IMG/VR virus record: IMGVR_UViG_3300023179_000041
Span: 42,279 to 106,278 of that record
DNA: 64,000 nt
DNA from: a virus
Strand: one strand, 5' to 3'
In this document: one piece after another, positions 1 through 64,000 of the stretch
How positions within the stretch are numbered: the stretch's first letter is position 1
Layout of the letters: each line of letters starts with the position of its first letter
Notes under the pieces: generated by a model
Told to the model about the DNA's origin: nothing
The model's database searches: none
What the model saw: the letters and a program-made list of their open reading frames with translations, nothing else
Translations under genes and position numbers: made by a program

Positions 1-323
1 GCGTTCTTATTGGTAATGCATCCAACGTGCCCACCGCCACCGCGCTGAGCGGAGATATCACAGTTAGTTCGTCTGGCGTAACAGCAATTGCGTCCGGTGT
101 AATTGTCGACGCGGATATTAATTCTTCTGCGGCAATCAGCCAGTCAAAGATTGCGACATCTACTACACAGGTTTGGGGAACTGGGTCGATTGAACTTGGT
201 CACGCGACGGACACGACAATTACAAGAGTTTCGGCTGGAAAGATTGCAGTCGAAGGCGTTACCGTAGCCACTACAACGGATACGAGAGATGTTCTAGTAA
301 GGTTCTACATGGAGGTTATCTGA
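1..323 (+). CDS. tail fibre-like protein, C-terminal part (truncated by window edge)
   Basis: Ser/Thr/Gly-rich 'LSGDITVSSSGVTAI...DADINSSAAI' typical of phage fibre repeats; next gene starts 1 nt after the stop. Confidence 0.6.
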   Translation, partial: VLIGNASNVPTATALSGDITVSSSGVTAIASGVIVDADINSSAAISQSKIATSTTQVWGTGSIELGHATDTTITRVSAGKIAVEGVTVATTTDTRDVLVRFYMEVI

Positions 324-324
324 T

Positions 325-687
325 ATGCCATTGACACAAAAGAGACTGGTCGGACCAACTCAGTTGACTACGACGACAAGCACTGTTCTCTATACGGTTC
401 CCCAAAGCACGACCACTATCGTCAAGCAAATAGTGCTGTGCAATACCACGGCGAGCGCTGTGACGGTAACTATGGTCCTCAAGCCGCTGAACGTTGCCCA
501 AGCATCATCGCAGAACTTTTTTAATACCTTGTCAATTGCAGCAAACGAAACGTTGACGTTCCAAACCAACATGGTTTTGACCAATAATGGAAGCACGGCG
601 AACGCTACCAATAGCGACCAAATCATTGGTTCAGCGAGCGCAAATACGGCAATCAATGCATTTATTTATGGCGTAGAAGAGAGTTAG
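325..687 (+). CDS. virion structural protein (tail-associated, beta-rich)
   Basis: 120 aa 'TVLYTVP...IVKQIVLCN...IYGVEE'; tightly packed among fibre genes. Confidence 0.55.
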   Translation: MPLTQKRLVGPTQLTTTTSTVLYTVPQSTTTIVKQIVLCNTTASAVTVTMVLKPLNVAQASSQNFFNTLSIAANETLTFQTNMVLTNNGSTANATNSDQIIGSASANTAINAFIYGVEES

Positions 688-689
688 TC

Positions 690-1421
690 GTGGCTGGGTT
701 TGTTCGGATGAACAACTCCACCATTTCAACGGCGGAGTCAACTTCAAGCGTGTCTGGTTCGTTATTGAACCTCGCAACGTACTTGAATTTGCCTGACCCC
801 GTATACGGAACTGGCGCCGACGGCGACGTCACCATAAGCGCGGACACGACCCTGACATCCGACAAGAACTACAAAAACCTCACGTTGGGCGCATTTACGC
901 TCAATCCTGGTGGATACAGAATATTCGTTCAAAATGTCCTCACCTTGGCGAACGGCTCAAGAATTGGGTACACGACAGGATTCACCACCGCTGGAACGCT
1001 CGCCCAGGGTGGAGCAACAAATACTGCCGTTACCCACAGTCTTGGCGGCTCAAGTGGTGCACAAACGGCGACGGCGCCAACAGCGGCACTTGGCGGGTCT
1101 GAGTACTACAGACAGCCCTTACAGGCGATTCGTGGTTGGGCGGTAACGGCTTCCTCTACGACTCCGACATTCCTTCGCGGCGGCGCCGGCGGTTCAAGCG
1201 GCGCTGGCGGCGGGGTCGTTCTTATTTCTGCTCGCTACATCACGGTATCTTCTGGCTCTGCCACATTCAGCGCTCCAGGAACTTCTGGTTCTGGCGGTGG
1301 CGGCGGCGGAGTTATCTTAATTGTCTCATCTGCGTCGGTACTCAATAATGGAGTAACTACTGATGTAACTGGAGGCACTGGGGCGTCGGCGGGCAACGTC
1401 TACTACATGCAGGTCGCATAA
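690..1421 (+). CDS. glycine-rich tail fibre/adhesin protein
   Basis: YGTGADGDVTIS...YKNLTL motif and GGGGGG-VIL repeats; paralogous to the next gene. Confidence 0.65.
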   Translation: MAGFVRMNNSTISTAESTSSVSGSLLNLATYLNLPDPVYGTGADGDVTISADTTLTSDKNYKNLTLGAFTLNPGGYRIFVQNVLTLANGSRIGYTTGFTTAGTLAQGGATNTAVTHSLGGSSGAQTATAPTAALGGSEYYRQPLQAIRGWAVTASSTTPTFLRGGAGGSSGAGGGVVLISARYITVSSGSATFSAPGTSGSGGGGGGVILIVSSASVLNNGVTTDVTGGTGASAGNVYYMQVA

Positions 1422-1423
1422 TC

Positions 1424-2458
1424 ATGCCAAACATACAAAGATTCGGGCAGGATAGAGCGCCAGTTCAAAAAACTGGCACGGACAAAATCTTTGGTACTGG
1501 AGTCGACGGCACCGTAACCATCTCGACAAACACGTCTCTTTCTAGGGATATGTATTACGCAAACTTGACGGTCAATTCGAGCGTCACCTTGTTTACCAAC
1601 GGATTCAAAATATTCGTCAGTGAAACGCTAACGAACAACGGAACCATTGGAATGCCCAAGGGCACTGCTCAAACTACTGCCGTACTGGCTGGAACAGTCC
1701 TAACAAGAGTTAATTCAACCGCATCGTGGACGGCAAACCAGTCAATAGATTCGGCAAACAGTTCTGGAAACTTGGCATTTAGTAACACAAAGGGATTTGA
1801 AAATATTCTTGAGGGCGCATATACCACTGGCTCTGCCGTCAACAGATTCTTTGCTGGAGCACAAGGTGCAGCAGGTACCGCAAATCCAGGGAATGCTGGG
1901 AGCGGAGGAAACTCAACTGCGGGGAATCCTGGAACTGCTGGCTCTGCTGGTCTTGGTGGCGGAACTGTGGCAGTGATTGCCAAGACGATTTCTGGTTCTG
2001 GAACTTTTATCAGCGAAGGAACAGACGGTACTTCTGGGTCAAACGGTAACCCTGGAACAACTCAACCTGGAACATCGTTCCACAACCCTGGTGGTCATGC
2101 CCATGCCCCAGCACATGCTCCTGGCCACAATCCTGGTTCGCACAATCCAGAACAATCATTTCACCACCCCGCTGGATGTTGCGCGTGGAACGGCGCACAC
2201 CACCATGACCATCATAGTCACCATCACGTAAACCAAAATGCTTGGCACCACCCAGGAAACCAATTCCATTATCAATATCACTATTCGCACTCACATCCAG
2301 GGAATCCAGGGCATAATCCTACATACCCAGGTGGCACTGGTGGCAGTGGAAATTCTGGAAACCCAGGAAAAGGTGGGAGTCTTTATGTGTTGACACGTGG
2401 TATTTCTACACATATAGCCTCTGGGAACATGACATACGTAGAAGACCTAGACGATTAA
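1424..2458 (+). CDS. glycine-rich tail fibre/adhesin with His-rich insert
   Basis: FGTGVDGTVTIS...YANLTV N-terminus like the previous gene; GNPG repeats; 23 His in ~85 aa. Confidence 0.65.
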   Translation: MPNIQRFGQDRAPVQKTGTDKIFGTGVDGTVTISTNTSLSRDMYYANLTVNSSVTLFTNGFKIFVSETLTNNGTIGMPKGTAQTTAVLAGTVLTRVNSTASWTANQSIDSANSSGNLAFSNTKGFENILEGAYTTGSAVNRFFAGAQGAAGTANPGNAGSGGNSTAGNPGTAGSAGLGGGTVAVIAKTISGSGTFISEGTDGTSGSNGNPGTTQPGTSFHNPGGHAHAPAHAPGHNPGSHNPEQSFHHPAGCCAWNGAHHHDHHSHHHVNQNAWHHPGNQFHYQYHYSHSHPGNPGHNPTYPGGTGGSGNSGNPGKGGSLYVLTRGISTHIASGNMTYVEDLDD

Positions 2459-2527
2459 AGAGCGATGTAGTGTATGATTGAAGACAGACACATAAGAGAA
2501 CAACTCGGATTTACAGAGGTGATTCAA

Positions 2528-2773
2528 ATGATTGATTTTTCTACTCTTCCAGCAGAAGAGGTTTCTTCGGTAGTTGCCAGAGTCAAAAACGACATTACTG
2601 CCGCTATTTATGAAGGAGTGTTAAGACTTGGTCTTGACCCTGCTTCGTTTGACGAGTCAACTTTTGCTAGTTCATTTGACGAAACGGATGTTGATTACGG
2701 TTTAAAGTCGGTTATTGTCAATTCAATCAATCGCCTCAACTGGGTAAATAACTGGGCTGCTGAAAACCTTTAG
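2528..2773 (+). CDS. hypothetical acidic protein
   Basis: GAGGTG SD before ATG 2528. Confidence 0.6.
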   Translation: MIDFSTLPAEEVSSVVARVKNDITAAIYEGVLRLGLDPASFDESTFASSFDETDVDYGLKSVIVNSINRLNWVNNWAAENL

Positions 2774-2809
2774 CCGCTAGGGCGCCTTGCGCCTTGATAG
2801 TATCCGTAT

Positions 2810-3424
2810 ATGAACTTCATAGAACATTTTTCGTGTCTTCGTGAATACACGTCGGTCTATTCGCCTGGTGATTTTGTAGAACTTGTTGAGCAAGAATGCA
2901 AACAAGATTGGGGATATTTGTCTTGGTATCAAACCCCAATTGGCGGAAACAAGAACAACTTGACAAATGTGGTTGACATTCACCGAACTTCACTCGGTTG
3001 CGAGATGTCCCCAATATCAATGCCGGTGGAGAATGTTTCCCAAGAAAGATTAATACCGCTTGCTAAAAAATGGATGCACATAAGGGAAAGAATCGATAAG
3101 TGCATTTGGCATTACCGCAATACGTATTCCCTCAACCTGAGCGCTGACGAGGGTTTCAGGTTGTTGAAATACGGACGTGGAGCAGAATATAAGGGCCACG
3201 TAGACCACGCCCCAACGAACGCAAGAGTATTAAGTCTCGTGAGTTTTGTTAATGATGGATTTACTGGAGGCGAACTTGTTTTCCCTCTTCTGGACGTTAA
3301 AGTGACGCCGACCGCTGGCTCTGTGCTTTTGTTCCCGTCTAATTTCCCTTACTACCACTATGCCGCCCCAGTTGGCAAAAGTGACGAATCAATAAAGTAT
3401 TCATTAGTTACATGGTTGCAGTGA
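2810..3424 (+). CDS. 2OG-Fe(II) oxygenase (prolyl 4-hydroxylase-like)
   Basis: HxD (HVD), GGELVF, FPSNFPYYH, KYSLVTW. Confidence 0.9.
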   Translation: MNFIEHFSCLREYTSVYSPGDFVELVEQECKQDWGYLSWYQTPIGGNKNNLTNVVDIHRTSLGCEMSPISMPVENVSQERLIPLAKKWMHIRERIDKCIWHYRNTYSLNLSADEGFRLLKYGRGAEYKGHVDHAPTNARVLSLVSFVNDGFTGGELVFPLLDVKVTPTAGSVLLFPSNFPYYHYAAPVGKSDESIKYSLVTWLQ

Positions 3425-3430
3425 ACAACG

Positions 3431-4885
3431 ATGAAGATAGTAATTGTTGGCTCTGGAACATCGGGATTAGTATCGGCAATAATCCTTAGGGGGCTATTCC
3501 CCTTGTGGGATATCACTGTTGTCTCATCAAAAGACATTGGCATTATTGGGGTCGGCGAAGGCTCAACAGAGCATTGGAGACTTTATTTCCAAGACAAATA
3601 TAACATCCCTGTTTCGGAGATGGTCACAGCCTGTCGCGCAACGCACAAATACGGAATCAAATTTGAAAACTGGACAAAACATACGCCAAATTATTTCCAC
3701 AGCGTAAGTGCTGGAGAGTGGGGTCGCGCGTATTTCCCTGCAAATTATGCGTTCTGTTTGGAGAACAACAAACTATTGACCAATTCTATGGTGACTCATC
3801 TTCACGACAATACGATTGTGTTGAACGAAGGCAACCCACATCATGCCGTAAATCAATTTCATTTTGACACTTTCAAACTTAATGAGTATTTGACAAGCGT
3901 CTGCAAGTTGCGAAATGTATCTTTTATCGATGGAAAGGTATCGCGAGTCACAAGAAACTCAGATAATGGTTTCATAGAGTCGATTGACGTGGATTCTTTC
4001 GGCTTGATAAATGGTGATTTTTTTATTGATGCAAGTGGGTTTCGCAGAGTTTTAATAAGTGAACTCGTTGATTCTGATAAAGACTTTGTTTCATATAGAA
4101 AATACGTTCCTTGCGATTCTGCCGCCGTATTCCCAACGCCACGTGACGAGAGTGGCGAAATTCGCCCATACACAAGGGCAAGAGCGATGCCGAATGGTTG
4201 GATGTGGGAAATCCCGACCCAAGACAGACGAGGCAATGGATATGTATTCGCCTCAGATTTTTGTTCAGAAGAGCAAGCAGTTAGAGAGATTTCGGAAGCC
4301 CACGGAAAAGATATAGAACCAGCAAAAATCATAAAGTTTAAGTCTGGATACCATAAAACCGCTTTCGCATTTAATTGTGTTGCTGTGGGCTTGTCCTCGT
4401 CGTTTGTTGAACCGCTGGAAGCAACTGCGATATCAACATCAATTCAACAAGCGCGAATGCTTGCCTCAGTTCTGCCGACGTTTTCTATTGGCTCAACTGC
4501 AACTGTGTCTCAATATAATAAACAGTACGAATCACTGTTGGAAAACATAATCACCATGGTGGCAATGCACTACATTTCCGACAGAGATGATACCGAAATG
4601 TGGAGAGCACAACAAGGTCTTGAGAAGCCGCCCATGCTTGAACACTTGATATCCCTGTGGAAAGAAAGACTTCCAGAAGCATATGATGTCCCAATATTTG
4701 GGTATGAATTATTTCAGAACGCACACTTTTGGCATGTCGCTCAAGGACAAGGTCTATTGAACCCAGATTTGGCAACTATCCAACTTGACGCATTTGCCGT
4801 ACGTAGAGAAGCAGCAAAAAACATTGCAAATCTAAAAAACGCCGCACTTGGGTCAAAAACCGTTAAGCATCATGCGATTTTTTAA
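3431..4885 (+). CDS. flavin-dependent tryptophan halogenase-family protein
   Basis: GSGTSG, IGVGEGS, ATHKYGIKF (catalytic-Lys region), WMWEIP, FVEPLEAT. Confidence 0.9.
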   Translation: MKIVIVGSGTSGLVSAIILRGLFPLWDITVVSSKDIGIIGVGEGSTEHWRLYFQDKYNIPVSEMVTACRATHKYGIKFENWTKHTPNYFHSVSAGEWGRAYFPANYAFCLENNKLLTNSMVTHLHDNTIVLNEGNPHHAVNQFHFDTFKLNEYLTSVCKLRNVSFIDGKVSRVTRNSDNGFIESIDVDSFGLINGDFFIDASGFRRVLISELVDSDKDFVSYRKYVPCDSAAVFPTPRDESGEIRPYTRARAMPNGWMWEIPTQDRRGNGYVFASDFCSEEQAVREISEAHGKDIEPAKIIKFKSGYHKTAFAFNCVAVGLSSSFVEPLEATAISTSIQQARMLASVLPTFSIGSTATVSQYNKQYESLLENIITMVAMHYISDRDDTEMWRAQQGLEKPPMLEHLISLWKERLPEAYDVPIFGYELFQNAHFWHVAQGQGLLNPDLATIQLDAFAVRREAAKNIANLKNAALGSKTVKHHAIF

Positions 4886-5735
4886 TCGCAACAAAAAGAG
4901 CAGGGTAGTTCAAGGTTCTGCATGGGAAGATGTACCAATCCCCAAACCCAATGAACTTTTTGTTGTTCCAGCAACGAATGTATTGCTACACCCAAAATTG
5001 TCCGTTTATGAGAATAGGTCAAAAACACCAGACTGGTACAAAAAGGCAATAAGCGGTGAGTCAAGTATCAAACGATGCTATGGGCTGGCTGATTATCTTC
5101 GAACTGGCTACACAATCCCATTGTGGGCAAAATTGGACATACGACCGCCGTTGAATAAATTACAACCCAAATGGGAAGCAAAATACGATTTTTCACACGG
5201 CAACGTTTCCCATGATTTGCAGTTTGTTGATGAACTGGTCGACGATGAATTTTTTTCTATGAATTCATTGTTTCATAATCAGTTTGGTCAAGACCAAGTT
5301 GGTGAGTGTCCAGTGTCTCGCATAAAAACACGACCAAATTCTGCATATCTCAAATTGACAAATCCGTGGTTATTCAAAACCGCACCAGGGTATTCAACGC
5401 TATTTATAGCACCGCAGTGGAGTCCTGACCCAAGATATCAGGTCATGTCTGGAGTTGTAAATACCGATTATTACCATCATGCAAATGTTGTTTTAAACAT
5501 TATTGCAAACGAAGAGTTTTCTATTGAAGAGGGAACTCCGATGCTTCACGCAATCCCATTCAAGCGAGAGGACGGAATAAAAAGCAGTTCATTAATTAGG
5601 GGAGATGAAAGACTACACAAAACCCTAGATGGGCTTGGATTTTTGAATGTTAGGCGTCCGACTGACTGGAAGGGAATGTACAAGCGCGAACAATCTCAAA
5701 TAGATAAGATGATTAAGGAACAAAACAGTGGATAG
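4872..5735 (+). CDS. DUF6065-like beta-barrel protein
   Basis: IKRC...GYTIP, NPWLFKTAPGYSTLF, GVVNTD, GTPMLHAIPFKRE; family seen beside phage oxygenases. Confidence 0.55.
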   Translation: MRFFNRNKKSRVVQGSAWEDVPIPKPNELFVVPATNVLLHPKLSVYENRSKTPDWYKKAISGESSIKRCYGLADYLRTGYTIPLWAKLDIRPPLNKLQPKWEAKYDFSHGNVSHDLQFVDELVDDEFFSMNSLFHNQFGQDQVGECPVSRIKTRPNSAYLKLTNPWLFKTAPGYSTLFIAPQWSPDPRYQVMSGVVNTDYYHHANVVLNIIANEEFSIEEGTPMLHAIPFKREDGIKSSSLIRGDERLHKTLDGLGFLNVRRPTDWKGMYKREQSQIDKMIKEQNSG

Positions 5736-6195
5736 ATACGTTTTTTGCCCCAATGAATCCATGATGGATGAGGCTGTTTTGCTCGCCAAAGAGTGGTCAT
5801 TGCCAATATTAAACGGTGATTCGGAGCGGTCAAAAAATGTTCATTTTGATAGAAATATTGTTTCCGTTGTTCTGATACCGATATTTAACGGGTTCGAGAA
5901 TTGTCCAGAAGTTCTGGAGCCAAACATGGCATACATATTTAGATACAGAAATGATTTCATAGATTGCGGAGAGTTGGCAGCGGTTCTGTCAACAAAAAAT
6001 CTAGGACTAAATAAAAGTTCTTTTTTACCGATACGAATGGTGTCGCCGCATGAAATAGAAATACTCGTTACAATCTCAAGTCTTGGAGAGTACTCAGTTA
6101 TGATTGCTAAAGATAAAGAGGTTTTTGCTACTCACGATTTTGCGGTTTTGCCAGATGGAAGTTCCTCTATTGAGGACTTAAGCGCGTATGATTAA
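5728..6195 (+). CDS. hypothetical protein
   Basis: overlaps both neighbours in operon. Confidence 0.6.
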   Translation: MDRYVFCPNESMMDEAVLLAKEWSLPILNGDSERSKNVHFDRNIVSVVLIPIFNGFENCPEVLEPNMAYIFRYRNDFIDCGELAAVLSTKNLGLNKSSFLPIRMVSPHEIEILVTISSLGEYSVMIAKDKEVFATHDFAVLPDGSSSIEDLSAYD

Positions 6196-6892
6196 TTTCC
6201 CCAGTGGCAGGTCTACCTGCATAGCATATATAGATAACGCAATATCTGTTGACGATTGCAACTTTCTGATAGCAGAATGCACTAAAAATTATGACAAACT
6301 ATTTTCCCCTGGCCCGACCATAGGTGGCGTAAACACAAGAATCAAAAACTCGATGGATTTTGGTTTGTCCGAAGAATCTGACAAGATTTATCAAACTGGC
6401 AACAATAATTTTTTGAAAGCAACGCAATTTGTCCTAGATGGTCTTGGAACCGCAATGGCTCTATATTTGGAAGAGTTCAAAGAATTGCAGCACTCAACAG
6501 CATTAACGAGTACTGGTTTTAGACTTCAGCACTATCCAAGAAAACAGGGTTATTACAGGCGGCATCATGATGGCGCGCCATGGGACCCGGACCCGATAAA
6601 CAGCAGAGTGCTTGGGGTGGTCATATACTTAAACACCATTAAGCATGGTGGTGGGACAGAATTCCCAGAACAAAATTGCGAGATAGAGGCAAAGGCTGGA
6701 AGAATCGCTCTTTTCCCAGCAAATTGGACACATCCACACGCGGGGAAAGTTCCAATATCATGCGACAAGTGGATTATCAGCACATTTATTGTCTGCGATA
6801 GAATACATTCAGAACAATCAGTCGTTGTTCAGCCAGAGCAAATTAAATCGTATGATGACATTGAAAAACTTTTAGCGAATGAGGAAAAGTGA
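6188..6892 (+). CDS. 2OG-Fe(II) oxygenase
   Basis: HHD, YLN...GGGTEF, FPANWTHPH, KWIIST. Confidence 0.9.
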   Translation: MINFPSGRSTCIAYIDNAISVDDCNFLIAECTKNYDKLFSPGPTIGGVNTRIKNSMDFGLSEESDKIYQTGNNNFLKATQFVLDGLGTAMALYLEEFKELQHSTALTSTGFRLQHYPRKQGYYRRHHDGAPWDPDPINSRVLGVVIYLNTIKHGGGTEFPEQNCEIEAKAGRIALFPANWTHPHAGKVPISCDKWIISTFIVCDRIHSEQSVVVQPEQIKSYDDIEKLLANEEK

Positions 6893-7620
6893 AACAAACT
6901 CCACTTACCATTTATTGGGCACCATACTGGCCGCTGTCTTTAAAATATGACCTAAATCATATATTTCCTTCACCAAAATCTCTGTATGACGAGTGGTTTG
7001 AAAAATATACGCCGCAGCGACGACCAGATGTTTACTTCAACTGCCCTGCGTCTACAAGAAAAATGAAACGAACATTTTCGTTTGTCAACATTGTAGACAC
7101 ACACACCAGATTTAATTCAGATGGGTCAATCGAATATTCACGACCAGAGAAATATCAACTACTGAATGAACTAATTCACCAACCGACTATAGAAAATCAC
7201 CGACTGATAAATGTTCAGTATTCGTTGCTTGTTTTTTGTGAGGAGTCTGTAGTTGCCTCAATGGAGTCCCCGTTTTTTCATAAAACAGAAGCATTCAAAT
7301 ATGGAGCCATAGTGCCTGGGGAGTTTGATGTTGGTCAATGGTACCGCCCATTAAATGCGGAGTTTCAATTATGGGAAAACGTAGACGAACTATATCTTGC
7401 TGCTAATGAGCCGCTCTTCTATCTTGAATTTTTGACCGATAGACCAGTAGTTATGCAAAGGTATCAAGTCACGAAAAGACTAAGCACAATTGCAAGTTCC
7501 CTAATTCATGTAAATCCTCTTGGGAAATTTGCGGGTCTTTCTGAAAAATATCGCATCTTTCAACAATCGCGACTTAGAAGTCAGGTATTGAAAGAAATCA
7601 AGAACAATTTGGTTGATTGA
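6889..7620 (+). CDS. oxygenase-cluster beta-barrel protein (distant DUF6065-like)
   Basis: YFNCPA, IVPGEFDVGQWYRPLN, EPLFYLEF. Confidence 0.5.
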   Translation: MKQTPLTIYWAPYWPLSLKYDLNHIFPSPKSLYDEWFEKYTPQRRPDVYFNCPASTRKMKRTFSFVNIVDTHTRFNSDGSIEYSRPEKYQLLNELIHQPTIENHRLINVQYSLLVFCEESVVASMESPFFHKTEAFKYGAIVPGEFDVGQWYRPLNAEFQLWENVDELYLAANEPLFYLEFLTDRPVVMQRYQVTKRLSTIASSLIHVNPLGKFAGLSEKYRIFQQSRLRSQVLKEIKNNLVD

Positions 7621-8233
7621 AATGACTATTAAAATAGTTGATTTTTTGTCTGCCGACGAAAGAGCGCGCGTCATTGAGTATGCAATGTGCAGACCGTGGT
7701 CAAAAGACAGTTGGGGACGTTTCACTTGTGACTTTCCTGTTTGGGACGTTCAAAACCTTGACTGGCTGTACGAGAAATCCGCCAATGCGGCATCTGCTGC
7801 GTTTGGCGCAGACGGCATTATTCCGACCTACTACAAATTTTGCAAGTATTCACCGCGTTACGGTATTCCAAGAGTCCCACCACACATAGATGAAAATGCA
7901 TGCACATATACAGTTGACATACAACTTGATTCAAATATTGACTGGTCTATATATATTGATTTTGATGAATATCTCCTTAAGGATGGAGATGCGGTTTTAT
8001 ACATGGGCGAAGACCAACTTCATTGGCGCCCAAAATTTCCAACAGATGATGAGTCGGATTCAATCTCAATGCTTTTCATGCATTATGCGCACCAGAATCA
8101 TTGGTTTTTTGAATATGGACAAGATTTTATGAGAAATCCAGAACTTCACAATATTTGGGTTCAAAGAATGCAAACTTTGCTTGCCTCGAACAAACACAAA
8201 ACGATGACAGAAATTGACGACGGAATATTATGA
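7613..8233 (+). CDS. 2OG-Fe(II) oxygenase-like protein
   Basis: PHID..ACTY, GDAVLYMG..LHWR. Confidence 0.75.
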   Translation: MIEMTIKIVDFLSADERARVIEYAMCRPWSKDSWGRFTCDFPVWDVQNLDWLYEKSANAASAAFGADGIIPTYYKFCKYSPRYGIPRVPPHIDENACTYTVDIQLDSNIDWSIYIDFDEYLLKDGDAVLYMGEDQLHWRPKFPTDDESDSISMLFMHYAHQNHWFFEYGQDFMRNPELHNIWVQRMQTLLASNKHKTMTEIDDGIL

Positions 8234-8251
8234 ATGTGCTATCATGTTTTC

Positions 8252-8692
8252 ATGAACAAATTTCAACAATTCTTCAGACCAACCACGCAAGATGAATTGG
8301 CAGAACTAGCCAAAAAACTAACCCCTCCAGACGACATAAGAGACCTAGTTCCGATTCCAGGTAGACCAGAAGACTGGCTATTTTACGGAGTACAAAAGAA
8401 AGCACAGTCATTTTTCTCGACGATGGCGGCTCAAACCAAAAGGTTTGGGTCTCGTGAATACTGGACAAAGGTCAACGCAATTGAGGCGATATCCTTCACC
8501 ACGAAGATATCTATCATTTTCCCTGGTCTTTTATTTGGCAAACAATGGTGGTGGCTGTATCTCTTCGCCCTGGTGTCAAGTGCGGCGCTTGTGGCAACAT
8601 CAACCATAAAGACTTTACCGACGATAATTTGGTTCAATATTATTTGGATTGTTCTAGCCTCACTATCAATCGCAAAGCACTTTATTCAATGA
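8252..8692 (+). CDS. membrane protein, leaderless
   Basis: hydrophobic C-terminal helices; TGcTATCAT -10 ends 7 nt before ATG. Confidence 0.7.
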   Translation: MNKFQQFFRPTTQDELAELAKKLTPPDDIRDLVPIPGRPEDWLFYGVQKKAQSFFSTMAAQTKRFGSREYWTKVNAIEAISFTTKISIIFPGLLFGKQWWWLYLFALVSSAALVATSTIKTLPTIIWFNIIWIVLASLSIAKHFIQ

Positions 8693-8809
8693 CGCAAGCG
8701 GCGGGATACTGATAGAAATTCAAGACAACTTGGTTGATTAACTACTTGTTTTCGTTGGCGTAATCAAAAGTCTTAAAAATTTGATGCCCTATACGTTACA
8801 ATTTAGTCA

Positions 8810-9886
8810 ATGAAAATTGGGTACATTTCTCAAGATTGGTCAAAGCATAATGGCAATTCTGTTCCAAACGGATGCACTTGGTACAGGTGCATAGTACCCG
8901 GCAAGGAAATGAAAAAATTTGGGGTGCTGACCGAAGTCGGTCTACTCGCAATGACAAGGAGCAATCAAATTGGCGTACAGCGTGTTGACGGAATGAAAGT
9001 CTCCGGGTTCGACATAATTGTTTTCAAATTGGCAATGCACGTGAGCACACTCGCAGCAGTTGATAGGGCAAAGGGAAACGGTCAAAAAATAGTCGTAGAT
9101 ATAGATGATTGGTTTGATGACCTACCTGATACAAATAGAGCAAAAATTATCACCGACCCAGAGCGAAACCCCTTCAACAACAGAAATATTTATTTTCAAA
9201 TAATTGAACTTGCGGATGCGCTTATTTGCTCAACCGATTTTCTTTATCGCTGGTATAAAAACAAATATCCAAATAAATTGGTATTTTTAGTTCGCAACGC
9301 CATTGATTTGGATAGGTGGGCCAAGTACAAGCCACCAAAAGGAAAACCAGTCATCGGATGGATGGGCGCAACGCCCTGGCGTGCACTTGACTTAGAGCAG
9401 TTGCGTCCGTTTTTTGGGAATTTTATAAAACAACACAAACTAACTTTTCATCATGCCGGCCACATAGAGAATGCCGAGCACGCCGCAGACCTTCTTGGCA
9501 TAGATAGGTCTTTTACTTCAACAGAACCGATGCAGCCAATTACAAATCTCCCTTCACTAATGAAAAAATTCAACATTGGGATTGTTCCGCTAAACAATAT
9601 TGATTTCAATAAGGCCAAGTCATATCTGAAGGGGCTTGAGTATGCGGTTGCCGGAATCCCGTTTGTTGCCTCTGACATGTTTGAGTACAGACTCTTATCT
9701 GATGCTGGGATTGGTCGAATTGCAGATTCCCCAGAGCAATGGCAAGCACACATGGAGGCGCTATTGGATTTCAAGACGCGCAATGAAGATGCTAGAATTA
9801 ATTACGAAATAGCAATATCTGAATTCTCAATAGGTTCGCGTGTCAATGAATGGTTGTCAGTATTCAAAAAAATCTTGGAGCAATAG
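8810..9886 (+). CDS. glycosyltransferase family 4 (GT-B)
   Basis: VVDIDD, IGWMG, IGIVPL..FN.AKS..KGLEYAVAGIPFVAS. Confidence 0.9.
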   Translation: MKIGYISQDWSKHNGNSVPNGCTWYRCIVPGKEMKKFGVLTEVGLLAMTRSNQIGVQRVDGMKVSGFDIIVFKLAMHVSTLAAVDRAKGNGQKIVVDIDDWFDDLPDTNRAKIITDPERNPFNNRNIYFQIIELADALICSTDFLYRWYKNKYPNKLVFLVRNAIDLDRWAKYKPPKGKPVIGWMGATPWRALDLEQLRPFFGNFIKQHKLTFHHAGHIENAEHAADLLGIDRSFTSTEPMQPITNLPSLMKKFNIGIVPLNNIDFNKAKSYLKGLEYAVAGIPFVASDMFEYRLLSDAGIGRIADSPEQWQAHMEALLDFKTRNEDARINYEIAISEFSIGSRVNEWLSVFKKILEQ

Positions 9887-9889
9887 TTC

Positions 9890-10984
9890 ATGGCAAAAAT
9901 TGAATTCAGCGTTGGTTTTGTTTCTACCGACTGGTCTCAGGTTGATGGTCAAATAGTGCCAAATGGCTGCACGTGGTACAGATGTATTTTGCCTTCACAT
10001 GAGTTGCTGAAGTCTGGAATAAAATCGGCGGTTGGGCTCATTCAAATTCACGAAAATAGAGGTTTTGGCGTTGGCGGCATCGGGGTGCAAAAAGTAGGTA
10101 CACATAAAATCATTGTGATGAAAGTAATAATGCATAAGTTGGTTCGCGACCATATTAAAAAAGCACAAAAGTACGGCCAAAAAATAGTTGTAGATATCGA
10201 CGATTTGTTTGATGAGATTCATGAAAGCAATATGGCTCACGGCTCGACAGACCCAACAAAAAACAAAGACAACAATCGAGTCATTTATAGTGAAATTATT
10301 GAGGCCTCTGACGCGCTTATTTGCTCGACCCCATTCATAGCGGAACATTACAAAGCAATGTTCCCAAGAAAACCTATATTTGTAATCAGGAATTCAATTG
10401 ATGCCGGTAGATGGATACCATTTAACTCCGTTGAGAGGCAGCCAATTATCGGCTGGCTAGGCGCAACTCCATGGCGCTCATTAGACCTTGAGCAATTATC
10501 TGGTTTTTTCAACGAGTATCTTGAGTCTAGAAATGCAAAATTTCATCATTCGGGATACTTAAAGTGGGCCCCGCTCGCCCATAACAAATTGGGGATTAAG
10601 GATGCAAAGCGCGTAACGGTGTCTCCAATGGTGCCACTTATGGAGTTGCCACAAACATACGCAAACTTTGATATTGGAATTGTGCCGTTAAACGACATAC
10701 CTTTCAATCGAGCAAAATCCTTCATTAAGGGCCTTGAATACGCGGCGGCTGGGATTCCATTTGTTGCTTCTGCACTGCCCGAATATGAATATCTTTCTGC
10801 TTGCGGCATAGGAACGATTGCGTCAAATAAAAGAGAATGGTTTGATGCCCTTGATTCATTGCTGGACGCAGGCAAAAGAGAGAAAGAAAGTTATAGGTGT
10901 AGGAAGATAGTTGAGGCCGATTTTTCTATTCAGGCGCACCGTAAAGAGTGGATTTCCGTGTTTAGGGAGATTGACAAGTTGTAG
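9890..10984 (+). CDS. glycosyltransferase family 4 (tandem paralogue)
   Basis: same motifs as 8810-9886 (PNGCTWYRC, VVDIDD, KGLEYAAAGIPFVAS). Confidence 0.9.
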   Translation: MAKIEFSVGFVSTDWSQVDGQIVPNGCTWYRCILPSHELLKSGIKSAVGLIQIHENRGFGVGGIGVQKVGTHKIIVMKVIMHKLVRDHIKKAQKYGQKIVVDIDDLFDEIHESNMAHGSTDPTKNKDNNRVIYSEIIEASDALICSTPFIAEHYKAMFPRKPIFVIRNSIDAGRWIPFNSVERQPIIGWLGATPWRSLDLEQLSGFFNEYLESRNAKFHHSGYLKWAPLAHNKLGIKDAKRVTVSPMVPLMELPQTYANFDIGIVPLNDIPFNRAKSFIKGLEYAAAGIPFVASALPEYEYLSACGIGTIASNKREWFDALDSLLDAGKREKESYRCRKIVEADFSIQAHRKEWISVFREIDKL

Positions 10985-11033
10985 GACTGCGATATTTTCT
11001 CTATCTGACCAAGAGAAATAGTATGCGGTCAAA

Positions 11034-13172
11034 ATGTCTACTCGCACCCGCATTCGTCGAATCCAGGCCATTGTTTGGCTGATTGCATTTACTGCGTCTC
11101 TTTTTACCTTTGTTAGTTTCCAGTCGCAGCGTGTCGTATTTGCCGACGATGAGCCAACAACAACGACGACGGTTTCCCCTACCACTACAGAGCCCACAAC
11201 AACAACAGTTGAATCTACGACAACAACTGTTGCCATAACTACGACTATTCCGGCGACTACAACTACGGTCGAATCAACTACGACCACTACGGTTTCGCCA
11301 ACTACCACTATAGAACAAGTAACTACGACTACTACGACTGTTCCGCCGACTACAACAACGACAACAGTCCCTCCAACAACAACTACTACCGTTCCCCAGC
11401 AAGTTACGTATACGGCTACGCAATCAACGCGGGACTTTTACTTAGAAATTACAGAAGCGAGAACATTGACAATCAGGACATATGCGCAGTCGTTCGGCAT
11501 TGACTCAATGTTGTGGCTCTACAACTCAAGTAACACAATTCTTGCCGCAAACGACGACTGGTTCGGGCTGGATTCACATATTTCTATTCAACTTCAACCT
11601 GGCACATATCGACTTAGGGCTGGCGTTTGCTGCGGCAACCCGGATGCATGGTACGGAACTTCATACACAATCCAAGCGAATTCTGCATTGGCGCCTACGG
11701 CCGTTACGACTACTACGACTGTTCCGCCGACTACAACTACGACTACAACTACGACTACAACGACAACTACAACGACAACTACAAGTACTACGAGTACTAC
11801 GAGTACAACTACTACGACTGTTCCAACAACTACGACTACGACTACGACTACGACTACGACAAGTACTACGAGTACGACTACTACGACTGTTTATGTAACT
11901 CCGCAGACTACGACGACGACCGCTCCTGTCGTGGAGACAACGCTTCCCCCGACAACAACTGTTCCTGAGCCAGAAGAGACTGCGCCTGAGACGACTGTTC
12001 CTGATGAGACTGAGACGACTGTTCCTGATGAAGCCGAAGAGCCTTCAACAACGACAACCACGATTTTAGAGCCTCAAGAAGAAGACGAAACAACAACAAC
12101 AACAACGACTACTCCTGTTGAGACTGACCCTGGTTTTGAGGCTGAGCCAGATGATGAACAGACCACTCCTCCTGACGAAGAAACAAAGACGCAAGAAGAG
12201 ACACAGTCGACAGAACCAGAAAACCCAGAAAGCCAAACAGAATCAGAATCTCCACAGGACGAAACTGTAACAGAAATAGTTGAAGGGCTTACTGAAGTTC
12301 TAGACGAAGATGCCTCGGCAGAAGATGTGACTGCTGCCGTTGAGGACGTCCTTGAATCAATCACGGATAAGGAAGAGGTAGCCGCCTTAGTCGAGGCAAT
12401 TCTTGATGCAATCACGGAAGATAAGCCTGTCGAGCAGTTGACCGAAGAAGATAAAGAAAAGATTGTAGCGGTGGTAGAAGCAGTCATAAGCGCCGGTATT
12501 GATTCTTCAGTCGCCTCAGAACTGGCTTCTAGCGCTGCGGTTCTTGAGTCTGTTTCTGTTGACCAAGCCAAAACCATTTTTGCTTCAGTAGACGAAAGCG
12601 CCCTGACTGAAGAGGTTGCCGAACAAATAGTTGACGCGGTGCAGGAAGCCCCCTCAGAGATTCGTGAAGTCTTTGAAGACGTCGTCAGCCTGTTCTCCGG
12701 CGCATTCGACTCCTATAAGATGCTCGGTTCAAATATCGATGTTGGGCAACGCCGAACAGTTGTTGCGGCAACTCTTCTAACTTCTGCCGGAGCGGCTTCG
12801 GCCATGCTCGGGACGTCTAGGCCCACCCCTAGCGGGTCTGCCCCGTCTAGTCCGAGCACACGGCAAGACACTGCGACTAGACGGGATGATGAGGAAGAAT
12901 CTGAGCCTGCCGGCGAGATTGCTGGCGACGGTCTGGATTGGATTAGGAGTATAAGTATTTACAAATACGTAAATGGAGTAAAGGTTATGGACTGGAAAGC
13001 ATTCATCAAAAAGTTTGTCTACGGGTTGCTCAATATGGGCTTCACCATCGCTGGCTCCCTTGTTGTGTATTTAACTCTGTCTGGAGCCATTCAGAAGATT
13101 GCTGGCATCTCAACAGTTCTGGCAATCGCTGCCGCTCTATATTTGCACATGAAGGAGCCTGGAGAAGGCTGA
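11034..13172 (+). CDS. mucin-like Thr-rich membrane protein with PPC-like domain
   Basis: N-terminal signal/TM, long Thr runs, DSMLWLY...NDDWFGLDS beta domain, acidic stalk, two C-terminal TM helices. Confidence 0.75.
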   Translation: MSTRTRIRRIQAIVWLIAFTASLFTFVSFQSQRVVFADDEPTTTTTVSPTTTEPTTTTVESTTTTVAITTTIPATTTTVESTTTTTVSPTTTIEQVTTTTTTVPPTTTTTTVPPTTTTTVPQQVTYTATQSTRDFYLEITEARTLTIRTYAQSFGIDSMLWLYNSSNTILAANDDWFGLDSHISIQLQPGTYRLRAGVCCGNPDAWYGTSYTIQANSALAPTAVTTTTTVPPTTTTTTTTTTTTTTTTTTSTTSTTSTTTTTVPTTTTTTTTTTTTSTTSTTTTTVYVTPQTTTTTAPVVETTLPPTTTVPEPEETAPETTVPDETETTVPDEAEEPSTTTTTILEPQEEDETTTTTTTTPVETDPGFEAEPDDEQTTPPDEETKTQEETQSTEPENPESQTESESPQDETVTEIVEGLTEVLDEDASAEDVTAAVEDVLESITDKEEVAALVEAILDAITEDKPVEQLTEEDKEKIVAVVEAVISAGIDSSVASELASSAAVLESVSVDQAKTIFASVDESALTEEVAEQIVDAVQEAPSEIREVFEDVVSLFSGAFDSYKMLGSNIDVGQRRTVVAATLLTSAGAASAMLGTSRPTPSGSAPSSPSTRQDTATRRDDEEESEPAGEIAGDGLDWIRSISIYKYVNGVKVMDWKAFIKKFVYGLLNMGFTIAGSLVVYLTLSGAIQKIAGISTVLAIAAALYLHMKEPGEG
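11705..11920 (+). repeat. ACN trinucleotide low-complexity tract encoding poly-Thr
   Basis: ACTACG/ACAACT repeats. Confidence 0.85.
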
Positions 13173-13221
13173 TTCGCGCTAGACTAATCGCACCAAATAA
13201 CCACAACCCAAAGAGGTGCAA

Positions 13222-13686
13222 ATGCAAGCAGAACAAGACGTCCTAGACATGGCCAAGCGCGAGTGCAAAGGCTTGGCAACAGACGAAGAAATTGCATGGC
13301 TTCACGATGACGAGAACAGATTGGCTTGGTGCCACGCGCTAATCACTGCCCTGTCCGACAGCGAATCTCAAGTTGTATTTCACAAAAGCCGAATTGATAT
13401 GATGGCTAAGGATGTCGAACTTGGGATTAAAGATGCAAACGATTACTACGAGGAAAAGCAAAAATTTGACGAGTGGGTTCGCAAGTCTCAGCGATACCGC
13501 AACGGCATCAGCAAAAGGCTTTCTGAAGTCAAGACCATCCTTGCAGATACGGATGGGTTGGACCTTGTCGAGGAAAACGCCAAACTTGTCAAGGCAATCC
13601 TTGAGCACAAGCGTGCTTCTTTTGATGGCGAATATACAGCCGAGCCGCACGACATAAAACTATGGTCGGTGATTCCAAGCCGGTAA
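13222..13686 (+). CDS. hypothetical coiled-coil protein
   Basis: GAGGTG SD; helical composition. Confidence 0.7.
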   Translation: MQAEQDVLDMAKRECKGLATDEEIAWLHDDENRLAWCHALITALSDSESQVVFHKSRIDMMAKDVELGIKDANDYYEEKQKFDEWVRKSQRYRNGISKRLSEVKTILADTDGLDLVEENAKLVKAILEHKRASFDGEYTAEPHDIKLWSVIPSR

Positions 13687-15854
13687 TTGCTTACGACGTA
13701 GAGCCGTTAGCAAGAGCGTTTAGAAAAATCGCAGCCCTTTGCGATGGCGCAACTGAACAAGATGGAGTTGGCTTTAGTAAGGCTGATTCGCGGTTTGGCG
13801 CTCTTGTTGCACTTCTCCCAAGCAACAAGTGGTCTCCGGCAGTCACATACGTTGCATGGACCATTCTTGCAAACTATGGCTCGCAATTAAAACGTAACGG
13901 AATTGATTACGACTCGATTATTCCACCACCACGACCTGATACATACGCTGGCGCAGACACGGTTTCTCTGATATCTCAATTGCGGCAGAAGGGCGTAAAT
14001 AGGGTTTCGACAAACGGAGAATTGTTTGCAATCGAATGCGAGTATGACGAGCAACTAATTGGAGAATTACAGAAAATAAAAGGTATTGCCTGGAATCCCG
14101 AGGCAAGTATGTGGTTGGCCCCGCTTTCGAGTAGCGAGCAAGTAGCATCTCTTATAAGCCAATACAAATTCAATACAACAAAGGAACTTGACGAAATGGC
14201 TATCGTTCCAACAATCCCAACACAATCGGTTGACCGCTCGATAACCGTATCAAAAGGTGGGCGATTAATTTTCCAATTTCCATACGACCAAGACATAGTT
14301 GCAGAAATCAAGCAATTAAATGGGCGACTTTGGGACGTTAAAAAAAAGGTGTGGACCGCACCACCATCACTTACCGCTGTGGAGATTGCAGACAAATACG
14401 GCTTTGCGATTTCTCAGTCTCTTCGCGACTCATTGCTGAAAGCAGCAAAGCGCGAGACGGAACTTCTTGAAGCCTCAACCTCCACTGATGCGGAAGTTGA
14501 AATCCCGACTCTCTCTGGCACGCTGATGCCGTATCAAAGGGCTGGCGTTGCGTATGCATCTTCTGTCGGCAGATGCCTTATCGCAGACCAGATGGGTCTT
14601 GGCAAGACGGTTGAGGCGATAGCAACGCTTGAGGCAAAAGATGCGTTTCCTGCGGTCGTCGTTTGCCCCGCATCCCTTAAGGAGAACTGGCGCCGCGAGT
14701 TTGCAAAATGGCTTCCCCACAGAACGGTAAATGTCGTATCTGGAAAGACTGATATTGTTGCCTGCGATGTGAACGTAGTGAACTATGACATTCTGTATAA
14801 GTTTGTCGAGCCAATCCAGCACTTGGGACCGAATGGGCTAATCCTTGATGAATCACATTATGTAAAAAATGCTACGTCTAAACGAACTAAGGCGGCAAAA
14901 GAAATAGCGTCATCGATTGGCAACTCTGGTGCGGTTCTGCTGTTGTCTGGAACCCCAGTTATGAACCGTCCATCCGAACTGGTTTCTCAGTTGGAAATAA
15001 TGGGGATGCTGAGCAGATTCGGCGGCAAATGGGCATTCTTGAAACGCTATGCGGCAGCGCACCATAACGGTTTCGGTTGGGATACTGGCGGCGCAAGCAA
15101 TCTCATTGAACTCAATACAAAACTCAGGCAGAACTGTTATATCCGCAGAACAAAAGATGAGGTGCTTCAGGAACTCCCGGACAAAGTTAGAAACGTGGTG
15201 CATCTTGACGCTTCTGGTCCGGGTTTTAGGGAGTATAGGAATGCAGAAAATGACCTAGTTTCTTTTCTTATGGCAAACGGATACAAAGCAAAAGATTCAT
15301 CAGAACATCTGGCAAGAACACAAGTTCTGAAGCGTTTGGCTGCATTGGCAAAAATGGATGCTGTCGAGGAGTGGATTGACTCATTTCTTGAATCGTGCGA
15401 CCGCAAACTTGTCGTGTTTGCACACAACGTAGACATTGTGGACCACTTGTCTGATAAGTACGGCGGCTTGCGAGTTTCTGGACGAGACAGCCTTGAAGAA
15501 CGTCAGCACGCAGTTGACGCATTTCAAAATAACCCAAAAGCGCGTGTGATTATATTGAACCTGCAGGCTGGTGGAGTTGGTATTACATTGACCGCCGGTT
15601 CTGATGTTGTTTTTGTGCAGATGGGCTGGACTCCGGGCGAACACGACCAAGCGGAAGACCGTTGCCACCGAATCGGCCAGAAAAACAACGTTCAAGCATG
15701 GTACTTGCTTGCAGCAGACACGATTGATGAAGATATCTACGACCTTGTTGACACAAAGAGAAAAGTTGTTGATGCCGTTACCGAAGGCGACGAAGTGGAA
15801 CAACAATCAGTTGTAAAAGATTTAATGAAGCGGCTTCTAGCAAAAGCAGAATAA
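13662..15854 (+). CDS. SNF2-family helicase/translocase with two HARP-like repeats
   Basis: LIADQMGLGKT, LILDESH, LLSGTP, QAEDRCHRIGQ; two YD..I..W...W repeats at N-terminus. Confidence 0.9.
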   Translation: MVGDSKPVIAYDVEPLARAFRKIAALCDGATEQDGVGFSKADSRFGALVALLPSNKWSPAVTYVAWTILANYGSQLKRNGIDYDSIIPPPRPDTYAGADTVSLISQLRQKGVNRVSTNGELFAIECEYDEQLIGELQKIKGIAWNPEASMWLAPLSSSEQVASLISQYKFNTTKELDEMAIVPTIPTQSVDRSITVSKGGRLIFQFPYDQDIVAEIKQLNGRLWDVKKKVWTAPPSLTAVEIADKYGFAISQSLRDSLLKAAKRETELLEASTSTDAEVEIPTLSGTLMPYQRAGVAYASSVGRCLIADQMGLGKTVEAIATLEAKDAFPAVVVCPASLKENWRREFAKWLPHRTVNVVSGKTDIVACDVNVVNYDILYKFVEPIQHLGPNGLILDESHYVKNATSKRTKAAKEIASSIGNSGAVLLLSGTPVMNRPSELVSQLEIMGMLSRFGGKWAFLKRYAAAHHNGFGWDTGGASNLIELNTKLRQNCYIRRTKDEVLQELPDKVRNVVHLDASGPGFREYRNAENDLVSFLMANGYKAKDSSEHLARTQVLKRLAALAKMDAVEEWIDSFLESCDRKLVVFAHNVDIVDHLSDKYGGLRVSGRDSLEERQHAVDAFQNNPKARVIILNLQAGGVGITLTAGSDVVFVQMGWTPGEHDQAEDRCHRIGQKNNVQAWYLLAADTIDEDIYDLVDTKRKVVDAVTEGDEVEQQSVVKDLMKRLLAKAE

Positions 15855-15929
15855 TAAAGACCTTAGTCAGACTATACGACTCCTTGGTTGAGACTGTTGG
15901 TGGCAAAAGCCATCAACAAAGGAGTCATC

Positions 15930-16139
15930 ATGGACAAAAAGACCCAGACACTCGACCAAGTTGTTAAGGGCGGCGCTCTTGGCGTCGTTGTTTATCTTTG
16001 CGATAAGTACAGCGTCGACGCGACATTGACTGCTCTTTTGATGCCGCTTGCTGCTGCCGTTTTTGCTTGGGCAAGCACCAAGGTCGGTGACCCATCGGTT
16101 GCTTCATTCCTTGCAAAGAAGGAGCAGGCCAAGAAATAG
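15930..16139 (+). CDS. holin-like small membrane protein
   Basis: two TM helices; GGAG SD; upstream of endolysin. Confidence 0.6.
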   Translation: MDKKTQTLDQVVKGGALGVVVYLCDKYSVDATLTALLMPLAAAVFAWASTKVGDPSVASFLAKKEQAKK

Positions 16140-16158
16140 GTATCGCTACCTCGGACGT

Positions 16159-16193
16159 GTGCGCCCAGTGCGTAAACACTCCGCTGGGCGCAC
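16159..16193 (+). terminator. hairpin between the two holin-like genes
   Basis: GTGCGCCCAG...CTGGGCGCAC inverted repeat. Confidence 0.45.
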
Positions 16194-16210
16194 ACTCTGG
16201 CTGAAAGAAT

Positions 16211-16459
16211 ATGGACCTCATCAAAAACGTACTTTTGCGAATCATCGCGACATTCGTCGTGACTGGCCTTGGAGTTATTGGCGCAGGCACCATTGCTGGC
16301 GTGTCGATAGAAAAGGCAATATTTATGGCCGGAATCGGCGGCGTGGCAAATGTGCTTGAAGGTCTTGCTCGCGCATTTTTGACTGATGGCAAGTTGTCTG
16401 AAGACGAGGTCAATGCTGTCTTTTCAAAAATCGAACAAGAAAATCCAGCAGAGCAATAG
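16211..16459 (+). CDS. holin-like membrane protein
   Basis: two TM helices, DGKLSEDE tail; directly before endolysin. Confidence 0.65.
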   Translation: MDLIKNVLLRIIATFVVTGLGVIGAGTIAGVSIEKAIFMAGIGGVANVLEGLARAFLTDGKLSEDEVNAVFSKIEQENPAEQ

Positions 16460-16468
16460 GAGATACAG

Positions 16469-17323
16469 ATGTCAGAACTGTACATTGATAAATTGACCCC
16501 GCCAAAAGATGTTGCTGGTCATAAACCTGGAAAACTCCCGGATGGTCTGCTTTCAAAAGTTGACGGTGGACGTTTGCACTGGCTTGCTGCGAACGCCTGG
16601 AAAGCGCTCAAGGCCGCTGCCGCTGCAGAAGGAATTGAACTGAAGCCAACATCTGCTGGCGACTTGTATCGTTCTTATGATGCACAACTCAAAGTCTTTC
16701 TTGAGCGTTACACAAAAGAGCCGAATGGGAACAGCACTCGCACATTTGAAGGTGTGAAGTGGTACAAGAAGTCTGAAAAACTGGCCAGCCTTGCCGCGCC
16801 AGGTACCTCTCAGCACAACAGCGGATTGGCAGTAGACGTTCATACCGCAAGCGGCGAACGTCTTAAGTGGATGATTGCAAACTGCCGCAAGTTTGGGTGG
16901 AGTTGGGAAGTTGTTCCAGAAGAGCCATGGCACATCCGTTATACGCAAGGCGATAATGTCCCAGAAGCAGTGAAGGCATGGATGGACGCAAATCCAGCAG
17001 AGGTCTGCAAGGCCGGCGAGGTCACTGCTCCGGCAGAACAGCCCAAACCAGCACCTGCTGCTGCAGCACCTGCTGGAGATGTAGATGCTGCCGTGAAGCG
17101 CGGAAAGACAAATGCTGCCACGAATCCAGTTCTGCAACTTGGCGCAAAAGGTGGTACGGTTCGCACCCTCCAGCAACTGCTCAATAAAGCAGGAGTCAAG
17201 TGCGCGACCGATGGAGACTTCGGTCCGAAGACAGAAGCCGCAGTAAAAGAATTCCAGAAGAAAGTTGGTCTGGAAGAAACCGGCATCGTCAATCACAAGA
17301 CGTGGGCAAAAGTAAATCCGTAG
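16469..17323 (+). CDS. endolysin: M15B (VanY-like) peptidase plus peptidoglycan-binding domain
   Basis: YRSYDAQ, PGTSQHNSGLAVD, EPWH; C-terminal DGDFGPKTEAAVKEFQ. Confidence 0.9.
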   Translation: MSELYIDKLTPPKDVAGHKPGKLPDGLLSKVDGGRLHWLAANAWKALKAAAAAEGIELKPTSAGDLYRSYDAQLKVFLERYTKEPNGNSTRTFEGVKWYKKSEKLASLAAPGTSQHNSGLAVDVHTASGERLKWMIANCRKFGWSWEVVPEEPWHIRYTQGDNVPEAVKAWMDANPAEVCKAGEVTAPAEQPKPAPAAAAPAGDVDAAVKRGKTNAATNPVLQLGAKGGTVRTLQQLLNKAGVKCATDGDFGPKTEAAVKEFQKKVGLEETGIVNHKTWAKVNP

Positions 17324-17408
17324 AGAATACTTCGTCTATACATACAAACCTGTGAGACTTTACCCGTTCGCGAAAGCGAACAACTAGCAGAACAAAGGAG
17401 TCATAACA

Positions 17409-17966
17409 ATGGCTGCATCAACATCCACAATCTCATTTGACGTTCACGACTGCAAGGTCTACCCCGTCACAGCAGATGCCACTGGTGGCATCACCTACGG
17501 CGCAGCCGTTGACGTTCCTGGTATCCAGGAAGTCTCGGTCGAGCCGAACTTCATCTCGGTTGAGTTGAAGGGTGACGGAAAGGTCCTTGCCAAGAAGGGC
17601 AAGGTCGACCGTCTCAACTTCTCCGCAACATACAGCGAACTGAGCCTCGATGTTCTCGCAGCCATCTTCGGTGGTTCGACAACAACAGCAGGCAGTGGCT
17701 CGGCTGAGTCTGCATCGTACGAGTTCGATGGCGACAGCCTTCCGTACTTCAAGATTGAAGTCTTGGTCAATGACCTTGAGTCTGAACTTGCCGAGATGGT
17801 CTTCACGCTGAACAAGTGCCAGATTACTGGTGGCACGATTATGTCTGGCTCGACAGACAACTTCTCGACACCATCGTTTGACGCCGAGGCAATCCTCCCG
17901 ATTGCAACTGGTGTCGGCTTTGGCAAGGTCACGCTCCGCGAGGCCGCTTCGGGTCTTACCGCCTAA
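17409..17966 (+). CDS. major tail protein
   Basis: YGAAVDVPGIQEVSVEP...ELKGD; strong codon bias; AAGGAG SD; followed by terminator, chaperone and tape measure. Confidence 0.8.
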   Translation: MAASTSTISFDVHDCKVYPVTADATGGITYGAAVDVPGIQEVSVEPNFISVELKGDGKVLAKKGKVDRLNFSATYSELSLDVLAAIFGGSTTTAGSGSAESASYEFDGDSLPYFKIEVLVNDLESELAEMVFTLNKCQITGGTIMSGSTDNFSTPSFDAEAILPIATGVGFGKVTLREAASGLTA

Positions 17967-17991
17967 TAACTGAATAGTTCTGCTGGCGCCT

Positions 17992-18033
17992 ACGCCAGTC
18001 TTGGGGATGTGTGTGACCCCAAGGCTGGCGTTT
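17992..18033 (+). terminator. intrinsic terminator after major tail gene
   Basis: ACGCCAGTCTTGGGG...CCCCAAGGCTGGCGT followed by T residues. Confidence 0.6.
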
Positions 18034-18066
18034 GCGCGTTTGTGACCGTGTATGTATGCTGTGTGC

Positions 18067-18597
18067 ATGGACTATACACCGCTAGTACTCAAGAACAAAG
18101 GCGTTCCCTGCCTCTTTGCAAAGACAACCAAAACTGGACCAGCAGAAGAGGATTGGACAAGACAAACAACAGAAGAAGGTGAGCCAATCACAGAAACAAT
18201 TCATGTCAGATTTACAAATAACTCAATTTCTGACATTGAAGAATTTTTTGGCAACCTTGAAAAATGGCAAGAAAGCCTTGAGCAGAAGCCATACAACACA
18301 CTTAGGCAGACACTTGCTTTTGCCTTGAAGCGCTCAATTTATGATATTGGCGAAGCGATGCTCGACGGTGAAATAGTTGGCTACTCAAATGTGATAGGAA
18401 CGGCTTGGTCAATCGCCAATGGCGTGGACCCTATCGTGGCGAGTCGAATGCTCAGCCAGACAATCGCACTCGCCGAAGAAAACAAAAAGCGTCTAGCCGA
18501 AAGTCTGGCTCAAGCACTACCGGATTTGCAGACTGGAAACAGTGGCTCGGACTCTGGGCCCAAACGGGCCAACCGCTCAAAGAATTCTGGGAACTAA
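18067..18597 (+). CDS. tail assembly chaperone (G)
   Basis: lies between major tail and tape measure genes; leaderless start 7 nt after TATGCT. Confidence 0.7.
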   Translation: MDYTPLVLKNKGVPCLFAKTTKTGPAEEDWTRQTTEEGEPITETIHVRFTNNSISDIEEFFGNLEKWQESLEQKPYNTLRQTLAFALKRSIYDIGEAMLDGEIVGYSNVIGTAWSIANGVDPIVASRMLSQTIALAEENKKRLAESLAQALPDLQTGNSGSDSGPKRANRSKNSGN

Positions 18598-18710
18598 GTC
18601 CAGCGCAACTAGCCGTTGTTTTTGAATCGCGCGGCTGGATGAAACAGCGCGCTGGCCAAGAGCAACTTATGTCTTTTGCTGCCCAGATGGGGCTGAAGAT
18701 AGAAAAGTAA
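18483..18710 (+). CDS. tail assembly chaperone -1 frameshift extension (GT); start approximate
   Basis: overlapping -1 frame ORF with FWELSPAQL motif, ending just before the tape measure. Confidence 0.6.
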   Translation, partial: QKASSRKSGSSTTGFADWKQWLGLWAQTGQPLKEFWELSPAQLAVVFESRGWMKQRAGQEQLMSFAAQMGLKIEK

Positions 18711-18758
18711 GGCTTTTCGCAAATTTGACATTTCTGCGGGTTGTGGAAAAATATTTAT

Positions 18759-21700
18759 ATGCCTGCAGCATCGAGTGGTGGTGTAACGCCCCTTAGCGTA
18801 CAAATAAAAATCACCACAACTGGTGTAAGCGCCGCAGCAAGAGGGATGGGTGCTGTTGGCAAGGCTGGCGGTTCAATGAGCAGGTCGCTTGCCGCAAGTT
18901 CAATATCTACAAGAACTCTTGGCGATGCAATGCGAATGACAGCAACCCTTATGAAATACACGGTTGTTGGCGCATTTATGAATGCTGGGAAACAAGCAAT
19001 CCAAATGCAGAGACAGTTTGAGGTGGCGTTTTCTCGGATTAAGGGCTTGGTCGTTGTTGGCGGAGACAGCGTCGACAAAATGCGAGAAAAGGTTCTCTCT
19101 CTTGCTGGAGAAACCACAAGAGCGCCATTGGAACTTGCTGATGCCCTTTATTACATCACCTCTGCCGGCATCAAAGACGCAAGTACGGCGATGGAAGTTC
19201 TTGAGTCTTCAGCGAAAGCGGCAGCAGCAGGTCTTGGAACAACCAATACCGTTGCCGACGCAATCACCTCTACATTGAATGCGTACGGACAGGAAAATTA
19301 CTCTGCGGCCAAAGCCACCGACATCCTTGTTGCCACCGTGCGTGAAGGTAAAGCAGAAGCCGATACATTTGCTCCTGCACTTGGTAAGGTTCTGCCAGTT
19401 GCTGCGGCATACGGTGCATCGTTTGAAGACGTATCTGCCGCAATCGCTGCCCTATCAAGAGGCGGTTTGTCTGCAGGAACGGCAGCCATCTATGTTCGTC
19501 AAACCCTGTCTCAGTTGCTTAAGCCATCAAAGCAAGCGCAAGAAGTTCTTGCAGGTGTTGGGACCAACGCAGACGAAATTCGCAAGAACATCCAAGAAAA
19601 AGGTTTGTTCCCAGCCCTTATGGAGTTGAGAGACCAACTTGGCGGTATTGAAAATGCTGCAGACTTTACAAAAGTCTTTGGAAACGTTCGCGCCCTAACC
19701 GCAGTTTTATCATTGGTCGGTCCTGCTGCCGAAGACAATGCAAAAATCTTTGAGCGCATGCAATCTGCCACTGGAGACTTGGACTACGCATTTGCTGCTT
19801 ACGCAGACACAACAGATGCACAGTTCAACAAAGCAATGGCAGAACAGCAGGCAGCCTTAATTAAACTCGGCGAAGCCCTTAAGCCAGTCATAACAACGTT
19901 GCTAAAACTCGGAACTGCAATATCAAAAACCCTCGGCGCATTTGTTGGGACTGGATTTGGTAAGGGATTTGCGCGCGTCGCTGCCGGTGCCGTTCTAGCG
20001 ATTGCTGCTCTTTCAACGGTAATGAAAACAATGTCTGCCCTTATTCGATTGGGTTCAAACTTAAACATCACATTGTTTGGAACTCAATTTAGATATAACG
20101 CAACAACTGGCGCCATTACAAAATATACAACTGGCACAATTACAGCGGCAACAGCAACTGGAACAATGACCAGGTCGGTTGGCGCATGGACTGTGGCAAA
20201 TGGATTCTTGGCAGGTTCAATCAGGCTCGTTGCTCTTTCCATGAATTTCTTGACCAAATCAATGACCTATATTATTCCTGTTTTGACTATTGGTTTGATG
20301 TTATTCGAAGGTTTCAAGTTTATTGCCGGAATGTTCAATAGGGGCAAAGATGGTGCTGATTCACTTGGTCAAAGTGTTGGAAAACTTAACACATTGCTCG
20401 ATGAAACCGTTAAATACGGAAGGTCAAACCTTGTATTTGACGTAACAATTAACACAGATAACGCCAATTCAATGGAGGCAATTAAGCGATTGCGTGACGA
20501 AATTGAAGAACAATCGCCGAACCTATTGCCGGACTTCAAGAACCTTGTCACAAAACAGGGCGCAGAAGCAGGAGCCCTTTATATCCAGTCAATGCTTGAC
20601 ACCGCATTTGCAGGAAATACAAAAGAGTTCAAAGACACGTTTGTGCAAATGATGCTCTCGGTCCGGCCAGATGTGGCCGCTGCTTTTAAAGAACTTGGCA
20701 GCAGCGTTGACTACGACGAAGCATTTGGTGACCCGGTTACTAACGCCGAAACATTCCAGGCCCTTGCATCTGCCGTGGCAAGTGGAGGGGATGTTATATC
20801 CAGAGCATCGATTAAGGCAGGCGATGGGCTTGAATCGTTCATTAAAAAAGTTACAGATACTGAAATGGACCAACATGCCGAAAGAAGCAAGGAGGCATTG
20901 GGCGCATATGGTCAGGCATTTACTGACACAATTCAAAACACCGGACAACTTAATCCACTTGTTGCAAATATTAAAAAGTGGCAAGCATATTTTGAATCTG
21001 CTGGCACCAATTCTACCGAACAAGCCGAAATCATTTCTCAAATTGTTGGACCGGCACTTACAGGTCTAACTGGAGATTTAGACCTTGTTGCAGATTCGAC
21101 TGGAAACTTTAGGAATGTGTTCCTAAAGACTGCCAATGAGACTGCTGCCATAAAGTTTATCGAAAATACATTTGGCGTTGAAGGAGCACGCGCTCTAGAA
21201 ATTCTTGAGGTTTTGCGCGACAGAATGAGAGCAATCCCAGAAGGTGCAGAAGGTGCAGCACAATCTGCACAAGTTCTTGTTGATGCCCTTGGTGAAATGA
21301 AAGTTAAAGCAGAAGATGTTGTTTATAGCGTTTATGACCTTGATACTGCGGTAACTGCTCTTGGCGACCGTTTTTCTGAAGGTCTGCATCCAGAAGTGCA
21401 GGGCCTCGTTGATGATTTTGATGCCGCTCAAGCGGCGCTCAAGAATTTCCAAAGAGGCCAAGAAGCCCTTATGGGCGTCACAAGGGGAATGACAGAAGCA
21501 CAAATTGACTTCCGTGACTCAATGCGAGGTTTTAGGGAAGACGCAGCGGCTGCCGGTGGAGACCTTTTCTCCGGAAGCGCCAATGCCGATAAAGCCCAAG
21601 AGGGCCTCCTTGACGCAATGGACAGCGTCCTCGAAGTGGTGAATCAGTTTGCCCTTAAGGGAGATGAGGCTGGAGCCACACGTGCGCTGGGTGAGGGAAT

Positions 21701-23660
21701 CGCTCGAATTGTCGGAGACGGGATGGCGGCAGGCTTAAATGAAGAGGATATTAATAAGTTCTTGGAAATGCACAGTTTCGGTCCCGAAATGATAAATACG
21801 CTTTTGGGCGCAAAAGATGCACAAAGCGCAAACGCCCAAAAAATTGGCAATGACCTTATGTCTGGATTTGCTACTGGTATCGAAAATGGCCGACCGTATG
21901 TTTCGCAAGCGATTGACGCTGTCGGAGATGATGTTATCGCTCGTCTTAAGCGCCGCCTTGGCATCAAGAGCCCGTCAACGGTTATGGCAAAAGAGGTTGG
22001 TAAACCGTCTGCGGAAGGTGTTGCTGTTGGGTTCAAGGCAGAAATGGCTGGTAGCGCTGGTCGAGTAATTGAAAAGTCAATGGAAAACGCCATTATGAAT
22101 GCATACAAAAAAGGTGGCTATAGGGGTGCTGGCTCTTTCTTCAAAAAGTTTCTTGAGCAAAAAGAGGATGTTGAAACTCCGGCCACTGATTATGTAAAAG
22201 CCGTAATGGGGCGAATGAAAGACATCATTGGCTCTCTTTCTGGTTATATCAAGTCTCAGTTGAATTTCCGTAAGGCTCAAGCGGACTTAGCAAAACTAAT
22301 CAATATGCAAAAGGGGCTTGATGACCGCAGAAAACGTGCTGCTCGCGAGCAGCAATATGCCCAAACAAGATTCGGCATGGGTGGCGGTGCGGAAGTAACC
22401 GGATATGAACAGGCCCAACTTGACGAATTGCAACTTGAATTTGAGCGCGTATCGCGCGATTATGCAATGGGACGTGCAACATACGTTCAACTTGTGGATG
22501 CAGAAATTGCATTGTTCGAAGCACGTGCTGCTGCATCCGAGATAAATGACACAGTCATTGATTCACAAAATAAGTTCATCGATGCATCTGTTGATGTAGA
22601 AAATAAACAACTGAATCTTGCTGATGCAACAGTAAACGTTCTTTCGGCTTATCAGGGTGTTCAGGAAGCGGCAGCGGAACTTTATAAAAATCATAAAGAA
22701 CTTGAGACTGTTTATAACAATTTGGCAACAGCAACAGGAATCGCCAGTGGGAAGTTGCAAATTGGCACAACCGACCTGACTACTTTGGGTGGAGAGGTTG
22801 GCAAATATGGTGGATACGTGTCCACCGTTGGAGGATATGTTTCGACTCTTGGAAACAATGTCACGGTAACTGGGCAAGCCTTTAACACAACTCTTTACGG
22901 CGAAAATGGAGTATTTGCAAACATCATAAAGGCTGGCGGAAACGTAAAAACTCTTACGGCTGGCATTGGAGCAGATTTTACAAATCTTGCAAGAGGCCTT
23001 CTTGACACAGATAGCCAAATGTACAAAGACCTGAAATCATTGGGGCCAGCAATTTTTAAAGCCATTCAAAGTTCAGCAAACGAATCATTCGCTAAGTCGC
23101 CACTTGTTCTGAAAATCCCAGTAAGTGCAATTATTGACACTGGCGGCGGCGGCGGCTACAAAGAGCCCGATGACAAGTCGGGCGCTGGACTTGGAACAAA
23201 GCCAATGACATATTCACAATGGCTGGCTAGTTCAAAGACATCAATTGAAAATGCCGCTTGGGCAAGTTTTGGCAGCCAATACGGAGGAGGAGGTCAAGCA
23301 GTTAGGAGCCAATTGATTGATTCCGGTGCATTTGATAGGCGATATCAGAGTCTTTTGACTAGCGAATGGGATAAGTATCTTCAAGGATTTAAGGCTGTTG
23401 GCGGACCAGTTACAGGAAATATGCCATATGTCGTTGGTGAGCGCGGACCAGAAATGTTTGTTCCAAAAGTTTCCGGAACAATCGTTACCAACTCAGCACT
23501 TGACCGATATGCGCGAAATACACAACGTCAGACAGCGACATCACAGGCATCATCTGGTCATCCTATTATTGTCACGGTCAATAACCCAGTCCCGGCAGCA
23601 GCAGAGGATTCAATTACTCGCCGCATGAAGGTTCTGGCAAATAGCGGATTGTTTGGGTGA
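18759..23660 (+). CDS. tape measure protein (TP901-type)
   Basis: ~1630 aa Ala/Gly-rich helical; ADALYYITSAG, LGIKSPS, VGERGPEMFVP. Confidence 0.95.
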   Translation: MPAASSGGVTPLSVQIKITTTGVSAAARGMGAVGKAGGSMSRSLAASSISTRTLGDAMRMTATLMKYTVVGAFMNAGKQAIQMQRQFEVAFSRIKGLVVVGGDSVDKMREKVLSLAGETTRAPLELADALYYITSAGIKDASTAMEVLESSAKAAAAGLGTTNTVADAITSTLNAYGQENYSAAKATDILVATVREGKAEADTFAPALGKVLPVAAAYGASFEDVSAAIAALSRGGLSAGTAAIYVRQTLSQLLKPSKQAQEVLAGVGTNADEIRKNIQEKGLFPALMELRDQLGGIENAADFTKVFGNVRALTAVLSLVGPAAEDNAKIFERMQSATGDLDYAFAAYADTTDAQFNKAMAEQQAALIKLGEALKPVITTLLKLGTAISKTLGAFVGTGFGKGFARVAAGAVLAIAALSTVMKTMSALIRLGSNLNITLFGTQFRYNATTGAITKYTTGTITAATATGTMTRSVGAWTVANGFLAGSIRLVALSMNFLTKSMTYIIPVLTIGLMLFEGFKFIAGMFNRGKDGADSLGQSVGKLNTLLDETVKYGRSNLVFDVTINTDNANSMEAIKRLRDEIEEQSPNLLPDFKNLVTKQGAEAGALYIQSMLDTAFAGNTKEFKDTFVQMMLSVRPDVAAAFKELGSSVDYDEAFGDPVTNAETFQALASAVASGGDVISRASIKAGDGLESFIKKVTDTEMDQHAERSKEALGAYGQAFTDTIQNTGQLNPLVANIKKWQAYFESAGTNSTEQAEIISQIVGPALTGLTGDLDLVADSTGNFRNVFLKTANETAAIKFIENTFGVEGARALEILEVLRDRMRAIPEGAEGAAQSAQVLVDALGEMKVKAEDVVYSVYDLDTAVTALGDRFSEGLHPEVQGLVDDFDAAQAALKNFQRGQEALMGVTRGMTEAQIDFRDSMRGFREDAAAAGGDLFSGSANADKAQEGLLDAMDSVLEVVNQFALKGDEAGATRALGEGIARIVGDGMAAGLNEEDINKFLEMHSFGPEMINTLLGAKDAQSANAQKIGNDLMSGFATGIENGRPYVSQAIDAVGDDVIARLKRRLGIKSPSTVMAKEVGKPSAEGVAVGFKAEMAGSAGRVIEKSMENAIMNAYKKGGYRGAGSFFKKFLEQKEDVETPATDYVKAVMGRMKDIIGSLSGYIKSQLNFRKAQADLAKLINMQKGLDDRRKRAAREQQYAQTRFGMGGGAEVTGYEQAQLDELQLEFERVSRDYAMGRATYVQLVDAEIALFEARAAASEINDTVIDSQNKFIDASVDVENKQLNLADATVNVLSAYQGVQEAAAELYKNHKELETVYNNLATATGIASGKLQIGTTDLTTLGGEVGKYGGYVSTVGGYVSTLGNNVTVTGQAFNTTLYGENGVFANIIKAGGNVKTLTAGIGADFTNLARGLLDTDSQMYKDLKSLGPAIFKAIQSSANESFAKSPLVLKIPVSAIIDTGGGGGYKEPDDKSGAGLGTKPMTYSQWLASSKTSIENAAWASFGSQYGGGGQAVRSQLIDSGAFDRRYQSLLTSEWDKYLQGFKAVGGPVTGNMPYVVGERGPEMFVPKVSGTIVTNSALDRYARNTQRQTATSQASSGHPIIVTVNNPVPAAAEDSITRRMKVLANSGLFG

Positions 23661-23665
23661 CATAG

Positions 23666-24538
23666 ATGGCCACAGCGCTTCCAACTGTTCTTGAGTGGTA
23701 TGACGTCAATGGCGTAGAACTAGCCACACACGGCTACATGCTCTCCAGCGTTGAACGAGGCATTCCGGCCAAAAAAGGCGACAACGTTGGGTCAGCAATC
23801 ATTCATGGCACTCAGTGGCGCGAGAAGCGCCTTGAGGCACGTACAGAAACATGGACGATTTGGATTACGGACAATGACCCGGTATCTGGCTCTGTTGCCG
23901 CTACGGAAGCGGGACGCCGTTCTCAGTTTAACGAAAACTACGACACAGTATTTAATCTACTCAACGAAATGCCAGAACTTCTTACTATCACTCATGTTCG
24001 CATTAATCCAGACAACCCCTCAAATTATTCATCGCGAGTTGCATATGGCGAGATTGTTAACGCAGTTACGGTATCTGACCATCGTGACTTGAATGTCACG
24101 GAGTTTTCAGTCGACGTGCAGTTCCCGGACCCACGCTGGTTTGCACCAACGTCCTCGTCTGCTTCTGCGGCTTTTGCTGGTTCAAATGTCGCTGTTCCAA
24201 TGCCCGCATCTGCTATCGGTACGGCTCCTGTTACATACATGACTATCACGTTCACATCGACATCAAATCTGACTAATCCGCGATTGACAAATGAAACCTA
24301 TGCGAACAGCCTCAGTTCTATTGGCTATACAGGGACGATTCCTACGGGACAATCAGTAATAATTGATACCGATGCTTTAACGCTTGAGAAAAGTAGCGTT
24401 AATGAAATCAGCAAACTGTATAGGGCTGGCTCCAGGCAGTCTTGGTTCGAATTGTTTCCGATAGCAAACGATTTGACCTTTTCCGCACAGTCTGGAACTG
24501 GTACAGTAACTATTTCTTATAGGAAGGCTTATTACTAA
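23666..24538 (+). CDS. distal tail (Dit-like) protein
   Basis: follows tape measure; F..DPRWF motif; ends YRKAYY. Confidence 0.75.
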   Translation: MATALPTVLEWYDVNGVELATHGYMLSSVERGIPAKKGDNVGSAIIHGTQWREKRLEARTETWTIWITDNDPVSGSVAATEAGRRSQFNENYDTVFNLLNEMPELLTITHVRINPDNPSNYSSRVAYGEIVNAVTVSDHRDLNVTEFSVDVQFPDPRWFAPTSSSASAAFAGSNVAVPMPASAIGTAPVTYMTITFTSTSNLTNPRLTNETYANSLSSIGYTGTIPTGQSVIIDTDALTLEKSSVNEISKLYRAGSRQSWFELFPIANDLTFSAQSGTGTVTISYRKAYY

Positions 24539-27500
24539 TGGCAAAGACAACCTGGGATGTTTGGGTTGTTCTGGCCAATAATCCAAACCAAACCATCGCC
24601 TACGTTCCGCGCTGGAAAACAATTCAGTTCTCTGACCAACTAAACGATGTTGGCTCGGCGACTCTTGAACATGATTTCTCTGACCCATTTTTTGCTGCCT
24701 TCCAAGCGGACCGTGGCGATTCGCTTCTTGACGGACCATACGCACTTCAGGTGCGTCGAGATGGAACTCCAGTATTTACGTTTTTTATTGAAGATGTTCA
24801 AGTCGACCGCGCAGGAGTAAGCCAGGCCCTGACCATGGGCGGAAGAGGAATTGCCTCTGCAATGGAGTGGGCAATTGTATTGCCAGAAGATTTTTCAAAT
24901 CAAATCCGTGTAACTGCCGGGACAACACAAAGGCCTCGATTCTTTGACCGCCTATTTCCTGGTTATGCATACAACGTTCGCGTAGCGACGACTGGCAATC
25001 TTTCTGCAACCTATTCGAATGGCCCACAAACTGACGTTCCTGGTGCTGGCGCTCGACTAACCGCAACATCGAATGGGTCAATTAATAATGCCGGTATTGA
25101 CGGTTTGACAGATTTGGTTGTTGGAGACACCGTCCTGGTAAAGAATCAAACGAATGCAGCACACAATGGTGTTTACTGGATTGCAACGATTGGTGGGGCT
25201 TCTGAGCCGTGGATTTTGCAGCGAACAGCACGAGCAGATGGCTCACCAATAGGTGACCTTGCTGTCGACAATACGGCTTTTGTAACTGATGGAACGACCA
25301 ACGGATACACGTCGTGGCGAATTTCAGACAATGGTTCTTTGTCCAATTCAAATCAGGTTGGAACAAACAATATTGTTTGGTCTTCTGTCAGTCTTGGCTC
25401 ATTTACTGGCATTTCAGCCTTTTACATTCTCTTTAAAGAGGCAGATACTGGCTACGAATACTCTACAAAGAAAGCAGATTTTGGAACGGTCAAAACGCTT
25501 TACGGACGTGGTGGAACTGGCTATGCGGTGGACTGGCCACTATCACTTGATGCAACGCTCAATGCCTCGATGGGCAAGACTGATTCAAAAGGACATGTCG
25601 TTCAAGACGGTGGCAATTTCAACATTGCGGTAGGCCGTACAATTCTTGACGTATTAAATGAAGTAGCCAGCAATACAGGTGTTGATTGGCACGTTGCGCC
25701 CACTGGCGCAATAAGTATTGCGGTTCGCCCGTTTTCAACGGCGACGGTTGTCTTTGATGACCCATTTGGGAACGACCTTACAAGTGGTTCTGCTGCGCTG
25801 TTGTTCAGCCTTCCAATGCTTGAGCAAGTAGAGACACGCACGTCTGTTGCAGAACTTCGAACTGTTGTATATGGTTCTGACGGATTCAATCTCGACAGGC
25901 AAATATCTGACCGTACTGGTATTTATGGTTTCCGCGAAACATTTATTGAAAACACAAGTGACGATGCTCCCGCGGTGGCAAACATAACTGCAGCGGCAGT
26001 CCGACAGGTTCGTGATGGAAAACTTCAAATCACGACATCATTTGCCGAAAGAGATGGGATGATTGCGTGGGAAGATTTTGGAATTGGCGACAAGGTTTTG
26101 GTTGAAATCGATACAGGAGTTTTTAGCGAACGGATTATTAGCGCCATCGGTGCGTCGGTGGATGAAAATGGTAATGAAACAGTCGAGGTTACGTTTGGCG
26201 ATGTGTTTCAGGACTTGGCCAGCAATCTTAAATACGCAGCGAATTACGGACGCTTATCTGCCGCTGAGATACCGACATTCACACTGCGAGGCACGTCGTC
26301 TCAGCCAACAAAAGCCACCGGAACATCAATCGGGGCAGAAGTTCAGGGTTTAAGCAACCGTGTTGTTGCCTCATGGGTCCCTGCAGACAATACAAGTGCC
26401 GCGCAATATGAGGCAATTGTTTATAGGGAAGAACAAAACTCTGTTGGGATTGCAATAACTTATCCAATAGTAAATATTTACCGTGATGGGAATATCGCAT
26501 ACTGTCAAGTTGATTCTGCTCACGGTTTTGATGTTGGTGACCGCATAAACATATACGACACGACAAATGACTATTTTGACCGCACAAGCGTGTTTCTAAC
26601 TAGCGCGAGCGGTGCTTACTTTACATTTAACGATGCCGGCCCAGACATTGATAGCGGGACATATACAAGCGGAGATGTTGTTCGAGTTGTCGAGCGCCAC
26701 TCCACATTTGTGCCAGCAAATCAAACATCTGCGACTTTTGAAAACCTTGCCGCGCCAGGACGTGAATATCAATTTACCGTTTTACCTTATACGTCAAATG
26801 GCCAAGCCGGTCTTCCAGCCGACCCAATCTCGTTTACTGCTTCCGCTAGCGCGCAAATACTTTTAGGCGGTGCAATTCGTTCAAATAACTATGTTCAGAA
26901 TACAAGCGGATGGACAATTGAGCACGATGGTTTTGCTGAATTAAACAATTTGATTGTTCGCAACGGTACATGGGTTCAAGGAACTCTGACTGCGCCAACG
27001 CTGCAAACCGCAACATCAAACCCAAAACTGGTAATTACATCAGCCGGATTGTATGCATATAACAGTGCTGGAGATATAGTTACGTCGATTGCTTCGACAA
27101 CTGGAGCATTTTCTACTGTTTCTGGTGCGTTTTCTGGCACTATTAACGTTGGCGGTAATGATGCAACATCTTTTCACGTTGACACAAACGGGAATATGTG
27201 GATTGGTGCAACAACGTTTGCTTCTGCGCCGTTTAGGGTTTCCAGTGCAGGAGAACTGACGGCCACAAGCGGAACTTTTAGCGGCGCATTTGCTGGCACG
27301 TTGGATATTGGAGGTAGCGACACAACCTCATTTCACGTTGACACTGCTGGGAACATGTGGCTTGGTGCTGCTACTTATGCCGCGGCTCCGTTCAAAGTAA
27401 GTAATGCTGGCGCACTGTCTGCAACTGGTGCAACCGTTACAGGCACCATAAATGCTTCGAGTGGAACGATTGGAAATCTTTCTATCAGCGATGGTGCAAT

Positions 27501-28347
27501 CACATATGCCGACTCAAGTAGCCGATTTCTGCGATTGGGTCCGCAGTCATGGCCGGATAATAACAGCGCTGCATCTCTTGTTATTTCTACAACAGTTGGA
27601 GGGGGTTCTTACACCAGAATTTTATCAACAGGTATCAATACACCATCAATAACTTCTGATGTCTTCTATGGGAGTTTTGCGCGAATTGACGATTATCGAA
27701 ACAGTGCTGGAGGAAATGCAAACTTTTTTGGAACTTTATACGGAAATATAACTGGGAATGCTGCCACCGCAGATAGTGCAAATAATGCAAATAATGCAAA
27801 TTACGCAAGCAATGCTGGTGCTGTTAGCGGATACGCAGTAAGTACTGGATTTGGAAGTACCAACAGCCTCCCAGTGCGCGAAGGTGATGCATCGATTGGT
27901 GCTCAATACTTTAGATTTGATGGCGGAGCATCAATCAATCCAGGACAAGGCCAAGAAATTCGCGTTCGTAATGATGGTTATATTTTGCGTTATAATTCCA
28001 GACGTGACCTTAAGGAGCAAATTCAAAACATAGAACCAGATTTTGCTATAAATTTGATTCAATCACTTCAGCCGGTATCTTTTAGGTGGAAAACAAATGA
28101 TTATGACGACCCTGTTTTTGCAGAACATACAAGCACGTATAAAGAATTTGGTTTTATCGCAGAAGATGTTGCTGCGGTAACTCCGCATTTGGCTAGTTTC
28201 CGAACTAATGAAGGCGGAACTGGCATTGCCCCATCATCGTGGCAGTCAAACGGGCTTATATCAATATCCGTTTCTGCCATTAAGGGGCTTATTGTCGAAA
28301 TTAATGCGTTGAAAGACCGTATTTCGGCGCTAGAATCTCAGCCATGA
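24538..28347 (+). CDS. large tail tip/fibre protein with FN3-like region and C-terminal S74-type chaperone
   Basis: LVKNQTNAAHNGVY fibre motif; S.R..KEQI...LQPVSF.WK...FGFIAEDV. Confidence 0.85.
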   Translation: MAKTTWDVWVVLANNPNQTIAYVPRWKTIQFSDQLNDVGSATLEHDFSDPFFAAFQADRGDSLLDGPYALQVRRDGTPVFTFFIEDVQVDRAGVSQALTMGGRGIASAMEWAIVLPEDFSNQIRVTAGTTQRPRFFDRLFPGYAYNVRVATTGNLSATYSNGPQTDVPGAGARLTATSNGSINNAGIDGLTDLVVGDTVLVKNQTNAAHNGVYWIATIGGASEPWILQRTARADGSPIGDLAVDNTAFVTDGTTNGYTSWRISDNGSLSNSNQVGTNNIVWSSVSLGSFTGISAFYILFKEADTGYEYSTKKADFGTVKTLYGRGGTGYAVDWPLSLDATLNASMGKTDSKGHVVQDGGNFNIAVGRTILDVLNEVASNTGVDWHVAPTGAISIAVRPFSTATVVFDDPFGNDLTSGSAALLFSLPMLEQVETRTSVAELRTVVYGSDGFNLDRQISDRTGIYGFRETFIENTSDDAPAVANITAAAVRQVRDGKLQITTSFAERDGMIAWEDFGIGDKVLVEIDTGVFSERIISAIGASVDENGNETVEVTFGDVFQDLASNLKYAANYGRLSAAEIPTFTLRGTSSQPTKATGTSIGAEVQGLSNRVVASWVPADNTSAAQYEAIVYREEQNSVGIAITYPIVNIYRDGNIAYCQVDSAHGFDVGDRINIYDTTNDYFDRTSVFLTSASGAYFTFNDAGPDIDSGTYTSGDVVRVVERHSTFVPANQTSATFENLAAPGREYQFTVLPYTSNGQAGLPADPISFTASASAQILLGGAIRSNNYVQNTSGWTIEHDGFAELNNLIVRNGTWVQGTLTAPTLQTATSNPKLVITSAGLYAYNSAGDIVTSIASTTGAFSTVSGAFSGTINVGGNDATSFHVDTNGNMWIGATTFASAPFRVSSAGELTATSGTFSGAFAGTLDIGGSDTTSFHVDTAGNMWLGAATYAAAPFKVSNAGALSATGATVTGTINASSGTIGNLSISDGAITYADSSSRFLRLGPQSWPDNNSAASLVISTTVGGGSYTRILSTGINTPSITSDVFYGSFARIDDYRNSAGGNANFFGTLYGNITGNAATADSANNANNANYASNAGAVSGYAVSTGFGSTNSLPVREGDASIGAQYFRFDGGASINPGQGQEIRVRNDGYILRYNSRRDLKEQIQNIEPDFAINLIQSLQPVSFRWKTNDYDDPVFAEHTSTYKEFGFIAEDVAAVTPHLASFRTNEGGTGIAPSSWQSNGLISISVSAIKGLIVEINALKDRISALESQP

Positions 28348-28502
28348 CCAACAGTAGACCACAGCCAGACATAAACGTAGTTATCGCCGAATTGTCCATC
28401 CAGGTGGCCAATTTAACCCGTGAAAACGCCATTCTTAAGGCCACAATTCAGGCTATGCAGGGCACAAAAACAACAGATGGCGGCGAGTTGGAAACCGAAT
28501 AA
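28344..28502 (+). CDS. small coiled-coil protein (52 aa, below ORF track cutoff)
   Basis: ATGA overlap; VIAELSIQVANLTRENAILKA. Confidence 0.6.
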   Translation: MTNSRPQPDINVVIAELSIQVANLTRENAILKATIQAMQGTKTTDGGELETE

Positions 28503-28555
28503 CACCCCGGCTATACTGTTAGTACAACATAACCACAAACAAGTTAGGAGGGCGT

Positions 28556-29404
28556 ATGCCCGTAAACTTTGACGATTACATCTCCACCTCACTGAGGTGG
28601 GCAATGTTTAAGGCAGATTGGCCTGATGCCACTGTCGAATTCTCAGAAGGGACTGCTGGCGATGCTGGTATTCCTTCGTCTTTCCACAAGAAAGATGAGA
28701 AGGTGTGCATTGCGACAATCACCCGATTCGTTGGCGATAAGCGCCCAATGATTGGCTACAAGACGCTTTCTGATGCTCGCTCGCGCGATACCGATTCGTG
28801 GAACGTCCTTTGCTCAAAGGCAATGGGCCGTGCGCTGAAGAAGGCTGGCTATCCAGACAACATGAACGACCTCAAGGTCTGGATGCGTTTTCGAGAGGCA
28901 ACTGGCAGTGCAACTCCTGCCCAACCAAAGCAGGTTTCGCAGATGGAGACAAAGTCGGTTGTCGCTGGAGTTTCATTGACTCAGCCACAACTCCCGATTG
29001 AGTCCAAAGAGCAGCCGGTCAAGAAGCCACTTATGGACTGGCCAAATGAGACGGAGCGCGAAGAGGCGCACCGCCTATTCAAGCAGTCTTGCTCTGACCT
29101 CTCGCCTGACGACCTTGAGACTTTGCGTGACGCTCACGACAAACTCAATAACCGTGCTTGGCCAATGCCCAAAGCGGAATTGAACACTCTTATCATCACG
29201 CTTGAAGGCATCCGTTCAAACAAAAAAGAGAGCGGAACAATCGGCATTGACGCAGTGAAGTCAATGTACGATTTCTCTTCTCCGAGCATTCAGGCAATCG
29301 TTCGTGAAAAACTTGGCAACCCAGAATCTTGGCCAGCCGAGTTGAGCGAGGCTGAGTACGACCAGATGGTTCAGGTGTTTGAGGCTGCTTCGGAAGCCGA
29401 ATGA
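28556..29404 (+). CDS. putative ssDNA-annealing/recombination protein (Rad52/Sak-like)
   Basis: FKADWPD...CSKAMGRALKKAGY resembles phage annealase N-domains; own promoter and AGGAGG SD. Confidence 0.45.
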   Translation: MPVNFDDYISTSLRWAMFKADWPDATVEFSEGTAGDAGIPSSFHKKDEKVCIATITRFVGDKRPMIGYKTLSDARSRDTDSWNVLCSKAMGRALKKAGYPDNMNDLKVWMRFREATGSATPAQPKQVSQMETKSVVAGVSLTQPQLPIESKEQPVKKPLMDWPNETEREEAHRLFKQSCSDLSPDDLETLRDAHDKLNNRAWPMPKAELNTLIITLEGIRSNKKESGTIGIDAVKSMYDFSSPSIQAIVREKLGNPESWPAELSEAEYDQMVQVFEAASEAE

Positions 29405-29763
29405 CGTCGTATATCGACGGAACAATGCCAGAACAATTCGTCACAAAAGTTGTTGGTGTCTCTTTCGTGGAGGCATATCCAGAGAACATTTATGCGCTTG
29501 CCAAAGATACGGCAATCATGAATGCCCCCCTGTCTCTAGTCAGAGACCCCAACAACGAGCATGATAAATATGCGATTCGCGTTGAGGCATTCAATGGCGC
29601 ACTTGGTCATCTGCCAAGGCTGATATCGCTGATTCTGGCCCCGAAACTAGATGCTGGAGAAGTGTGGAATGCTTCCGTCCATTCCATCGTTGTCTCTAGC
29701 GAAAATGTAAATCAACCAGGTATAAAAATTCACGTTTGGAGAACCAGCAATGAGAATGGATGA
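29401..29763 (+). CDS. HIRAN domain protein
   Basis: VVGVSF...LVRDPNNEHDKYAIRV...LGHLPR. Confidence 0.85.
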   Translation: MTSYIDGTMPEQFVTKVVGVSFVEAYPENIYALAKDTAIMNAPLSLVRDPNNEHDKYAIRVEAFNGALGHLPRLISLILAPKLDAGEVWNASVHSIVVSSENVNQPGIKIHVWRTSNENG

Positions 29764-30292
29764 ACTTATTGCCGATGTCGGCGAAACACTCAAGAAGGGA
29801 ATTGAATCTGTTGCCGGACGACTTGAACGCCAAGAAGAAAAAATTGATGAACAAGAACTATTTTACGCATTGGTTGAATTTGGCGAACTGAAATACCTAG
29901 TTAGGACATTGGAGACTCGCCTAAACATCATTCTCACCGAAAACATGAGACTGAGCGGAGAAAAATATTTAGAATTTAACGGCATGCTTGCAGAGCGCAA
30001 AGTAAGTTCGAGTCGCAAAAACTGGGAACACAACACCCTCATTGAGGCAGTCGTAAACAAGGCTATTTCCGGCGCTTCCGAAAGCGTCGTGGACCCCAAT
30101 ACGGGCGAGGTAGTGGACCTTGCTTCTATTTCAAAGCCCCTTATTGATGCCGTTGTCGAGAATTTGACTCGCGCAGCAGCCATTCGTGACTGGCGCGTTA
30201 CAGCGCTTCGTGCAATGATTCCTGGCCTAAATCCAGATGACTTTTGCGAAGTAGAAAAAGCAGAGCGCGTATCAATCAGGAGGAAGCAATGA
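29750..30292 (+). CDS. hypothetical protein
   Basis: coupled in operon; VDPNTGEV motif. Confidence 0.65.
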   Translation: MRMDELIADVGETLKKGIESVAGRLERQEEKIDEQELFYALVEFGELKYLVRTLETRLNIILTENMRLSGEKYLEFNGMLAERKVSSSRKNWEHNTLIEAVVNKAISGASESVVDPNTGEVVDLASISKPLIDAVVENLTRAAAIRDWRVTALRAMIPGLNPDDFCEVEKAERVSIRRKQ

Positions 30293-30552
30293 GGCCACTC
30301 GGATTGACCGTCGCCGTAGTGGTGACAACTCTTGTGATGATTGTTTTGCTGATTAATCTTGACGGCGTAATTGGAAGTAACCTGTGATTCCAACAAGAGA
30401 TGCTCCAGAAATCGTGGACGTAGCGGTAAAGCAGCATTTGCGCAAACTGACAAAGCCAACCTCAATCCATGGTATTTCTTCTGCACTCCGATACAGTCGT
30501 GAGGTCATTTCGCAGTCATTGGTCAGAATAGCAACAGAATTAGTGAGGAAAG

Positions 30553-31218
30553 ATGTCAATTAAAATCATGGACTGGGTATTCGAGAACTCCAAGGCTCAA
30601 GGCATCGAGCGATTGATTCTGCTCGTCATTGCTGACCATTGCAACAGCGAAGGCGAGCATGCATTCCCAAGAATCAGCGTGATTGCTAAGCGCGCCAATG
30701 TTTCCGAGAGAACCGTAAAACGCAAACTACAAGATTTGGTTGAACTTGGAGAACTAAAAGTTGTTAAGCGGCACGGAACGTCGAACCTATATAAAATTGT
30801 CACCAGAAAAAATAAAACTTCTTCAAACGAAATAGTTCCCATCGAGCCAAAGGTGCAAAAAAGCAAAAAGCGAGAACGCAATCCGATTTGGGACACGCTC
30901 CTTGAAGTATGTGGAGTCAACCCGAACAAAGTCAATTCAAACGAGGCATCTCGATATGGTCGAATGGTCAGGATTCTAAATGAATCTGATGCGACCCCAG
31001 AAGATATTCGCGTTCGTGCAGAAATATATAAACAAAAATTTTCCTACGCCACAATGACCCCAACGGCATTAGTGAATCGCTGGTCTGAATGTGACCCAGC
31101 AAGTCAACCGATGAACGGCTTGAACGGCGTTGTGCCGAAAGGCTGGAACGCTATTAAGGCAGCACGCGAACAGCGGCTATCTCAAGCCGTAACAGTGAAA
31201 GGTGAATTGAATGTCTGA
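30553..31218 (+). CDS. replication initiator-like wHTH protein
   Basis: RLILLVIADHCN....FP.IS.IAKRANVSERTVKRKL..L...G...SNLY; C-terminal TPTALVNRW. Confidence 0.75.
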   Translation: MSIKIMDWVFENSKAQGIERLILLVIADHCNSEGEHAFPRISVIAKRANVSERTVKRKLQDLVELGELKVVKRHGTSNLYKIVTRKNKTSSNEIVPIEPKVQKSKKRERNPIWDTLLEVCGVNPNKVNSNEASRYGRMVRILNESDATPEDIRVRAEIYKQKFSYATMTPTALVNRWSECDPASQPMNGLNGVVPKGWNAIKAAREQRLSQAVTVKGELNV

Positions 31219-31501
31219 AACTTTTTACGACCCAGAAAAAAATTACCTTGGTGTTGGGCGCAATGCGATTCCTGGTGATACATCATTCGATGACTGGATG
31301 TCATTTGGCATCGCGCGCGGTTGGTGTGGACCACCAGTCTGCTACACCCATGATGGATTTCCAATGTCAGAAGAAGAAGGTCAAGAATTTGAATCTGGCG
31401 ACCCGTGCGTACACATGATTCGACTTTACAATGATGACGAACACAAAAAAGCAATTGAGGATTCCCATTCGCCAAGCCAATGGAGAAACAGTTACACATA
31501 A
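31211..31501 (+). CDS. hypothetical protein
   Basis: GWCGPPVCYTHDG...DPCVH. Confidence 0.65.
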   Translation: MSETFYDPEKNYLGVGRNAIPGDTSFDDWMSFGIARGWCGPPVCYTHDGFPMSEEEGQEFESGDPCVHMIRLYNDDEHKKAIEDSHSPSQWRNSYT

Positions 31502-31848
31502 TGACCCCTGACCAAGCAGACGCAATAATCGCCGAACTAAATGTTTGTTTCCCCTCCAAGAACCTTGTGGTTGAAGAAGTTCGTAGGTGGGAGCAAAACC
31601 TAGAGCGATTCCATTTTGAGGATGCCAGAGCGGCGGTAAAGCGGATTGAGGATACAAGCCGCTTTTTCCCGTCTTGGGCTGAGTTTCGCGAGACCATCTG
31701 GCCACTTCATGAGCACAGGCTCTGGGTCGAAAAGGAACGTCGCGACGCCGAACGCAAGCAACTTGAGAAGCCACAAACAGAAGAAGAAAAGCAACGCATC
31801 TCCGCGATTATCTCTGAAATTATGTCTGGGCTGCGCACTCCCAAGTAA
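31501..31848 (+). CDS. helicase loader/inhibitor (G39P-like)
   Basis: MT..QA..II..L...FP...W...L....A..AV.......FFPS.AEF; next to initiator. Confidence 0.6.
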   Translation: MTPDQADAIIAELNVCFPSKNLVVEEVRRWEQNLERFHFEDARAAVKRIEDTSRFFPSWAEFRETIWPLHEHRLWVEKERRDAERKQLEKPQTEEEKQRISAIISEIMSGLRTPK

Positions 31849-31871
31849 ATACTTGTTCTATACTTGTCCGC

Positions 31872-33191
31872 ATGTCGGACAACATTCAAGTAAATACAGA
31901 GATAGTTGAAATCACCAGTCTTAAGCCATACCCAAAGAACCCGCGTCGCGGTGATGTTGAGGCAATCGCACAATCACTCAAAGTGAATGGACAGTACAAA
32001 CCAATCGTCGTGAATAAGCGCGACAACACCATTCTTGCCGGTAACCACACATGGAGAGCGGCACGAAGCCTGGGCTGGACACACATTGCAGTTTCGTTTG
32101 TCGATGTAGACGATTACGGTGCGCAAAAAATTGTTCTGGCTGACAATCGCACGTCCGATATGTCTTCCTATGACGATTCAAAACTCCTTGACCTTCTGCA
32201 ATCGTTGTCGACGCTTGATGGAACAGGATTCCAGCAGGTTGACATCGACCAACTTGAAGCACTAATTAGCGGAGACGGAGAATTTGAAGCGCCTAACCGA
32301 GATAGAACCGGCGCGGTTGGCAAGGAAATTCGTGTATGTGTTGGAAGTTACAGAATTCTTGTTGATGACGATGTTTACTCTGATTGGGCAAATGATATTG
32401 CTACAAAAGTTGGAGATGATGACAAGGTTCTAGTCGAACTCAAGAAGCGTTTACGTCTTTCAGATGTAACTCATTTACCACCAGAAAAAACAAAGCCAAA
32501 GCGACAAAAACGAAATATCGACAGGCAGCAAATGCACTCTGTGATGCTTTCTACGGAAAATGTCGACATCAATAGCGTCTTCCCATACCCGCTCAATGCA
32601 CGACAGGGCGATATCGGCCTGATTGCTGAATCTTTAAGCAAGAACGGTCAGTTCCGGCCAATTGTTGTCAACAAACGGGACAATTCAATCTTGGTTGGTA
32701 ATCACACGTGGAAGGCAGCCAAGATGTTGGGGTGGAAACAAATTGCGGCAACCTTTGTTGATTGCGATGAGGAGGAGGCAGCAAAGATTGTTCTTGTGGA
32801 CAACAAGACTGCAGACCTTGGGTCTTATGACCATGTTGAACTAGCAGAAATTCTTCAAACACTTCCAGTGTTTGACGGAACCGGATATACAGGAGATGAC
32901 TTAGACGACCTGATGCATGAGGTCGCCGGTTGGGGTATCAAAGAAAAACCAGTCAAAGAAAAGAACGATAAGCCCAGAAACGTTACGGCGATTATCGGAA
33001 AGTGGGAGTTCAAGATGGCGCCTAACTTTTATGAAGATTGGGAAGAGGCAATGTTTGTTGAGTTCGGATACTCATATGAAGAGGTTTGCGCTGGAATTGT
33101 TGGTCTTTTGGACATTCAAAACGATGCATGGGTTTCTACCCGTCAGCGACGTTCAAAGAAGGTCAGCCCGCGTAGGGCAAACGGAGAATAA
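31872..33191 (+). CDS. protein with two ParB/Srx N-terminal domains
   Basis: two copies of PYP.N.R.GD...IA.SL..NGQ..PIVVNKRDN.IL.GNHTW.AA..LGW...DN. Confidence 0.9.
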   Translation: MSDNIQVNTEIVEITSLKPYPKNPRRGDVEAIAQSLKVNGQYKPIVVNKRDNTILAGNHTWRAARSLGWTHIAVSFVDVDDYGAQKIVLADNRTSDMSSYDDSKLLDLLQSLSTLDGTGFQQVDIDQLEALISGDGEFEAPNRDRTGAVGKEIRVCVGSYRILVDDDVYSDWANDIATKVGDDDKVLVELKKRLRLSDVTHLPPEKTKPKRQKRNIDRQQMHSVMLSTENVDINSVFPYPLNARQGDIGLIAESLSKNGQFRPIVVNKRDNSILVGNHTWKAAKMLGWKQIAATFVDCDEEEAAKIVLVDNKTADLGSYDHVELAEILQTLPVFDGTGYTGDDLDDLMHEVAGWGIKEKPVKEKNDKPRNVTAIIGKWEFKMAPNFYEDWEEAMFVEFGYSYEEVCAGIVGLLDIQNDAWVSTRQRRSKKVSPRRANGE

Positions 33192-34738
33192 TGAAGCCCG
33201 TTCTTGCATCAGTAACAGACTTAAGGCCATCTGCATACAATCCGCGCAAAGCGGATGCAGAGAGGCTTGAGTTGGTTGAATTATCGCTGCGCAAGTTCGG
33301 TTGGCTATTACCTATCTACGCAGACAAGGATGGCGAGATTCTCAGTGGTCACCAGCGCCACATGGTCGCCACAAATATGGGAGCCACGATGGTCCCCGTC
33401 GTGCGTGTTCCTTCGTTCAAGATTGAGCGACGCATGGGCATCAACGTCCTTTATAACCGTGCTACGAACGACATGTACAAAACTCGTTCAACCACAGAAC
33501 TCAAAGATGACCTAATGGCAAAACTTGGAGACCTTGAGAAAATCAAGATGCTCCCAGACATCCCTGTTGATTCTCTAGAATGGTATCCAGTACTTAAGAC
33601 CAAGCCGGTTTCCACTCTTAGGCTCATACAACTGAACGGAAAATGGCCGGAACAGCACGCAGTTGCTATGGCAGCGCAGTTAAAAACTAACGGGCTTCCC
33701 CAGATGCCGGTCATCTGCACCACTGACTACAAGGTTCTCAATGGCCTTGCCAGGCTGACATACGCAGTGTCAGTAAATGAAGACTTTGTTCAGACCGTAC
33801 AGGTAGCGCCAGACATTGCCGAAGAGGTAACAGCAATGCTGAACCTTCTGACGATGGATTACAACATTCAAGAACGATATGAAGACCTGCTTCGATACAA
33901 CTCGTTTCGTCGAAAAAACCAACGGGTTCAGATTCTCACACCAACATTCTTGGAAGATTTTCTCCGCCACTTCATTAACTCTGGCAATCGTAACGGCGCC
34001 TTTGAACTCGATAACCCGCGCCATGTAGAACTATGGAAAGAGTATTACGGCACTCACGTCATTGACTTTGGTGCTGGTCTATGCGACAAGACTCAGATTC
34101 TCCGAAACATGGGAGTGGATGCAGTTGAATTTGAGCCTTTCTTCCTTGCCAAAGACAACGAAACAATCGATACGGACGCCGCTCGCGAACTTACGTCAAA
34201 ATTCCTTGCCCGCGTTGCGGACGGTACGGAGTGGGACAGTATCTTTATCGCTTCGGTATTCAACAGCATCCCATTCCTGCAAGACCGCAAACACGTGATT
34301 GCCATTGTCGCTTCCTTGTCGTCCCCACATACAAAACTCCACACAGCCGCTATATGCACGGAATCAGACCGTTGGTTCAATCACACTCGCGGAGATTTAA
34401 AGAAGGGACACGACACGTCAAGCAACGGATTTGCCCTTGATTACGAGCCACGCATCATCATCTCCGATATCGCTCTAAAGCCAAAGGTCCAGAAGTACCA
34501 TACCGAAACCGAGTTCAGCGAACTCATTAGGCACGGCTACCGGCATGTAGATACGTTCTTGACCGCCAAAAACGGGCTTGTTCAAGCCGTTGGTTCCAAT
34601 GCCCGACAAATTGGGGTCGACGAACTACGTGTTGCAATTGAGTTTGAGTTCAATGTCCCACATCCAGAAGGCCGTCGTCTTGGAATGGTGGAGGAAGCAA
34701 AAGCGGCGTTTTCCAAGAGGCTTGGGATTCAATTATGA
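33191..34738 (+). CDS. ParB-N domain fused to class I SAM-dependent methyltransferase-like domain
   Basis: YNPRK...ILSGHQR; VIDFGAG; DSIFIASVFNSIPF. Confidence 0.75.
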   Translation: MKPVLASVTDLRPSAYNPRKADAERLELVELSLRKFGWLLPIYADKDGEILSGHQRHMVATNMGATMVPVVRVPSFKIERRMGINVLYNRATNDMYKTRSTTELKDDLMAKLGDLEKIKMLPDIPVDSLEWYPVLKTKPVSTLRLIQLNGKWPEQHAVAMAAQLKTNGLPQMPVICTTDYKVLNGLARLTYAVSVNEDFVQTVQVAPDIAEEVTAMLNLLTMDYNIQERYEDLLRYNSFRRKNQRVQILTPTFLEDFLRHFINSGNRNGAFELDNPRHVELWKEYYGTHVIDFGAGLCDKTQILRNMGVDAVEFEPFFLAKDNETIDTDAARELTSKFLARVADGTEWDSIFIASVFNSIPFLQDRKHVIAIVASLSSPHTKLHTAAICTESDRWFNHTRGDLKKGHDTSSNGFALDYEPRIIISDIALKPKVQKYHTETEFSELIRHGYRHVDTFLTAKNGLVQAVGSNARQIGVDELRVAIEFEFNVPHPEGRRLGMVEEAKAAFSKRLGIQL

Positions 34739-35454
34739 GGGACAAAGACAACTACAAACCAAGTGGCAAATGGACATTTGATGAGGGTGTCACGAAGGTA
34801 TTTGAAGACATGATTTCCAGGTCAATTCCTGGATATCAAACAATGCGCGATTCTGTCGTCCGAGTGGCTACGCCAATTTTGTGCGCCGCAAACGTATCAA
34901 ACTTTTTGGATGTTGGCTGCAGCCGTGGTGAAACTATCTATCAAATCCTTAACGCTCTTCCTACTGACATCCCCGCGACTGCTGTTGGTGTCGACTCCAG
35001 CCAGCCCATGATTGATGCTGCTGCTGAACTTTTTGGGAACTTTGACAATGTTCGATTTGTTTGTGCGGATGTCAGCGATATCGAGATAAGGCCCTTCGAA
35101 TATTCGCTTATTACGTCGGTACTCACCGCGCAATTCATTCCTCTTGATGTCCGCCAAAATTTCTATCAACAGGTGCATAATGGTTTGTCCTTAAATGGGG
35201 CGTTTATTATCGTCGAAAAGATACTTGGCGAGACTCCACTTTGTCAGGATTTGCTGGTTGACATTTATCACACTTTTAAAGCCGACAACGGTTATACGCA
35301 CGAACAGATAGAAGAGAAGCGGAAGTCACTTCAGGGAGTTTTGGTTCCGCTTCGTGGTTCGGAAAATGAAAAAATGCTCAAAGATGCCGGCTTTATAAAT
35401 GTTCAGCGTTTCTGGCAATGCCTGAACTTTGCTGGTTGGGTGGCATTCAAATGA
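34735..35454 (+). CDS. cmoA: CmoA-like carboxy-SAM synthase / methyltransferase
   Basis: WTFDEGVTKVFEDMISRSIPGY, DVGCSRG, FKADNGYTHEQIEEKRKSL, FWQCLNF. Confidence 0.8.
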   Translation: MRDKDNYKPSGKWTFDEGVTKVFEDMISRSIPGYQTMRDSVVRVATPILCAANVSNFLDVGCSRGETIYQILNALPTDIPATAVGVDSSQPMIDAAAELFGNFDNVRFVCADVSDIEIRPFEYSLITSVLTAQFIPLDVRQNFYQQVHNGLSLNGAFIIVEKILGETPLCQDLLVDIYHTFKADNGYTHEQIEEKRKSLQGVLVPLRGSENEKMLKDAGFINVQRFWQCLNFAGWVAFK

Positions 35455-35831
35455 AAAAGCAGGACAAGAAAGTCCATGTTCTTGAAGTTTGGGGCGAAAT
35501 GTGGACCTCCAATAAAGAACGAACACTCCATCATTTCACGCGCGCCAAGAAGGTCAAGGAGTGGCGTGAAGCAGCATGTGTGTCTGCCATTGCCCGCAAG
35601 ATTCCCAAGATGAAAGCAATCGAGGTCCGCTTCATCCCCCATCGGGTGAACAAACGGGGCCTAGCAGATACTGGTGGGCACTTCCCGGTAGCAAAGGCCA
35701 TGATTGACGGTTTGGTTGACGCCGGCATCCTTACTGGCGATGGACCGGATACTGTGCGTAGACTTATATTCGAAGCACCGATTATTTCTGGCGAAAGCAA
35801 AGCAGTAATCGAAATCACCGAGTTGGAGTAG
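35451..35831 (+). CDS. RusA-like Holliday junction resolvase
   Basis: TSN...K.WR; D.G....KAMIDGLVDAGILTGD. Confidence 0.65.
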   Translation: MKKQDKKVHVLEVWGEMWTSNKERTLHHFTRAKKVKEWREAACVSAIARKIPKMKAIEVRFIPHRVNKRGLADTGGHFPVAKAMIDGLVDAGILTGDGPDTVRRLIFEAPIISGESKAVIEITELE

Positions 35832-35834
35832 GAC

Positions 35835-36119
35835 ATGATTGAAGGAAAACTAAAAGAGGTTACAAAGATTTCTGACCCAGTCGAACGCGCGCGTATTCTT
35901 CATTTTGAATTACTCCCAGCAGTTGCAGAAATTCGCCGCAGCATCATTGAGCAGCGCGCTCTTGCAATCAAAGAGTCGTGTGAGTTTGGTGGACCTGACG
36001 CAGAAGGACTTTCCTATTCGGCAATGGCTGGCGAACTGACAGTTTCCAAGCCGCTAATCCAGCAAATGGTGGCGTTGGCTCGCAAAATTGTTGCTGGTGG
36101 TCGGGCTCCCCTCGAATGA
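35835..36119 (+). CDS. HTH protein
   Basis: GLSYSAMAGELTVSKPLIQQM. Confidence 0.55.
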   Translation: MIEGKLKEVTKISDPVERARILHFELLPAVAEIRRSIIEQRALAIKESCEFGGPDAEGLSYSAMAGELTVSKPLIQQMVALARKIVAGGRAPLE

Positions 36120-36322
36120 CATTGTTTTGGCTGATTGTTGCTGTCTTTGGGTGGCTCGGCGCTATTTTATTGTGCGTCTTACTTGGTTTTATTTTAGTTG
36201 TTCTTGGTGGCCTTCAATCTGAATATCAAGAACTAGAAAAAAAATACACTTTGCTCTTGGAACAAAAAAAGTCTGGCAGTAGCATGTGGGCCTTGCGAAA
36301 GGAAGTCCCATTCGGTGATTGA
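36116..36322 (+). CDS. small membrane protein
   Basis: N-terminal TM; ATGA overlap. Confidence 0.55.
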   Translation: MTLFWLIVAVFGWLGAILLCVLLGFILVVLGGLQSEYQELEKKYTLLLEQKKSGSSMWALRKEVPFGD

Positions 36323-36593
36323 ACCCAATCCATATCGGCGTCAAAACCGATTTTACAAAGCAGTAAAAATTGTTGACCGAATAGAACAACTCGGTCTTGC
36401 ATTATTCAATGTAAAAAATATGTCAATAAAGTATCGAGCGAAGATTTCCAACGAAGCAGGATTCCCGGCCCCGTCTGAAGAAACTTGGGATAACGTCATC
36501 GATTTGTATTCAAAGAGGGTGGTATCCCCTTTAGTTCTGAAGGCGGCAGCGCGAAATACTGGCAGCGCATGTACGCCTCTGCGGTCGTACTAA
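36315..36593 (+). CDS. hypothetical protein
   Basis: coupled ORF; PSEETW motif. Confidence 0.55.
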   Translation: MIEPNPYRRQNRFYKAVKIVDRIEQLGLALFNVKNMSIKYRAKISNEAGFPAPSEETWDNVIDLYSKRVVSPLVLKAAARNTGSACTPLRSY

Positions 36594-36820
36594 CGCAAAC
36601 ACTCCAGCGTCACGCACTCGACCCCAGCGAGTGCCAGATGTTGAGAAGTCAAGAAATCCATCATCTCTGCACGTCAAGCGGAATCTTCACCGAAGAAGAA
36701 GATGTCGTATTCAAAATTTCTGTTTTGATGTTGGAAGAACGACATGGCTGGTCGTATGGTGGTGGCGAACAACTCCACAAAAAGAAAGAAGAAGAACAAT
36801 GGTCACACAAAACCGATTGA
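36569..36820 (+). CDS. hypothetical protein
   Basis: fills gap in operon. Confidence 0.4.
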   Translation: MYASAVVLTQTLQRHALDPSECQMLRSQEIHHLCTSSGIFTEEEDVVFKISVLMLEERHGWSYGGGEQLHKKKEEEQWSHKTD

Positions 36821-37353
36821 GAGAAAATGGCGCCTTTAGCCCGGACCCAAAAGTTCGTGTCCATGTCCCACAGGACGTGTTTCTTCAGAACAACAAATAT
36901 TTGTTGGATGAAAAGATTGATACGCCGCGTGGCGGCGCTTGTCAAGGCCAAGACACTTCGATTTTCTTCCCACTACATGCAGACGGTCGCTACACAAAAA
37001 AGCAGTTGACAGATAGACAAACCGCTATATCGCTTTGCCGGTCCTGCGATATCAGACAAAAGTGTTTGATGTATTCACTGGAGTACGAGCCACAAGGAAT
37101 TTGGGGTGGATTCCCGGAACAAGCCAGAGCCCTACTCGGGAAGTTCTGGGGTATTGAAAACAAGAGAACTTGGAAGGTCAGAGCCTCCTTCTTGAGGTAT
37201 AGAAAGATTGTCGACTATATTGTCAATTCGGAAGACATTGCGTTTCTCAAGAAAGTAGCCCATGACCACAATCTTGCACAACCACCTTTTGATGAACGGT
37301 CAGGCCTATCAGCCGCCGCGCGACGTCGAATCAGTCAAGGAGTGGCTAACTAA
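36799..37353 (+). CDS. whiB: WhiB-family Fe-S transcription factor
   Basis: GAC...FFP...CRSCDIRQKC...GIWGG. Confidence 0.85.
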   Translation: MVTQNRLRENGAFSPDPKVRVHVPQDVFLQNNKYLLDEKIDTPRGGACQGQDTSIFFPLHADGRYTKKQLTDRQTAISLCRSCDIRQKCLMYSLEYEPQGIWGGFPEQARALLGKFWGIENKRTWKVRASFLRYRKIVDYIVNSEDIAFLKKVAHDHNLAQPPFDERSGLSAAARRRISQGVAN

Positions 37354-37651
37354 GTTAGTTGCCGACATCGGCATGAAGATTGTTACTGGTCCTCATGCTT
37401 ACTATGTCGAGAGTGAAGGAAATCGCGGAATCACTGCGTGTGTATGTATTGAGACTTCGCACATCGCCTTCCACGTCTGGGATGAGGCAGTTCCCGCGCG
37501 CGTGCAGTTTGACCTTTACACATGCTCAACCCTCCCCACACAAGCAGTTCTAGAAGCGTGCGAAAAGTATTTCGACTTGGTGGATTATCAGTATGTTGTC
37601 CTTAACCGCGAAGATGGTTTTGTCATTGAGAAAACAGGTCAGCGCATTTAG
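37262..37651 (+). CDS. speD: S-adenosylmethionine decarboxylase proenzyme
   Basis: GITACVCIETSHIAFHVW...FDLYTC (self-cleavage SH motif). Confidence 0.85.
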   Translation: MTTILHNHLLMNGQAYQPPRDVESVKEWLTKLVADIGMKIVTGPHAYYVESEGNRGITACVCIETSHIAFHVWDEAVPARVQFDLYTCSTLPTQAVLEACEKYFDLVDYQYVVLNREDGFVIEKTGQRI

Positions 37652-37653
37652 TC

Positions 37654-37869
37654 ATGGGCGCAAAGAATAAGAAGGTCGCCCGTGGCTCGCAACAGCGAAT
37701 CCGCCACAACTATCTGACCGGCAAGGATGAAACCATTCCTGGAACCAAAGCAGGTAGGAAGAGACAGCGACTTTCTTTGGGTGACCCACTACGCACACAT
37801 GACCTTCACGGCCCGGTCGGCAAGAAGAAGAAGCCCAAAAAGTCGGAGCGACAAAACCAAGAAGATTAA
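37654..37869 (+). CDS. small basic protein
   Basis: Lys/Arg-rich, 71 aa. Confidence 0.55.
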   Translation: MGAKNKKVARGSQQRIRHNYLTGKDETIPGTKAGRKRQRLSLGDPLRTHDLHGPVGKKKKPKKSERQNQED

Positions 37870-37887
37870 GTTGGGAATTGATACCAA

Positions 37888-38460
37888 CTAGCGGTACGGC
37901 TCTCCATGTGCCCACGTAGTCAAGGAATACCTAACCCCCGACTCTACGGGTAGGACCTGATGAAGGGTCCACGAAGGCCACACGGTGGCGTACCCCTGAA
38001 CAGCGGAGATTGATTCCTCTTCCGGCCCCGCATATAAAACAACCCTCCCGCCTTTGTAGTTGTAGTGGGAGGACAGTTGGACGGTCATGGACAACTTCCG
38101 CTCCCGCGCCGCCCCGTATGACCAATCGGTATGACGCCCGTATCCATCCCCGACCTGATACTCCAGAACTCGGATGGACGGGATATCGGTATAGGACAGT
38201 TGCCACGGATTACCCCTGGCGAACCCCTCGTAGACGCGCTGAGAGAGGCTAGAAGCGTCGTTAAAGGTTAAACCATGTGGGTCTATCAAATATTCTTTAC
38301 AACGCCTTAAATCGCTTCCTGACGCTTGTGGGGAGTGGTGGACGAGGCCAGGTTGGGAATATCCCGATGAGATGGCGTAGTCAACGACCATTTGGGCTTC
38401 CTGCGGCGTGAACATCTGAAATTCATAATGAGTCCCCTTATTCAGCCCCTTGTTTTTCAT
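37888..38460 (-). CDS. 2OG-Fe(II) oxygenase (PKHD-type)
   Basis: HTD, RKLSMTVQLS...Y.GG, WPSWTLHQVLPV.SG.RYSL. Confidence 0.9.
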   Translation of the reverse strand: MKNKGLNKGTHYEFQMFTPQEAQMVVDYAISSGYSQPGLVHHSPQASGSDLRRCKEYLIDPHGLTFNDASSLSQRVYEGFARGNPWQLSYTDIPSIRVLEYQVGDGYGRHTDWSYGAARERKLSMTVQLSSHYNYKGGRVVLYAGPEEESISAVQGYATVWPSWTLHQVLPVESGVRYSLTTWAHGEPYR

Positions 38461-38526
38461 ACATTCTCCCTATACTCGCGGTACTATCACAACGATACAC
38501 AACCGATAACACTAAGGTCTTGGACT

Positions 38527-39081
38527 ATGCCCCTTCAAAAAACCCACTACCCAGATTGGCTGAAGGATTACGTAAAAAAACTGCAGAGCGAGATGAAACT
38601 TGCTCATTGGCAGATTGAGTTTGAAAAGCACTACTGCGGAGAAGCAGCCTTCGCTGAAATCTCCGTCCTGCCAGCACAACACTCCGCAACGCTATCTCTG
38701 TGTCGAGGTTGGCGCAAGTGGTCACCAAGTTTGATGCGAAGCACCATCACTCACGAACTCATGCACTGCCATCTAAACGCAATAAACGAAATTGCGGAAG
38801 AACACTTGGAAGAGTTGTCCCCCAAGACGTATGAAGCACGCAAGAAGGGAATTGATTATGTCAATGAGAGGGTAACGGATGCCCTGGCAGAGATGATTTC
38901 CCCACACTTGACTTTGCCAAAAGTGCCAGTGGTCCGCAAGTCGCACACACTATCGCATACACTATCATACTCTCGCACACGAAGTAGTGCAAAATCGGGT
39001 AAGTCAAACGGGAAGAAAGTACAGAAGTCCGGTAAAAAGAATGTAAGGAAGAGGCCCGCTAAGCCGAAGAAACGAAATTAA
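38527..39081 (+). CDS. HExxH metallopeptidase-like protein with basic tail
   Basis: ITHELMHCH...E. Confidence 0.7.
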   Translation: MPLQKTHYPDWLKDYVKKLQSEMKLAHWQIEFEKHYCGEAAFAEISVLPAQHSATLSLCRGWRKWSPSLMRSTITHELMHCHLNAINEIAEEHLEELSPKTYEARKKGIDYVNERVTDALAEMISPHLTLPKVPVVRKSHTLSHTLSYSRTRSSAKSGKSNGKKVQKSGKKNVRKRPAKPKKRN

Positions 39082-39192
39082 GTAAAACAAGTTGGCCGAA
39101 AACCTAAAAAATCGACACGTGTGTGCGCGATAATTTTTTCAAGAAACGGCACCGGATTAAACCCATCACGGCTGGAACACCATTTTTTGCGA

Positions 39193-39519
39193 CTAATCTC
39201 GCGCTAAATCCCGTCTTCGCAGCGTCTCATTTGAAACTTGTGCGTCCTTTATGAATTTAGTTTTCTCGTAAGCCATCAATGCAGCAATTCCACGTTCAGT
39301 AATCACAACATTCTTCCCCACTCGCATACACCAGCCGTTTTCCAAGTATCGACGAATGATTAACAGGGCCTGTGAGCGTGTTGGGACGTTCTTGGACTTC
39401 GCATTCGCTCCTTCGTGTGGAGAGACGAAGTCAATGTAGACGTCAGCGTTGAATTCCTTGCCGATGCGCGTGTAAAAGCGCATGATGTTGAGCATGTTCC
39501 ATTTGTGATTTGTTGCCAT
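39193..39519 (-). CDS. winged-helix-like protein
   Basis: RYLENGW...VITERG. Confidence 0.45.
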   Translation of the reverse strand: MATNHKWNMLNIMRFYTRIGKEFNADVYIDFVSPHEGANAKSKNVPTRSQALLIIRRYLENGWCMRVGKNVVITERGIAALMAYEKTKFIKDAQVSNETLRRRDLARD

Positions 39520-40045
39520 AGTTGTTCTTCTTCAATCTAGCGACCATCACGTCCTTTTCCAACTGCGTGAGTGGTCTTTTGTATGGTGTGTGTCTCTTGG
39601 AGTACTTGCAATTATGTTTCTTCATCGCGGCCTTTAGTTGTTTTAATTTCTCCCGACCAAAAAACAGAAGTACCAAATGCTGATATACGCGGCAAAACTC
39701 TCTTCCGTGTTCCTGTACATCTGCCGGAGTGAATAGATGCGCGAGTTCGTGGAGGATGGTGTGTTTATTTCGGAACTTGCGCGGGAATGAAACCCACATC
39801 TTGTCCGGAAGTATGCGGGCCCATGCCTTACGAGAGCCATCACCCTTGGATATCTTGAGCGGGATACGTCCAGATACGATATCGCGGGCCACTGGGTATC
39901 TTTTTTGGACCCGCCAGTTCGATAAAACTTTCCAAATGTATGCCTCGGCATCCCCCATGGTCTTGAATTCCATTGTCGGCCAGCCAAAGCACTCCCACTC
40001 CGCTGCGTAGAGGCGGCTTCTCTGGTTGTCTCGCGGGCGCGGCAT
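39443..40045 (-). CDS. SprT-like / Rv0185-family HExxH metallohydrolase
   Basis: RDNQRSRLYAAE; ILHELAH...HGREF. Confidence 0.75.
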   Translation of the reverse strand: MPRPRDNQRSRLYAAEWECFGWPTMEFKTMGDAEAYIWKVLSNWRVQKRYPVARDIVSGRIPLKISKGDGSRKAWARILPDKMWVSFPRKFRNKHTILHELAHLFTPADVQEHGREFCRVYQHLVLLFFGREKLKQLKAAMKKHNCKYSKRHTPYKRPLTQLEKDVMVARLKKNNYGNKSQMEHAQHHALLHAHRQGIQR

Positions 40046-40270
40046 GAAAACAGTTTAGAGAAACGGCAAAAGCAGAATAAACCCATTCCGGCTGGAACAC
40101 CATTTTTTTGGGACAGAGGCAGAAAAGTTTGTGATTGTGCGCACTTTCACAAACGAGGGCTCAAAATGATTTTACCGAGAGCAAAAATATTTTTTGAAAG
40201 AGGTTGTCGCATGCTCTATCACGCTGTATCATGGATAGTGTCCCTAGACAACTCAAGAAATGAGAACCCA

Positions 40271-40480
40271 ATGAAAGAGTACAGAATCACCACCATGGTC
40301 ACCGTGGATGTTTTGGCCGCAAGTGAGACCCTTGCCGTCAAGTACGCCCTGGATGAGATTGACGACCACATCAGAAACAGAGAAGACACCAAGTCTGTTA
40401 AGAACCCAGTCGTTACCGGCATTGCTCAGACCTTGGATGGCGAGTTCATGGTTTTTGAACAGAAGCGTGCTAGAGCCTGA
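40271..40480 (+). CDS. small hypothetical protein
   Basis: downstream of promoter at 40204. Confidence 0.65.
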   Translation: MKEYRITTMVTVDVLAASETLAVKYALDEIDDHIRNREDTKSVKNPVVTGIAQTLDGEFMVFEQKRARA

Positions 40481-40519
40481 TATAATATGATAACAACACA
40501 ATACGAGGAGGTGAAACAA

Positions 40520-40720
40520 ATGAGCATTGACTTAGACGCCCGCGTGGAAGAAGCGGTAGACGTGGGTCTTGAAGCCTTCTGGGCTGCCATCGTGGAGAAG
40601 TTCCCCGAGTCGCAATCCGGAGACTTTGACCCGATGCTAGAAGGTGCAATGTATGCAGATATGTCCGCATACCTTCGCCACTGGCTTACACTCAATACCA
40701 ACCTAATTCCAAAGGAGTAA
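40520..40720 (+). CDS. small hypothetical protein
   Basis: GAGGAGG SD. Confidence 0.7.
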   Translation: MSIDLDARVEEAVDVGLEAFWAAIVEKFPESQSGDFDPMLEGAMYADMSAYLRHWLTLNTNLIPKE

Positions 40721-40724
40721 ACGA

Positions 40725-41015
40725 ATGTCCTTAATCAGGAACAAATGGTTTTGGTGGTTTGTCGTTCTGGTGTTGTCCTTCGGTGTGCTGCCGGTGACGA
40801 ATGCGTCGCCGATGTTGGTCGCCATGGCAATGCTGTGGGCAATCTTTTTCCCAACCATGCAATTCACTGGAGGAGTATTTAAGTTCCTCAAGTTTCATCA
40901 ATTCCCAACCCCATTTCAACTACTGAAAGGATTCAAGCGCATATGGCCCGCCGTAAGAAAAGGTCCCGTCGTCACGCGAGTGCACCGACCACGCCCATCG
41001 TCACGTACACCGTGA
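40725..41015 (+). CDS. small membrane protein
   Basis: AAGGAG SD; two hydrophobic segments. Confidence 0.55.
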   Translation: MSLIRNKWFWWFVVLVLSFGVLPVTNASPMLVAMAMLWAIFFPTMQFTGGVFKFLKFHQFPTPFQLLKGFKRIWPAVRKGPVVTRVHRPRPSSRTP

Positions 41016-41197
41016 CAGTGGCGCACGAGCCGAATGCTGAGTGTGATGCGTGCTGCATGCCGCGGCCAACGCTCATCGAGCAGGAAAGCGGCGCATGGAT
41101 TTGCGAGATGTGCGCCGGGCTCTCAAGAGGCGGCGGTGCGTTTTGGAGCATGGCATTCTTCAATGGAATCTACGATGCAGCAGGAGACGGCTGGTGA
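40943..41197 (+). CDS. small Zn-finger protein
   Basis: CxxC...CxxC. Confidence 0.55.
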   Translation: MARRKKRSRRHASAPTTPIVTYTVTVAHEPNAECDACCMPRPTLIEQESGAWICEMCAGLSRGGGAFWSMAFFNGIYDAAGDGW

Positions 41198-41694
41198 AAA
41201 TAACCGACGACATCATCGAAAACAAGAACGCAGAACTGTGGAAGGATGCAGCGCTTAAGTACGGGACGAAATTCAAAGTTCCGAATAGCGAGCAGCAGCG
41301 CATCGGCGAACTTATCCGCGGGCTGTGCGTGATGCAGGTTTGGCAAAAAACGCCATCGGCCGGCAACATAGTGCGGTTTATGCGCGATTACTCGATTGCC
41401 CAGCCGGTAATCGAGTATCTCGTCACAGAGTACCTGGGGAAAGAACGGTTGAAAGAAGCGGTCCAAGAAAAGAAACCTGAGAAGCGCGCCGACAAGTGGA
41501 AAGCCCTTGAGGAGTGGTGCAAAAACAACACTTACAAGGAAGTAACCACCGAAGAGATTGTCGGCCTTTCGGGATTTTCTTATCCAACAGTTCTAAACTA
41601 TCTTAAAACTTCCCCATACTTCCGCAAAATACAGCGGGGCTCGTGGGAAGTGAGGGACCCCAAAGCGGATAGAGAACGAGAGAAGAATGGCTAA
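41194..41694 (+). CDS. wHTH-like protein
   Basis: GGAG SD, GTG start; EEIVGLSGFSYPTV...F.KI.RG.W. Confidence 0.6.
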   Translation: MKITDDIIENKNAELWKDAALKYGTKFKVPNSEQQRIGELIRGLCVMQVWQKTPSAGNIVRFMRDYSIAQPVIEYLVTEYLGKERLKEAVQEKKPEKRADKWKALEEWCKNNTYKEVTTEEIVGLSGFSYPTVLNYLKTSPYFRKIQRGSWEVRDPKADREREKNG

Positions 41695-42148
41695 GAAGTC
41701 AACTGAGCGCATCGTACTGATGGACTTGAACGTGGCTTTGTCGTCCAACTTCAGCGAGATGCGTAATCATGCCTTTGAAGACTTCGTAAACAATCACGAG
41801 GACTATCGGAAGTGGATGACGGAACTACTTGACCCGGAATTTACGATTCTGATTACGGCGCGCAACATCAAGTGGGCCATTCCCACGTTGAAGCGCATAT
41901 ATGACCGTACCGGATGGCAGCCAGACCTCGCCCTCTTTAACGACACAGACATCGATGGCCAAGATGCTCCGGCAATCAAGGAGTATCAGATGGTCAATCG
42001 AGTATTCAAGAAATTCGGGAATGACACAGGTAAATACCACGCCATTGACTCAAACGCGAATACGCGGGCGATGTACAAGCGGCTTGGGCTGAGCAGCGTG
42101 CATGACTGTGCGCGCGGCAAGGACATGTGGTTCAGGCTCCCCTTTTAA
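41687..42148 (+). CDS. HAD-superfamily (PNK-phosphatase-like) protein
   Basis: VLMDLN, ILITAR, K, AIDSN...MY; second Asp of motif I replaced by Asn. Confidence 0.55.
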   Translation: MAKKSTERIVLMDLNVALSSNFSEMRNHAFEDFVNNHEDYRKWMTELLDPEFTILITARNIKWAIPTLKRIYDRTGWQPDLALFNDTDIDGQDAPAIKEYQMVNRVFKKFGNDTGKYHAIDSNANTRAMYKRLGLSSVHDCARGKDMWFRLPF

Positions 42149-42171
42149 CAAAACAAAGAAAGACATAAAAC

Positions 42172-42414
42172 ATGACAAGGAAGACGGAGTTCCGGCAGCC
42201 GCCGGGACCACGAAACGGCAGCCCATTTCAGGTTGCGCGTTTCGTAGACAAACTCAAAGAGACTCCTGGCGAGTGGGCGGTGTACTGCACCGGCAACATC
42301 GCGCGCACGGGTCACTCCAAAGCACAGCAATACAAGAAGCGATATCCGGGTACGGAATGGATTGTGCGACGCGAAGAAGGCGGCTACACCGTCTTTGGAA
42401 GATGGGTGGGGTAG
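42172..42414 (+). CDS. small hypothetical protein
   Basis: LKETPGEWA...VFGRWVG. Confidence 0.65.
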   Translation: MTRKTEFRQPPGPRNGSPFQVARFVDKLKETPGEWAVYCTGNIARTGHSKAQQYKKRYPGTEWIVRREEGGYTVFGRWVG

Positions 42415-42424
42415 ATTGCCGCAC

Positions 42425-42688
42425 ATGAAACCAATCACCGTGAGTGCTGCGGCAAATACCCGTAGTGATGGATTGCGCATCGTTGCAGTTTTGCGCGAAC
42501 TCGATGAAACAGGAGAACTCCTGTTACATGAAGCAAAGAAGGGAATGGGGTGGACGGTCACGGGCTATGTGTGCTTGTCCCTCGACAATCTTCGCAAACT
42601 ACGAAATCGTTTCAACGACATGGGTGTACTTGCCTCGGTGAAGGATGCTGACCGGCCACATGGCCCAAGGGAACGGCCTGCGCAGTAA
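42425..42688 (+). CDS. small hypothetical protein
   Basis: ORF ends inside repeat copy 3. Confidence 0.45.
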   Translation: MKPITVSAAANTRSDGLRIVAVLRELDETGELLLHEAKKGMGWTVTGYVCLSLDNLRKLRNRFNDMGVLASVKDADRPHGPRERPAQ

Positions 42689-42759
42689 AATAAAACCATT
42701 TCTACTGGAACACCATTTTTTGGGCTAGGGGCAAAATGAGACACTATTGCCGAAGTGTC

Positions 42760-42915
42760 TCACGGTAAACAGTTGAGACTGAACCAATCCTTTATTTTCT
42801 GCCAACGCGACCTATTTTCCCAATCGCGCATAGCCAGTTTCAGGCGCACATACAGGAGTTTTATTTCATCGTCGGTCATATTTTCCAGTTTGGTGTTGAA
42901 TGTTTGTTTGTCCAT
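42760..42915 (-). CDS. small hypothetical protein on opposite strand
   Basis: GAAAGG SD; hairpin TGAGACACT/AGTGTCTCA at its end. Confidence 0.45.
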   Translation of the reverse strand: MDKQTFNTKLENMTDDEIKLLYVRLKLAMRDWENRSRWQKIKDWFSLNCLP

Positions 42916-42985
42916 ACCCTTTCTACGCACGAACTTTTTGGGGTGTGACGTTGGCAAATAAGATTCTTTGTGCTACAATGGGTGT

Positions 42986-43234
42986 ATGAATCAAACTTAT
43001 GTGCTCCAAAAAACCAATGATAAGGGATACCGGCGATTCGCAGCAAAGGTCTTAGGCGACCGAGGCGGAACCACCAACACCCTTCGCAATGCCTTGACTT
43101 GGGATAGTTTTGCCAATGCTGAGACTTTCCGTATTATCCATAACCTGACTCAGTTTGATGTTGTCCTTTCAGACAATACGGACGACGAGCAGACAGAAGT
43201 GCGCGCGTATTGGGCTGCCAAGAATGGAAAATAA
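42986..43234 (+). CDS. small hypothetical protein, leaderless
   Basis: ATG 7 nt after TACAAT. Confidence 0.65.
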   Translation: MNQTYVLQKTNDKGYRRFAAKVLGDRGGTTNTLRNALTWDSFANAETFRIIHNLTQFDVVLSDNTDDEQTEVRAYWAAKNGK

Positions 43235-43541
43235 ACCAGACTGGACGGATATGCTCCTTGCGCCACCCGAAAGTATCCCCGACTACATAATCGAAGACCA
43301 CGAAGACTGGTGGATTTGTAAGTGTAAGAACCAGCCAGACTCAGATGGGTTTAGTCCTTGTAGTCCTATCGGCGCGCGTTGCGAGCCAGATGACGACAGT
43401 TGGGACGGAACCCACTACCTATGTGAACGGTGTTTTCGTATCATCGACCAACATACACTTCAGATAATGGGTATCCCCTCAGACGAAGTAATCCAACAGA
43501 ACGAGTCGTATCGTTGGCACGATGTGTCCTTATTTGACTGA
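43224..43541 (+). CDS. Cys-rich small protein
   Basis: CKC.N.P..DGF.PC...CERC.RII. Confidence 0.65.
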   Translation: MENKPDWTDMLLAPPESIPDYIIEDHEDWWICKCKNQPDSDGFSPCSPIGARCEPDDDSWDGTHYLCERCFRIIDQHTLQIMGIPSDEVIQQNESYRWHDVSLFD

Positions 43542-43618
43542 TAAGGTTGCTAAGTGTGCTACAATATGATACAATCTAAGTGTAAGCAATAATCAACTCA
43601 ACAAGAAAAGAGAAACTA

Positions 43619-43936
43619 ATGGCTACTACAACTATGGAAGATTACTGGCTTGATGTCGCAGAGGCGTGTCATGCGGCGCACCTCATCGCGTGGGATACGT
43701 GCCACAAGATTTATCTCGCTATGGACAAAACTCAGGCTGACTGGTTTGAGGAAAACTATCTCACTGAGCGCGGCACTCCAGAAGAAATGCTGGAAACTCT
43801 CAAGCGTTGGTACGAGCGTTCGTGCTGGCTTAGGTTCATTTCGGCGGTAGAAACCAACGAGGCTGACCCCAACGAAGGCTTCACCGACCTCATTCCTCAA
43901 GGCGCGGAAGAAGAAGAAGAGGAGGAGTATGCGTGA
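43619..43936 (+). CDS. acidic small protein
   Basis: own promoter; WDTCHKIYL. Confidence 0.7.
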   Translation: MATTTMEDYWLDVAEACHAAHLIAWDTCHKIYLAMDKTQADWFEENYLTERGTPEEMLETLKRWYERSCWLRFISAVETNEADPNEGFTDLIPQGAEEEEEEEYA

Positions 43937-44142
43937 TGGAGAAAATTAACGTCATCCGCACCTTCACCTACGATGTCGCGGCAGTCAAAGAGTCAATTCG
44001 GGAACTTAACCACGACCCTGAGTTAGAAGTGTCTGACGACGAAGTGATGGACTTGGTCTATGGGTGGGCATATGAAGATATGCGCTCAGTCCCGTCCCGT
44101 CACGAACTCATCTTCCAAGATGAGGATGGCAACGATATCTAG
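43933..44142 (+). CDS. acidic small protein
   Basis: GGAGGAG SD. Confidence 0.65.
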   Translation: MMEKINVIRTFTYDVAAVKESIRELNHDPELEVSDDEVMDLVYGWAYEDMRSVPSRHELIFQDEDGNDI

Positions 44143-44201
44143 GTTGTAAAACCACCTACAATGTGCTACAATGTAATCAACCCAATAGAAAGGCAAACAC
44201 A

Positions 44202-44441
44202 ATGAACAAATATGTAGTTCGCGTCACCGCGTCCCTTGATATCTCCTATGTAATTGAGGGAGAGGATATGGACGACGCGATGGAAAACTCTCTTGACCGC
44301 TTTGACCCCAAGAATATTGTCGGAATAGACCACATTCATTGGGACAAGCCGTGGGACATTGAGGAGTACGCCGTAGGCGCGCCCCACCGTGTCCTTACAG
44401 AGAAAGAACTGAAGCCCTATCAGGAAGCAGGAATCATCTGA
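44202..44441 (+). CDS. small hypothetical protein
   Basis: own promoter and GAAAGG SD. Confidence 0.65.
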   Translation: MNKYVVRVTASLDISYVIEGEDMDDAMENSLDRFDPKNIVGIDHIHWDKPWDIEEYAVGAPHRVLTEKELKPYQEAGII

Positions 44442-44797
44442 TGGGCGCAGACTTCTTTCTATGTGTCCTCGAAATAAAACACACAAAGAGTGTCGCTCTG
44501 GCAAAGGCGAAAGACCTGAACCTGACCAAAGACGACTTTCATACCTTTGAGGACGCAGGCATTTGGTTTGACTGGACTGGCGATGACGCAGAACTGGTTA
44601 AAGAGATGCGTGCGAGGCTCCTAGAGGCTGTGGAGGCCGTTTATAGCGCAACCCAGCGTCGCGACTGTTCATACTTCTATGTGGACGGCGACAGGGTGTT
44701 CTACGCCACCGGTGGGACTTCGTGGGGCGGCGAACCAAGCGATGTCTGGGACGACTTCCTCCTTGTCCAGCAATACTCCAAAGAAATCTTGGAGTAG
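44441..44797 (+). CDS. hypothetical protein
   Basis: TGATG coupling; TGGTSWG motif. Confidence 0.7.
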   Translation: MGADFFLCVLEIKHTKSVALAKAKDLNLTKDDFHTFEDAGIWFDWTGDDAELVKEMRARLLEAVEAVYSATQRRDCSYFYVDGDRVFYATGGTSWGGEPSDVWDDFLLVQQYSKEILE

Positions 44798-44866
44798 AGG
44801 TTGGCAAGTGTGCTACAATGTGCTACAATGTAAGTAATAACCAAACTCAATGAAAGGGAATACACA

Positions 44867-45346
44867 ATGGGATTAGACCAATACCTCTACGCAAAGAAAT
44901 ACTCTTGCCCGAACGACATAACTGGCAACGAGCGTTGGAAGCAGATGAACGCTGACTTCTCAAAGTTTAAGAAGTTGCTTGGCGACGACGCTAAATACAT
45001 TCATAAAGAGTTGCCAAGTATTTCTGTCGAGATGAAAATCGGCTATTGGCGCAAGGCAAATGCCATTCACCAATGGTTCGTGGACAACTGCCAGAAGGGT
45101 GAGGACGACTGCCGTGAAGCCTATGTGTCTCGTGAACAACTTGAGGAACTCTTGGGAGTAGTCAATAAAGTCCTTGCTGACCACAGCAAGGCTGATGAAC
45201 TACTGCCAACACAGTCAGGTTTCTTCTTCGGCTCAACCGAGTACGACGAGTATTACTTTGGCGACCTTGAACTGACCAAGAAGATACTGAAGAACGCCCT
45301 CTCTATGCCGAAAGAGTGGGACTTCGGATACTCAAGTTCTTGGTAA
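44867..45346 (+). CDS. conserved phage protein (MGLD...YWRKAN family)
   Basis: MGLDQY, YWRKANAIHQWF, LLPT.SGFFFGST.YD, YSSSW. Confidence 0.8.
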   Translation: MGLDQYLYAKKYSCPNDITGNERWKQMNADFSKFKKLLGDDAKYIHKELPSISVEMKIGYWRKANAIHQWFVDNCQKGEDDCREAYVSREQLEELLGVVNKVLADHSKADELLPTQSGFFFGSTEYDEYYFGDLELTKKILKNALSMPKEWDFGYSSSW

Positions 45347-45354
45347 TAACTAAA

Positions 45355-45463
45355 CACATAAGGGCAGATGACTTGGCTGGGGCGGGACGCCGCTACTTCC
45401 AGTAATGGATGTCGTTGCCGATGCTGAAAAGATGGCTGAAATAAACCATCGTTCCCTTGTGTG
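45355..45463 (+). ncRNA. candidate structured RNA (multi-stem)
   Basis: CACATAAGGG/CCCTTGTGTG closing stem with nested hairpins; no ORF in track. Confidence 0.4.
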
Positions 45464-45501
45464 AAGTTGTAAAACGACAAGAAAGGTGATACAATATCAT
45501 T

Positions 45502-45726
45502 ATGGACAAGACAACCAAATACGAAAACATAATCAACAGTATTATCAACGCCATTACCCATCACGGCGACCTCGCCACTGATGGAGAGTGCCTAGATGAG
45601 GTTTGGGGAGTTCTTGAGCAGGCTGGCTACGGCGAGCAACTCAGGAAAGTCCAAGCCGAACAAGAAGCCGACCACTTGGCGTTCATAGAAGCAAACCGCG
45701 TTCGGAGTGGTGGCGATGACGACTGA
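45502..45726 (+). CDS. small hypothetical protein, leaderless
   Basis: ATG 7 nt after TACAAT; TDGECLD. Confidence 0.65.
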   Translation: MDKTTKYENIINSIINAITHHGDLATDGECLDEVWGVLEQAGYGEQLRKVQAEQEADHLAFIEANRVRSGGDDD

Positions 45727-45982
45727 CCTTTGTGTTTACTGTCATCGCTCAACGGCGTTCGGTAGCGGCAACGGCCTGTTCGTGAACCGTATTCCAGTCG
45801 ATGACGGCTGGGGTTGCGCGGAATGCTCAGGCTTTGAGTGCGACGAGTGCGGAGAACAGATTTATCTGGACTCAGAAGTTCGCGTCGAGGGCTACGACGA
45901 AGGCAAATATCTGTACGGCAACTATCACCAAGAGTGCTACAACAGAACAAAACACGGCGACGCAAGTTATGGTGTCGTATGA
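45716..45982 (+). CDS. small Zn-binding protein
   Basis: three CxxC; FVNRIP. Confidence 0.65.
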   Translation: MTTDLCVYCHRSTAFGSGNGLFVNRIPVDDGWGCAECSGFECDECGEQIYLDSEVRVEGYDEGKYLYGNYHQECYNRTKHGDASYGVV

Positions 45983-46067
45983 AAGACATACTCGTGGTCA
46001 TTGCCCTGTTCGCTGTTCTTGCGGCTGTATTGGCCATTTACATCAAAACAAACGAAAGAGATACACA

Positions 46068-46298
46068 ATGAGCATTGTCTATTGTGATGCTTGTAGCGGG
46101 ACGTGGTTTCTTGACGCCCCGGTACGCATCGATACGCAAGGCTGGGATGACGCCGACTGGAATGCGTGGGACAATGTGATGTCCGACGCCGAACGCGGCG
46201 ACTACGCAGATAAATACGCGCACGCACAAATGTACGGCACTGTCGACAAAATGCCTTCTCCTCAAGAATATTCTCGTGGACAGGTTGGAGATGGCTGA
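46068..46298 (+). CDS. small hypothetical protein
   Basis: GAAAGAG SD-like. Confidence 0.55.
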   Translation: MSIVYCDACSGTWFLDAPVRIDTQGWDDADWNAWDNVMSDAERGDYADKYAHAQMYGTVDKMPSPQEYSRGQVGDG

Positions 46299-46362
46299 TT
46301 ATTGTGCTACAATGTAAGTGTAAGCAATAACCAATAACCAACTCAATGAAAGGGAATACAAA

Positions 46363-47037
46363 ATGCCAAACTGGTGCTACAACGAATTAGAAGTCCACGG
46401 CGAAACAAGCGAACTCCAAAGGTTCGTTGACGCCACCAAGACCACCTACAAGGATGAGGAGACTGGCGAGACCAAAAAAGAAGTTGGTCTCAACCACCTC
46501 TTTCCTTGCCCCAAAGAACTGTCCGACACCGTGTCTGGCTTTCTGGGTGACGGAGAAGAACAGAAGAAACTGGAAGAACAGCAAAAGCGCAACATCGAGA
46601 AGTACGGTCACCAAGACTGGTATTCGTGGTGTAATGCCAATTGGGGAACCAAGTGGGGTGCTTGCGACTTTGACTGGACTTCATTCTTTGACGACAAGAT
46701 GGAAGAAAAAGCACAATACATTGGCGCCTACTTCCAGAGTGCGTGGTCGCCTGCTGAAGGTCTCATCAAAGAGATTTCCAAGCAGTTCCCAACTCTGGTG
46801 TTCTCGCTTGTTTACACAGAAGAAAGCCACGCCTTCGCAGGGTGCTCAGTCTTCCGTGACGGCAAACTTCTGGCAGAAGAAGGTGAAGAGCCACAGATGC
46901 CAGAAGGCTTAGAAGAACTTGCCGAGAAAGAAGATATGGACGACTACTACGAGGCAATGAGCGACTGGCAAAACGAATACTCGGACAAGTATCGAGAGAT
47001 GCGTGACTCCCTAGTTGCCAATGCCCTTGGCATTTAG
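46363..47037 (+). CDS. DUF1281/YubB (Api92-like ferredoxin-fold) protein
   Basis: MPNWCYN, DWYSWC..NWGTKW, F.SAWSP. Confidence 0.8.
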   Translation: MPNWCYNELEVHGETSELQRFVDATKTTYKDEETGETKKEVGLNHLFPCPKELSDTVSGFLGDGEEQKKLEEQQKRNIEKYGHQDWYSWCNANWGTKWGACDFDWTSFFDDKMEEKAQYIGAYFQSAWSPAEGLIKEISKQFPTLVFSLVYTEESHAFAGCSVFRDGKLLAEEGEEPQMPEGLEELAEKEDMDDYYEAMSDWQNEYSDKYREMRDSLVANALGI

Positions 47038-47041
47038 GGGT

Positions 47042-47294
47042 CAATATGTGGGGGGTGACAGGTTGTCACCTCCACTACATATAGTATGTGACATCCGACA
47101 CAAGTAGTGACAGGTTGTCACCCTGGGGTGTCAGGCTGTCACCCCCTAGGTGACAGGTTGTCACCCCCTAGGTGTCAGGCTGTCACCCGCAAATATGGTA
47201 CAAATCTCGGGAAACCCTTACCCAGTAAGGGTTTGAGCCTGTACCATAGATATCTAACCGTCACTTAACCGTCACTATAACCGTCACTTAACCA
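47042..47294. repeat. iteron array / putative replication origin
   Basis: 5 x RGTGWCAGGYTGTCACC at 47054, 47106, 47127, 47149, 47171; imperfect palindrome 47194-47248; 3 x TAACCGTCACT. Confidence 0.75.
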
Positions 47295-47391
47295 CAAAGC
47301 GCGAGTGACCTCGCGCACAGAGGTTGTGGTGATGTCAAACAGTATGTATAATGAAGATGTAATACCAACACACATAGAAAGCAGAAAAGCA

Positions 47392-47556
47392 ATGAGCAAG
47401 ACCAAGACGGCGTCAAAGCCTAAGTACCCACTCATCGCCTTCCGTCTCTCGGAGGATATGGCGCGTCAAATCGCGACCGCATCCAAAGAGGACAAGGTAA
47501 GCAAGTCGGCAGTCATCAAGTCCGCTATTGAGGCTTACCTCAAGAAGCGCGGATAA
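47392..47556 (+). CDS. ribbon-helix-helix (CopG-like) regulator
   Basis: IAFRLSEDM...I...S....VSKSAVIKSAIEAYL. Confidence 0.75.
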   Translation: MSKTKTASKPKYPLIAFRLSEDMARQIATASKEDKVSKSAVIKSAIEAYLKKRG

Positions 47557-47780
47557 CGTAGCGTCCCTTGCGGCTGGGCAATCAGCCCCAAGGGAACGGC
47601 CGCACTGTAAATTAAATCCAATTTATCTGGAACACCATTTTTTGGGCCAGAGGCAAAAACCAAAGTAGCCGGGTCAGGCAAGAACCACATCCGCGAACAT
47701 ATTCTTTCGGGAAGGTTGCAAACCTGACTCGGCTATGGTACAATGTAGTTGTGGCACAACACCCACAGAAAGAAAAAATA

Positions 47781-48014
47781 ATGAACAACGCAATGAACAA
47801 AAAGGCACTGCTTGAAGTTGCAAGCCGAGTAAAGAGCCTGCGTGAGACCAACGGTCTCTCACAGGGTCAGTTGGCTGAGAGCGCAGGCATTGACCGCAAA
47901 ACCATCAACAGAATCGAGAACGGTCACTTCTCGCCGTCACTAGATACATTTTTCCGTATCTGCTACGCGCTTGATACCCGACCAGAAAAACTCGTGACGG
48001 GAATCAAGGTATGA
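47781..48014 (+). CDS. XRE-family HTH regulator
   Basis: LR...GLSQ.QLAE.AGIDRKTINRIENG...PSL. Confidence 0.9.
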   Translation: MNNAMNKKALLEVASRVKSLRETNGLSQGQLAESAGIDRKTINRIENGHFSPSLDTFFRICYALDTRPEKLVTGIKV

Positions 48015-48235
48015 GCAATACCAAAGTCAAAGGCAAGGCTCACTACGCTCAGTCACTTGTTGGCAAAACAATCGTCAGCGTTCGCTATCTTTCAGAAGCA
48101 GAGATGGAAAACCTAGGTTGGTTCCCAACGGGCGACCCGACGTGCGTAATCTCGTTTAACGACGACACATACGCGCTCGTGCAATCCGACCCAGAAGGCA
48201 ATGGCACAGGCTTCCTAGACATTGGTCGCTACTAA
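48011..48235 (+). CDS. small hypothetical protein
   Basis: LVGKTI.SVRY...SDPEGNG.G. Confidence 0.65.
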   Translation: MSNTKVKGKAHYAQSLVGKTIVSVRYLSEAEMENLGWFPTGDPTCVISFNDDTYALVQSDPEGNGTGFLDIGRY

Positions 48236-48408
48236 TGTCTGAACCCGTGACGGGCGATAAATACGAAGCAGCAAGAAAACTCGTGGATGAGGCTCTGTCG
48301 GAAATCTCCGGCAGAGACCTTGTCTCATCCGCAGAGATGACTGACCTACTCCTAGACATTCGTCTACATTTAGCAGCAGAAGAAGTTGCAACACAACCAA
48401 CTTCGTGA
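48235..48408 (+). CDS. small hypothetical protein (57 aa)
   Basis: TAATG coupling; below ORF track cutoff. Confidence 0.5.
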   Translation: MSEPVTGDKYEAARKLVDEALSEISGRDLVSSAEMTDLLLDIRLHLAAEEVATQPTS

Positions 48409-48456
48409 TACAATCTAAGTGTAAGCAATAACCAACTCAACAGAAAGAAAAACAAA

Positions 48457-48927
48457 ATGGGATACTTTGTACAGACAACCAATAACGACATAACCATCAA
48501 GAAAGAAAACTTTGTCAAGTGCTACGAGGCGATGTGCGCCCTCAACCAGCATGATGACTTGAAGCGTGGCGGCTCATACGGCGGCGATGGTGTGGACGCT
48601 CGTAGTCCACGACCAGAAGGTTTGGACTATCACCCCGCCAAATGGTTTTCGTGGATGCCAGCGGATTACCCTCACCAATACAAGACCTTTGAGGAAATCA
48701 TCAAGGCTCTTGGCTTTGACGCTGACTACAACCAAGATGGTGACCTCAGCGCTATCTACTACGACAACAAGATGGGTTCAGAAGACCTGTTCTTCCAGGC
48801 AATCGCCAAGTATGTCGAGAAAGATAGTTTCATTGATTGGCGTGGCGAAGACGGTGCCGAGTGGCGTTGGTTATTCAACGGCGACAGCATTGTGACGCAA
48901 AGCCTCATCAGAAAGGTTTGGGCATGA
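48457..48927 (+). CDS. hypothetical protein
   Basis: own promoter; W.GEDG..WRW.F. Confidence 0.75.
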   Translation: MGYFVQTTNNDITIKKENFVKCYEAMCALNQHDDLKRGGSYGGDGVDARSPRPEGLDYHPAKWFSWMPADYPHQYKTFEEIIKALGFDADYNQDGDLSAIYYDNKMGSEDLFFQAIAKYVEKDSFIDWRGEDGAEWRWLFNGDSIVTQSLIRKVWA

Positions 48928-49331
48928 ACGGATATACCGAAACAAACGGATATACCGAAAAACGCGGAACCAAGTACGAAGACGTCGCCTATCTGTCTGA
49001 CGCAAACGACAGTGGCGTCACATTTACAGAAGGCAAAAGCCTCATCACTTTGTGGAACCACCACCAAACGTGGCACTTCGTAGAGGTAAAGCCCTATCTT
49101 TCTCAAAATCTGTTCCGTGTTTACATAGCCCGCAACGCATACGATGAGCAGTCATACGCGCGGCTAGAAAAGTTCATGGGTTCTGGCTGGGTCAAACTCC
49201 ACGAAATAGGAATCAACGGGACTCCTGCTGCACAGGTTTCATACATTCAGAAGTTGGGTCGTGTTGATATAGAACTATTCCGCCGCACCGCAGATATTTT
49301 GTGGGACATAAAGGCGTTCATGAATGAGTAA
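48924..49331 (+). CDS. hypothetical protein
   Basis: ATGA overlap; AY..QSYA. Confidence 0.6.
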   Translation: MNGYTETNGYTEKRGTKYEDVAYLSDANDSGVTFTEGKSLITLWNHHQTWHFVEVKPYLSQNLFRVYIARNAYDEQSYARLEKFMGSGWVKLHEIGINGTPAAQVSYIQKLGRVDIELFRRTADILWDIKAFMNE

Positions 49332-49464
49332 AGAAACGCGATATTGCGAAGCGGGATGCGGTTATAAGTTGCCAGAAGAATACGGCGACGACGAGACCAT
49401 CTGTGGAGCCTGTTTGGACAATCCTGAATCTTGGGAAGAGTCAGACTTGACATCCGTAAAATAA
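49324..49464 (+). CDS. small Cys-containing protein (46 aa)
   Basis: CxxxC...CxxC; overlaps previous stop. Confidence 0.5.
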   Translation: MSKETRYCEAGCGYKLPEEYGDDETICGACLDNPESWEESDLTSVK

Positions 49465-49481
49465 CTGTCATACTTGACGAC

Positions 49482-49567
49482 GCGGCTGAGGCTTTCCTTC
49501 CTTGTGCCTCAGTCGTCGGGTGCGCGGCCCGTCCAGGTTCTTAATCCCTTTCTGTCCTGGGCGGGCC
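49482..49567 (+). ncRNA. candidate two-hairpin sRNA with anti-SD loops
   Basis: TTGACA(49447)...TGtCATACT promoter; loops TTTCCTTCCTTGT and TTCTTAATCCCTTTCTGT; G-U pairs on + strand. Confidence 0.55.
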
Positions 49568-49695
49568 CCCTGACCCCAAGGGAACGGCCTGCCGGTATAA
49601 ATAAATCCATTATTCGAGGAACACCATTTTTTGGGGCAGGGACAAAAACTCGGCAGCAAGATTCACAAACACACAACGGGGGCCCGGGCCGAAAG

Positions 49696-49716
49696 TTATC
49701 CACAGGCTGTGGAAAA
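49696..49716. promoter_or_regulatory. inverted pair of DnaA boxes
   Basis: TTATCCACA-GGC-TGTGGAAAA. Confidence 0.7.
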
Positions 49717-49882
49717 ATAATTCTTGAAATAGGTTGGCATTTGGGTATTCTCCCCCTATATTGGTATTACCAACGTGAACGAAATAAATATTCGCGATGG
49801 TGGTTGCGAAAGCAACGGCAATGTGATACACTTAGTAATAGCAATACCAACCCAAATAACCAAACACAGAAAGGCAATAGCA

Positions 49883-50926
49883 ATGTCCAAAGAAACTATG
49901 GAGTGGCTCAACTCCAACATTCTCGTCGGGTTCACCGCCGAGCGTGGGAACGCGTGGCACTACCGCGCCGACCTACAAGGTTCAGAGCCAAACCACTACG
50001 AAGGCGCGATTCCGACCGACGATATTCTTCGTCGGCTCTTCGCGTGGTCGGCAGTATCGGCTCCCGTTTTTGTTCGTGTCCCCGCGACACTTGAAGACGC
50101 GACCTCAACCGATGACGAAGGCAATCCAATCAAGTTCATTCGCGTAGAGCGTCAAGCAATCTTGCGCTCAGATACCAACGAACTGATGGAAATCTTCGGC
50201 AACGACTATCGCTCGCACCAATACGGCGAGTGGCTCGTTCAGAACCTTGCGAACATCGTTGATGGAAATATCAACTTTGGCTCGGCAGGGCTCTTGAAGA
50301 ACGGCGCAGTTGCGTTCGTCTCGTTGGAAATGCCAGAGTCAGTAGAAGTGTTGGAAGGATTCTCAGTCCGACCGCACCTACTCGCGACTACTTCGCACAA
50401 CGGAATGTTGGCAACGACCTACAAGAGCGTTTCTACATTCGTCGTGTGCGATAACACTCACGCGATGGCGATGAGCGAAAACACGAGTCAGTTCAAGACC
50501 CGACACAGCAAGTATTCGGGAATGAAGATTCAGTCTGCTCGTGACGCTCTTGGTATCGTTCACAAGATGACGGAAGATATCGTCGCGGAAGTGACGAAAC
50601 TGTCCGAAGTCAAAGTGACCGACGCAGAATGGCAAAAAGTGCTTGAAGCACTCGCGCCTATTCCGTCGCTTGCGAAAGACGAAAGCAACAAGGCAGCAGT
50701 GACGCGCGCAGAGAATAAGCGCGCCGAACTTGTCGGTCTTTACAACTACGATGTTCGCGTGGCACCGTGGAAGGGTTCAGCACTTGGAGTTCTTCAAGCG
50801 TTCAACACTTACAACCACCACATCGTCGGCAACGACAAGAACCGCGCCGAGCGCAATCAAATGAACGCGCTAATGGGCAAGACCGAGCAGAGTGACCGAA
50901 AGGTTCTCCAACTTCTCGGAGTCTGA
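49883..50926 (+). CDS. DUF932 family (phage/plasmid-like) protein
   Basis: AWH, SAGLL..G, LLATTSHNG, VVCDNT, RH. Confidence 0.85.
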   Translation: MSKETMEWLNSNILVGFTAERGNAWHYRADLQGSEPNHYEGAIPTDDILRRLFAWSAVSAPVFVRVPATLEDATSTDDEGNPIKFIRVERQAILRSDTNELMEIFGNDYRSHQYGEWLVQNLANIVDGNINFGSAGLLKNGAVAFVSLEMPESVEVLEGFSVRPHLLATTSHNGMLATTYKSVSTFVVCDNTHAMAMSENTSQFKTRHSKYSGMKIQSARDALGIVHKMTEDIVAEVTKLSEVKVTDAEWQKVLEALAPIPSLAKDESNKAAVTRAENKRAELVGLYNYDVRVAPWKGSALGVLQAFNTYNHHIVGNDKNRAERNQMNALMGKTEQSDRKVLQLLGV

Positions 50927-50958
50927 CCGCGTACAGGTGGGGTGCGAAAGCACCCCAC

Positions 50959-50972
50959 CGAACACGCGTTCG
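50959..50972. promoter_or_regulatory. LexA (SOS) box, actinobacterial type
   Basis: CGAAC-ACGC-GTTCG. Confidence 0.65.
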
Positions 50973-51290
50973 GGCCGCGAGCGCGCGGCGAGGCCGGGAA
51001 CAGGGACCGACGAACCGGACATGCCAGGGTCCAAGGGAACGGCGCAGCATAAGAATAAAACCATTGGTAATGGAACACCATTTCTTGGGTCGGGAGCAGG
51101 AGCAGGTTTACAGCGCACCGGCGCATAGCAAAACTGTTAGGCAAGCCTTACAAAAGAAACTTTGCACAATCTCAGTTTCGGGTTGCGCACCACACCCCAA
51201 GTGTGGTACAGTATAGGTATGGGGTTAGCACCCCAGAAAATAATTCAGAATAAGGTTGCGAAAGCGACTAGAATGTGATACAGTATAAGT

Positions 51291-51517
51291 AGTGGGAAAC
51301 CACTACGGAATCACTAACAACATACGGATAGCATTACCAGTCACGCGTTGTATCACCAGCGATGTGCGAGAGAAGTGCCGCGGCACCCACTCAGTTCCTC
51401 TCCTGCGATGAGCCGCCTCTGCTAGTCCCTGCTATCGGCGGCAACCAGACTTGCTATCTGGTGGGTCGCAACGAAATGGGCAACGACGGTTGCTGTTGGT
51501 GGTTTCGTAGTGGTTTC
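51291..51517 (+). ncRNA. candidate ~225-nt structured ncRNA
   Basis: own promoter; 24-bp 5'/3' stem whose three deviations are all G-U pairs; internal hairpins. Confidence 0.7.
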
Positions 51518-51609
51518 TGACTGCGATAGGTTGCGAAAGTGCCTAGCGTGTGATACAATCTAAGTAGTGGGCAATCCCGCCCACTACAAACACAAGGAAA
51601 GGCAACACA

Positions 51610-52062
51610 ATGAGTACCATCAGCAATACGACGGAACTGAGCGTGGGAGAAATCGTCTCACTGCTCGGCGCAAACTGTCTCAACACCAACCCGACTATCG
51701 GCACTGCCCCCACAAAGGCTCGTGTCGCACCCGTAGCGTTCCACGACGGACACCCAATCTGGGTCAAAGACTTGGAACAGCGTGGCGGAGATGTGTACGA
51801 CCTGCTGGATACAATCACCCCCGACGAGTCTGCGAACTATTACGGGGTCATTACGGCTGGTTGGGCTTCGCCCGTTGGAGACAACGACCACCTGCCACCG
51901 TCTCAGCACCCTGAGCGTCGGCGTGTGGAGTTGCTGGTCGTCGTCAATCGTGACGGCTCAATAGCAAGCGCACTCTCAATGTCGGGCAACGACGAACTGA
52001 TTATTGACGAAGGCAAAGCGCACGGCGCACTTGCCGACGCAGTTCTCGGTATCTTCGCCTGA
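51610..52062 (+). CDS. hypothetical protein
   Basis: GWA.P...PSQHPERRRV; promoter, SD and 3' hairpin. Confidence 0.75.
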   Translation: MSTISNTTELSVGEIVSLLGANCLNTNPTIGTAPTKARVAPVAFHDGHPIWVKDLEQRGGDVYDLLDTITPDESANYYGVITAGWASPVGDNDHLPPSQHPERRRVELLVVVNRDGSIASALSMSGNDELIIDEGKAHGALADAVLGIFA

Positions 52063-52071
52063 GTCAGTCGG

Positions 52072-52095
52072 GCTGGTGGGCAACCCCCACCAGCC
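52072..52095 (+). terminator. recurrent 3' hairpin GGCTGGTGGG-N-CCCACCAGCC (variants near 50935, 54635, 55519, 56913, 58538, 60105, 60495)
   Basis: same GC hairpin after many cassette genes; usually no U-tract. Confidence 0.65.
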
Positions 52096-52169
52096 CACAA
52101 CTCGGCCGGCAGGGGCAGAATCTTCCAAACAAAGTTGCAAAGCAACAGAAAGTGTGATACACTAGAACT

Positions 52170-52382
52170 ATGAGCACAAACACCGAAATCAAATATCCAG
52201 AGATAACAATCCCGCTTGAGGGCGAGGACGGAAATGCGTTTGCAATACTTGGGCGTGTTAGCCGTATCGCCAAGCAGGAGGGTGTCTCAAAAGAAGAGAT
52301 TAAAGCGTTTATGGATGAGGCGATGAGTAGCGATTATGACCACCTTCTCCGCACCGTGATGCGCTGGTTCTCGATTACCTGA
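52170..52382 (+). CDS. conserved small protein (GEDGNAFAILG family), leaderless
   Basis: LEGEDGNAFAILGRV...DYDHLL. Confidence 0.8.
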   Translation: MSTNTEIKYPEITIPLEGEDGNAFAILGRVSRIAKQEGVSKEEIKAFMDEAMSSDYDHLLRTVMRWFSIT

Positions 52383-52638
52383 GTTCGCTTCTACGGGATT
52401 GCACACACACCTAGGTGGTCTCCGTAGAACGAGGGCAGGGGCAGAGTATTCACTTTCTCTGTCCCTGCCCGACTCTCAGGTTGCAAATTCAGAAAAACCG
52501 CTACGCTTTAGTTCTTCCCGAGTTGAGTTCCCGGCGGGCCTTTTCCTCGGGAAGGCGCAGGGGCAGGGCACGGGCCTCCGTAGTCCCTGCCCCTCGCAGC
52601 AGGTTGCAAATCAACAGAAACTGTGATACAATATAACT

Positions 52639-52806
52639 ATGAAACCAAACCACTACTACGCACCATTCAAAAACTTTGAAGGCTGGGAAGTCTGGCTTTA
52701 CAGCGGGACAACTCGCCTAGACCGCATCTCTGGCCCTCATCAAGACCGCATCGCTGCCGAAAGAGCAGCAGCGCGTTTGATGAACGAAGAGTTGCTAAGT
52801 CAGTAA
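52639..52806 (+). CDS. small protein (55 aa), leaderless
   Basis: ATG 7 nt after TACAAT; below ORF track cutoff. Confidence 0.6.
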   Translation: MKPNHYYAPFKNFEGWEVWLYSGTTRLDRISGPHQDRIAAERAAARLMNEELLSQ

Positions 52807-52852
52807 ATAAGTGATACAATAGAGATAACACAACAAGAAAGGCACAAACACA

Positions 52853-53344
52853 ATGGGATACACGCACTACTGGGTACGAGACAAGCGCAATGTCGGCTCG
52901 GCTTGGATGTTCGGCAAACTTGCCCTAGACACCAAGAAGATTATTGAGCAGGCAAAGTCAGAAGGCATAGAAATATGCGGACCTCTTGGCAAAGGCGAGC
53001 CCGAGTTCACCGAGGCACACTTCTGCTTTAACGGAACCGAAGTCGGCGGACTTGACCACGAGACCTTTTGGTGGGAAGCACTGCCAACTCAGCCCGACTA
53101 CCAATACGAATACAAGAAAGGCACCGACCGTGAGAATGAGATTTTTGAGTTCTGTAAGACTGCTTACAAGCCGTATGACTTGGTGGTCGTGGCAGTTCTT
53201 CTCAGGGCTAAATACTGGTACGGAAATGTCGTAGATGTTTTTTCTGATGGTGGCTGGGATAGCGACTGGAAAGAAGGGCGAGCCTTCTACGAGCGCATCT
53301 TTGACGAAGTCGCACAGTGTCCACGAGACGAGGTGTCGGCGTGA
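52853..53344 (+). CDS. conserved phage protein (MGYTHYW family)
   Basis: MGYTHYW...FNG...HETF...FCKTA.KPYD.VV...SDG. Confidence 0.8.
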   Translation: MGYTHYWVRDKRNVGSAWMFGKLALDTKKIIEQAKSEGIEICGPLGKGEPEFTEAHFCFNGTEVGGLDHETFWWEALPTQPDYQYEYKKGTDRENEIFEFCKTAYKPYDLVVVAVLLRAKYWYGNVVDVFSDGGWDSDWKEGRAFYERIFDEVAQCPRDEVSA

Positions 53345-53505
53345 CGCGCCTCTATCGAGATATGGTCCACTTCGGCACCGAGGACTCATTCGACGCCTTT
53401 AAGCGGAAAGTAAACGATTACTACGACTGGTGTCTACGACTTGGTCGAGACCCCCAAAACGACGAGAACTGGATTACGTACCACGAGATGATGGCCAACG
53501 CTTAG
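53341..53505 (+). CDS. small hypothetical protein
   Basis: GAGG SD; GTGA overlap. Confidence 0.55.
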   Translation: MTRLYRDMVHFGTEDSFDAFKRKVNDYYDWCLRLGRDPQNDENWITYHEMMANA

Positions 53506-53761
53506 TCCTTGGCTGGCCCGGCCTCATCCTTTCCGGGCCGGGCCGGCACCCAAGGGAATGGCGCAGCCTTAAATAAATCCGAATATCGAGGAACACCATA
53601 TTTTGTGGCAGGGGCAGAATTCATCAATTGCTTATTAGCAAGTCGTGCAGATAAGCCGCAGGGGCCAAGGTCACTCTCCGTGGTCGAGCGGCCACCCTGG
53701 GCGGTCAGAACTTTTTTCCGTAGAAGTTGCCAACTGTCTAACAAACTGCTATAATCTAGGT

Positions 53762-54157
53762 ATGAGAACATACACACTCCCAAACATCAACCGTGAAGGT
53801 CGCGAATGTGACCCCACAGAACTTATCCAGCAAATCGGACTAATGAACCTCTACGCCATCTCTGGTGGTCTTTGGGGCTCTCTCCGTGACGCTGAGCAAA
53901 ACATAATCGGTGCGTGGCTGCCTGTCGGTCAAGGTCGTATGGTTGAGGTGTCGCTTGACTTTGACGACACCTACCGTGTCCGTTGCGTTCGCCGTGTTAT
54001 GCGTGGCAAGAACCGTAATCAGGGCATTATTGAGACCGAAGTAGTCGGTGTCTATTGCGACCAAGTGGGCGAGGCTGCCTATCAAGCGTCGTGCTGGCGC
54101 ACCAACAACTACCGAAAAGAAATCGCGTCACAGGTTGCCGACAGCGCAACGGTGTGA
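53762..54157 (+). CDS. hypothetical protein, leaderless
   Basis: QIG....AISGG...DTY.V...VYCDQ. Confidence 0.7.
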   Translation: MRTYTLPNINREGRECDPTELIQQIGLMNLYAISGGLWGSLRDAEQNIIGAWLPVGQGRMVEVSLDFDDTYRVRCVRRVMRGKNRNQGIIETEVVGVYCDQVGEAAYQASCWRTNNYRKEIASQVADSATV

Positions 54158-54212
54158 TACAATAGAGGTGTGGGGATAACCTCACGCTAAACCAAACAGG
54201 AAAGGCAATCAA

Positions 54213-54623
54213 ATGAGTAAAACAGTAAATGTTCGGGTCGCCAAGAGCAAGTTGCTCAAAGCCCTGAAAGAAGCACTTGACCGCAAGGTTGAGGAAGCGA
54301 ACAACCACGCCAAGGCTGAGAAGGCTCAGAAGCAGGCAATCGCAGACATCAAGAAGTCTGTCGCCGCGCTTGTGAAGTCTGGAAAACTCACGCCCAAAGA
54401 GGTGTCGTTTCCATACAACTATCACCGCTACGGCAACGAGGAAATCAACGAAGTCACCGTGACTTTCAGTCACAAGATTTCACTCCCCAAAATTGAGGGT
54501 TTCAGCGAGCACCGTAATCAGGAAGCGCAAGAGGAACTTTCTAACGCAATCCGAGTGCTGGAACTGTCCGACGAGGAGTATGTCCGTACTTCCTCATACG
54601 GCGCAGTAGCCAAGTATCTCTAA
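54213..54623 (+). CDS. coiled-coil protein
   Basis: promoter, SD and 3' hairpin. Confidence 0.75.
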   Translation: MSKTVNVRVAKSKLLKALKEALDRKVEEANNHAKAEKAQKQAIADIKKSVAALVKSGKLTPKEVSFPYNYHRYGNEEINEVTVTFSHKISLPKIEGFSEHRNQEAQEELSNAIRVLELSDEEYVRTSSYGAVAKYL

Positions 54624-54851
54624 GTGGTCAGCGAGGCTGGTGGGGCAACCCCCCACCAGCCCAGCCCCAAGGGAACGGCGCAAGGCAAAATAAATCCATT
54701 TATCGAGGAACACCATTTTTTGGGGCAGGAGCAGAAATCGCTTTCACCGGCCCCGGGCTTGTGAAAGTGTGAACAAGCACAAGCCGAATGTCACACAACT
54801 GTAATACTTCTCAGGTTGCCAAATGTCTAACACTATGCCTATAATGTAGTT

Positions 54852-55211
54852 ATGAACACCACACAAGGAACCAGCCCTAATGCTGGAAGCGCAATAGATA
54901 AGTTAGATGAGTTCACGGAATACTGCTTCGAGTTCTATCTGCTTGACCCAGAAAGACCGTCGCTGTACCCGTTTGCTCTGGATTGGGAAATCTGTCGTGC
55001 GGTAGTCGCCCACATGACTGACCCGAACCCGCTATTCCCGTTTGACGGTGATAGCGCAGACCGTGAAGCAGTCCGTGACCGTATTCTCGCAGACCGCCGT
55101 CTAATCGGCTGTGGCGAGACTAACTTCGACAAGGCTGTGGCAATGGGTCAGCACGGTATCCCGTCACGCTGGCGAACCTACGAACAGACGCTAGAAAAAA
55201 TCCTCAAATAA
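54852..55211 (+). CDS. hypothetical protein, leaderless
   Basis: FDGDS.DRE.VRD. Confidence 0.7.
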   Translation: MNTTQGTSPNAGSAIDKLDEFTEYCFEFYLLDPERPSLYPFALDWEICRAVVAHMTDPNPLFPFDGDSADREAVRDRILADRRLIGCGETNFDKAVAMGQHGIPSRWRTYEQTLEKILK

Positions 55212-55287
55212 GGTTGCTGTTCTGCCCCACATCTGGTATTCTGTAGATGTGGGGCAGAAGCACCACCAACACAAGAAAGGCAAGGAA

Positions 55288-55512
55288 ATGGAAACAGAAA
55301 TCCAGAAGCCACGACAAGCGGCAACGCTCTACTCGTGGAACACAGCCATTGACCAAATCAAAGTCAGGGTGAACGGCGGTCACTTAGAGGTTCGCATTGG
55401 TGACCTCTCTATCGTGATGAGCGCAGTCTCAGGCGAGCAGGTGCTCGACCTTGCGGCGGCGTTCAGTCAGGTGGAAGTCACCGACACCGTCACCAAGACC
55501 GTCAGGGTGTAA
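55288..55512 (+). CDS. small hypothetical protein
   Basis: promoter, SD and 3' hairpin. Confidence 0.65.
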   Translation: METEIQKPRQAATLYSWNTAIDQIKVRVNGGHLEVRIGDLSIVMSAVSGEQVLDLAAAFSQVEVTDTVTKTVRV

Positions 55513-55673
55513 GTGGTGGGCTGGTGGGGTGAAAGCCCCACCAGCAAACACCCAGCCGATAGGCCGGGAATAGGGGCCGACGAAAATAATCGGCCGCCGA
55601 GTTGCGAAAGCGTCTTGGGTGTGATACAATAAAAGTGTAAGGTAAACCAACAACAGAAAGGTAAGAAACAGAA

Positions 55674-55940
55674 ATGGCAAATGTTCCAGTCCCGTTTCAG
55701 GGAACCAAAGAAGAGGCTGAGGCTAACTACCTCACGCATTCGTGGTGGTCGTTTGACGGCACGCCCGTTTGCGGAGAATGTGACGCAAAGGCTTGGCACC
55801 AAGCGGCCAACTACCCTTGCGGCACCGAGCCTGAGCGTCTTAATGTCGCAGACCTATCAGAGTGGGCAGCCCTAATCAAGGGTGAAATCACGCTGGCAGA
55901 GTTGCGAGAGCGTGAAAAGTGTGATACAATAGAAGTATAA
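55674..55940 (+). CDS. small Zn-binding protein
   Basis: H.W...CxxCDA...YPCGT. Confidence 0.65.
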   Translation: MANVPVPFQGTKEEAEANYLTHSWWSFDGTPVCGECDAKAWHQAANYPCGTEPERLNVADLSEWAALIKGEITLAELREREKCDTIEV

Positions 55941-55996
55941 GGTCGAGTGCGGCTGGTGGGGTTCCTTACCTCCTTTCCCCACCAGCCCAAGACCTC
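55939..55996 (+). ncRNA. candidate hairpin sRNA with anti-SD loop
   Basis: promoter 55902-55930 with no gene downstream; loop TTCCTTACCTCCTTT. Confidence 0.55.
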
Positions 55997-56091
55997 CCCA
56001 CGGCAGGGCCGACAGGGGCAGAATCGCAGAAAGGCAGGTTGCAAAACGCGAACAGATGTGATACACTGGAAGTATGAGGAAAGGAAAAACA

Positions 56092-56328
56092 ATGACCAAG
56101 AAAATCAGGCAATACCGATACGAGCCCGTCGGACTGGATGTCTTTGACGCTCGCCCGCATCAGCCAAAGCGTGGAACCCTCGTGGTGAAGTGCTCAGGCG
56201 GAATGGGTGCGCCAAAGAACGGAACGATGGGTCACTCGTTCGTGAAAGACGCAGTGACAGGTGAGTTCTACGGCCTCGTGCTGAATAACTCACTGAAGCC
56301 CGCTGGCCTCGTCCCTACCTCACGGTAG
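56092..56328 (+). CDS. small hypothetical protein
   Basis: G.P.NGTMGH...GLV..NSL. Confidence 0.65.
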   Translation: MTKKIRQYRYEPVGLDVFDARPHQPKRGTLVVKCSGGMGAPKNGTMGHSFVKDAVTGEFYGLVLNNSLKPAGLVPTSR

Positions 56329-56440
56329 GGCGAGTGCCGCCCGGAGGCAAACTTTGCCGCCGAGGTTGTCAAACAGCAAAATAGGTGATACAATTTAAGT
56401 AGTGGGGCAAAAGCACCACCTAACAGAAAGGAAGTAAACA

Positions 56441-56905
56441 ATGCCATTGACATGGGATATCGGAAACACAAAGGCTTACGCCAAAGACCCTGACGGAATC
56501 TGGGTGAAAGACGAGTACGGTCACACCACCGTACGCGCCGACATTCAGACGTTCATCTTCTGGGGTGGCGTGGTCGGATACGGTCGCATCACCGAAGCAA
56601 ACGCTGCCGACTACTACGGTCGGTCAAAGGCTGTTGAGGCTCTGATGCAAAACTCAATGATGCACGAGTGGAGAGAAGATGGCGAACGCCACAACCTCTA
56701 CATCACTCCAGAGATGGTAGATGAGATGGTCGGACTCAGCACCAACCACAGCACCTACAGCATCACCGAGTGGGCAAACCGTATTGCGAAGTACGGAAAC
56801 AACGTGGTCGAGATGCCAGCAAAAGTCATCAAAGCCATCGTGACCACTGAGTCGTGGAACTACGAGCAGTGGGTCAAAGCCCAGAAAGAGTTAGTCACAG
56901 CCTGA
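56441..56905 (+). CDS. hypothetical protein
   Basis: MPLTWD...ITE.N...GLSTN. Confidence 0.75.
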   Translation: MPLTWDIGNTKAYAKDPDGIWVKDEYGHTTVRADIQTFIFWGGVVGYGRITEANAADYYGRSKAVEALMQNSMMHEWREDGERHNLYITPEMVDEMVGLSTNHSTYSITEWANRIAKYGNNVVEMPAKVIKAIVTTESWNYEQWVKAQKELVTA

Positions 56906-56962
56906 CGGGTCTGGCTGGTGGGGAACCACCCCACCAGCCGATGCCCGGAGGCAGAGGAAAAA

Positions 56963-57163
56963 ATGAACTACATCATCAAACTCGAAACAGCCGTGGGCGA
57001 AATCTGCCTCGGCCCATACTCAAAACTCAGTGAGGCGCTCAGAGTGGCAAAAACCAGGGGGCAAATCATTGCGGTCATCAAACCCACAAAACTAAACGCA
57101 GTAGATATTCAGGCCATGACCGAAGCAGAGTTGCTAAAACTCCTAGAGTGTGATACACTGTAA
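56963..57163 (+). CDS. small hypothetical protein
   Basis: GAGGA SD. Confidence 0.55.
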   Translation: MNYIIKLETAVGEICLGPYSKLSEALRVAKTRGQIIAVIKPTKLNAVDIQAMTEAELLKLLECDTL

Positions 57164-57187
57164 TTATCCAACAAGAAAGGAAACACA

Positions 57188-57340
57188 ATGAGCAAGACAA
57201 CGTGGTGGGAGCATCTCCCAGAAGACATCCAAGAAGGCAAAGCGCCGCTTACAGAAGACGACTTCTGGCAAGCAGTAGCCGATGCCAACGACCTTGATGT
57301 CTCCGAGATAGCAGATGGAGACGTCATCGAGTGGCTCTAG
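57188..57340 (+). CDS. small acidic protein (50 aa)
   Basis: promoter and GAAAGG SD; below cutoff. Confidence 0.6.
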   Translation: MSKTTWWEHLPEDIQEGKAPLTEDDFWQAVADANDLDVSEIADGDVIEWL

Positions 57341-57623
57341 CCAAGTGGGGTGAGTGGCCGGCGTGGTCACTCACCCCAAGGCTCGGGAGCCCAAGGGAAC
57401 CGCCCCGAAAACAAAAATTAAACCATTTCTGACGGAACACCATTTCTTTGCCGGGGGCAAAAACAAGGTCGCGGGCTTGTGAAAGTTCGTACTATCACTT
57501 GTTAGGCACGCCTAACACCTATTGTTACAGTTGTGTAACAAGTGTCGCACAATGCGAGGAAATCTACCCCACCAATGGTATGCTTAGAGTGTAAGGTAAA
57601 AACAACAACAAGGAGAAAACACA

Positions 57624-57794
57624 ATGAGTGAAGTGAACGTCACCTACCTAACATGGGACGAAGTACCAGAAGAAATCCAATGGGAATACTACGAGCGCAT
57701 AATGGCGAAGACGTGGCACCCATGCGACCGCATGAACGAAGACAAGGCATGGAAGTACGCCGAAGAACTATGGGAAAACGAAAACGGTAGGTAA
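57624..57794 (+). CDS. small protein (56 aa)
   Basis: AAGGAG SD; below cutoff. Confidence 0.6.
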   Translation: MSEVNVTYLTWDEVPEEIQWEYYERIMAKTWHPCDRMNEDKAWKYAEELWENENGR

Positions 57795-57859
57795 CTCCGT
57801 TACACCCATAAGGCATAATGAGAGTGTAAGGCAATAACAAAACAACAAGGAGAAACCCA

Positions 57860-58132
57860 ATGAGAATAGAAGTAACCCAACTCAACTCAACGGCAGTGAG
57901 AAAACTCACTTACGTTCTGGGTGCTATTGACCCAGCCGAGACAGACGAAAATAACGAACTCACCTATGGTGAACTAGTTATTGAGTACGCCAACGGTAGC
58001 GAGTATGTCTACTACGACGTAATGCTCGGCGTGTTCACTGACCTACTCAATGCGAAGAGCATTGGGCGAGCCGTGAACGAAGACATAAAGCCGACCCACC
58101 GCTACGACAAACTCGCAACGGTAAACGCCTAG
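57860..58132 (+). CDS. KTSC domain protein
   Basis: STAV..L.Y...L.IEY.NG..Y.Y.DV....F..LL.A.SIG...N..IK. Confidence 0.75.
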   Translation: MRIEVTQLNSTAVRKLTYVLGAIDPAETDENNELTYGELVIEYANGSEYVYYDVMLGVFTDLLNAKSIGRAVNEDIKPTHRYDKLATVNA

Positions 58133-58306
58133 TAGCAAACGGGTGTAACACAGTTAGCAATAACTGTGTTACACCCCCACGCTAAAATGGGAGTGTGGGA
58201 GAGAACTGCGTTAGCCCAGGGGCAAAACTTTCAGACGAGGTTGCGAAATCACTAGAAGTGTGATACACTTAGAGTGTAAGGTAAACCAACAACAAGGAGA
58301 AACACA

Positions 58307-58528
58307 ATGGGAACATACAGCAACCTGCCCCCGGGCGTCAGCGTCAGCGACCTCCCGGGCTGGCACGACATTACGGCAGAGGTAGAGATTATCTGCCCAA
58401 ACTGCGGCCACCAGTATTGGGAAGAACACGAAATTGACGGGCGTTGCGGATACACAACAGATGTCGAGACCCAGTGCCCAAACTGCCTACGCAGGTGGGA
58501 GCACCCAGTAACCGTGTCGCTTGACTGA
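58307..58528 (+). CDS. small Zn-ribbon protein
   Basis: NLPPGVS..DLPG; two CPNC. Confidence 0.7.
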   Translation: MGTYSNLPPGVSVSDLPGWHDITAEVEIICPNCGHQYWEEHEIDGRCGYTTDVETQCPNCLRRWEHPVTVSLD

Positions 58529-58579
58529 CCGAGCGCAGTGGTGGGGCGCAAGCCCCACCCGAACGCGCAGGGGCAGAAT

Positions 58580-58593
58580 CGAACAGGTGTTCG
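58580..58593. promoter_or_regulatory. LexA (SOS) box
   Basis: CGAAC-AGGT-GTTCG. Confidence 0.65.
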
Positions 58594-58673
58594 CCCGTGC
58601 GCCAGAGGCCGCGGCGGGCGGCGAGGCACGCGCAGAGGGCGGAGAGCGTCTCCCACCTCTCCCGTCTATTATT

Positions 58674-58702
58674 ATTGTATCACACAGCGAGAGAAAAAAC
58701 AA
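58674..58702 (-). promoter_or_regulatory. leftward promoter (also 59695-59723 and 61285-61313)
   Basis: TTG...-17-TACAMT with TG extension on the minus strand. Confidence 0.7.
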
Positions 58703-58819
58703 CCTGAGCCGGCAAAAAGTTTCTGAAGTTTCTGCCCGAATAGGTTGCGAAGTGTCTAACAATCTGGCATAATTGAGTTAGTAGGGAAACCGAAGTACCT
58801 ACGAGAGAGAGGTAATGAA

Positions 58820-59110
58820 GTGAGTTATTACAAACTGCCGAGAGGCGCAAAGCGCACGAGCGAGTGGGCTGAGGTATCCAGCGAGGCTTACCCTACGGGG
58901 TGGGCTTACGACGAGATTACCAAAGTCACCTACGAAGCCGAAGTGACCTACGACGATGGCATAAAGGCAAACGCCGTTATGGTGGAGTTGTACCACAAAG
59001 GCAAGCGTGTCTATCGGCAAGCGTTCTACGGCGAGACAGCCGACAGCGACGCTTGGCGAGAGAGTGGCGACGCCCTCAACAAGTTGGCAATGGCAACGCC
59101 AACCGCATAG
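58820..59110 (+). CDS. small hypothetical protein
   Basis: GAGGT SD; FYGETA.SDA.R. Confidence 0.65.
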   Translation: MSYYKLPRGAKRTSEWAEVSSEAYPTGWAYDEITKVTYEAEVTYDDGIKANAVMVELYHKGKRVYRQAFYGETADSDAWRESGDALNKLAMATPTA

Positions 59111-59287
59111 GTCGTGAGAGCACGGCGGGGTTCAACCTCCTTCCCCCGCCGTGCCAGACCTCTCCCGCCAAAGGCCGGGAATAGGGGCTGACGAAAAAAA
59201 GTTGGGAATGAGTTGCGAAGTTATCGAGAGTGTGATACACTAATAGTAGTGGGGCAACCGCACCACTAGACCAAGGAAGGAAACACA

Positions 59288-59479
59288 ATGAGTACCCACA
59301 TCTACCACAACCTCAAAGCGGAGGGTGTCGTCGTAGAAATGCGAAACGGCACACTTGTTATCGAAATGCGCGAGGGAGACAAGTGGACTTGGCTGAACAT
59401 TACGGGCGAAATCGTAGAAATCGCTCGCAAGTTGGGCAACCCAACCGTCAAGGCAAAGCCAGAAACGGTAAACGCCTAA
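59288..59479 (+). CDS. small hypothetical protein
   Basis: promoter and AAGGAAGG SD. Confidence 0.65.
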   Translation: MSTHIYHNLKAEGVVVEMRNGTLVIEMREGDKWTWLNITGEIVEIARKLGNPTVKAKPETVNA

Positions 59480-59832
59480 GAGCGCAAGTGGGCTGAGGGG
59501 GACGAGAAGTGCCCCCTCGGCTCAATGCTCACGGCCGGGAGCCCAAGGGAACGCCTAGCGCAAATAAATCCAATTATCAGGAAACACCATATTTTGGGCG
59601 GCCGGGAGCAGGAGCAGTCTGAGGCGCGCGGGAAAAGACAAGAGGGGGGAGGGCTAGGGCTCTCCCGTGTCGCCTGCCTTGCCCTACTACTATCAGTGTA
59701 TCACACTCCGACGGAAAAAGCAACCTCAAAAAGAAAAATAAGTTTCTGCCCGAATAGGTTGACAAATGTCTAACAGCGTGCCTATAATGTAGTTGTAGGG
59801 AAAAAGAAGTACCTACAGAAAGAGGTAATGAA

Positions 59833-60093
59833 ATGAAAGTCCTTATCGGCGCCGAGACCCCAGAAAGCACGGCTATCGCAAAGTGGCACTATTCCACTGA
59901 AGACGAGGCTGGCACTATGGGCGCTCTCTTTATCACTTTCACGAATGGAAGCGTGTACGGCTACCCCAACTGCCCACTGACTATGGCACTCGCTATGGCA
60001 CAGCAGGCAAGCGTTGGTCGCTACTTCGCCCACACCGTGAAGCCCTACTTTGGCGAGAACTTCGTCAAGGTTGGCGAACAGGTGAACGCCTAA
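59833..60093 (+). CDS. KTSC domain protein
   Basis: STAI...Y...L.ITF.NG..Y.Y...SVGRYF...VK; consensus TTGACA/TATAAT promoter. Confidence 0.7.
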   Translation: MKVLIGAETPESTAIAKWHYSTEDEAGTMGALFITFTNGSVYGYPNCPLTMALAMAQQASVGRYFAHTVKPYFGENFVKVGEQVNA

Positions 60094-60237
60094 GACCCTC
60101 GCTAGTGGTGGGGCGCAAGCCCCACCACAACAGCGAAGCCGCTGGGGCAGAAATCGTAGATGGAGTTGCGAAACCGCGATAGATGTGATACAATAAGAGT
60201 GTAGGGAAAAAGAAGTACCTACAAGAGAGAGGTAAAA

Positions 60238-60483
60238 ATGAGACACAAAGGAACAGTGGCAAGCGCCGAAGTGGTGCTGAGCCCAACAATGGAATACGGA
60301 GTACGGACAGAGTGGGCAGTTGCCTTACACTTCCAAAGCCCGACGGGTGACGCCTCGGACTTTATGGTGCGAGAGTTGCCCTGCCTGAACCGTGAACAGG
60401 CAGTGATTATCGCAGACAAGTGGAATAGCGAAGTTTGCCCAGAGTTAGTGGGCAGGTTCGCAGTCTCCGACTTGGTGAACTGA
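60238..60483 (+). CDS. small hypothetical protein
   Basis: promoter, SD and 3' hairpin. Confidence 0.65.
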   Translation: MRHKGTVASAEVVLSPTMEYGVRTEWAVALHFQSPTGDASDFMVRELPCLNREQAVIIADKWNSEVCPELVGRFAVSDLVN

Positions 60484-60609
60484 AAACGGCGTAAGGCTGG
60501 TGGGGCGCTCCCCCCACCAGCCGAGCCGCTGGGGCAGAACTCTAAAAATCTTTGCGAAAGAGTTGCGAAACCTCGCAGAGTGTGATACACTATTCTTATG
60601 GAGGTAAAG

Positions 60610-60744
60610 ATGAAAAAGCAAAAGAGCAAGCGCAAGGGCTGGAACTCAGCCGATAGGCAAGCGTTCGCCGACGGGCTTCGCACCCGTGCGGTGACTATCC
60701 ACCACAAGCGCAAGCCTGCGCCTGACCGCCGAGAGTGGGACTGA
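60610..60744 (+). CDS. small basic protein (44 aa)
   Basis: GGAGG SD; below cutoff. Confidence 0.55.
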   Translation: MKKQKSKRKGWNSADRQAFADGLRTRAVTIHHKRKPAPDRREWD

Positions 60745-60894
60745 CCCACCCAGGGCGGCGGGCAACCTAGGGCGCGCGGGCGGCGGAGGCCGCGGCGGGC
60801 AAAACTTTGCGCCGCAGGTTGCGAAATAGAAGTAGTTGTGATACACTAGAAGTAGTGGGGCAACCGCCTCACACAACACAAAGGAGAAAGAACA

Positions 60895-61137
60895 ATGGAT
60901 ACAATGACCGAGGGTGAGATAGCGCAGCAGAAGGCGAATGAAGTCAAGTTCATTCTGCGCCGACTGATTGACCAAGTAGAGGCAGCCGAAGCGGAGGCAG
61001 CCGACACGCCCCACGACGAAGAAAAGAGCAGCCTCATTCAGGGTGCACTGAGGGTCGTACAGCGACGTTGCAGCAACCTCGCCTACGACATTGTGTACGC
61101 ATACGGAACGCTGCTCAACACGCAAGAAGCAAAGTAG
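60895..61137 (+). CDS. small helical protein
   Basis: promoter and AAGGAG SD. Confidence 0.65.
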   Translation: MDTMTEGEIAQQKANEVKFILRRLIDQVEAAEAEAADTPHDEEKSSLIQGALRVVQRRCSNLAYDIVYAYGTLLNTQEAK

Positions 61138-61394
61138 TCCCGAGGGGGGAGGGCGACCTCCCCCACAAGGGGCGGCCAGGGGCCGCGCGGGGCGCGGCGG
61201 GCAACCCAGGGCGAAGAGGGGCGCGCGGGCTGCCACTTGCCGGAGAGGGGCGCGAGCCGTCTCCTACCCCACCCCTACAATAATAGTGTATCACAGACTG
61301 ACGCAAAAAGCAACCTCAAACAAAAAATAAAAAATGCTCAGGAAGTTGCGAAACCTTGCGAAGTGTGATACAGTATTAGTAGGAGGAAAACACA

Positions 61395-61646
61395 ATGAAC
61401 ATCGGACAACTAGCAACGGCACACATTCGCAACGGCGGAACCGCTAAGGCTTCGTCGTGGCGTGCTTATCAGGGCGAGAAGGTACGAGAAATCTACCACT
61501 ACACCACCTTGATGGCGAAGGTCGAAGGCAAGACCCTCACCAAGGTAAGTGAAGGTTGGGGCTCAGTCACCGATAAGCAAGGCTGGCGAAAACTGAGCAA
61601 CGCTGCCCGAAATGCAGGGTTCACCGTGAACGAGTTGCAAAACTAA
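61395..61646 (+). CDS. small hypothetical protein
   Basis: AGGAGG SD; HY.T.M...GWGS.TDKQG. Confidence 0.7.
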   Translation: MNIGQLATAHIRNGGTAKASSWRAYQGEKVREIYHYTTLMAKVEGKTLTKVSEGWGSVTDKQGWRKLSNAARNAGFTVNELQN

Positions 61647-61670
61647 TAGAAGTGTGATACAATAGGACTA

Positions 61671-61734
61671 GAGTGGTTGGGGCGGGCTAAACCGGCTGCG
61701 GAACAGAGGCGTCGTGCTCTCGCCTCAACCACTC
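61671..61734 (+). ncRNA. candidate ~65-nt hairpin RNA
   Basis: own promoter; 16-bp stem with two G-U pairs; no ORF. Confidence 0.55.
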
Positions 61735-61777
61735 ACAGAAAGTTGCAAAACCAAGGGAAATCTGTTATACTAAAGAT

Positions 61778-61892
61778 GATGCAAAGCGAGCCCGAAGGTA
61801 TTCGTACCTTCACCAAAGGGTTAGCCGAGCACCCTCGCTGAACAACCGAAACCCCCAGCCGCAAGGGCGTAGGCAGCGTTGATTGAGAAGGC
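61778..61892 (+). ncRNA. candidate structured RNA with UUCG and GCAA tetraloops
   Basis: own promoter; GAAGGTA-TTCG-TACCTTC inside AGCGAG/CTCGCT. Confidence 0.5.
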
Positions 61893-61949
61893 CACGCAGG
61901 GTAGTTGCAAAACACTACCCTGCGTGTTATACTAAAAACAGGAGGAAAA

Positions 61950-62096
61950 ATGACACCGAGAGAACAAAACAGACTAAACCGAGAGAACCACGAGAGGGTA
62001 GAAATCTTCGACTGGGCGCTCGACATTGACCTAAACGAGGACTTCGCCAAATGGGCAGAGGAACTTCGGAGGGCTCTGGAGAGCGACGAGGACTGA
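61950..62096 (+). CDS. small acidic protein (48 aa)
   Basis: AGGAGG SD. Confidence 0.6.
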   Translation: MTPREQNRLNRENHERVEIFDWALDIDLNEDFAKWAEELRRALESDED

Positions 62097-62197
62097 CCTG
62101 CGAGCAGGGGCAGACCAGCCCCGAAGGAACGCTTTGCGCAAAAATAAATCCGAACATTCTGGAACACCATATTTTGGGCAGCCGGAGGCAAAAGTGA

Positions 62198-62302
62198 AAG
62201 TTCGCACTTTCACAAGGTCGCGGGTTTGTTAGGTCAGCCTAACACGCTCGTCACTCTCCGTGACTGCCGACCACCTAGGGTGTTGTGTTACAGTTGTGTT
62301 AC
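62198..62302. promoter_or_regulatory. string of Rex-like, IdeR/DtxR-like, BldD-like and GTnAC-n6-GTnAC boxes
   Basis: AAGTTCGCACTTTCACAA; TTAGGTCAGCCTAAC; GTCACTCTCCGTGAC; GTTACAGTTGTGTTAC. Confidence 0.55.
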
Positions 62303-62353
62303 AAATGGTCGTAGAAGTTGCGAAGTGTCTAACAATAGTGTACCCTTGTATTA

Positions 62354-62620
62354 GTGGCGAAAACGAAGTACCCACTAAGGAAGGTTACCGAAGTGCTCAC
62401 TATCCACCCAACACCAGCCAACGCTACGGCTTGGCTTCGTGATAACGCCCGTAAGGGTGCTATGAAGTACACCATCAACGGCTTGACCGTCTTCGTGACG
62501 GGTGCCAAAGTCACCTACGGCGACCCCGACAAAGGCACCGAGCAGTGGCCGTTGTTCGCCCCGACCCACGCATTGGGCAAGGCGTACACCGACACCAGCA
62601 CGAAGCCCCAAATCGACTAG
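62354..62620 (+). CDS. small hypothetical protein (start uncertain)
   Basis: follows promoter at 62318. Confidence 0.5.
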   Translation: MAKTKYPLRKVTEVLTIHPTPANATAWLRDNARKGAMKYTINGLTVFVTGAKVTYGDPDKGTEQWPLFAPTHALGKAYTDTSTKPQID

Positions 62621-62666
62621 GTGTATCAAAGGGGTGTAACACAGTTTCGTAACTGTGTTACACCCC

Positions 62667-62696
62667 TGAACACTTGTTCGCCCGAACACGCGTTCG
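62667..62696. promoter_or_regulatory. tandem LexA (SOS) boxes
   Basis: GAAC-ACTT-GTTC and GAAC-ACGC-GTTC. Confidence 0.65.
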
Positions 62697-63038
62697 CAGG
62701 GGCAGAAATCGCCTGCGGGCGCAGTCTGCGAGTAGTGTCTAACAGCCCACCAGACGCAATAGGAAGCCCCCAGAGCGTTCGTTTCCAAAAGCCTTGACTA
62801 AGGGCAAGGTTTGTAAAACGCTCGCCACAAGGGCAGCCTAAACGCTTGTATTACACTCAGGCAACCACGCTCAGAAGACCCACCACACGCACCCGAGAGC
62901 CCCCAGAGCGTCGCAAACAAAAAGCCTTGACTAAGGGCTTATTTCTCTCAGCGAGGCGCGCCAGGGCGTTCTAAAAAAATCTTCGTCAGAAGTTGCGAAG
63001 CGTTGCCAAGTGTGATACACTGATAGCAGGAGGAAAAA

Positions 63039-63260
63039 ATGGAAACCCAAACAGAAACCCCAGAACAGAAAGCCCACTTAGACAGCAAGGTCTATAGCGG
63101 GACAGACGCTTGGCTGCTCGGCTGCCTAGACAAGGTAGGGGAAATTACCTACCGTGAGGCACTCGCAGCATTCCACGCCCGCGAGCAGGCAAAGGCGAAA
63201 ATGGCAGCAGCCACTATCGCCCTCGCTCAGGAAATACTGAGCCCGAGCCCGCGAGCCTAA
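63039..63260 (+). CDS. small hypothetical protein
   Basis: promoter and AGGAGG SD. Confidence 0.65.
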   Translation: METQTETPEQKAHLDSKVYSGTDAWLLGCLDKVGEITYREALAAFHAREQAKAKMAAATIALAQEILSPSPRA

Positions 63261-63379
63261 GGGCAAGACCCACGTGGGGGAGGGCAACCTCCCCCACCAA
63301 GGGATTCGCAGGGGCAGAACTTGCCCCGCTGAGTTGCAAGATTACCAATAGTGTGATACACTGATAACAGGAGGAAAAA

Positions 63380-63532
63380 ATGGAAACCGAAACCCAAGGA
63401 CATATCTGGACACAGACCGACGAGGAGAGCGTTCGCTGCGCCAAGTGCGACGCTCGCTACGGCGGGAAGTGGCACAACCTGCCGTGCGGTACCGACGGCA
63501 CCGACATTCACCTACTTGACATCGTTGAGTAA
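63380..63532 (+). CDS. small Zn-binding protein (50 aa), similar to 55674-55940
   Basis: H.W...CxxCDA...LPCGT. Confidence 0.6.
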   Translation: METETQGHIWTQTDEESVRCAKCDARYGGKWHNLPCGTDGTDIHLLDIVE

Positions 63533-63654
63533 GTGAGGTTCGCCCAAAGGGGGAGGGCAACCTCCCCCGAAGGGGCGGTCAGGGGCAGAACTTGCCCCGC
63601 GGAGTTGCAATCTGTCTAACACTATGCTATACTAGAACCAAGGAGGGAAAACCA

Positions 63655-63876
63655 ATGAACAACGAAATCGCACCCGAGGAAATGGAAACCGAGCAAAAGT
63701 GGGAAGAAACGCCCTATTGCTTCGTGTGCAGTCGCTGCACCTGCCACATAGGTGAGCACGAGGACGAGGTAGCCGCAGGGCTCGCCGAGTACCGCGAGGG
63801 CTTGTATGTGGACTGGCGCGAGGGCGTCACCCGCGAGCAGGTAGAGGCGTTCTACGCCGCCCAGCGCGCGGGGTGA
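63655..63876 (+). CDS. small Cys/His protein
   Basis: AAGGAGG SD; CxxC.R.T.H..EH. Confidence 0.65.
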   Translation: MNNEIAPEEMETEQKWEETPYCFVCSRCTCHIGEHEDEVAAGLAEYREGLYVDWREGVTREQVEAFYAAQRAG

Positions 63877-64000
63877 GGGTCGCCCCGAGGGGGAGGGTGT
63901 GAGCCCGCGGAAGCGGGTTTCGGAAACACCCAACCCCAAGGGTCGACAGGGGCAAAACTTGTTTCGAGGAGTTGCAAAACATCGAGAAGTGTGATACACT

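Follow-up and report, generated by a model that had tools for sequence, protein, structure and literature searches.

What could a phage gain from hairpins that each hold out a long pyrimidine-rich loop? Five such hairpins, H1–H5 (Table 1), lie in the window, which is the 64,000-nt stretch of the IMG/VR virus record IMGVR_UViG_3300023179_000041 (positions 42,279 to 106,278) analysed here. They are structured RNA elements set in the early-gene array of a freshwater phage that is uncultured and whose host is probably actinobacterial. A preliminary description had taken them for RNAs that silence ribosome-binding sites (RBS) by pairing with Shine-Dalgarno (SD) sequences. All five are present where it placed them and fold above shuffled sequence, with z-scores of −3.8 to −5.2 and none of 200 shuffles as stable.

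Table 1. Hairpins, promoter-like sites and candidate target sites discussed in the text
Feature	Position	Strand	Description
Promoter-like site	49447–49474	+	TTGACA, 16 nt, CATACT, TG before −10; would start transcription at the H1 base
H1	49482–49516	+	35 nt; 11-bp stem with two G-U pairs; loop 49493–49505 (13 nt), TTTCCTTCCTTGT
H2	49526–49567	+	42 nt; 12-bp stem; loop 49538–49555 (18 nt), TTCTTAATCCCTTTCTGT
ACAGAAAGG leader tag	49866–49874	+	RBS of DUF932-like gene 49883–50926; candidate H2 target
H3	53512–53547	+	13-bp stem with two G-U pairs; loop 53525–53534, CATCCTTTCC
Early-type promoter	55902–55930	+	TTGCGA, 17 nt, TACAAT, TG extension; lies within gene 55674–55940 at its 3′ end
H4	55940–55995	+	Outer 5-bp stem 55940–44/55991–95; internal loop; inner 11-bp stem 55951–61/55977–87 (inner hairpin 55951–55987); loop 55962–55976, TTCCTTACCTCCTTT
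H5	59109–59161	+	Outer 5-bp stem 59109–13/59157–61; inner 11-bp stem 59120–30/59144–54 (59120–59154); loop 59131–59143, TTCAACCTCCTTC
CAAGGAAGGAAA	59272–59283	+	RBS of gene 59288–59479; perfect 12-nt complement of the H1 loop

Across the whole 106-kb record, stems of at least 7 bp with loops of at least 9 nt and at least 80% pyrimidine are found only at H1–H5 and in one weak case. Among 226 unique strong hairpins from the record and about 30 relatives' loci, long loops (at least 10 nt) are pyrimidine-rich in 44 and purine-rich in 6, and every one of the 44 carries CCTCC, CCTTTC or TCCTT. About 30 GC hairpins lie within 49–64 kb, H1–H5 among them, and the rest have mostly GNRA or CAACC loops. 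There is also a second hairpin class, in which the purine loop ACGAGAAGTG is conserved and the stems vary and covary. A cmscan search of positions 36000–64000 on both strands gives no match to any of 4227 Rfam families at E up to 1.

The G-U pairs that had been read in three stems as a sign of plus-strand RNA are found in H1, H2 and H3, and the base G-U pair of H1 is kept in 13 of 14 sequences. Predicted folds are more stable on the plus than on the minus strand for H1–H2 (−48.7 versus −42.0 kcal/mol) and for H3 (−29.7 versus −25.9 kcal/mol). All genes and 21 of the 23 promoter-like sites are on the plus strand. The outer AGGTC/GACCT stem is common to H4 and H5, as described before.

H1–H5 are kept in relatives from lake metagenomes, where the stems vary by compensatory substitutions and the loops are nearly fixed; the loop conservation on which the preliminary description had staked its proposal is there. 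The H1–H2 alignment A3 (14 distinct sequences) is 90.6% paired with compensatory changes at 16 of 23 pairs, 7 of 11 in H1 and 9 of 12 in H2, while none of 500 shuffles reaches this and slid controls give 37–53%. The 3′ part of the H1 loop, CCTTGTG, is nearly invariant. In alignment A4 of the H4/H5 type (16 sequences, H5 being a member), pairing in the inner stem reaches 99.4%, 8 of its 11 pairs show compensatory changes, and CCTCC is in all the loops. At the H3 position, L003, L004, L005, L025 and L037 have hairpins with other stems and with loops of a CCTTTC or CCTCCTTTCC core. Among the relatives, loops reproduce UCACCUCCUU, which is 10 nt of the 16S rRNA 3′ tail. H1–H5 are thus conserved, structured plus-strand RNA elements with selected loops.

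Judged from the sequence, H1–H2 (49482–49567) probably forms an independent small RNA of some 90 nt with, very probably, a promoter of its own. No RNA run contains this DNA. Each of the 10 distinct lineages has a −10-like NAnnnT hexamer 5–7 nt ahead of the H1 stem, although the upstream genes differ. These genes vary among the lineages, and the distance from H1–H2 to the DUF932-like gene downstream remains about 400 nt. Two of the loci had been placed behind promoters that serve no gene, and a scan finds both sites. The one at 49447 very probably serves H1–H2, but the one at 55902, from which RNA would start at the H4 outer stem, is present in the window and L001 and absent in L003, L004 and L005, all of which retain the hairpin.

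H3–H5 are unit-terminal hairpins and not separate genes, each lying 7–11 nt past a stop codon where an early transcription unit ends. H3 is 7 nt past the stop codon 53503–53505, with a copy of a 75-nt repeated element downstream, and H5 is 10 nt past the stop codon 59108–59110. No T run directly follows any of H1–H5, and hairpin-plus-T sites are about as frequent as expected (23 against 22). Having no T run and loops of 10–18 nt, H1–H5 do not qualify as canonical intrinsic (Rho-independent) terminators.

The 12-of-12 match noticed earlier between loop 49493–49504 and the RBS at 59272–59283 is confirmed, and the orthologous RBS in L001 has a 13-nt complement. Within the H2 loop, CCTTTCTGT is, as claimed, exactly complementary to ACAGAAAGG at 49866, 55653 and 56423, and, apart from 49866, ACAGAAAGG or ACAGAAAG is at RBS 47765, 48440, 55653, 56423 and 59815. 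In the record ACAGAAAG occurs 10 times on the plus and once on the minus strand, where we estimate about 1.6 per strand for a random 8-mer in 106 kb. The H1 loop is the complement of ACAAGGA-type leaders and the H2 loop that of ACAGAAAGG and GAAAGGGA leaders, and the H3–H5 loops have the generic anti-SD cores CCUCC and CCUUUC. The main early RBS classes in the window (n = 38) match the loop cores, with 14 of GAAAGG, 11 of AAGGAG or AAGGAA and 9 of GGAGG. The supposed identity of a loop with the 16S 3′ tail is with the general bacterial sequence.

Against 37 RBS windows, the H1–H5 loops pair with means of −6.7 to −8.9 kcal/mol (coding controls, −3.2 to −4.5), a strength comparable to that of the 16S tail itself (−9.2 kcal/mol). 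At least 8 contiguous nucleotides of the H2 loop are complementary to 12 of 65 early RBS versus 1.5 for shuffled loops (P<0.002), and to 2 of 84 RBS in the rest of the genome, which is no excess. This H2 excess at early ACAGAAAG(G) leaders is seen in four lineages (the window, L004, L005 and L037). H2 therefore has the seed–RBS complementarity beyond chance that marks a trans-acting anti-SD sRNA.

For H1 and H3–H5, shuffled loops of the same composition pair with RBS nearly equally (z of −1 to −2); the excess of contiguous matches is not significant, being marginal for H1 and nil for H3–H5. Thus the comparison with shuffled loops, which the preliminary description had proposed as a check, sets H2 far above chance and leaves H3–H5 no better than the shuffles. 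Because the shuffled loops pair nearly as well, the exact loop sequences of H1 and H3–H5 are conserved beyond what generic SD pairing needs. Covariation between loops and targets was looked for and not found; in L037 the H1 loop has gained two C and the matching RBS is unchanged (AAGGAAGGAAA).

The reading we favour, at about an even chance of being right, is that the H1–H5 loops, once transcribed and accumulated, would base-pair in the cell with SD regions, compete with the 30S subunit and lower translation. The very stable GC stems would keep the C/U-rich loops of 10–18 nt single-stranded. The loops would then present either a copy of the 16S rRNA 3′ tail (CCUCC, UCACCUCCUU in relatives, CCUUUCU) or the complement of an early leader tag (ACAGAAAGG, ACAAGGA). 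A wider proposal, that SD-led mRNAs are silenced while leaderless phage mRNAs escape, is weak. A general switch to leaderless phage messages is unlikely because SD-led genes make up about 70% in each of the early, middle and structural regions, and no more than about four leaderless genes were seen. The late and structural genes are also SD-led, so that global SD blocking would hit them too.

Several known RNAs display such loops. Cuckoo RNAs have 2–4 hairpins with variable stems and anti-SD-like loops of 9–27 nt (PMC4615179). H1–H2 shares the architecture of these cuckoo or CcsR RNAs (RSs0680) of Alphaproteobacteria, in which the hairpin modules are multicopy (PMC4615179), and together H1 and H2 conform to their pattern of 2–4 adjacent hairpins of 24–50 nt with loops of 9–27 nt. 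The elements here differ in being phage-borne, in having no Rfam model match and in that H3–H5 are single hairpins at gene ends. Moreover, the cuckoo loop motif CCUCCUCCC is in none of the loops (UUUCCUUCCUUGU, ..CCCUUUCUGU, CAUCCUUUCC and ..ACCUCCUU), which use several motifs instead, UCCUUGU, CCUUUCUGU and CCUCCUU.

The 6C RNA of Actinobacteria represses via C-rich loops without a chaperone (PMC6486639). Found in high-GC Gram-positives, the probable host phylum, it has GC stems and puts its C-rich loops on purine-rich RBS (PMC6486639). The elements here show no sequence or model similarity to it, occur in multiple copies in a phage, some of them fused to transcript ends, and have C/U-rich loops like the 16S tail and not C runs. 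Membership in 6C, defined by a covariance model of two stem-loops with six conserved loop C, was rejected on the absence of an Rfam match and the mixed C/U loops.

UCCC or CU-rich loops block SD in RsaE/RoxS and RNAIII of S. aureus and in the multicopy LhrC1-5 of Listeria (in part PMC4132741). Those RNAs are host-encoded and stress-regulated with canonical U-tract terminators, whereas here the stretches of 16S tail copied in the loops are longer and a U-tract is absent. The c4 antisense RNA of phages P1 and P7 (Rfam RF01695) is likewise a phage RNA, with exposed loops that bind phage genes at their ribosome-binding region. The c4 RNA controls one operon, icd-ant, of a temperate phage, unlike the many candidate targets and the several loop types here, and no match to its covariance model places H1–H5 in that family.

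A rival reading, possible but rather unlikely, is that H1–H5 are only transcript-end hairpins for termination, processing or 3′ protection, whose conserved loops contact a protein encoded by phage or host, which might be a nuclease, antiterminator or processing factor, with the anti-SD likeness incidental. H3–H5 sit past stops and ahead of the next promoter, as do about 25 other small-loop hairpins, and the stem GGCTGGTGGGG recurs with loops CAACC, GAAA and AACCA and with an anti-SD loop. The outer stem and asymmetric internal loop of H4 and H5 resemble the RNase III processing sites of T7 early RNA. Conserved loops need not mean SD pairing because the purine loop ACGAGAAGTG is also conserved on varying, covarying stems, and the exactness of loop conservation likewise suits a protein contact. 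However, a U-tract follows none of the five and canonical terminators are not enriched, while loops of 10–18 nt would weaken a hairpin serving solely as a terminator or protector. Nor does a single protein site explain that four distinct loop sequences are all SD complements in different registers, and the H2 excess is specific to early RBS.

Action in cis only, in which a 3′ hairpin loop limits translation by pairing with the SD of the message that carries it, or on read-through transcripts with the next gene's SD, appears improbable. The RBS of own and next genes pair no better than the others, lying mid-field at ranks 4 to 44 of 56. Across lineages, H3–H5 do belong to the 3′ untranslated parts of certain orthologous genes, and intramolecular pairing requires less complementarity. 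In the S. aureus icaR 3′ UTR, a C-rich anti-SD motif pairs with the SD of the same message; the anti-SD motif in a 3′ untranslated region is common to both, but here the hairpin's own-gene SD has no special match. CUUACC in the H4 loop does face GGUAAG in its own-gene RBS in the window and L001, but in this one lineage pair only. H1–H2 fits such action poorly, having its own −10 element, varying upstream genes and a roughly constant distance to the DUF932-like gene.

Cut motifs of toxins suggest another use of the loops. Of the mycobacterial MazF toxins, MazF-mt11 cleaves 16S rRNA 11 nt short of its 3′ end, at C|ACCU, and the cleavage sites of MazF-mt3 and MazF-mt6 are U|CCUU and UU|CCU, respectively (PMC12274833). 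RelE1 is also reported to target the anti-SD region (PMC12620021). The loops might be decoys of the single-stranded 16S 3′ tail that soak up tail-recognising factors, for example the anti-SD-cutting toxins of host toxin–antitoxin systems, so that ribosomes are protected in infection, which we regard as very improbable. A slightly smaller chance still is given to the narrower version, in which many-copy CACCU, UCCUU and CCUCC loops on stable stems titrate MazF- or RelE-type abortive-infection nucleases and ribosomes stay intact. If true, the phage would be countering host defence with RNA, much as phage pseudo-ToxI RNAs do, except that the toxins in question would be ribosome-targeting ones. 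Short MazF cut motifs recur within the loops, the 10-nt tail copy in relatives agrees, and loop conservation beyond pairing needs would suit a protein substrate. Yet CACCU is in only about 7 of 16 H4/H5-type loops, whose invariant core is the pairing core CCUCC; H1 and H2 run into leader-flank complement (UUGUG, CUGU) and not 16S sequence; and a decoy would require a very high copy number.

It is scarcely credible that the minus strand is the functional one, its loops offering purine runs that resemble SD sequences (GAAGGAGGUUGAA) as traps for CsrA-like proteins or 30S subunits: H4 and H5, without G-U pairs, fold equally on both strands and leftward promoter-like GTGATACA sites lie at 58676, 59697 and 61287, but the G-U pairs of H1, H2, H3 and several relatives become A-C mismatches on that strand, genes and nearly all promoters are on the other, and no minus-strand promoter is near H1–H4.

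Returning to SD pairing as the favoured reading, the mode of action by analogy is most likely that of the cuckoo, 6C and RsaE RNAs, which is base-pairing with ribosome-binding sites. H3–H5 would end or stabilise the early transcripts as terminal hairpins, and their generic anti-SD loops may act either within the message that bears them or in the form of stable 3′ fragments. H1–H2, as a separate small RNA of about 90 nt from its own promoter, would be aimed mainly at the phage early leaders and so may provide feedback on the early genes or their shut-off.

The window comprises the final 64 kb of a 106,278-bp IMG/VR virus record whose completeness is estimated at 79%. Small + strand genes fill the window from about 48 kb to its end, and for most of them a strong TTGCGAA-N12-TGTGATACAAT promoter is present (23 copies at ≤1 mismatch, 23/23 on the + strand). 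For the motif GTGATACA, the window has 29 occurrences vs 1.5 expected. The 5′ leaders are A/C-rich, with Shine-Dalgarno (SD) sequences such as ACAGAAAGG, ACAAGGAG or AGGAGG. From these features, the region appears to be a lytic phage's early region. Relatives of its DUF932-like protein (phrog_1221) were found in 578 phage records, and almost all of these come from Actinobacteria, so the host is likely actinobacterial. The relatives of the phage itself come from lake metagenomes (loci numbered L001 and so on); megablast with an 8-kb query matched none of 50,697 phage records and a tRNA scan found no tRNA. Of 22 public sequencing runs listed as containing this DNA, none was an RNA run.

All five hairpins of the preliminary description (H1–H5, with H1 and H2 in tandem) are present as described. 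They have GC-rich stems of 11–13 bp, loops of 10–18 nt that are 83–93% pyrimidine, and folding z-scores of −3.8 to −5.2. Strong stems with such long pyrimidine loops occur nowhere else in the whole record. Some 30 GC hairpins lie in 49–64 kb, the five among them; most of the others have GNRA or CAACC loops, and one stem, GGCTGGTGGGG/CCCCACCAGCC, is used six times with differing loops. No U-tract follows any of H1–H5, canonical terminators are not enriched, and Rfam gave no match for the hairpins at E up to 1.

Positions of the hairpins and neighbouring features
Feature	Window	Relatives
H1	49482-49516	
H2	49526-49567	
H3	53512-53547	
H4	55940-55995	
H5	59109-59161	
DUF932-like gene	49883-50926	
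75-nt element	47583-47660, 49575-49646, 51027-51100, 53549-53620, 54660-54735, 59542-59610, 62110-62193	
ACGAGAAG(T/C)G-loop hairpin	59489-59524	L001 15499 and 18261; L004 17602; L037 19421
GGCAG(A/G)GGCAG(AA)	52108-52120, 52434-52446, 53607-53619, 56000-56020	after most hairpins
Leaderless start	47751, 52170, 52639, 54852	
− strand GTGATACA	51349-51356, 58676-58683, 59697-59704, 61287-61294	
Small leader hairpin	51564-51587, 56396-56420, 59243-59268	
Alternating repeats	47050-47300	L001, L004, L005, L026
DnaA-box-like pair	49696-49716	L001, L003, L004, L005

The DUF932-like gene is preceded, at a distance of about 400 nt, by the tandem H1–H2, which is found in every relative with a DUF932-like protein at least about 77% identical and enough upstream sequence, the exceptions in form being H2 only in L040 and variant loops in L036. 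In the alignment of 14 distinct H1–H2 sequences, 90.6% of the cells are paired and both sides have changed in 16/23 pairs. This level is reached by none of 500 shuffles, and slid controls give 37–53%. For the H4/H5 type (16 sites in eight genomes), the inner stem is 99.4% paired with 8/11 pairs compensatory. Also recurrent, in differing sequence, are an outer stem of 5 bp and an asymmetric internal loop.

The loops are also conserved in the relatives, a point that the preliminary description had left to be checked. Those of H1–H2 are almost fixed (CCTTGTG in H1 and CCTTTCTG in H2), and all 16 of the H4/H5-type loops contain CCTCC, several being TCACCTCCTT, 10 nt of the general bacterial 16S 3′ tail. 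Among strong hairpins with loops of at least 10 nt in the record and about 30 loci, 44 are pyrimidine-rich vs 6 purine-rich. The family was not found in the controls, namely the isolated Rhodococcus phage Trogglehumper (29 kb), marine relatives sharing 50% protein identity and a relative of 69% GC, which have none or one weak pyrimidine-loop hairpin. An IMG/VR pattern scan for the H1 and H2 loops gave 13 matches; nine were rejected as unrelated AT-rich phages matched antisense to coding sequence, and the true relatives were only contigs already found.

H3, H4 and H5 start 7–11 nt after stop codons, ahead of the next promoter, and come after the same orthologous genes across lineages; small-loop hairpins take their place after other genes. 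The gene upstream of H1–H2 varies by lineage and yet a −10-like hexamer (CATACT, TATACT, TAATCT, TATTCT, TACTGT, TACAGT or TAAACT) is always 5–7 nt 5′ of the H1 stem, so H1–H2 is probably a primary transcript starting at the hairpin. Two loci had been said to follow gene-free promoters. Before H1 the −10-like hexamer is kept in all lineages; the predicted promoter at 55902, which would start RNA at the H4 outer stem, is confined to the window and L001-type relatives.

The gene-free stretch between H1–H2 and the DUF932-like gene holds two inverted DnaA-box-like 9-mers (TTATCCACA ggc TGTGGAAAA), kept in four relatives as TTATCCACAGCCTGTGGATAA, which might serve as an origin or as a site responsive to DnaA. 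Elsewhere, GGGGGTGACAG / TGTCACC repeats of alternating orientation look like iterons.

Duplexes of the loops with 37 ribosome-binding site (RBS) windows have mean energies of −6.7 to −8.9 kcal/mol vs −3.2 to −4.5 for coding controls, −9.2 for the 16S tail and about −2 for two other hairpin loops. Shuffled loops reach nearly the same energies (z −1 to −2), and the duplex energy owes much to composition. As to contiguous complements of at least 8 nt, the H2 loop has them at 12/65 early RBSs vs 1.5 for shuffles (P<0.002), with no excess in the rest of the genome (2/84 RBSs). A similar excess is seen in L004, L005 and L037. The RBS pairing proposed earlier goes beyond shuffled loops for H2, is marginal for H1 and does not exceed them for H3–H5.

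On the + strand there are 10 copies of ACAGAAAG, most of them at RBSs; its complement is present once, in H2. The GU at the H2 loop 3′ end and UUGUG of the H1 loop are complementary to the ACA flank of the leaders, which would be beyond the reach of a 16S tail ending in CCUUUCU. No loop-site covariation was found for any particular site in the 20-kb relative loci, which are short for such a test, and the H1 loop of L037 has two additional C with the matching RBS unchanged. The RBS at 59272, once put forward as an H1 partner, was rejected as a specific target, being kept in L001, without compensatory change in L037 and absent from the L003–L005 loci.

The best-supported account, with about an even chance of being right, is that H1–H5 are RNA elements presenting anti-SD or anti-leader sequences for base-pairing. 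H1–H2 would be a dedicated small RNA against the phage's own early leaders, and H3–H5 would be unit-terminal hairpins additionally carrying a generic anti-SD loop.

It is unlikely that the hairpins are plain end-forming ones with loops that bind a protein. In a second family, at gene ends, at least four different GC stems carry the purine-rich loop ACGAGAAG(T/C)G, which does not vary, and because this family keeps the loop ACGAGAAGTG on varying stems, conserved loops in this phage may serve protein binding too. That the ACGAGAAGTG loop pairs with the anti-SD loops or with some other part of the genome was rejected, as no complement was found. Action in cis only is rather improbable, for the loops neither prefer nor specially pair with the RBS of the hairpin's own gene or the next gene. 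It is quite improbable that the loops act as decoys of the 16S tail for toxins that cut the anti-SD, which have recently been described in mycobacteria (PMC12274833; PMC12620021). A functional − strand is hardly credible: the G–U pair at the H1 base is kept in 13/14 sequences and so assigns the RNA to the + strand, as first argued from G–U pairs, and the + strand folds of H1–H2 and H3 are more stable by 4–7 kcal/mol.

Seven co-oriented copies of a ~75-nt element, laid out as CCCAAGGGAACGGC .. AAATAAATCC .. N9 .. GGAACACCATtTTTTGG .. GGCAGGGGCAGAA, usually lie directly after a unit-terminal hairpin, and many more are in relatives. Its role could be that of an alternative promoter, an RNA or a site for a protein. 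A G-rich motif, GGCAG(A/G)GGCAG(AA), recurs 3′ of the unit-terminal hairpins and at the end of this element. A pseudoknot of the hairpin loops with AAGGGAA of the repeat after H2 and H3, conceivable because UCCCUU is complementary to AAGGGA, was discarded, since in L003 and L029 AAGGGAA has become AAGGAAAA with the loop kept. Four − strand copies of the early −10 motif have no obvious leftward genes and may drive antisense transcripts through early units, including H5. Small hairpins of the type AGTAGTGGGGCAA..GCACCAC open early leaders directly after the predicted start site and may be 5′ stabilisers.

The hairpins had been thought to silence SD-led messages while leaderless phage messages escape. 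Such a switch cannot be the main logic, since about 70% of genes in each genome part have an SD with a duplex energy of −6 kcal/mol or better and only about four starts were recognised as leaderless. These start codons lie 6–7 nt after a −10 hexamer (e.g. TACACTagaactATG), which implies that a few early genes would have leaderless messages.

Bacteria are known to have small RNAs with anti-SD loops, but such RNAs are, to our knowledge, hardly known from lytic phages. In the base-pairing account, the mode of action of H1–H5 might be likened to that of P1 c4. It may likewise resemble those of the cuckoo/CcsR (PMC4615179), 6C (PMC6486639), RsaE and LhrC RNAs. H1–H5 belong to none of these families, as they fail the motif and model tests. 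No report of anti-SD-loop RNAs joined to hairpins that end early transcripts was found in the literature.

Covariation across dozens of metagenomic sequences defines the family, which could enter RNA family libraries, and synthetic RNAs could test it although the host is uncultured. In T4, comparable control of early protein synthesis is exerted by the proteins RegA and RegB. If the loops do cover RBSs, this phage has an RNA-only means to time or limit early protein synthesis, and the loops with an exact copy of the 16S tail could compete for host messages too.

What the first reader, a model, noticed from the sequence alone, without database searches (positions are those of the whole stretch)
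51256..51517. A cassette whose cargo is a ~225-nt structured RNA
Seen: a standard promoter is followed by no SD-led gene. 51296-51319 pairs with 51494-51517 over 24 bp with all three deviations being G-U. Inside are GAGAG/CTCTC with a GTGCC/GGCAC hairpin, and TGCGA/TCGCA enclosing GCCGCC/GGCGGC and ACCAGA/TCTGGT. The 5' end can alternatively form GTAGTGG-GAAA-CCACTAC. Only a 52-codon SD-less ORF overlaps. Inference: novel ncRNA, perhaps a polymerase-binding (6S/Ms1-like) or defence-decoy RNA.
Basis: partly seen in the sequence, partly recalled or inferred. Interest (0 to 1): 0.75.

Follow-up and report, generated by a model that had tools for sequence, protein, structure and literature searches.

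The report
New structured RNA gene in lake phages
A promoter in an uncultured freshwater phage drives a roughly 230-base non-coding RNA whose elaborate fold is kept by compensating mutations in relatives, matches no known RNA family, and has no known function.

Summary
Window 51296-51319 pairs with 51494-51517 (24 bp, 3 G-U). The + strand folds far better than shuffles (z -5.4), the - strand does not (z -2.5).

The element is conserved. 22 distinct copies were found in freshwater phage and metagenome contigs. On the final alignment 90% of cells pair against 74% when shuffled (0/500), and 47 of 69 pairs show changes on both sides. Slid partners give 28-46%.

Every copy examined upstream has its own promoter. 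The 52-codon ORF exists only in the window's clade. The cassette changes place relative to neighbouring genes.

The fold has a long closing helix (P1, P1b), a central domain (P2 enclosing hairpins P3, P4, P5) and two further hairpins (P6, P7). P4's tip is always a palindrome (CCGCGG, CCAUGG or CCUAGG). P5's loop is pyrimidine-rich and resembles the 16S anti-Shine-Dalgarno sequence.

Rfam has no match. The genome has no reverse transcriptase or Ro60 gene. The 6S/Ms1 idea is not supported.

Best reading: an autonomous, stable early phage RNA acting in trans. Function and mechanism are inferred, and direct evidence of expression is weak.

The parts
49883..50926 (+). Upstream gene, a DUF932 / TIGR03299 'phage/plasmid-like protein' (347 aa from the ATG at 49883). 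It was used as the anchor to find relatives.
   Evidence: Pfam PF06067 at 1e-34; phrog_1221; relatives. The closest cultured relatives are actinobacteriophages.
51183..51212 (+). Upstream tandem promoter (TTGCGC ... TGTGGTACAGT). It is followed only by a short hairpin (51220-51235) and an A/U-rich stretch before the RNA's own promoter.
   Evidence: The same arrangement is seen in L005, L008 and L009. In other strains 51186-51289 is replaced by a 32-nt stretch that I read as a single promoter (tables 5 and 5c).
51256..51284 (+). The RNA's own promoter: -35 TTGCGA (51256-51261) and extended -10 TGTGATACAGT (51274-51284). The inferred start is about 51289-51292.
   Evidence: Every distinct copy examined upstream has a promoter at the same distance, of several sequence types (L202).
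51291..51520 (+). The non-coding RNA, about 230 nt. The ends are inferred, not mapped.
   Evidence: Fold z -5.39. CM hits of 208-266 bits in 18 full-length relatives and about 70 bits in 3 distant ones. Covariation.
51296..51318 (+). P1 5' arm, pairing with 51495-51517. Closing helix of 20-24 bp with conserved G-U pairs.
   Evidence: 98.3% of cells paired, 11 of 20 pairs changed on both sides.
51321..51326 (+). P1b 5' arm (CAUACG), pairing with 51472-51478.
   Evidence: 95.3% paired, 4 of 6 pairs covary. Variants: CACAUA/UAUGUG, CAAUCA/UGGUUG, CAAACA/UGUUUG.
51327..51333 (+). P2 5' arm (GAUAGCA), pairing with UGCUAUC at 51430-51436. It closes the central domain. A conserved CCC bulge lies at 51427-51429, and inner extensions lie at about 51336-51343 with 51418-51426.
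   Evidence: The arms differ and stay complementary in every clade. Six of 7 pairs covary on A9 despite residual misalignment of the window's clade.
51346..51361 (+). P3 hairpin CGUUG-UAUCAC-CAGCG. Stem and loop are almost invariant.
   Evidence: 97.6% paired, but no double changes, so it is conserved as sequence.
51375..51386 (+). P4 hairpin GUGCCGCGGCAC. The tip is a 6-nt palindrome, CCGCGG at 51378-51383.
   Evidence: The stems covary (GACUG/CAGUC, UAAGU/ACUUA, CUCGU/ACGAG, CCAGU/ACUGG ...). All 22 copies have CCGCGG, CCAUGG or CCUAGG at the tip.
51390..51412 (+). P5 hairpin: CUCA/UGAG around the 15-nt loop GUUCCUCUCCUGCGA (51394-51408). Family consensus of the loop is YCCCUCCUGCG.
   Evidence: The loop motif CUCCCUCCUGCG is kept even in the most distant copies.
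51438..51469 (+). P6 hairpin: P6a GCGGC/GUCGC, P6b ACCAGA/UCUGGU, conserved loop CUUGCUA.
   Evidence: 98% paired. Four of 5 (P6a) and 5 of 5 (P6b) pairs changed on both sides.
51479..51494 (+). P7 hairpin GGCAAC-GACG-GUUGCU with an invariant GACG loop. It abuts the P1 3' arm.
   Evidence: 97.6% paired, 4 of 6 pairs covary.
51495..51517 (+). P1 3' arm. No U-tract terminator follows it. In many relatives this arm contains the -35 (TTGCTT) of the next promoter.
51531..51559 (+). Promoter of the next cassette, not part of the RNA.
51610..52062 (+). Downstream gene of unknown function (150 aa). In most relatives its homologue lies next to the RNA, sometimes before it and sometimes after it.
   Evidence: AF2 model pLDDT 83.8, with no clear PDB fold match.

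Best explanation
The stretch is an autonomous gene for a stable, highly structured, non-coding RNA of about 230 nt. It is carried in the early region of a clade of uncultured freshwater phages. Their host is probably an actinobacterium.

Shown here: a strong sigma-70-type promoter sits just upstream. The fold consists of a 20-24 bp closing helix (P1, P1b), a central domain (P2 enclosing hairpins P3, P4, P5) and two further hairpins (P6, P7). This fold is maintained by compensatory substitutions.

Inferred: the RNA is made early and in quantity. The long terminal helix protects its ends, and may act as the stop signal or as an RNase III-type processing site. It then acts in trans through its invariant single-stranded parts. 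Two of these suggest how:
- The 6-nt palindrome at the tip of P4 could join two copies loop to loop.
- The pyrimidine-rich P5 loop (CCCUCCU, like the 16S anti-Shine-Dalgarno sequence), together with the CCC bulge, could pair with G-rich ribosome-binding sites or bind a protein.

My odds: that it is a real conserved structured RNA gene, about 0.9. That it acts in trans as a free RNA or RNP, about 0.6. For each specific mechanism (dimerisation, anti-SD pairing), about 0.3.
For: - Fold: + strand z -5.39 against -2.48 for the - strand. Conserved G-U pairs in P1 (UG in 21 of 21 at one pair) point to RNA of the + strand.
- Relatives: 22 distinct copies.
- Covariation on A9: 90.1% of cells paired against 74.2% shuffled (0/500). 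47 of 69 pairs changed on both sides. Covariation score 0.446 against 0.182. Slid partners 28-46%.
- An independent RNAalifold run found 22 of 42 pairs with compensatory changes.
- P2, P4 and P5 arms differ yet stay complementary in each clade.
- Every copy examined upstream has its own promoter, of differing sequence.
- The ORF is not conserved.
- The cassette lies before or after the homologue of gene 51610 in different phages, so it is an independent module.
- All 22 copies have a CC-NN-GG palindrome at the P4 tip.
- The P5 loop, GACG loop and P3 loop survive in copies scoring only about 70 bits.
- Another promoter-driven hairpin in the same phage displays UUCCUUACCUCCUUU, so anti-SD-like loops recur here.
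- Weak expression hint: one run labelled metatranscriptomic holds a 184-nt contig (depth 17.9) only on 51323-51503 and nothing on the flanks.
Against: - No mapped 5' or 3' end and no solid expression data. The run with the RNA-only contig may be DNA. The clear RNA run (X19) covers only downstream sequence (51537-51687 and 51821-51971).
- No terminator with a U-tract follows P1, so transcripts may run on.
- The palindrome rests on three variants only (two changes that each kept symmetry, chance roughly 1 in 16). The same bases could simply be a stem plus tetraloop.
- Pyrimidine-rich loops pair with purine-rich sequences trivially, and no target was identified.
- No partner protein was found.
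- All relatives were found through one neighbouring gene, so the true range of the family is not known.
Confidence: 0.6

Rival explanations
1. It is a cis-acting leader or processing element of the early transcript. The structure acts on the transcript that carries it, for example as an RNase III processing site, an mRNA-stabilising 5' module, a processive antiterminator (like put of HK022), or an insulator between cassettes.
For: No U-tract terminator follows P1. In L150 and L148 no promoter lies between the RNA and the next gene. In many copies the P1 3' arm overlaps the -35 of the next promoter. One RNA-library contig starts at 51537, upstream of the next cassette's expected start, which fits read-through.
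Against: The gene downstream differs between relatives (three families), and the cassette sits on either side of the 51610 homologue. Most copies are followed by a separate promoter. A 23-bp P1 is too stable to switch. About 170 nt of conserved multi-helix core is far more than a processing site needs. Other cassettes of this phage use only a short 5' hairpin.
Confidence: 0.17
2. It is a decoy or sponge against a host factor. The phage floods the cell with a structured RNA that titrates an RNA-sensing or RNA-cutting defence protein, for example a toxin that cuts the 16S anti-SD region, a dsRNA sensor, or Rho.
For: Early region, strong promoter, long dsRNA-like helix, and conserved C-rich single strands that resemble the 16S 3' tail (AUCACC in the P3 loop, CCUCCU in the P5 loop). 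A second anti-SD-like hairpin RNA is present in the same phage.
Against: No defence target is known. The host is not identified. Nothing tested here tells a decoy from a regulator. This rival overlaps with the best explanation (both are trans-acting).
Confidence: 0.12
3. It is a 6S/Ms1-like RNA that binds host RNA polymerase.
For: It has its own promoter, a size near 200 nt and a long terminal helix.
Against: The fold is multi-branched, with four branch points in the model, rather than a rod with a central open-promoter-like bubble. No 6S or Ms1 model matches even at E<=10.
Confidence: 0.04
4. It encodes a small protein (the 52-codon ORF 51362-51520 or another frame).
For: An ATG ORF of 46-55 codons is present in the five copies of the window's clade. 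One frame is open over 72-84 codons in several other copies.
Against: The ATG and the frame are absent from the other clades, and the L007 clade has no frame open for more than 31 codons. There is no SD. Substitutions follow base pairing, not codon position.
Confidence: 0.02
5. It is a DNA-level element (cruciform, origin, or operator array) and not an RNA.
For: It contains inverted repeats and a palindromic hexamer.
Against: G-U pairs are conserved on the + strand only (UG in 21 of 21, 16 of 21 and 10 of 21 at three P1 pairs). These would be A-C mismatches on the other strand. The - strand folds much worse, and the CM scores it about 25 bits against about 210-266 bits. A promoter is placed exactly in front of every copy examined.
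Confidence: 0.03

Closest known systems
Orphan large structured RNAs of phages and prophages (GOLLD, ROOL, Lacto-phage-1 and similar Rfam motifs)
   Same: Carried by phages, non-coding, a complex multi-helix fold supported by covariation, function unknown. From my own knowledge, ROOL and GOLLD form RNA-only multimers, which a palindromic loop here could also allow.
   Different: No sequence or structure match. The best Rfam hit is Lacto-phage-1 at 16 bits against a gathering score of 50, E=2, and the helix it aligns (GCCG/CGGC) is not conserved in this family. This RNA is much smaller than GOLLD or ROOL. No tRNA genes lie in the window.
6S RNA / mycobacterial Ms1
   Same: Own promoter, size near 200 nt, long helix formed by the two ends.
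   Different: Branched core instead of a rod with a central bubble. No model match.
Dimerisation hairpins with palindromic loops (HIV-1 DIS; HCV 3'X CUAG) - from my own knowledge
   Same: A hairpin whose loop carries a 6-nt self-complementary sequence, with loop changes that keep the symmetry (CCUAGG, CCGCGG, CCAUGG).
   Different: Those belong to eukaryotic RNA virus genomes. Here dimerisation is untested, and in the window's clade the hairpin could close into a tetraloop.
C-rich-loop regulators of Gram-positive bacteria (actinobacterial 6C RNA, RsaE/RoxS) - from my own knowledge
   Same: Conserved unpaired C-rich motifs that could pair with G-rich ribosome-binding sites.
   Different: Those RNAs are about 60-115 nt with two or three simple hairpins. 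No Rfam match to 6C or RsaE. Here the C-rich loop is one element of a much larger fold.
Adenovirus VA RNA I and phi29 pRNA, virus-made structured RNAs with a terminal helix and a central junction - from my own knowledge
   Same: Own strong promoter, a helix formed by the 5' and 3' ends, a conserved central domain, and virus-encoded trans action.
   Different: Different virus groups and no homology. This phage carries a 1639-aa ORF (18741-23660) that I read as a tape-measure gene, unlike phi29-type viruses. Function here is unknown.

Membership tests
Any Rfam 15 family | Score at or above the family's gathering threshold | tested here: not met
   0 hits in the whole window. At E<=10 on 51100-51700 only Lacto-phage-1 (16.1 bits against 50) and isrK (13.9 against 50) appear. 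Nothing lies on the RNA in five relatives.
6S RNA / Ms1 | Rod-like fold with a large central bubble flanked by closing and terminal stems | tested here: not met
   The consensus fold has four branch points and seven helices beyond P1.
6S RNA / Ms1 | Binding to RNA polymerase and templating of product RNA | not testable with these tools
   Needs biochemistry.
Retron msr-msd RNA | Reverse transcriptase gene adjacent to the RNA | tested here: not met
   No RVT_1 match in the 106-kb record, which is 79% complete. The neighbours are DUF932 and small unknown proteins.
Bacterial Y RNA (YrlA) | Ro60/Rsr (TROVE) gene in the genome, and a match to the YrlA model | tested here: not met
   No TROVE match and no Rfam hit.
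Riboswitch or other cis-regulatory leader | Fixed position upstream of one gene family, with an expression platform (a switchable P1 or terminator) | tested here: not met
   Downstream genes belong to at least three families and the order is variable. P1 is 20-24 bp and 98% paired. Most copies are followed by a separate promoter.
Protein-coding small ORF | Start codon and reading frame conserved across relatives | tested here: not met
   The ORF is present only in the window's clade.
Kissing-loop dimerising RNA | Self-complementary loop sequence conserved or co-varying so that symmetry is kept | tested here: met
   22 of 22 copies have CCGCGG, CCAUGG or CCUAGG at the P4 tip. There are only three variants, so this is suggestive.
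Kissing-loop dimerising RNA | Dimer formation in solution that depends on the loop | not testable with these tools
   Needs native gels or SEC with loop mutants.

The most novel reading that the evidence does not exclude
The RNA is a new class of phage effector RNA. It would self-assemble, as a homodimer or larger, through the palindromic P4 loop. The assembly would display several anti-Shine-Dalgarno-like loops that capture host ribosome-binding sites, or a host factor that recognises the 16S 3' tail. It would act as one member of a set of such RNAs in this phage (the other at 55936-56040). That would make it an RNA-only host-takeover or anti-defence device in actinophages.
Probability: 0.2. 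Interest if true: 0.85.

Novelty: categorically new. Interest (0 to 1): 0.72.

Why it matters
Complex RNA folds of this size with this much covariation are rare. When solved, they have usually turned out to be ribozymes, riboswitches or parts of RNA-protein machines.

This one is an autonomous gene in the early region of abundant lake phages, whose hosts are probably freshwater actinobacteria. It therefore points to an unknown RNA-based step in phage takeover or counter-defence.

The palindromic loop and the anti-SD-like loop each give a hypothesis that can be tested directly. The alignment and models made here are enough to seed a new RNA family.

'New' here applies to the RNA family. Since the function is unknown, it could still turn out to work like a known kind of regulator.

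Tried and rejected
**Searches that found nothing**
- blastn of 50900-51650 against 50,697 phage records: no match.
- Two pattern scans of 185,579 species genomes: no copy, so no prophage or host was found.
- A 17-mer scan of IMG/VR gave 120 mostly chance hits. nhmmer kept only the known contigs, and the L040 double hit is a coding repeat.
- A mis-spaced pattern found nothing. The corrected pattern added no new member.
- CM searches found nothing in 25 more distant DUF932 loci, in 72 further IMG/VR loci apart from the L195/L196/L202 clade, or in the phages Madraxi, Orchid, Gina and Trogglehumper and the L010 contig.

**Similarities and partners considered and dropped**
- Lacto-phage-1: rejected, because the aligned helix is not conserved in the family.
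- Retron, Y RNA, 6S, riboswitch and small ORF: rejected (see Membership tests).
- Possible pseudoknots (P5 loop with the 5' leader, P3 loop with the P6 bulge, P7 loop with the P5 loop): examined by eye, no consistent covariation, dropped.
- Neighbour protein 51610-52062 as a partner: the AF2 model is good (pLDDT 83.8), but Foldseek found no hit at E<=0.001 and VIA-align's best Z was 4.5, so there is no lead.

**Reads**
- The RNA run X19 does not cover the RNA itself.
- The lack of cover in X20's flanks is not proof of anything.

**Methods and tools**
- All-against-all column covariation was uninformative because of shared ancestry.
- The literature search gave nothing relevant.

Full report
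**1. The observation.**
The window is the right-hand 64 kb of a 106-kb IMG/VR virus record.

At 51256-51284 lies TTGCGA-N12-TGTGATACAGT. About 28 copies of this extended -10 promoter occur in the genome. Nearly all are on the + strand between 47.7 and 64 kb, and most are followed by a short 5' hairpin, an SD and an ATG.

The promoter at 51256 is followed instead by about 230 nt without an SD-led gene. Bases 51296-51319 pair with 51494-51517 (24 bp, three G-U).

The + strand RNA folds to -103.4 kcal/mol (z -5.39, 0 of 200 shuffles as good). The - strand reaches only z -2.48.

**2. Relatives.**
The gene upstream (49883-50926) is a DUF932/TIGR03299 protein. I used it as an anchor and found related loci in IMG/VR and in freshwater metagenomes.

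A covariance model built from the first five copies found full-length copies in 22 further loci. After removing duplicates there were 18 full-length sequences plus one copy cut off by a contig end. A second round with more distant DUF932 proteins added a divergent clade, L195, L196 and L202. These score about 70 bits and carry a 27-nt insertion in P4.

Runs holding the stretch are lake or freshwater metagenomes from 10 studies.

No copy was found in any of the following:
- cultured phages;
- the 185,579 species genomes scanned by pattern;
- phages whose DUF932 is 58% identical or less.

The closest cultured relatives of the DUF932 protein are all actinobacteriophages, so the host is probably an actinobacterium.

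**3. Structure.**
RNAalifold on 18 copies gave 42 pairs, 22 of them with compensatory changes. Single-sequence folds of diverse copies and arm-by-arm comparison gave the full architecture:

| Helix | Window sequence or position | Note |
|---|---|---|
| P1 | 51296-51318 with 51495-51517 | closing helix |
| P1b | CAUACG with CGAAAUG | |
| P2 | GAUAGCA with UGCUAUC | closes the central domain; conserved CCC bulge; inner extensions |
| P3 | GUUG-UAUCAC-CAGC | almost invariant |
| P4 | GUGCCGCGGCAC | palindromic tip |
| P5 | CUCA, loop GUUCCUCUCCUGCGA, UGAG | pyrimidine-rich loop |
| P6a/b | 51438-51469 | loop CUUGCUA |
| P7 | GGCAAC-GACG-GUUGCU | invariant GACG loop |

On the final 22-sequence alignment (A9, model R3):
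- 90.1% of cells form standard pairs, against 74.2% after shuffling (0/500).
- 47 of 69 pairs show a change on both sides.
- The covariation score is 0.446 against 0.182.
- Sliding the 3' partners by 1-3 columns drops pairing to 28-46%.
- P1, P1b, P6a, P6b and P7 are 95-98% paired.
- P2, P4 and P5 score 68-80% on this alignment. The main cause is that the window's clade is shifted by one base in the alignment. Per clade their arms are complementary.

A caveat: A9 was fitted to the model's structure. The RNAalifold result and the per-sequence folds do not depend on that fit for P1, P1b, P6 and P7.

Conserved G-U pairs on the + strand (for example UG in 21 of 21 at one P1 pair) show that the selected molecule is + strand RNA, not duplex DNA.

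- GAGAG/CTCTC, TGCGA/TCGCA and GCCGCC/GGCGGC are specific to the window's clade or conflict with covarying helices.
- GTGCC/GGCAC (P4) and ACCAGA/TCTGGT (P6b) stand.
- The alternative 5' hairpin exists only in the window's clade.

**4. It is a gene of its own, and not coding.**
Each distinct copy examined upstream is preceded by a promoter at the same distance, although the promoter sequences differ. In some strains the tandem promoter region 51186-51289 is replaced by a 32-nt stretch that I read as a single promoter.

The 52-codon ORF is present only in the five copies of the window's clade. The L007 clade has no frame open for more than 31 codons.

The cassette order varies between phages. 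In some it is DUF932, RNA, then the homologue of gene 51610. In others it is DUF932, the homologue, then the RNA. A few lack that gene nearby. The downstream gene belongs to at least three families.

This argues against a dedicated cis-regulator and for a mobile, self-contained unit.

No U-tract terminator follows P1. In this phage the DUF932 gene, too, ends with a GC-rich hairpin without a U run. P1 may therefore itself stop transcription or be cut by RNase III. That is inference.

**5. Expression.**
Only contigs could be laid, and only once.

A run labelled metatranscriptomic, but possibly DNA, holds one 184-nt contig at depth 17.9. It lies wholly inside the RNA (51323-51503, 11 differences) and nothing from that run lies on the flanking 1.4 kb.

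A true RNA-seq run holds two low-depth 151-nt pieces downstream (51537-51687 and 51821-51971). The first begins upstream of the next cassette's expected start, which fits read-through.

These are weak hints only.

**6. Features that suggest a mechanism.**

(a) The P4 tip. All 22 copies carry a CC-NN-GG palindrome there. The window's clade has CCGCGG or CCAUGG, and every other clade, including the most distant, has CCUAGG. The stems around it differ and covary. Two changes both kept the self-complementarity (chance about 1 in 16). In several clades the hexamer sits in a 7-9-nt loop, the geometry of a kissing-loop dimerisation site. This is suggestive, not proven.

(b) The P5 loop. YCCCUCCUGCG, the CCC bulge of P2 and the GACG and UAUCAC loops are kept even in the 70-bit copies. 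CCUCCU resembles the 16S anti-SD sequence.

The same phage has another promoter-driven hairpin (55936-56040) whose 15-nt loop is UUCCUUACCUCCUUU. Display of anti-SD-like loops therefore seems to be a theme of this phage.

No target or partner was identified. The frequently adjacent 150-aa protein has a confident model but no recognisable fold.

**7. Comparison with what is known.**
Rfam 15 gives nothing at gathering thresholds. At E<=10 there are only two sub-threshold hits, and nothing lies on the RNA in five relatives.

The genome has no reverse transcriptase and no Ro60/TROVE gene, and holds one copy of the RNA.

The branched fold does not fit 6S or Ms1. P1 is too stable for a riboswitch.

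In kind, the nearest things are the orphan structured RNAs of phages (GOLLD, ROOL, Lacto-phage-1). In possible mechanism, they are C-rich-loop regulators and palindromic-loop dimerising RNAs. It is a member of none of these.

**8. Verdict.**
This is a real and well-supported new family of structured phage RNA. Its function is unknown.

The most likely reading is a stable, trans-acting early RNA (about 0.6). Dimerisation and anti-SD-type pairing are testable sub-hypotheses (about 0.3 each). A cis role in processing or read-through is the main rival (about 0.17).

This same stretch was also noted from another window of the same genome. The follow-up reports on it were withheld, so I could not use them.

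Noticed in passing
window 43547-64000 (+), plus 58702, 59723 and 61313 (-): About 28 copies of one strong promoter type (TTGCRA-N12-TGTGATACAMT) punctuate the early region. Most are followed by AGT near the start, a short 5' hairpin, an SD and an ATG. It is a strikingly modular 'one promoter per small gene' layout.
   Followed up: partly
window 55902-56040 (+): A promoter without a gene drives a strong hairpin whose 15-nt loop is UUCCUUACCUCCUUU, the 16S 3' tail sequence (fold -45.4 kcal/mol, z -2.7). It looks like a second small RNA with an anti-SD-like loop.
   Followed up: partly
window 61635-61745 (+): Another promoter without a gene drives a 64-nt hairpin (GAGUGGUUGGGGCGGG ... CUCAACCACUC; z -3.5). 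It is directly followed by the next promoter.
   Followed up: partly
window 58702, 59723, 61313 (- strand): Three minus-strand copies of the same promoter, each with a T-rich -35 region, are followed by very G+C-rich sequence with no obvious SD-led gene. They are possibly antisense or non-coding transcripts.
   Followed up: no
window 51183-51255 (+): A tandem promoter in front of the RNA's promoter drives only a 16-nt hairpin (51220-51235) and an A/U-rich tail. The arrangement is conserved in L005, L008 and L009. In other strains it is replaced by a 32-nt stretch that reads as a single promoter (joint 51185 to 51290).
   Followed up: partly
window 51610-52062 (+): A conserved 150-aa protein family (motifs GWASP, PPSQHPERRRV, RDG..ASA, DEG.A.G.LA) lies next to the RNA on either side in most relatives. 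The AF2 model has pLDDT 83.8, with no PDB fold match (best Z 4.5) and no Pfam or PHROG family.
   Followed up: yes
window 50927-50965 (+): A GC-rich hairpin (GGUGGGGUGC-GAAA-GCACCCCACC) without a U-tract follows the DUF932 stop codon. It is a likely terminator of the U-less type. The 50970-51180 spacer before the RNA cassette is non-coding and G+C-rich.
   Followed up: no
window 31872-34738 (+): Two adjacent ParB-N domain proteins lie here. One has two ParB-like stretches and the other is fused to a further domain (phrog_5475).
   Followed up: no
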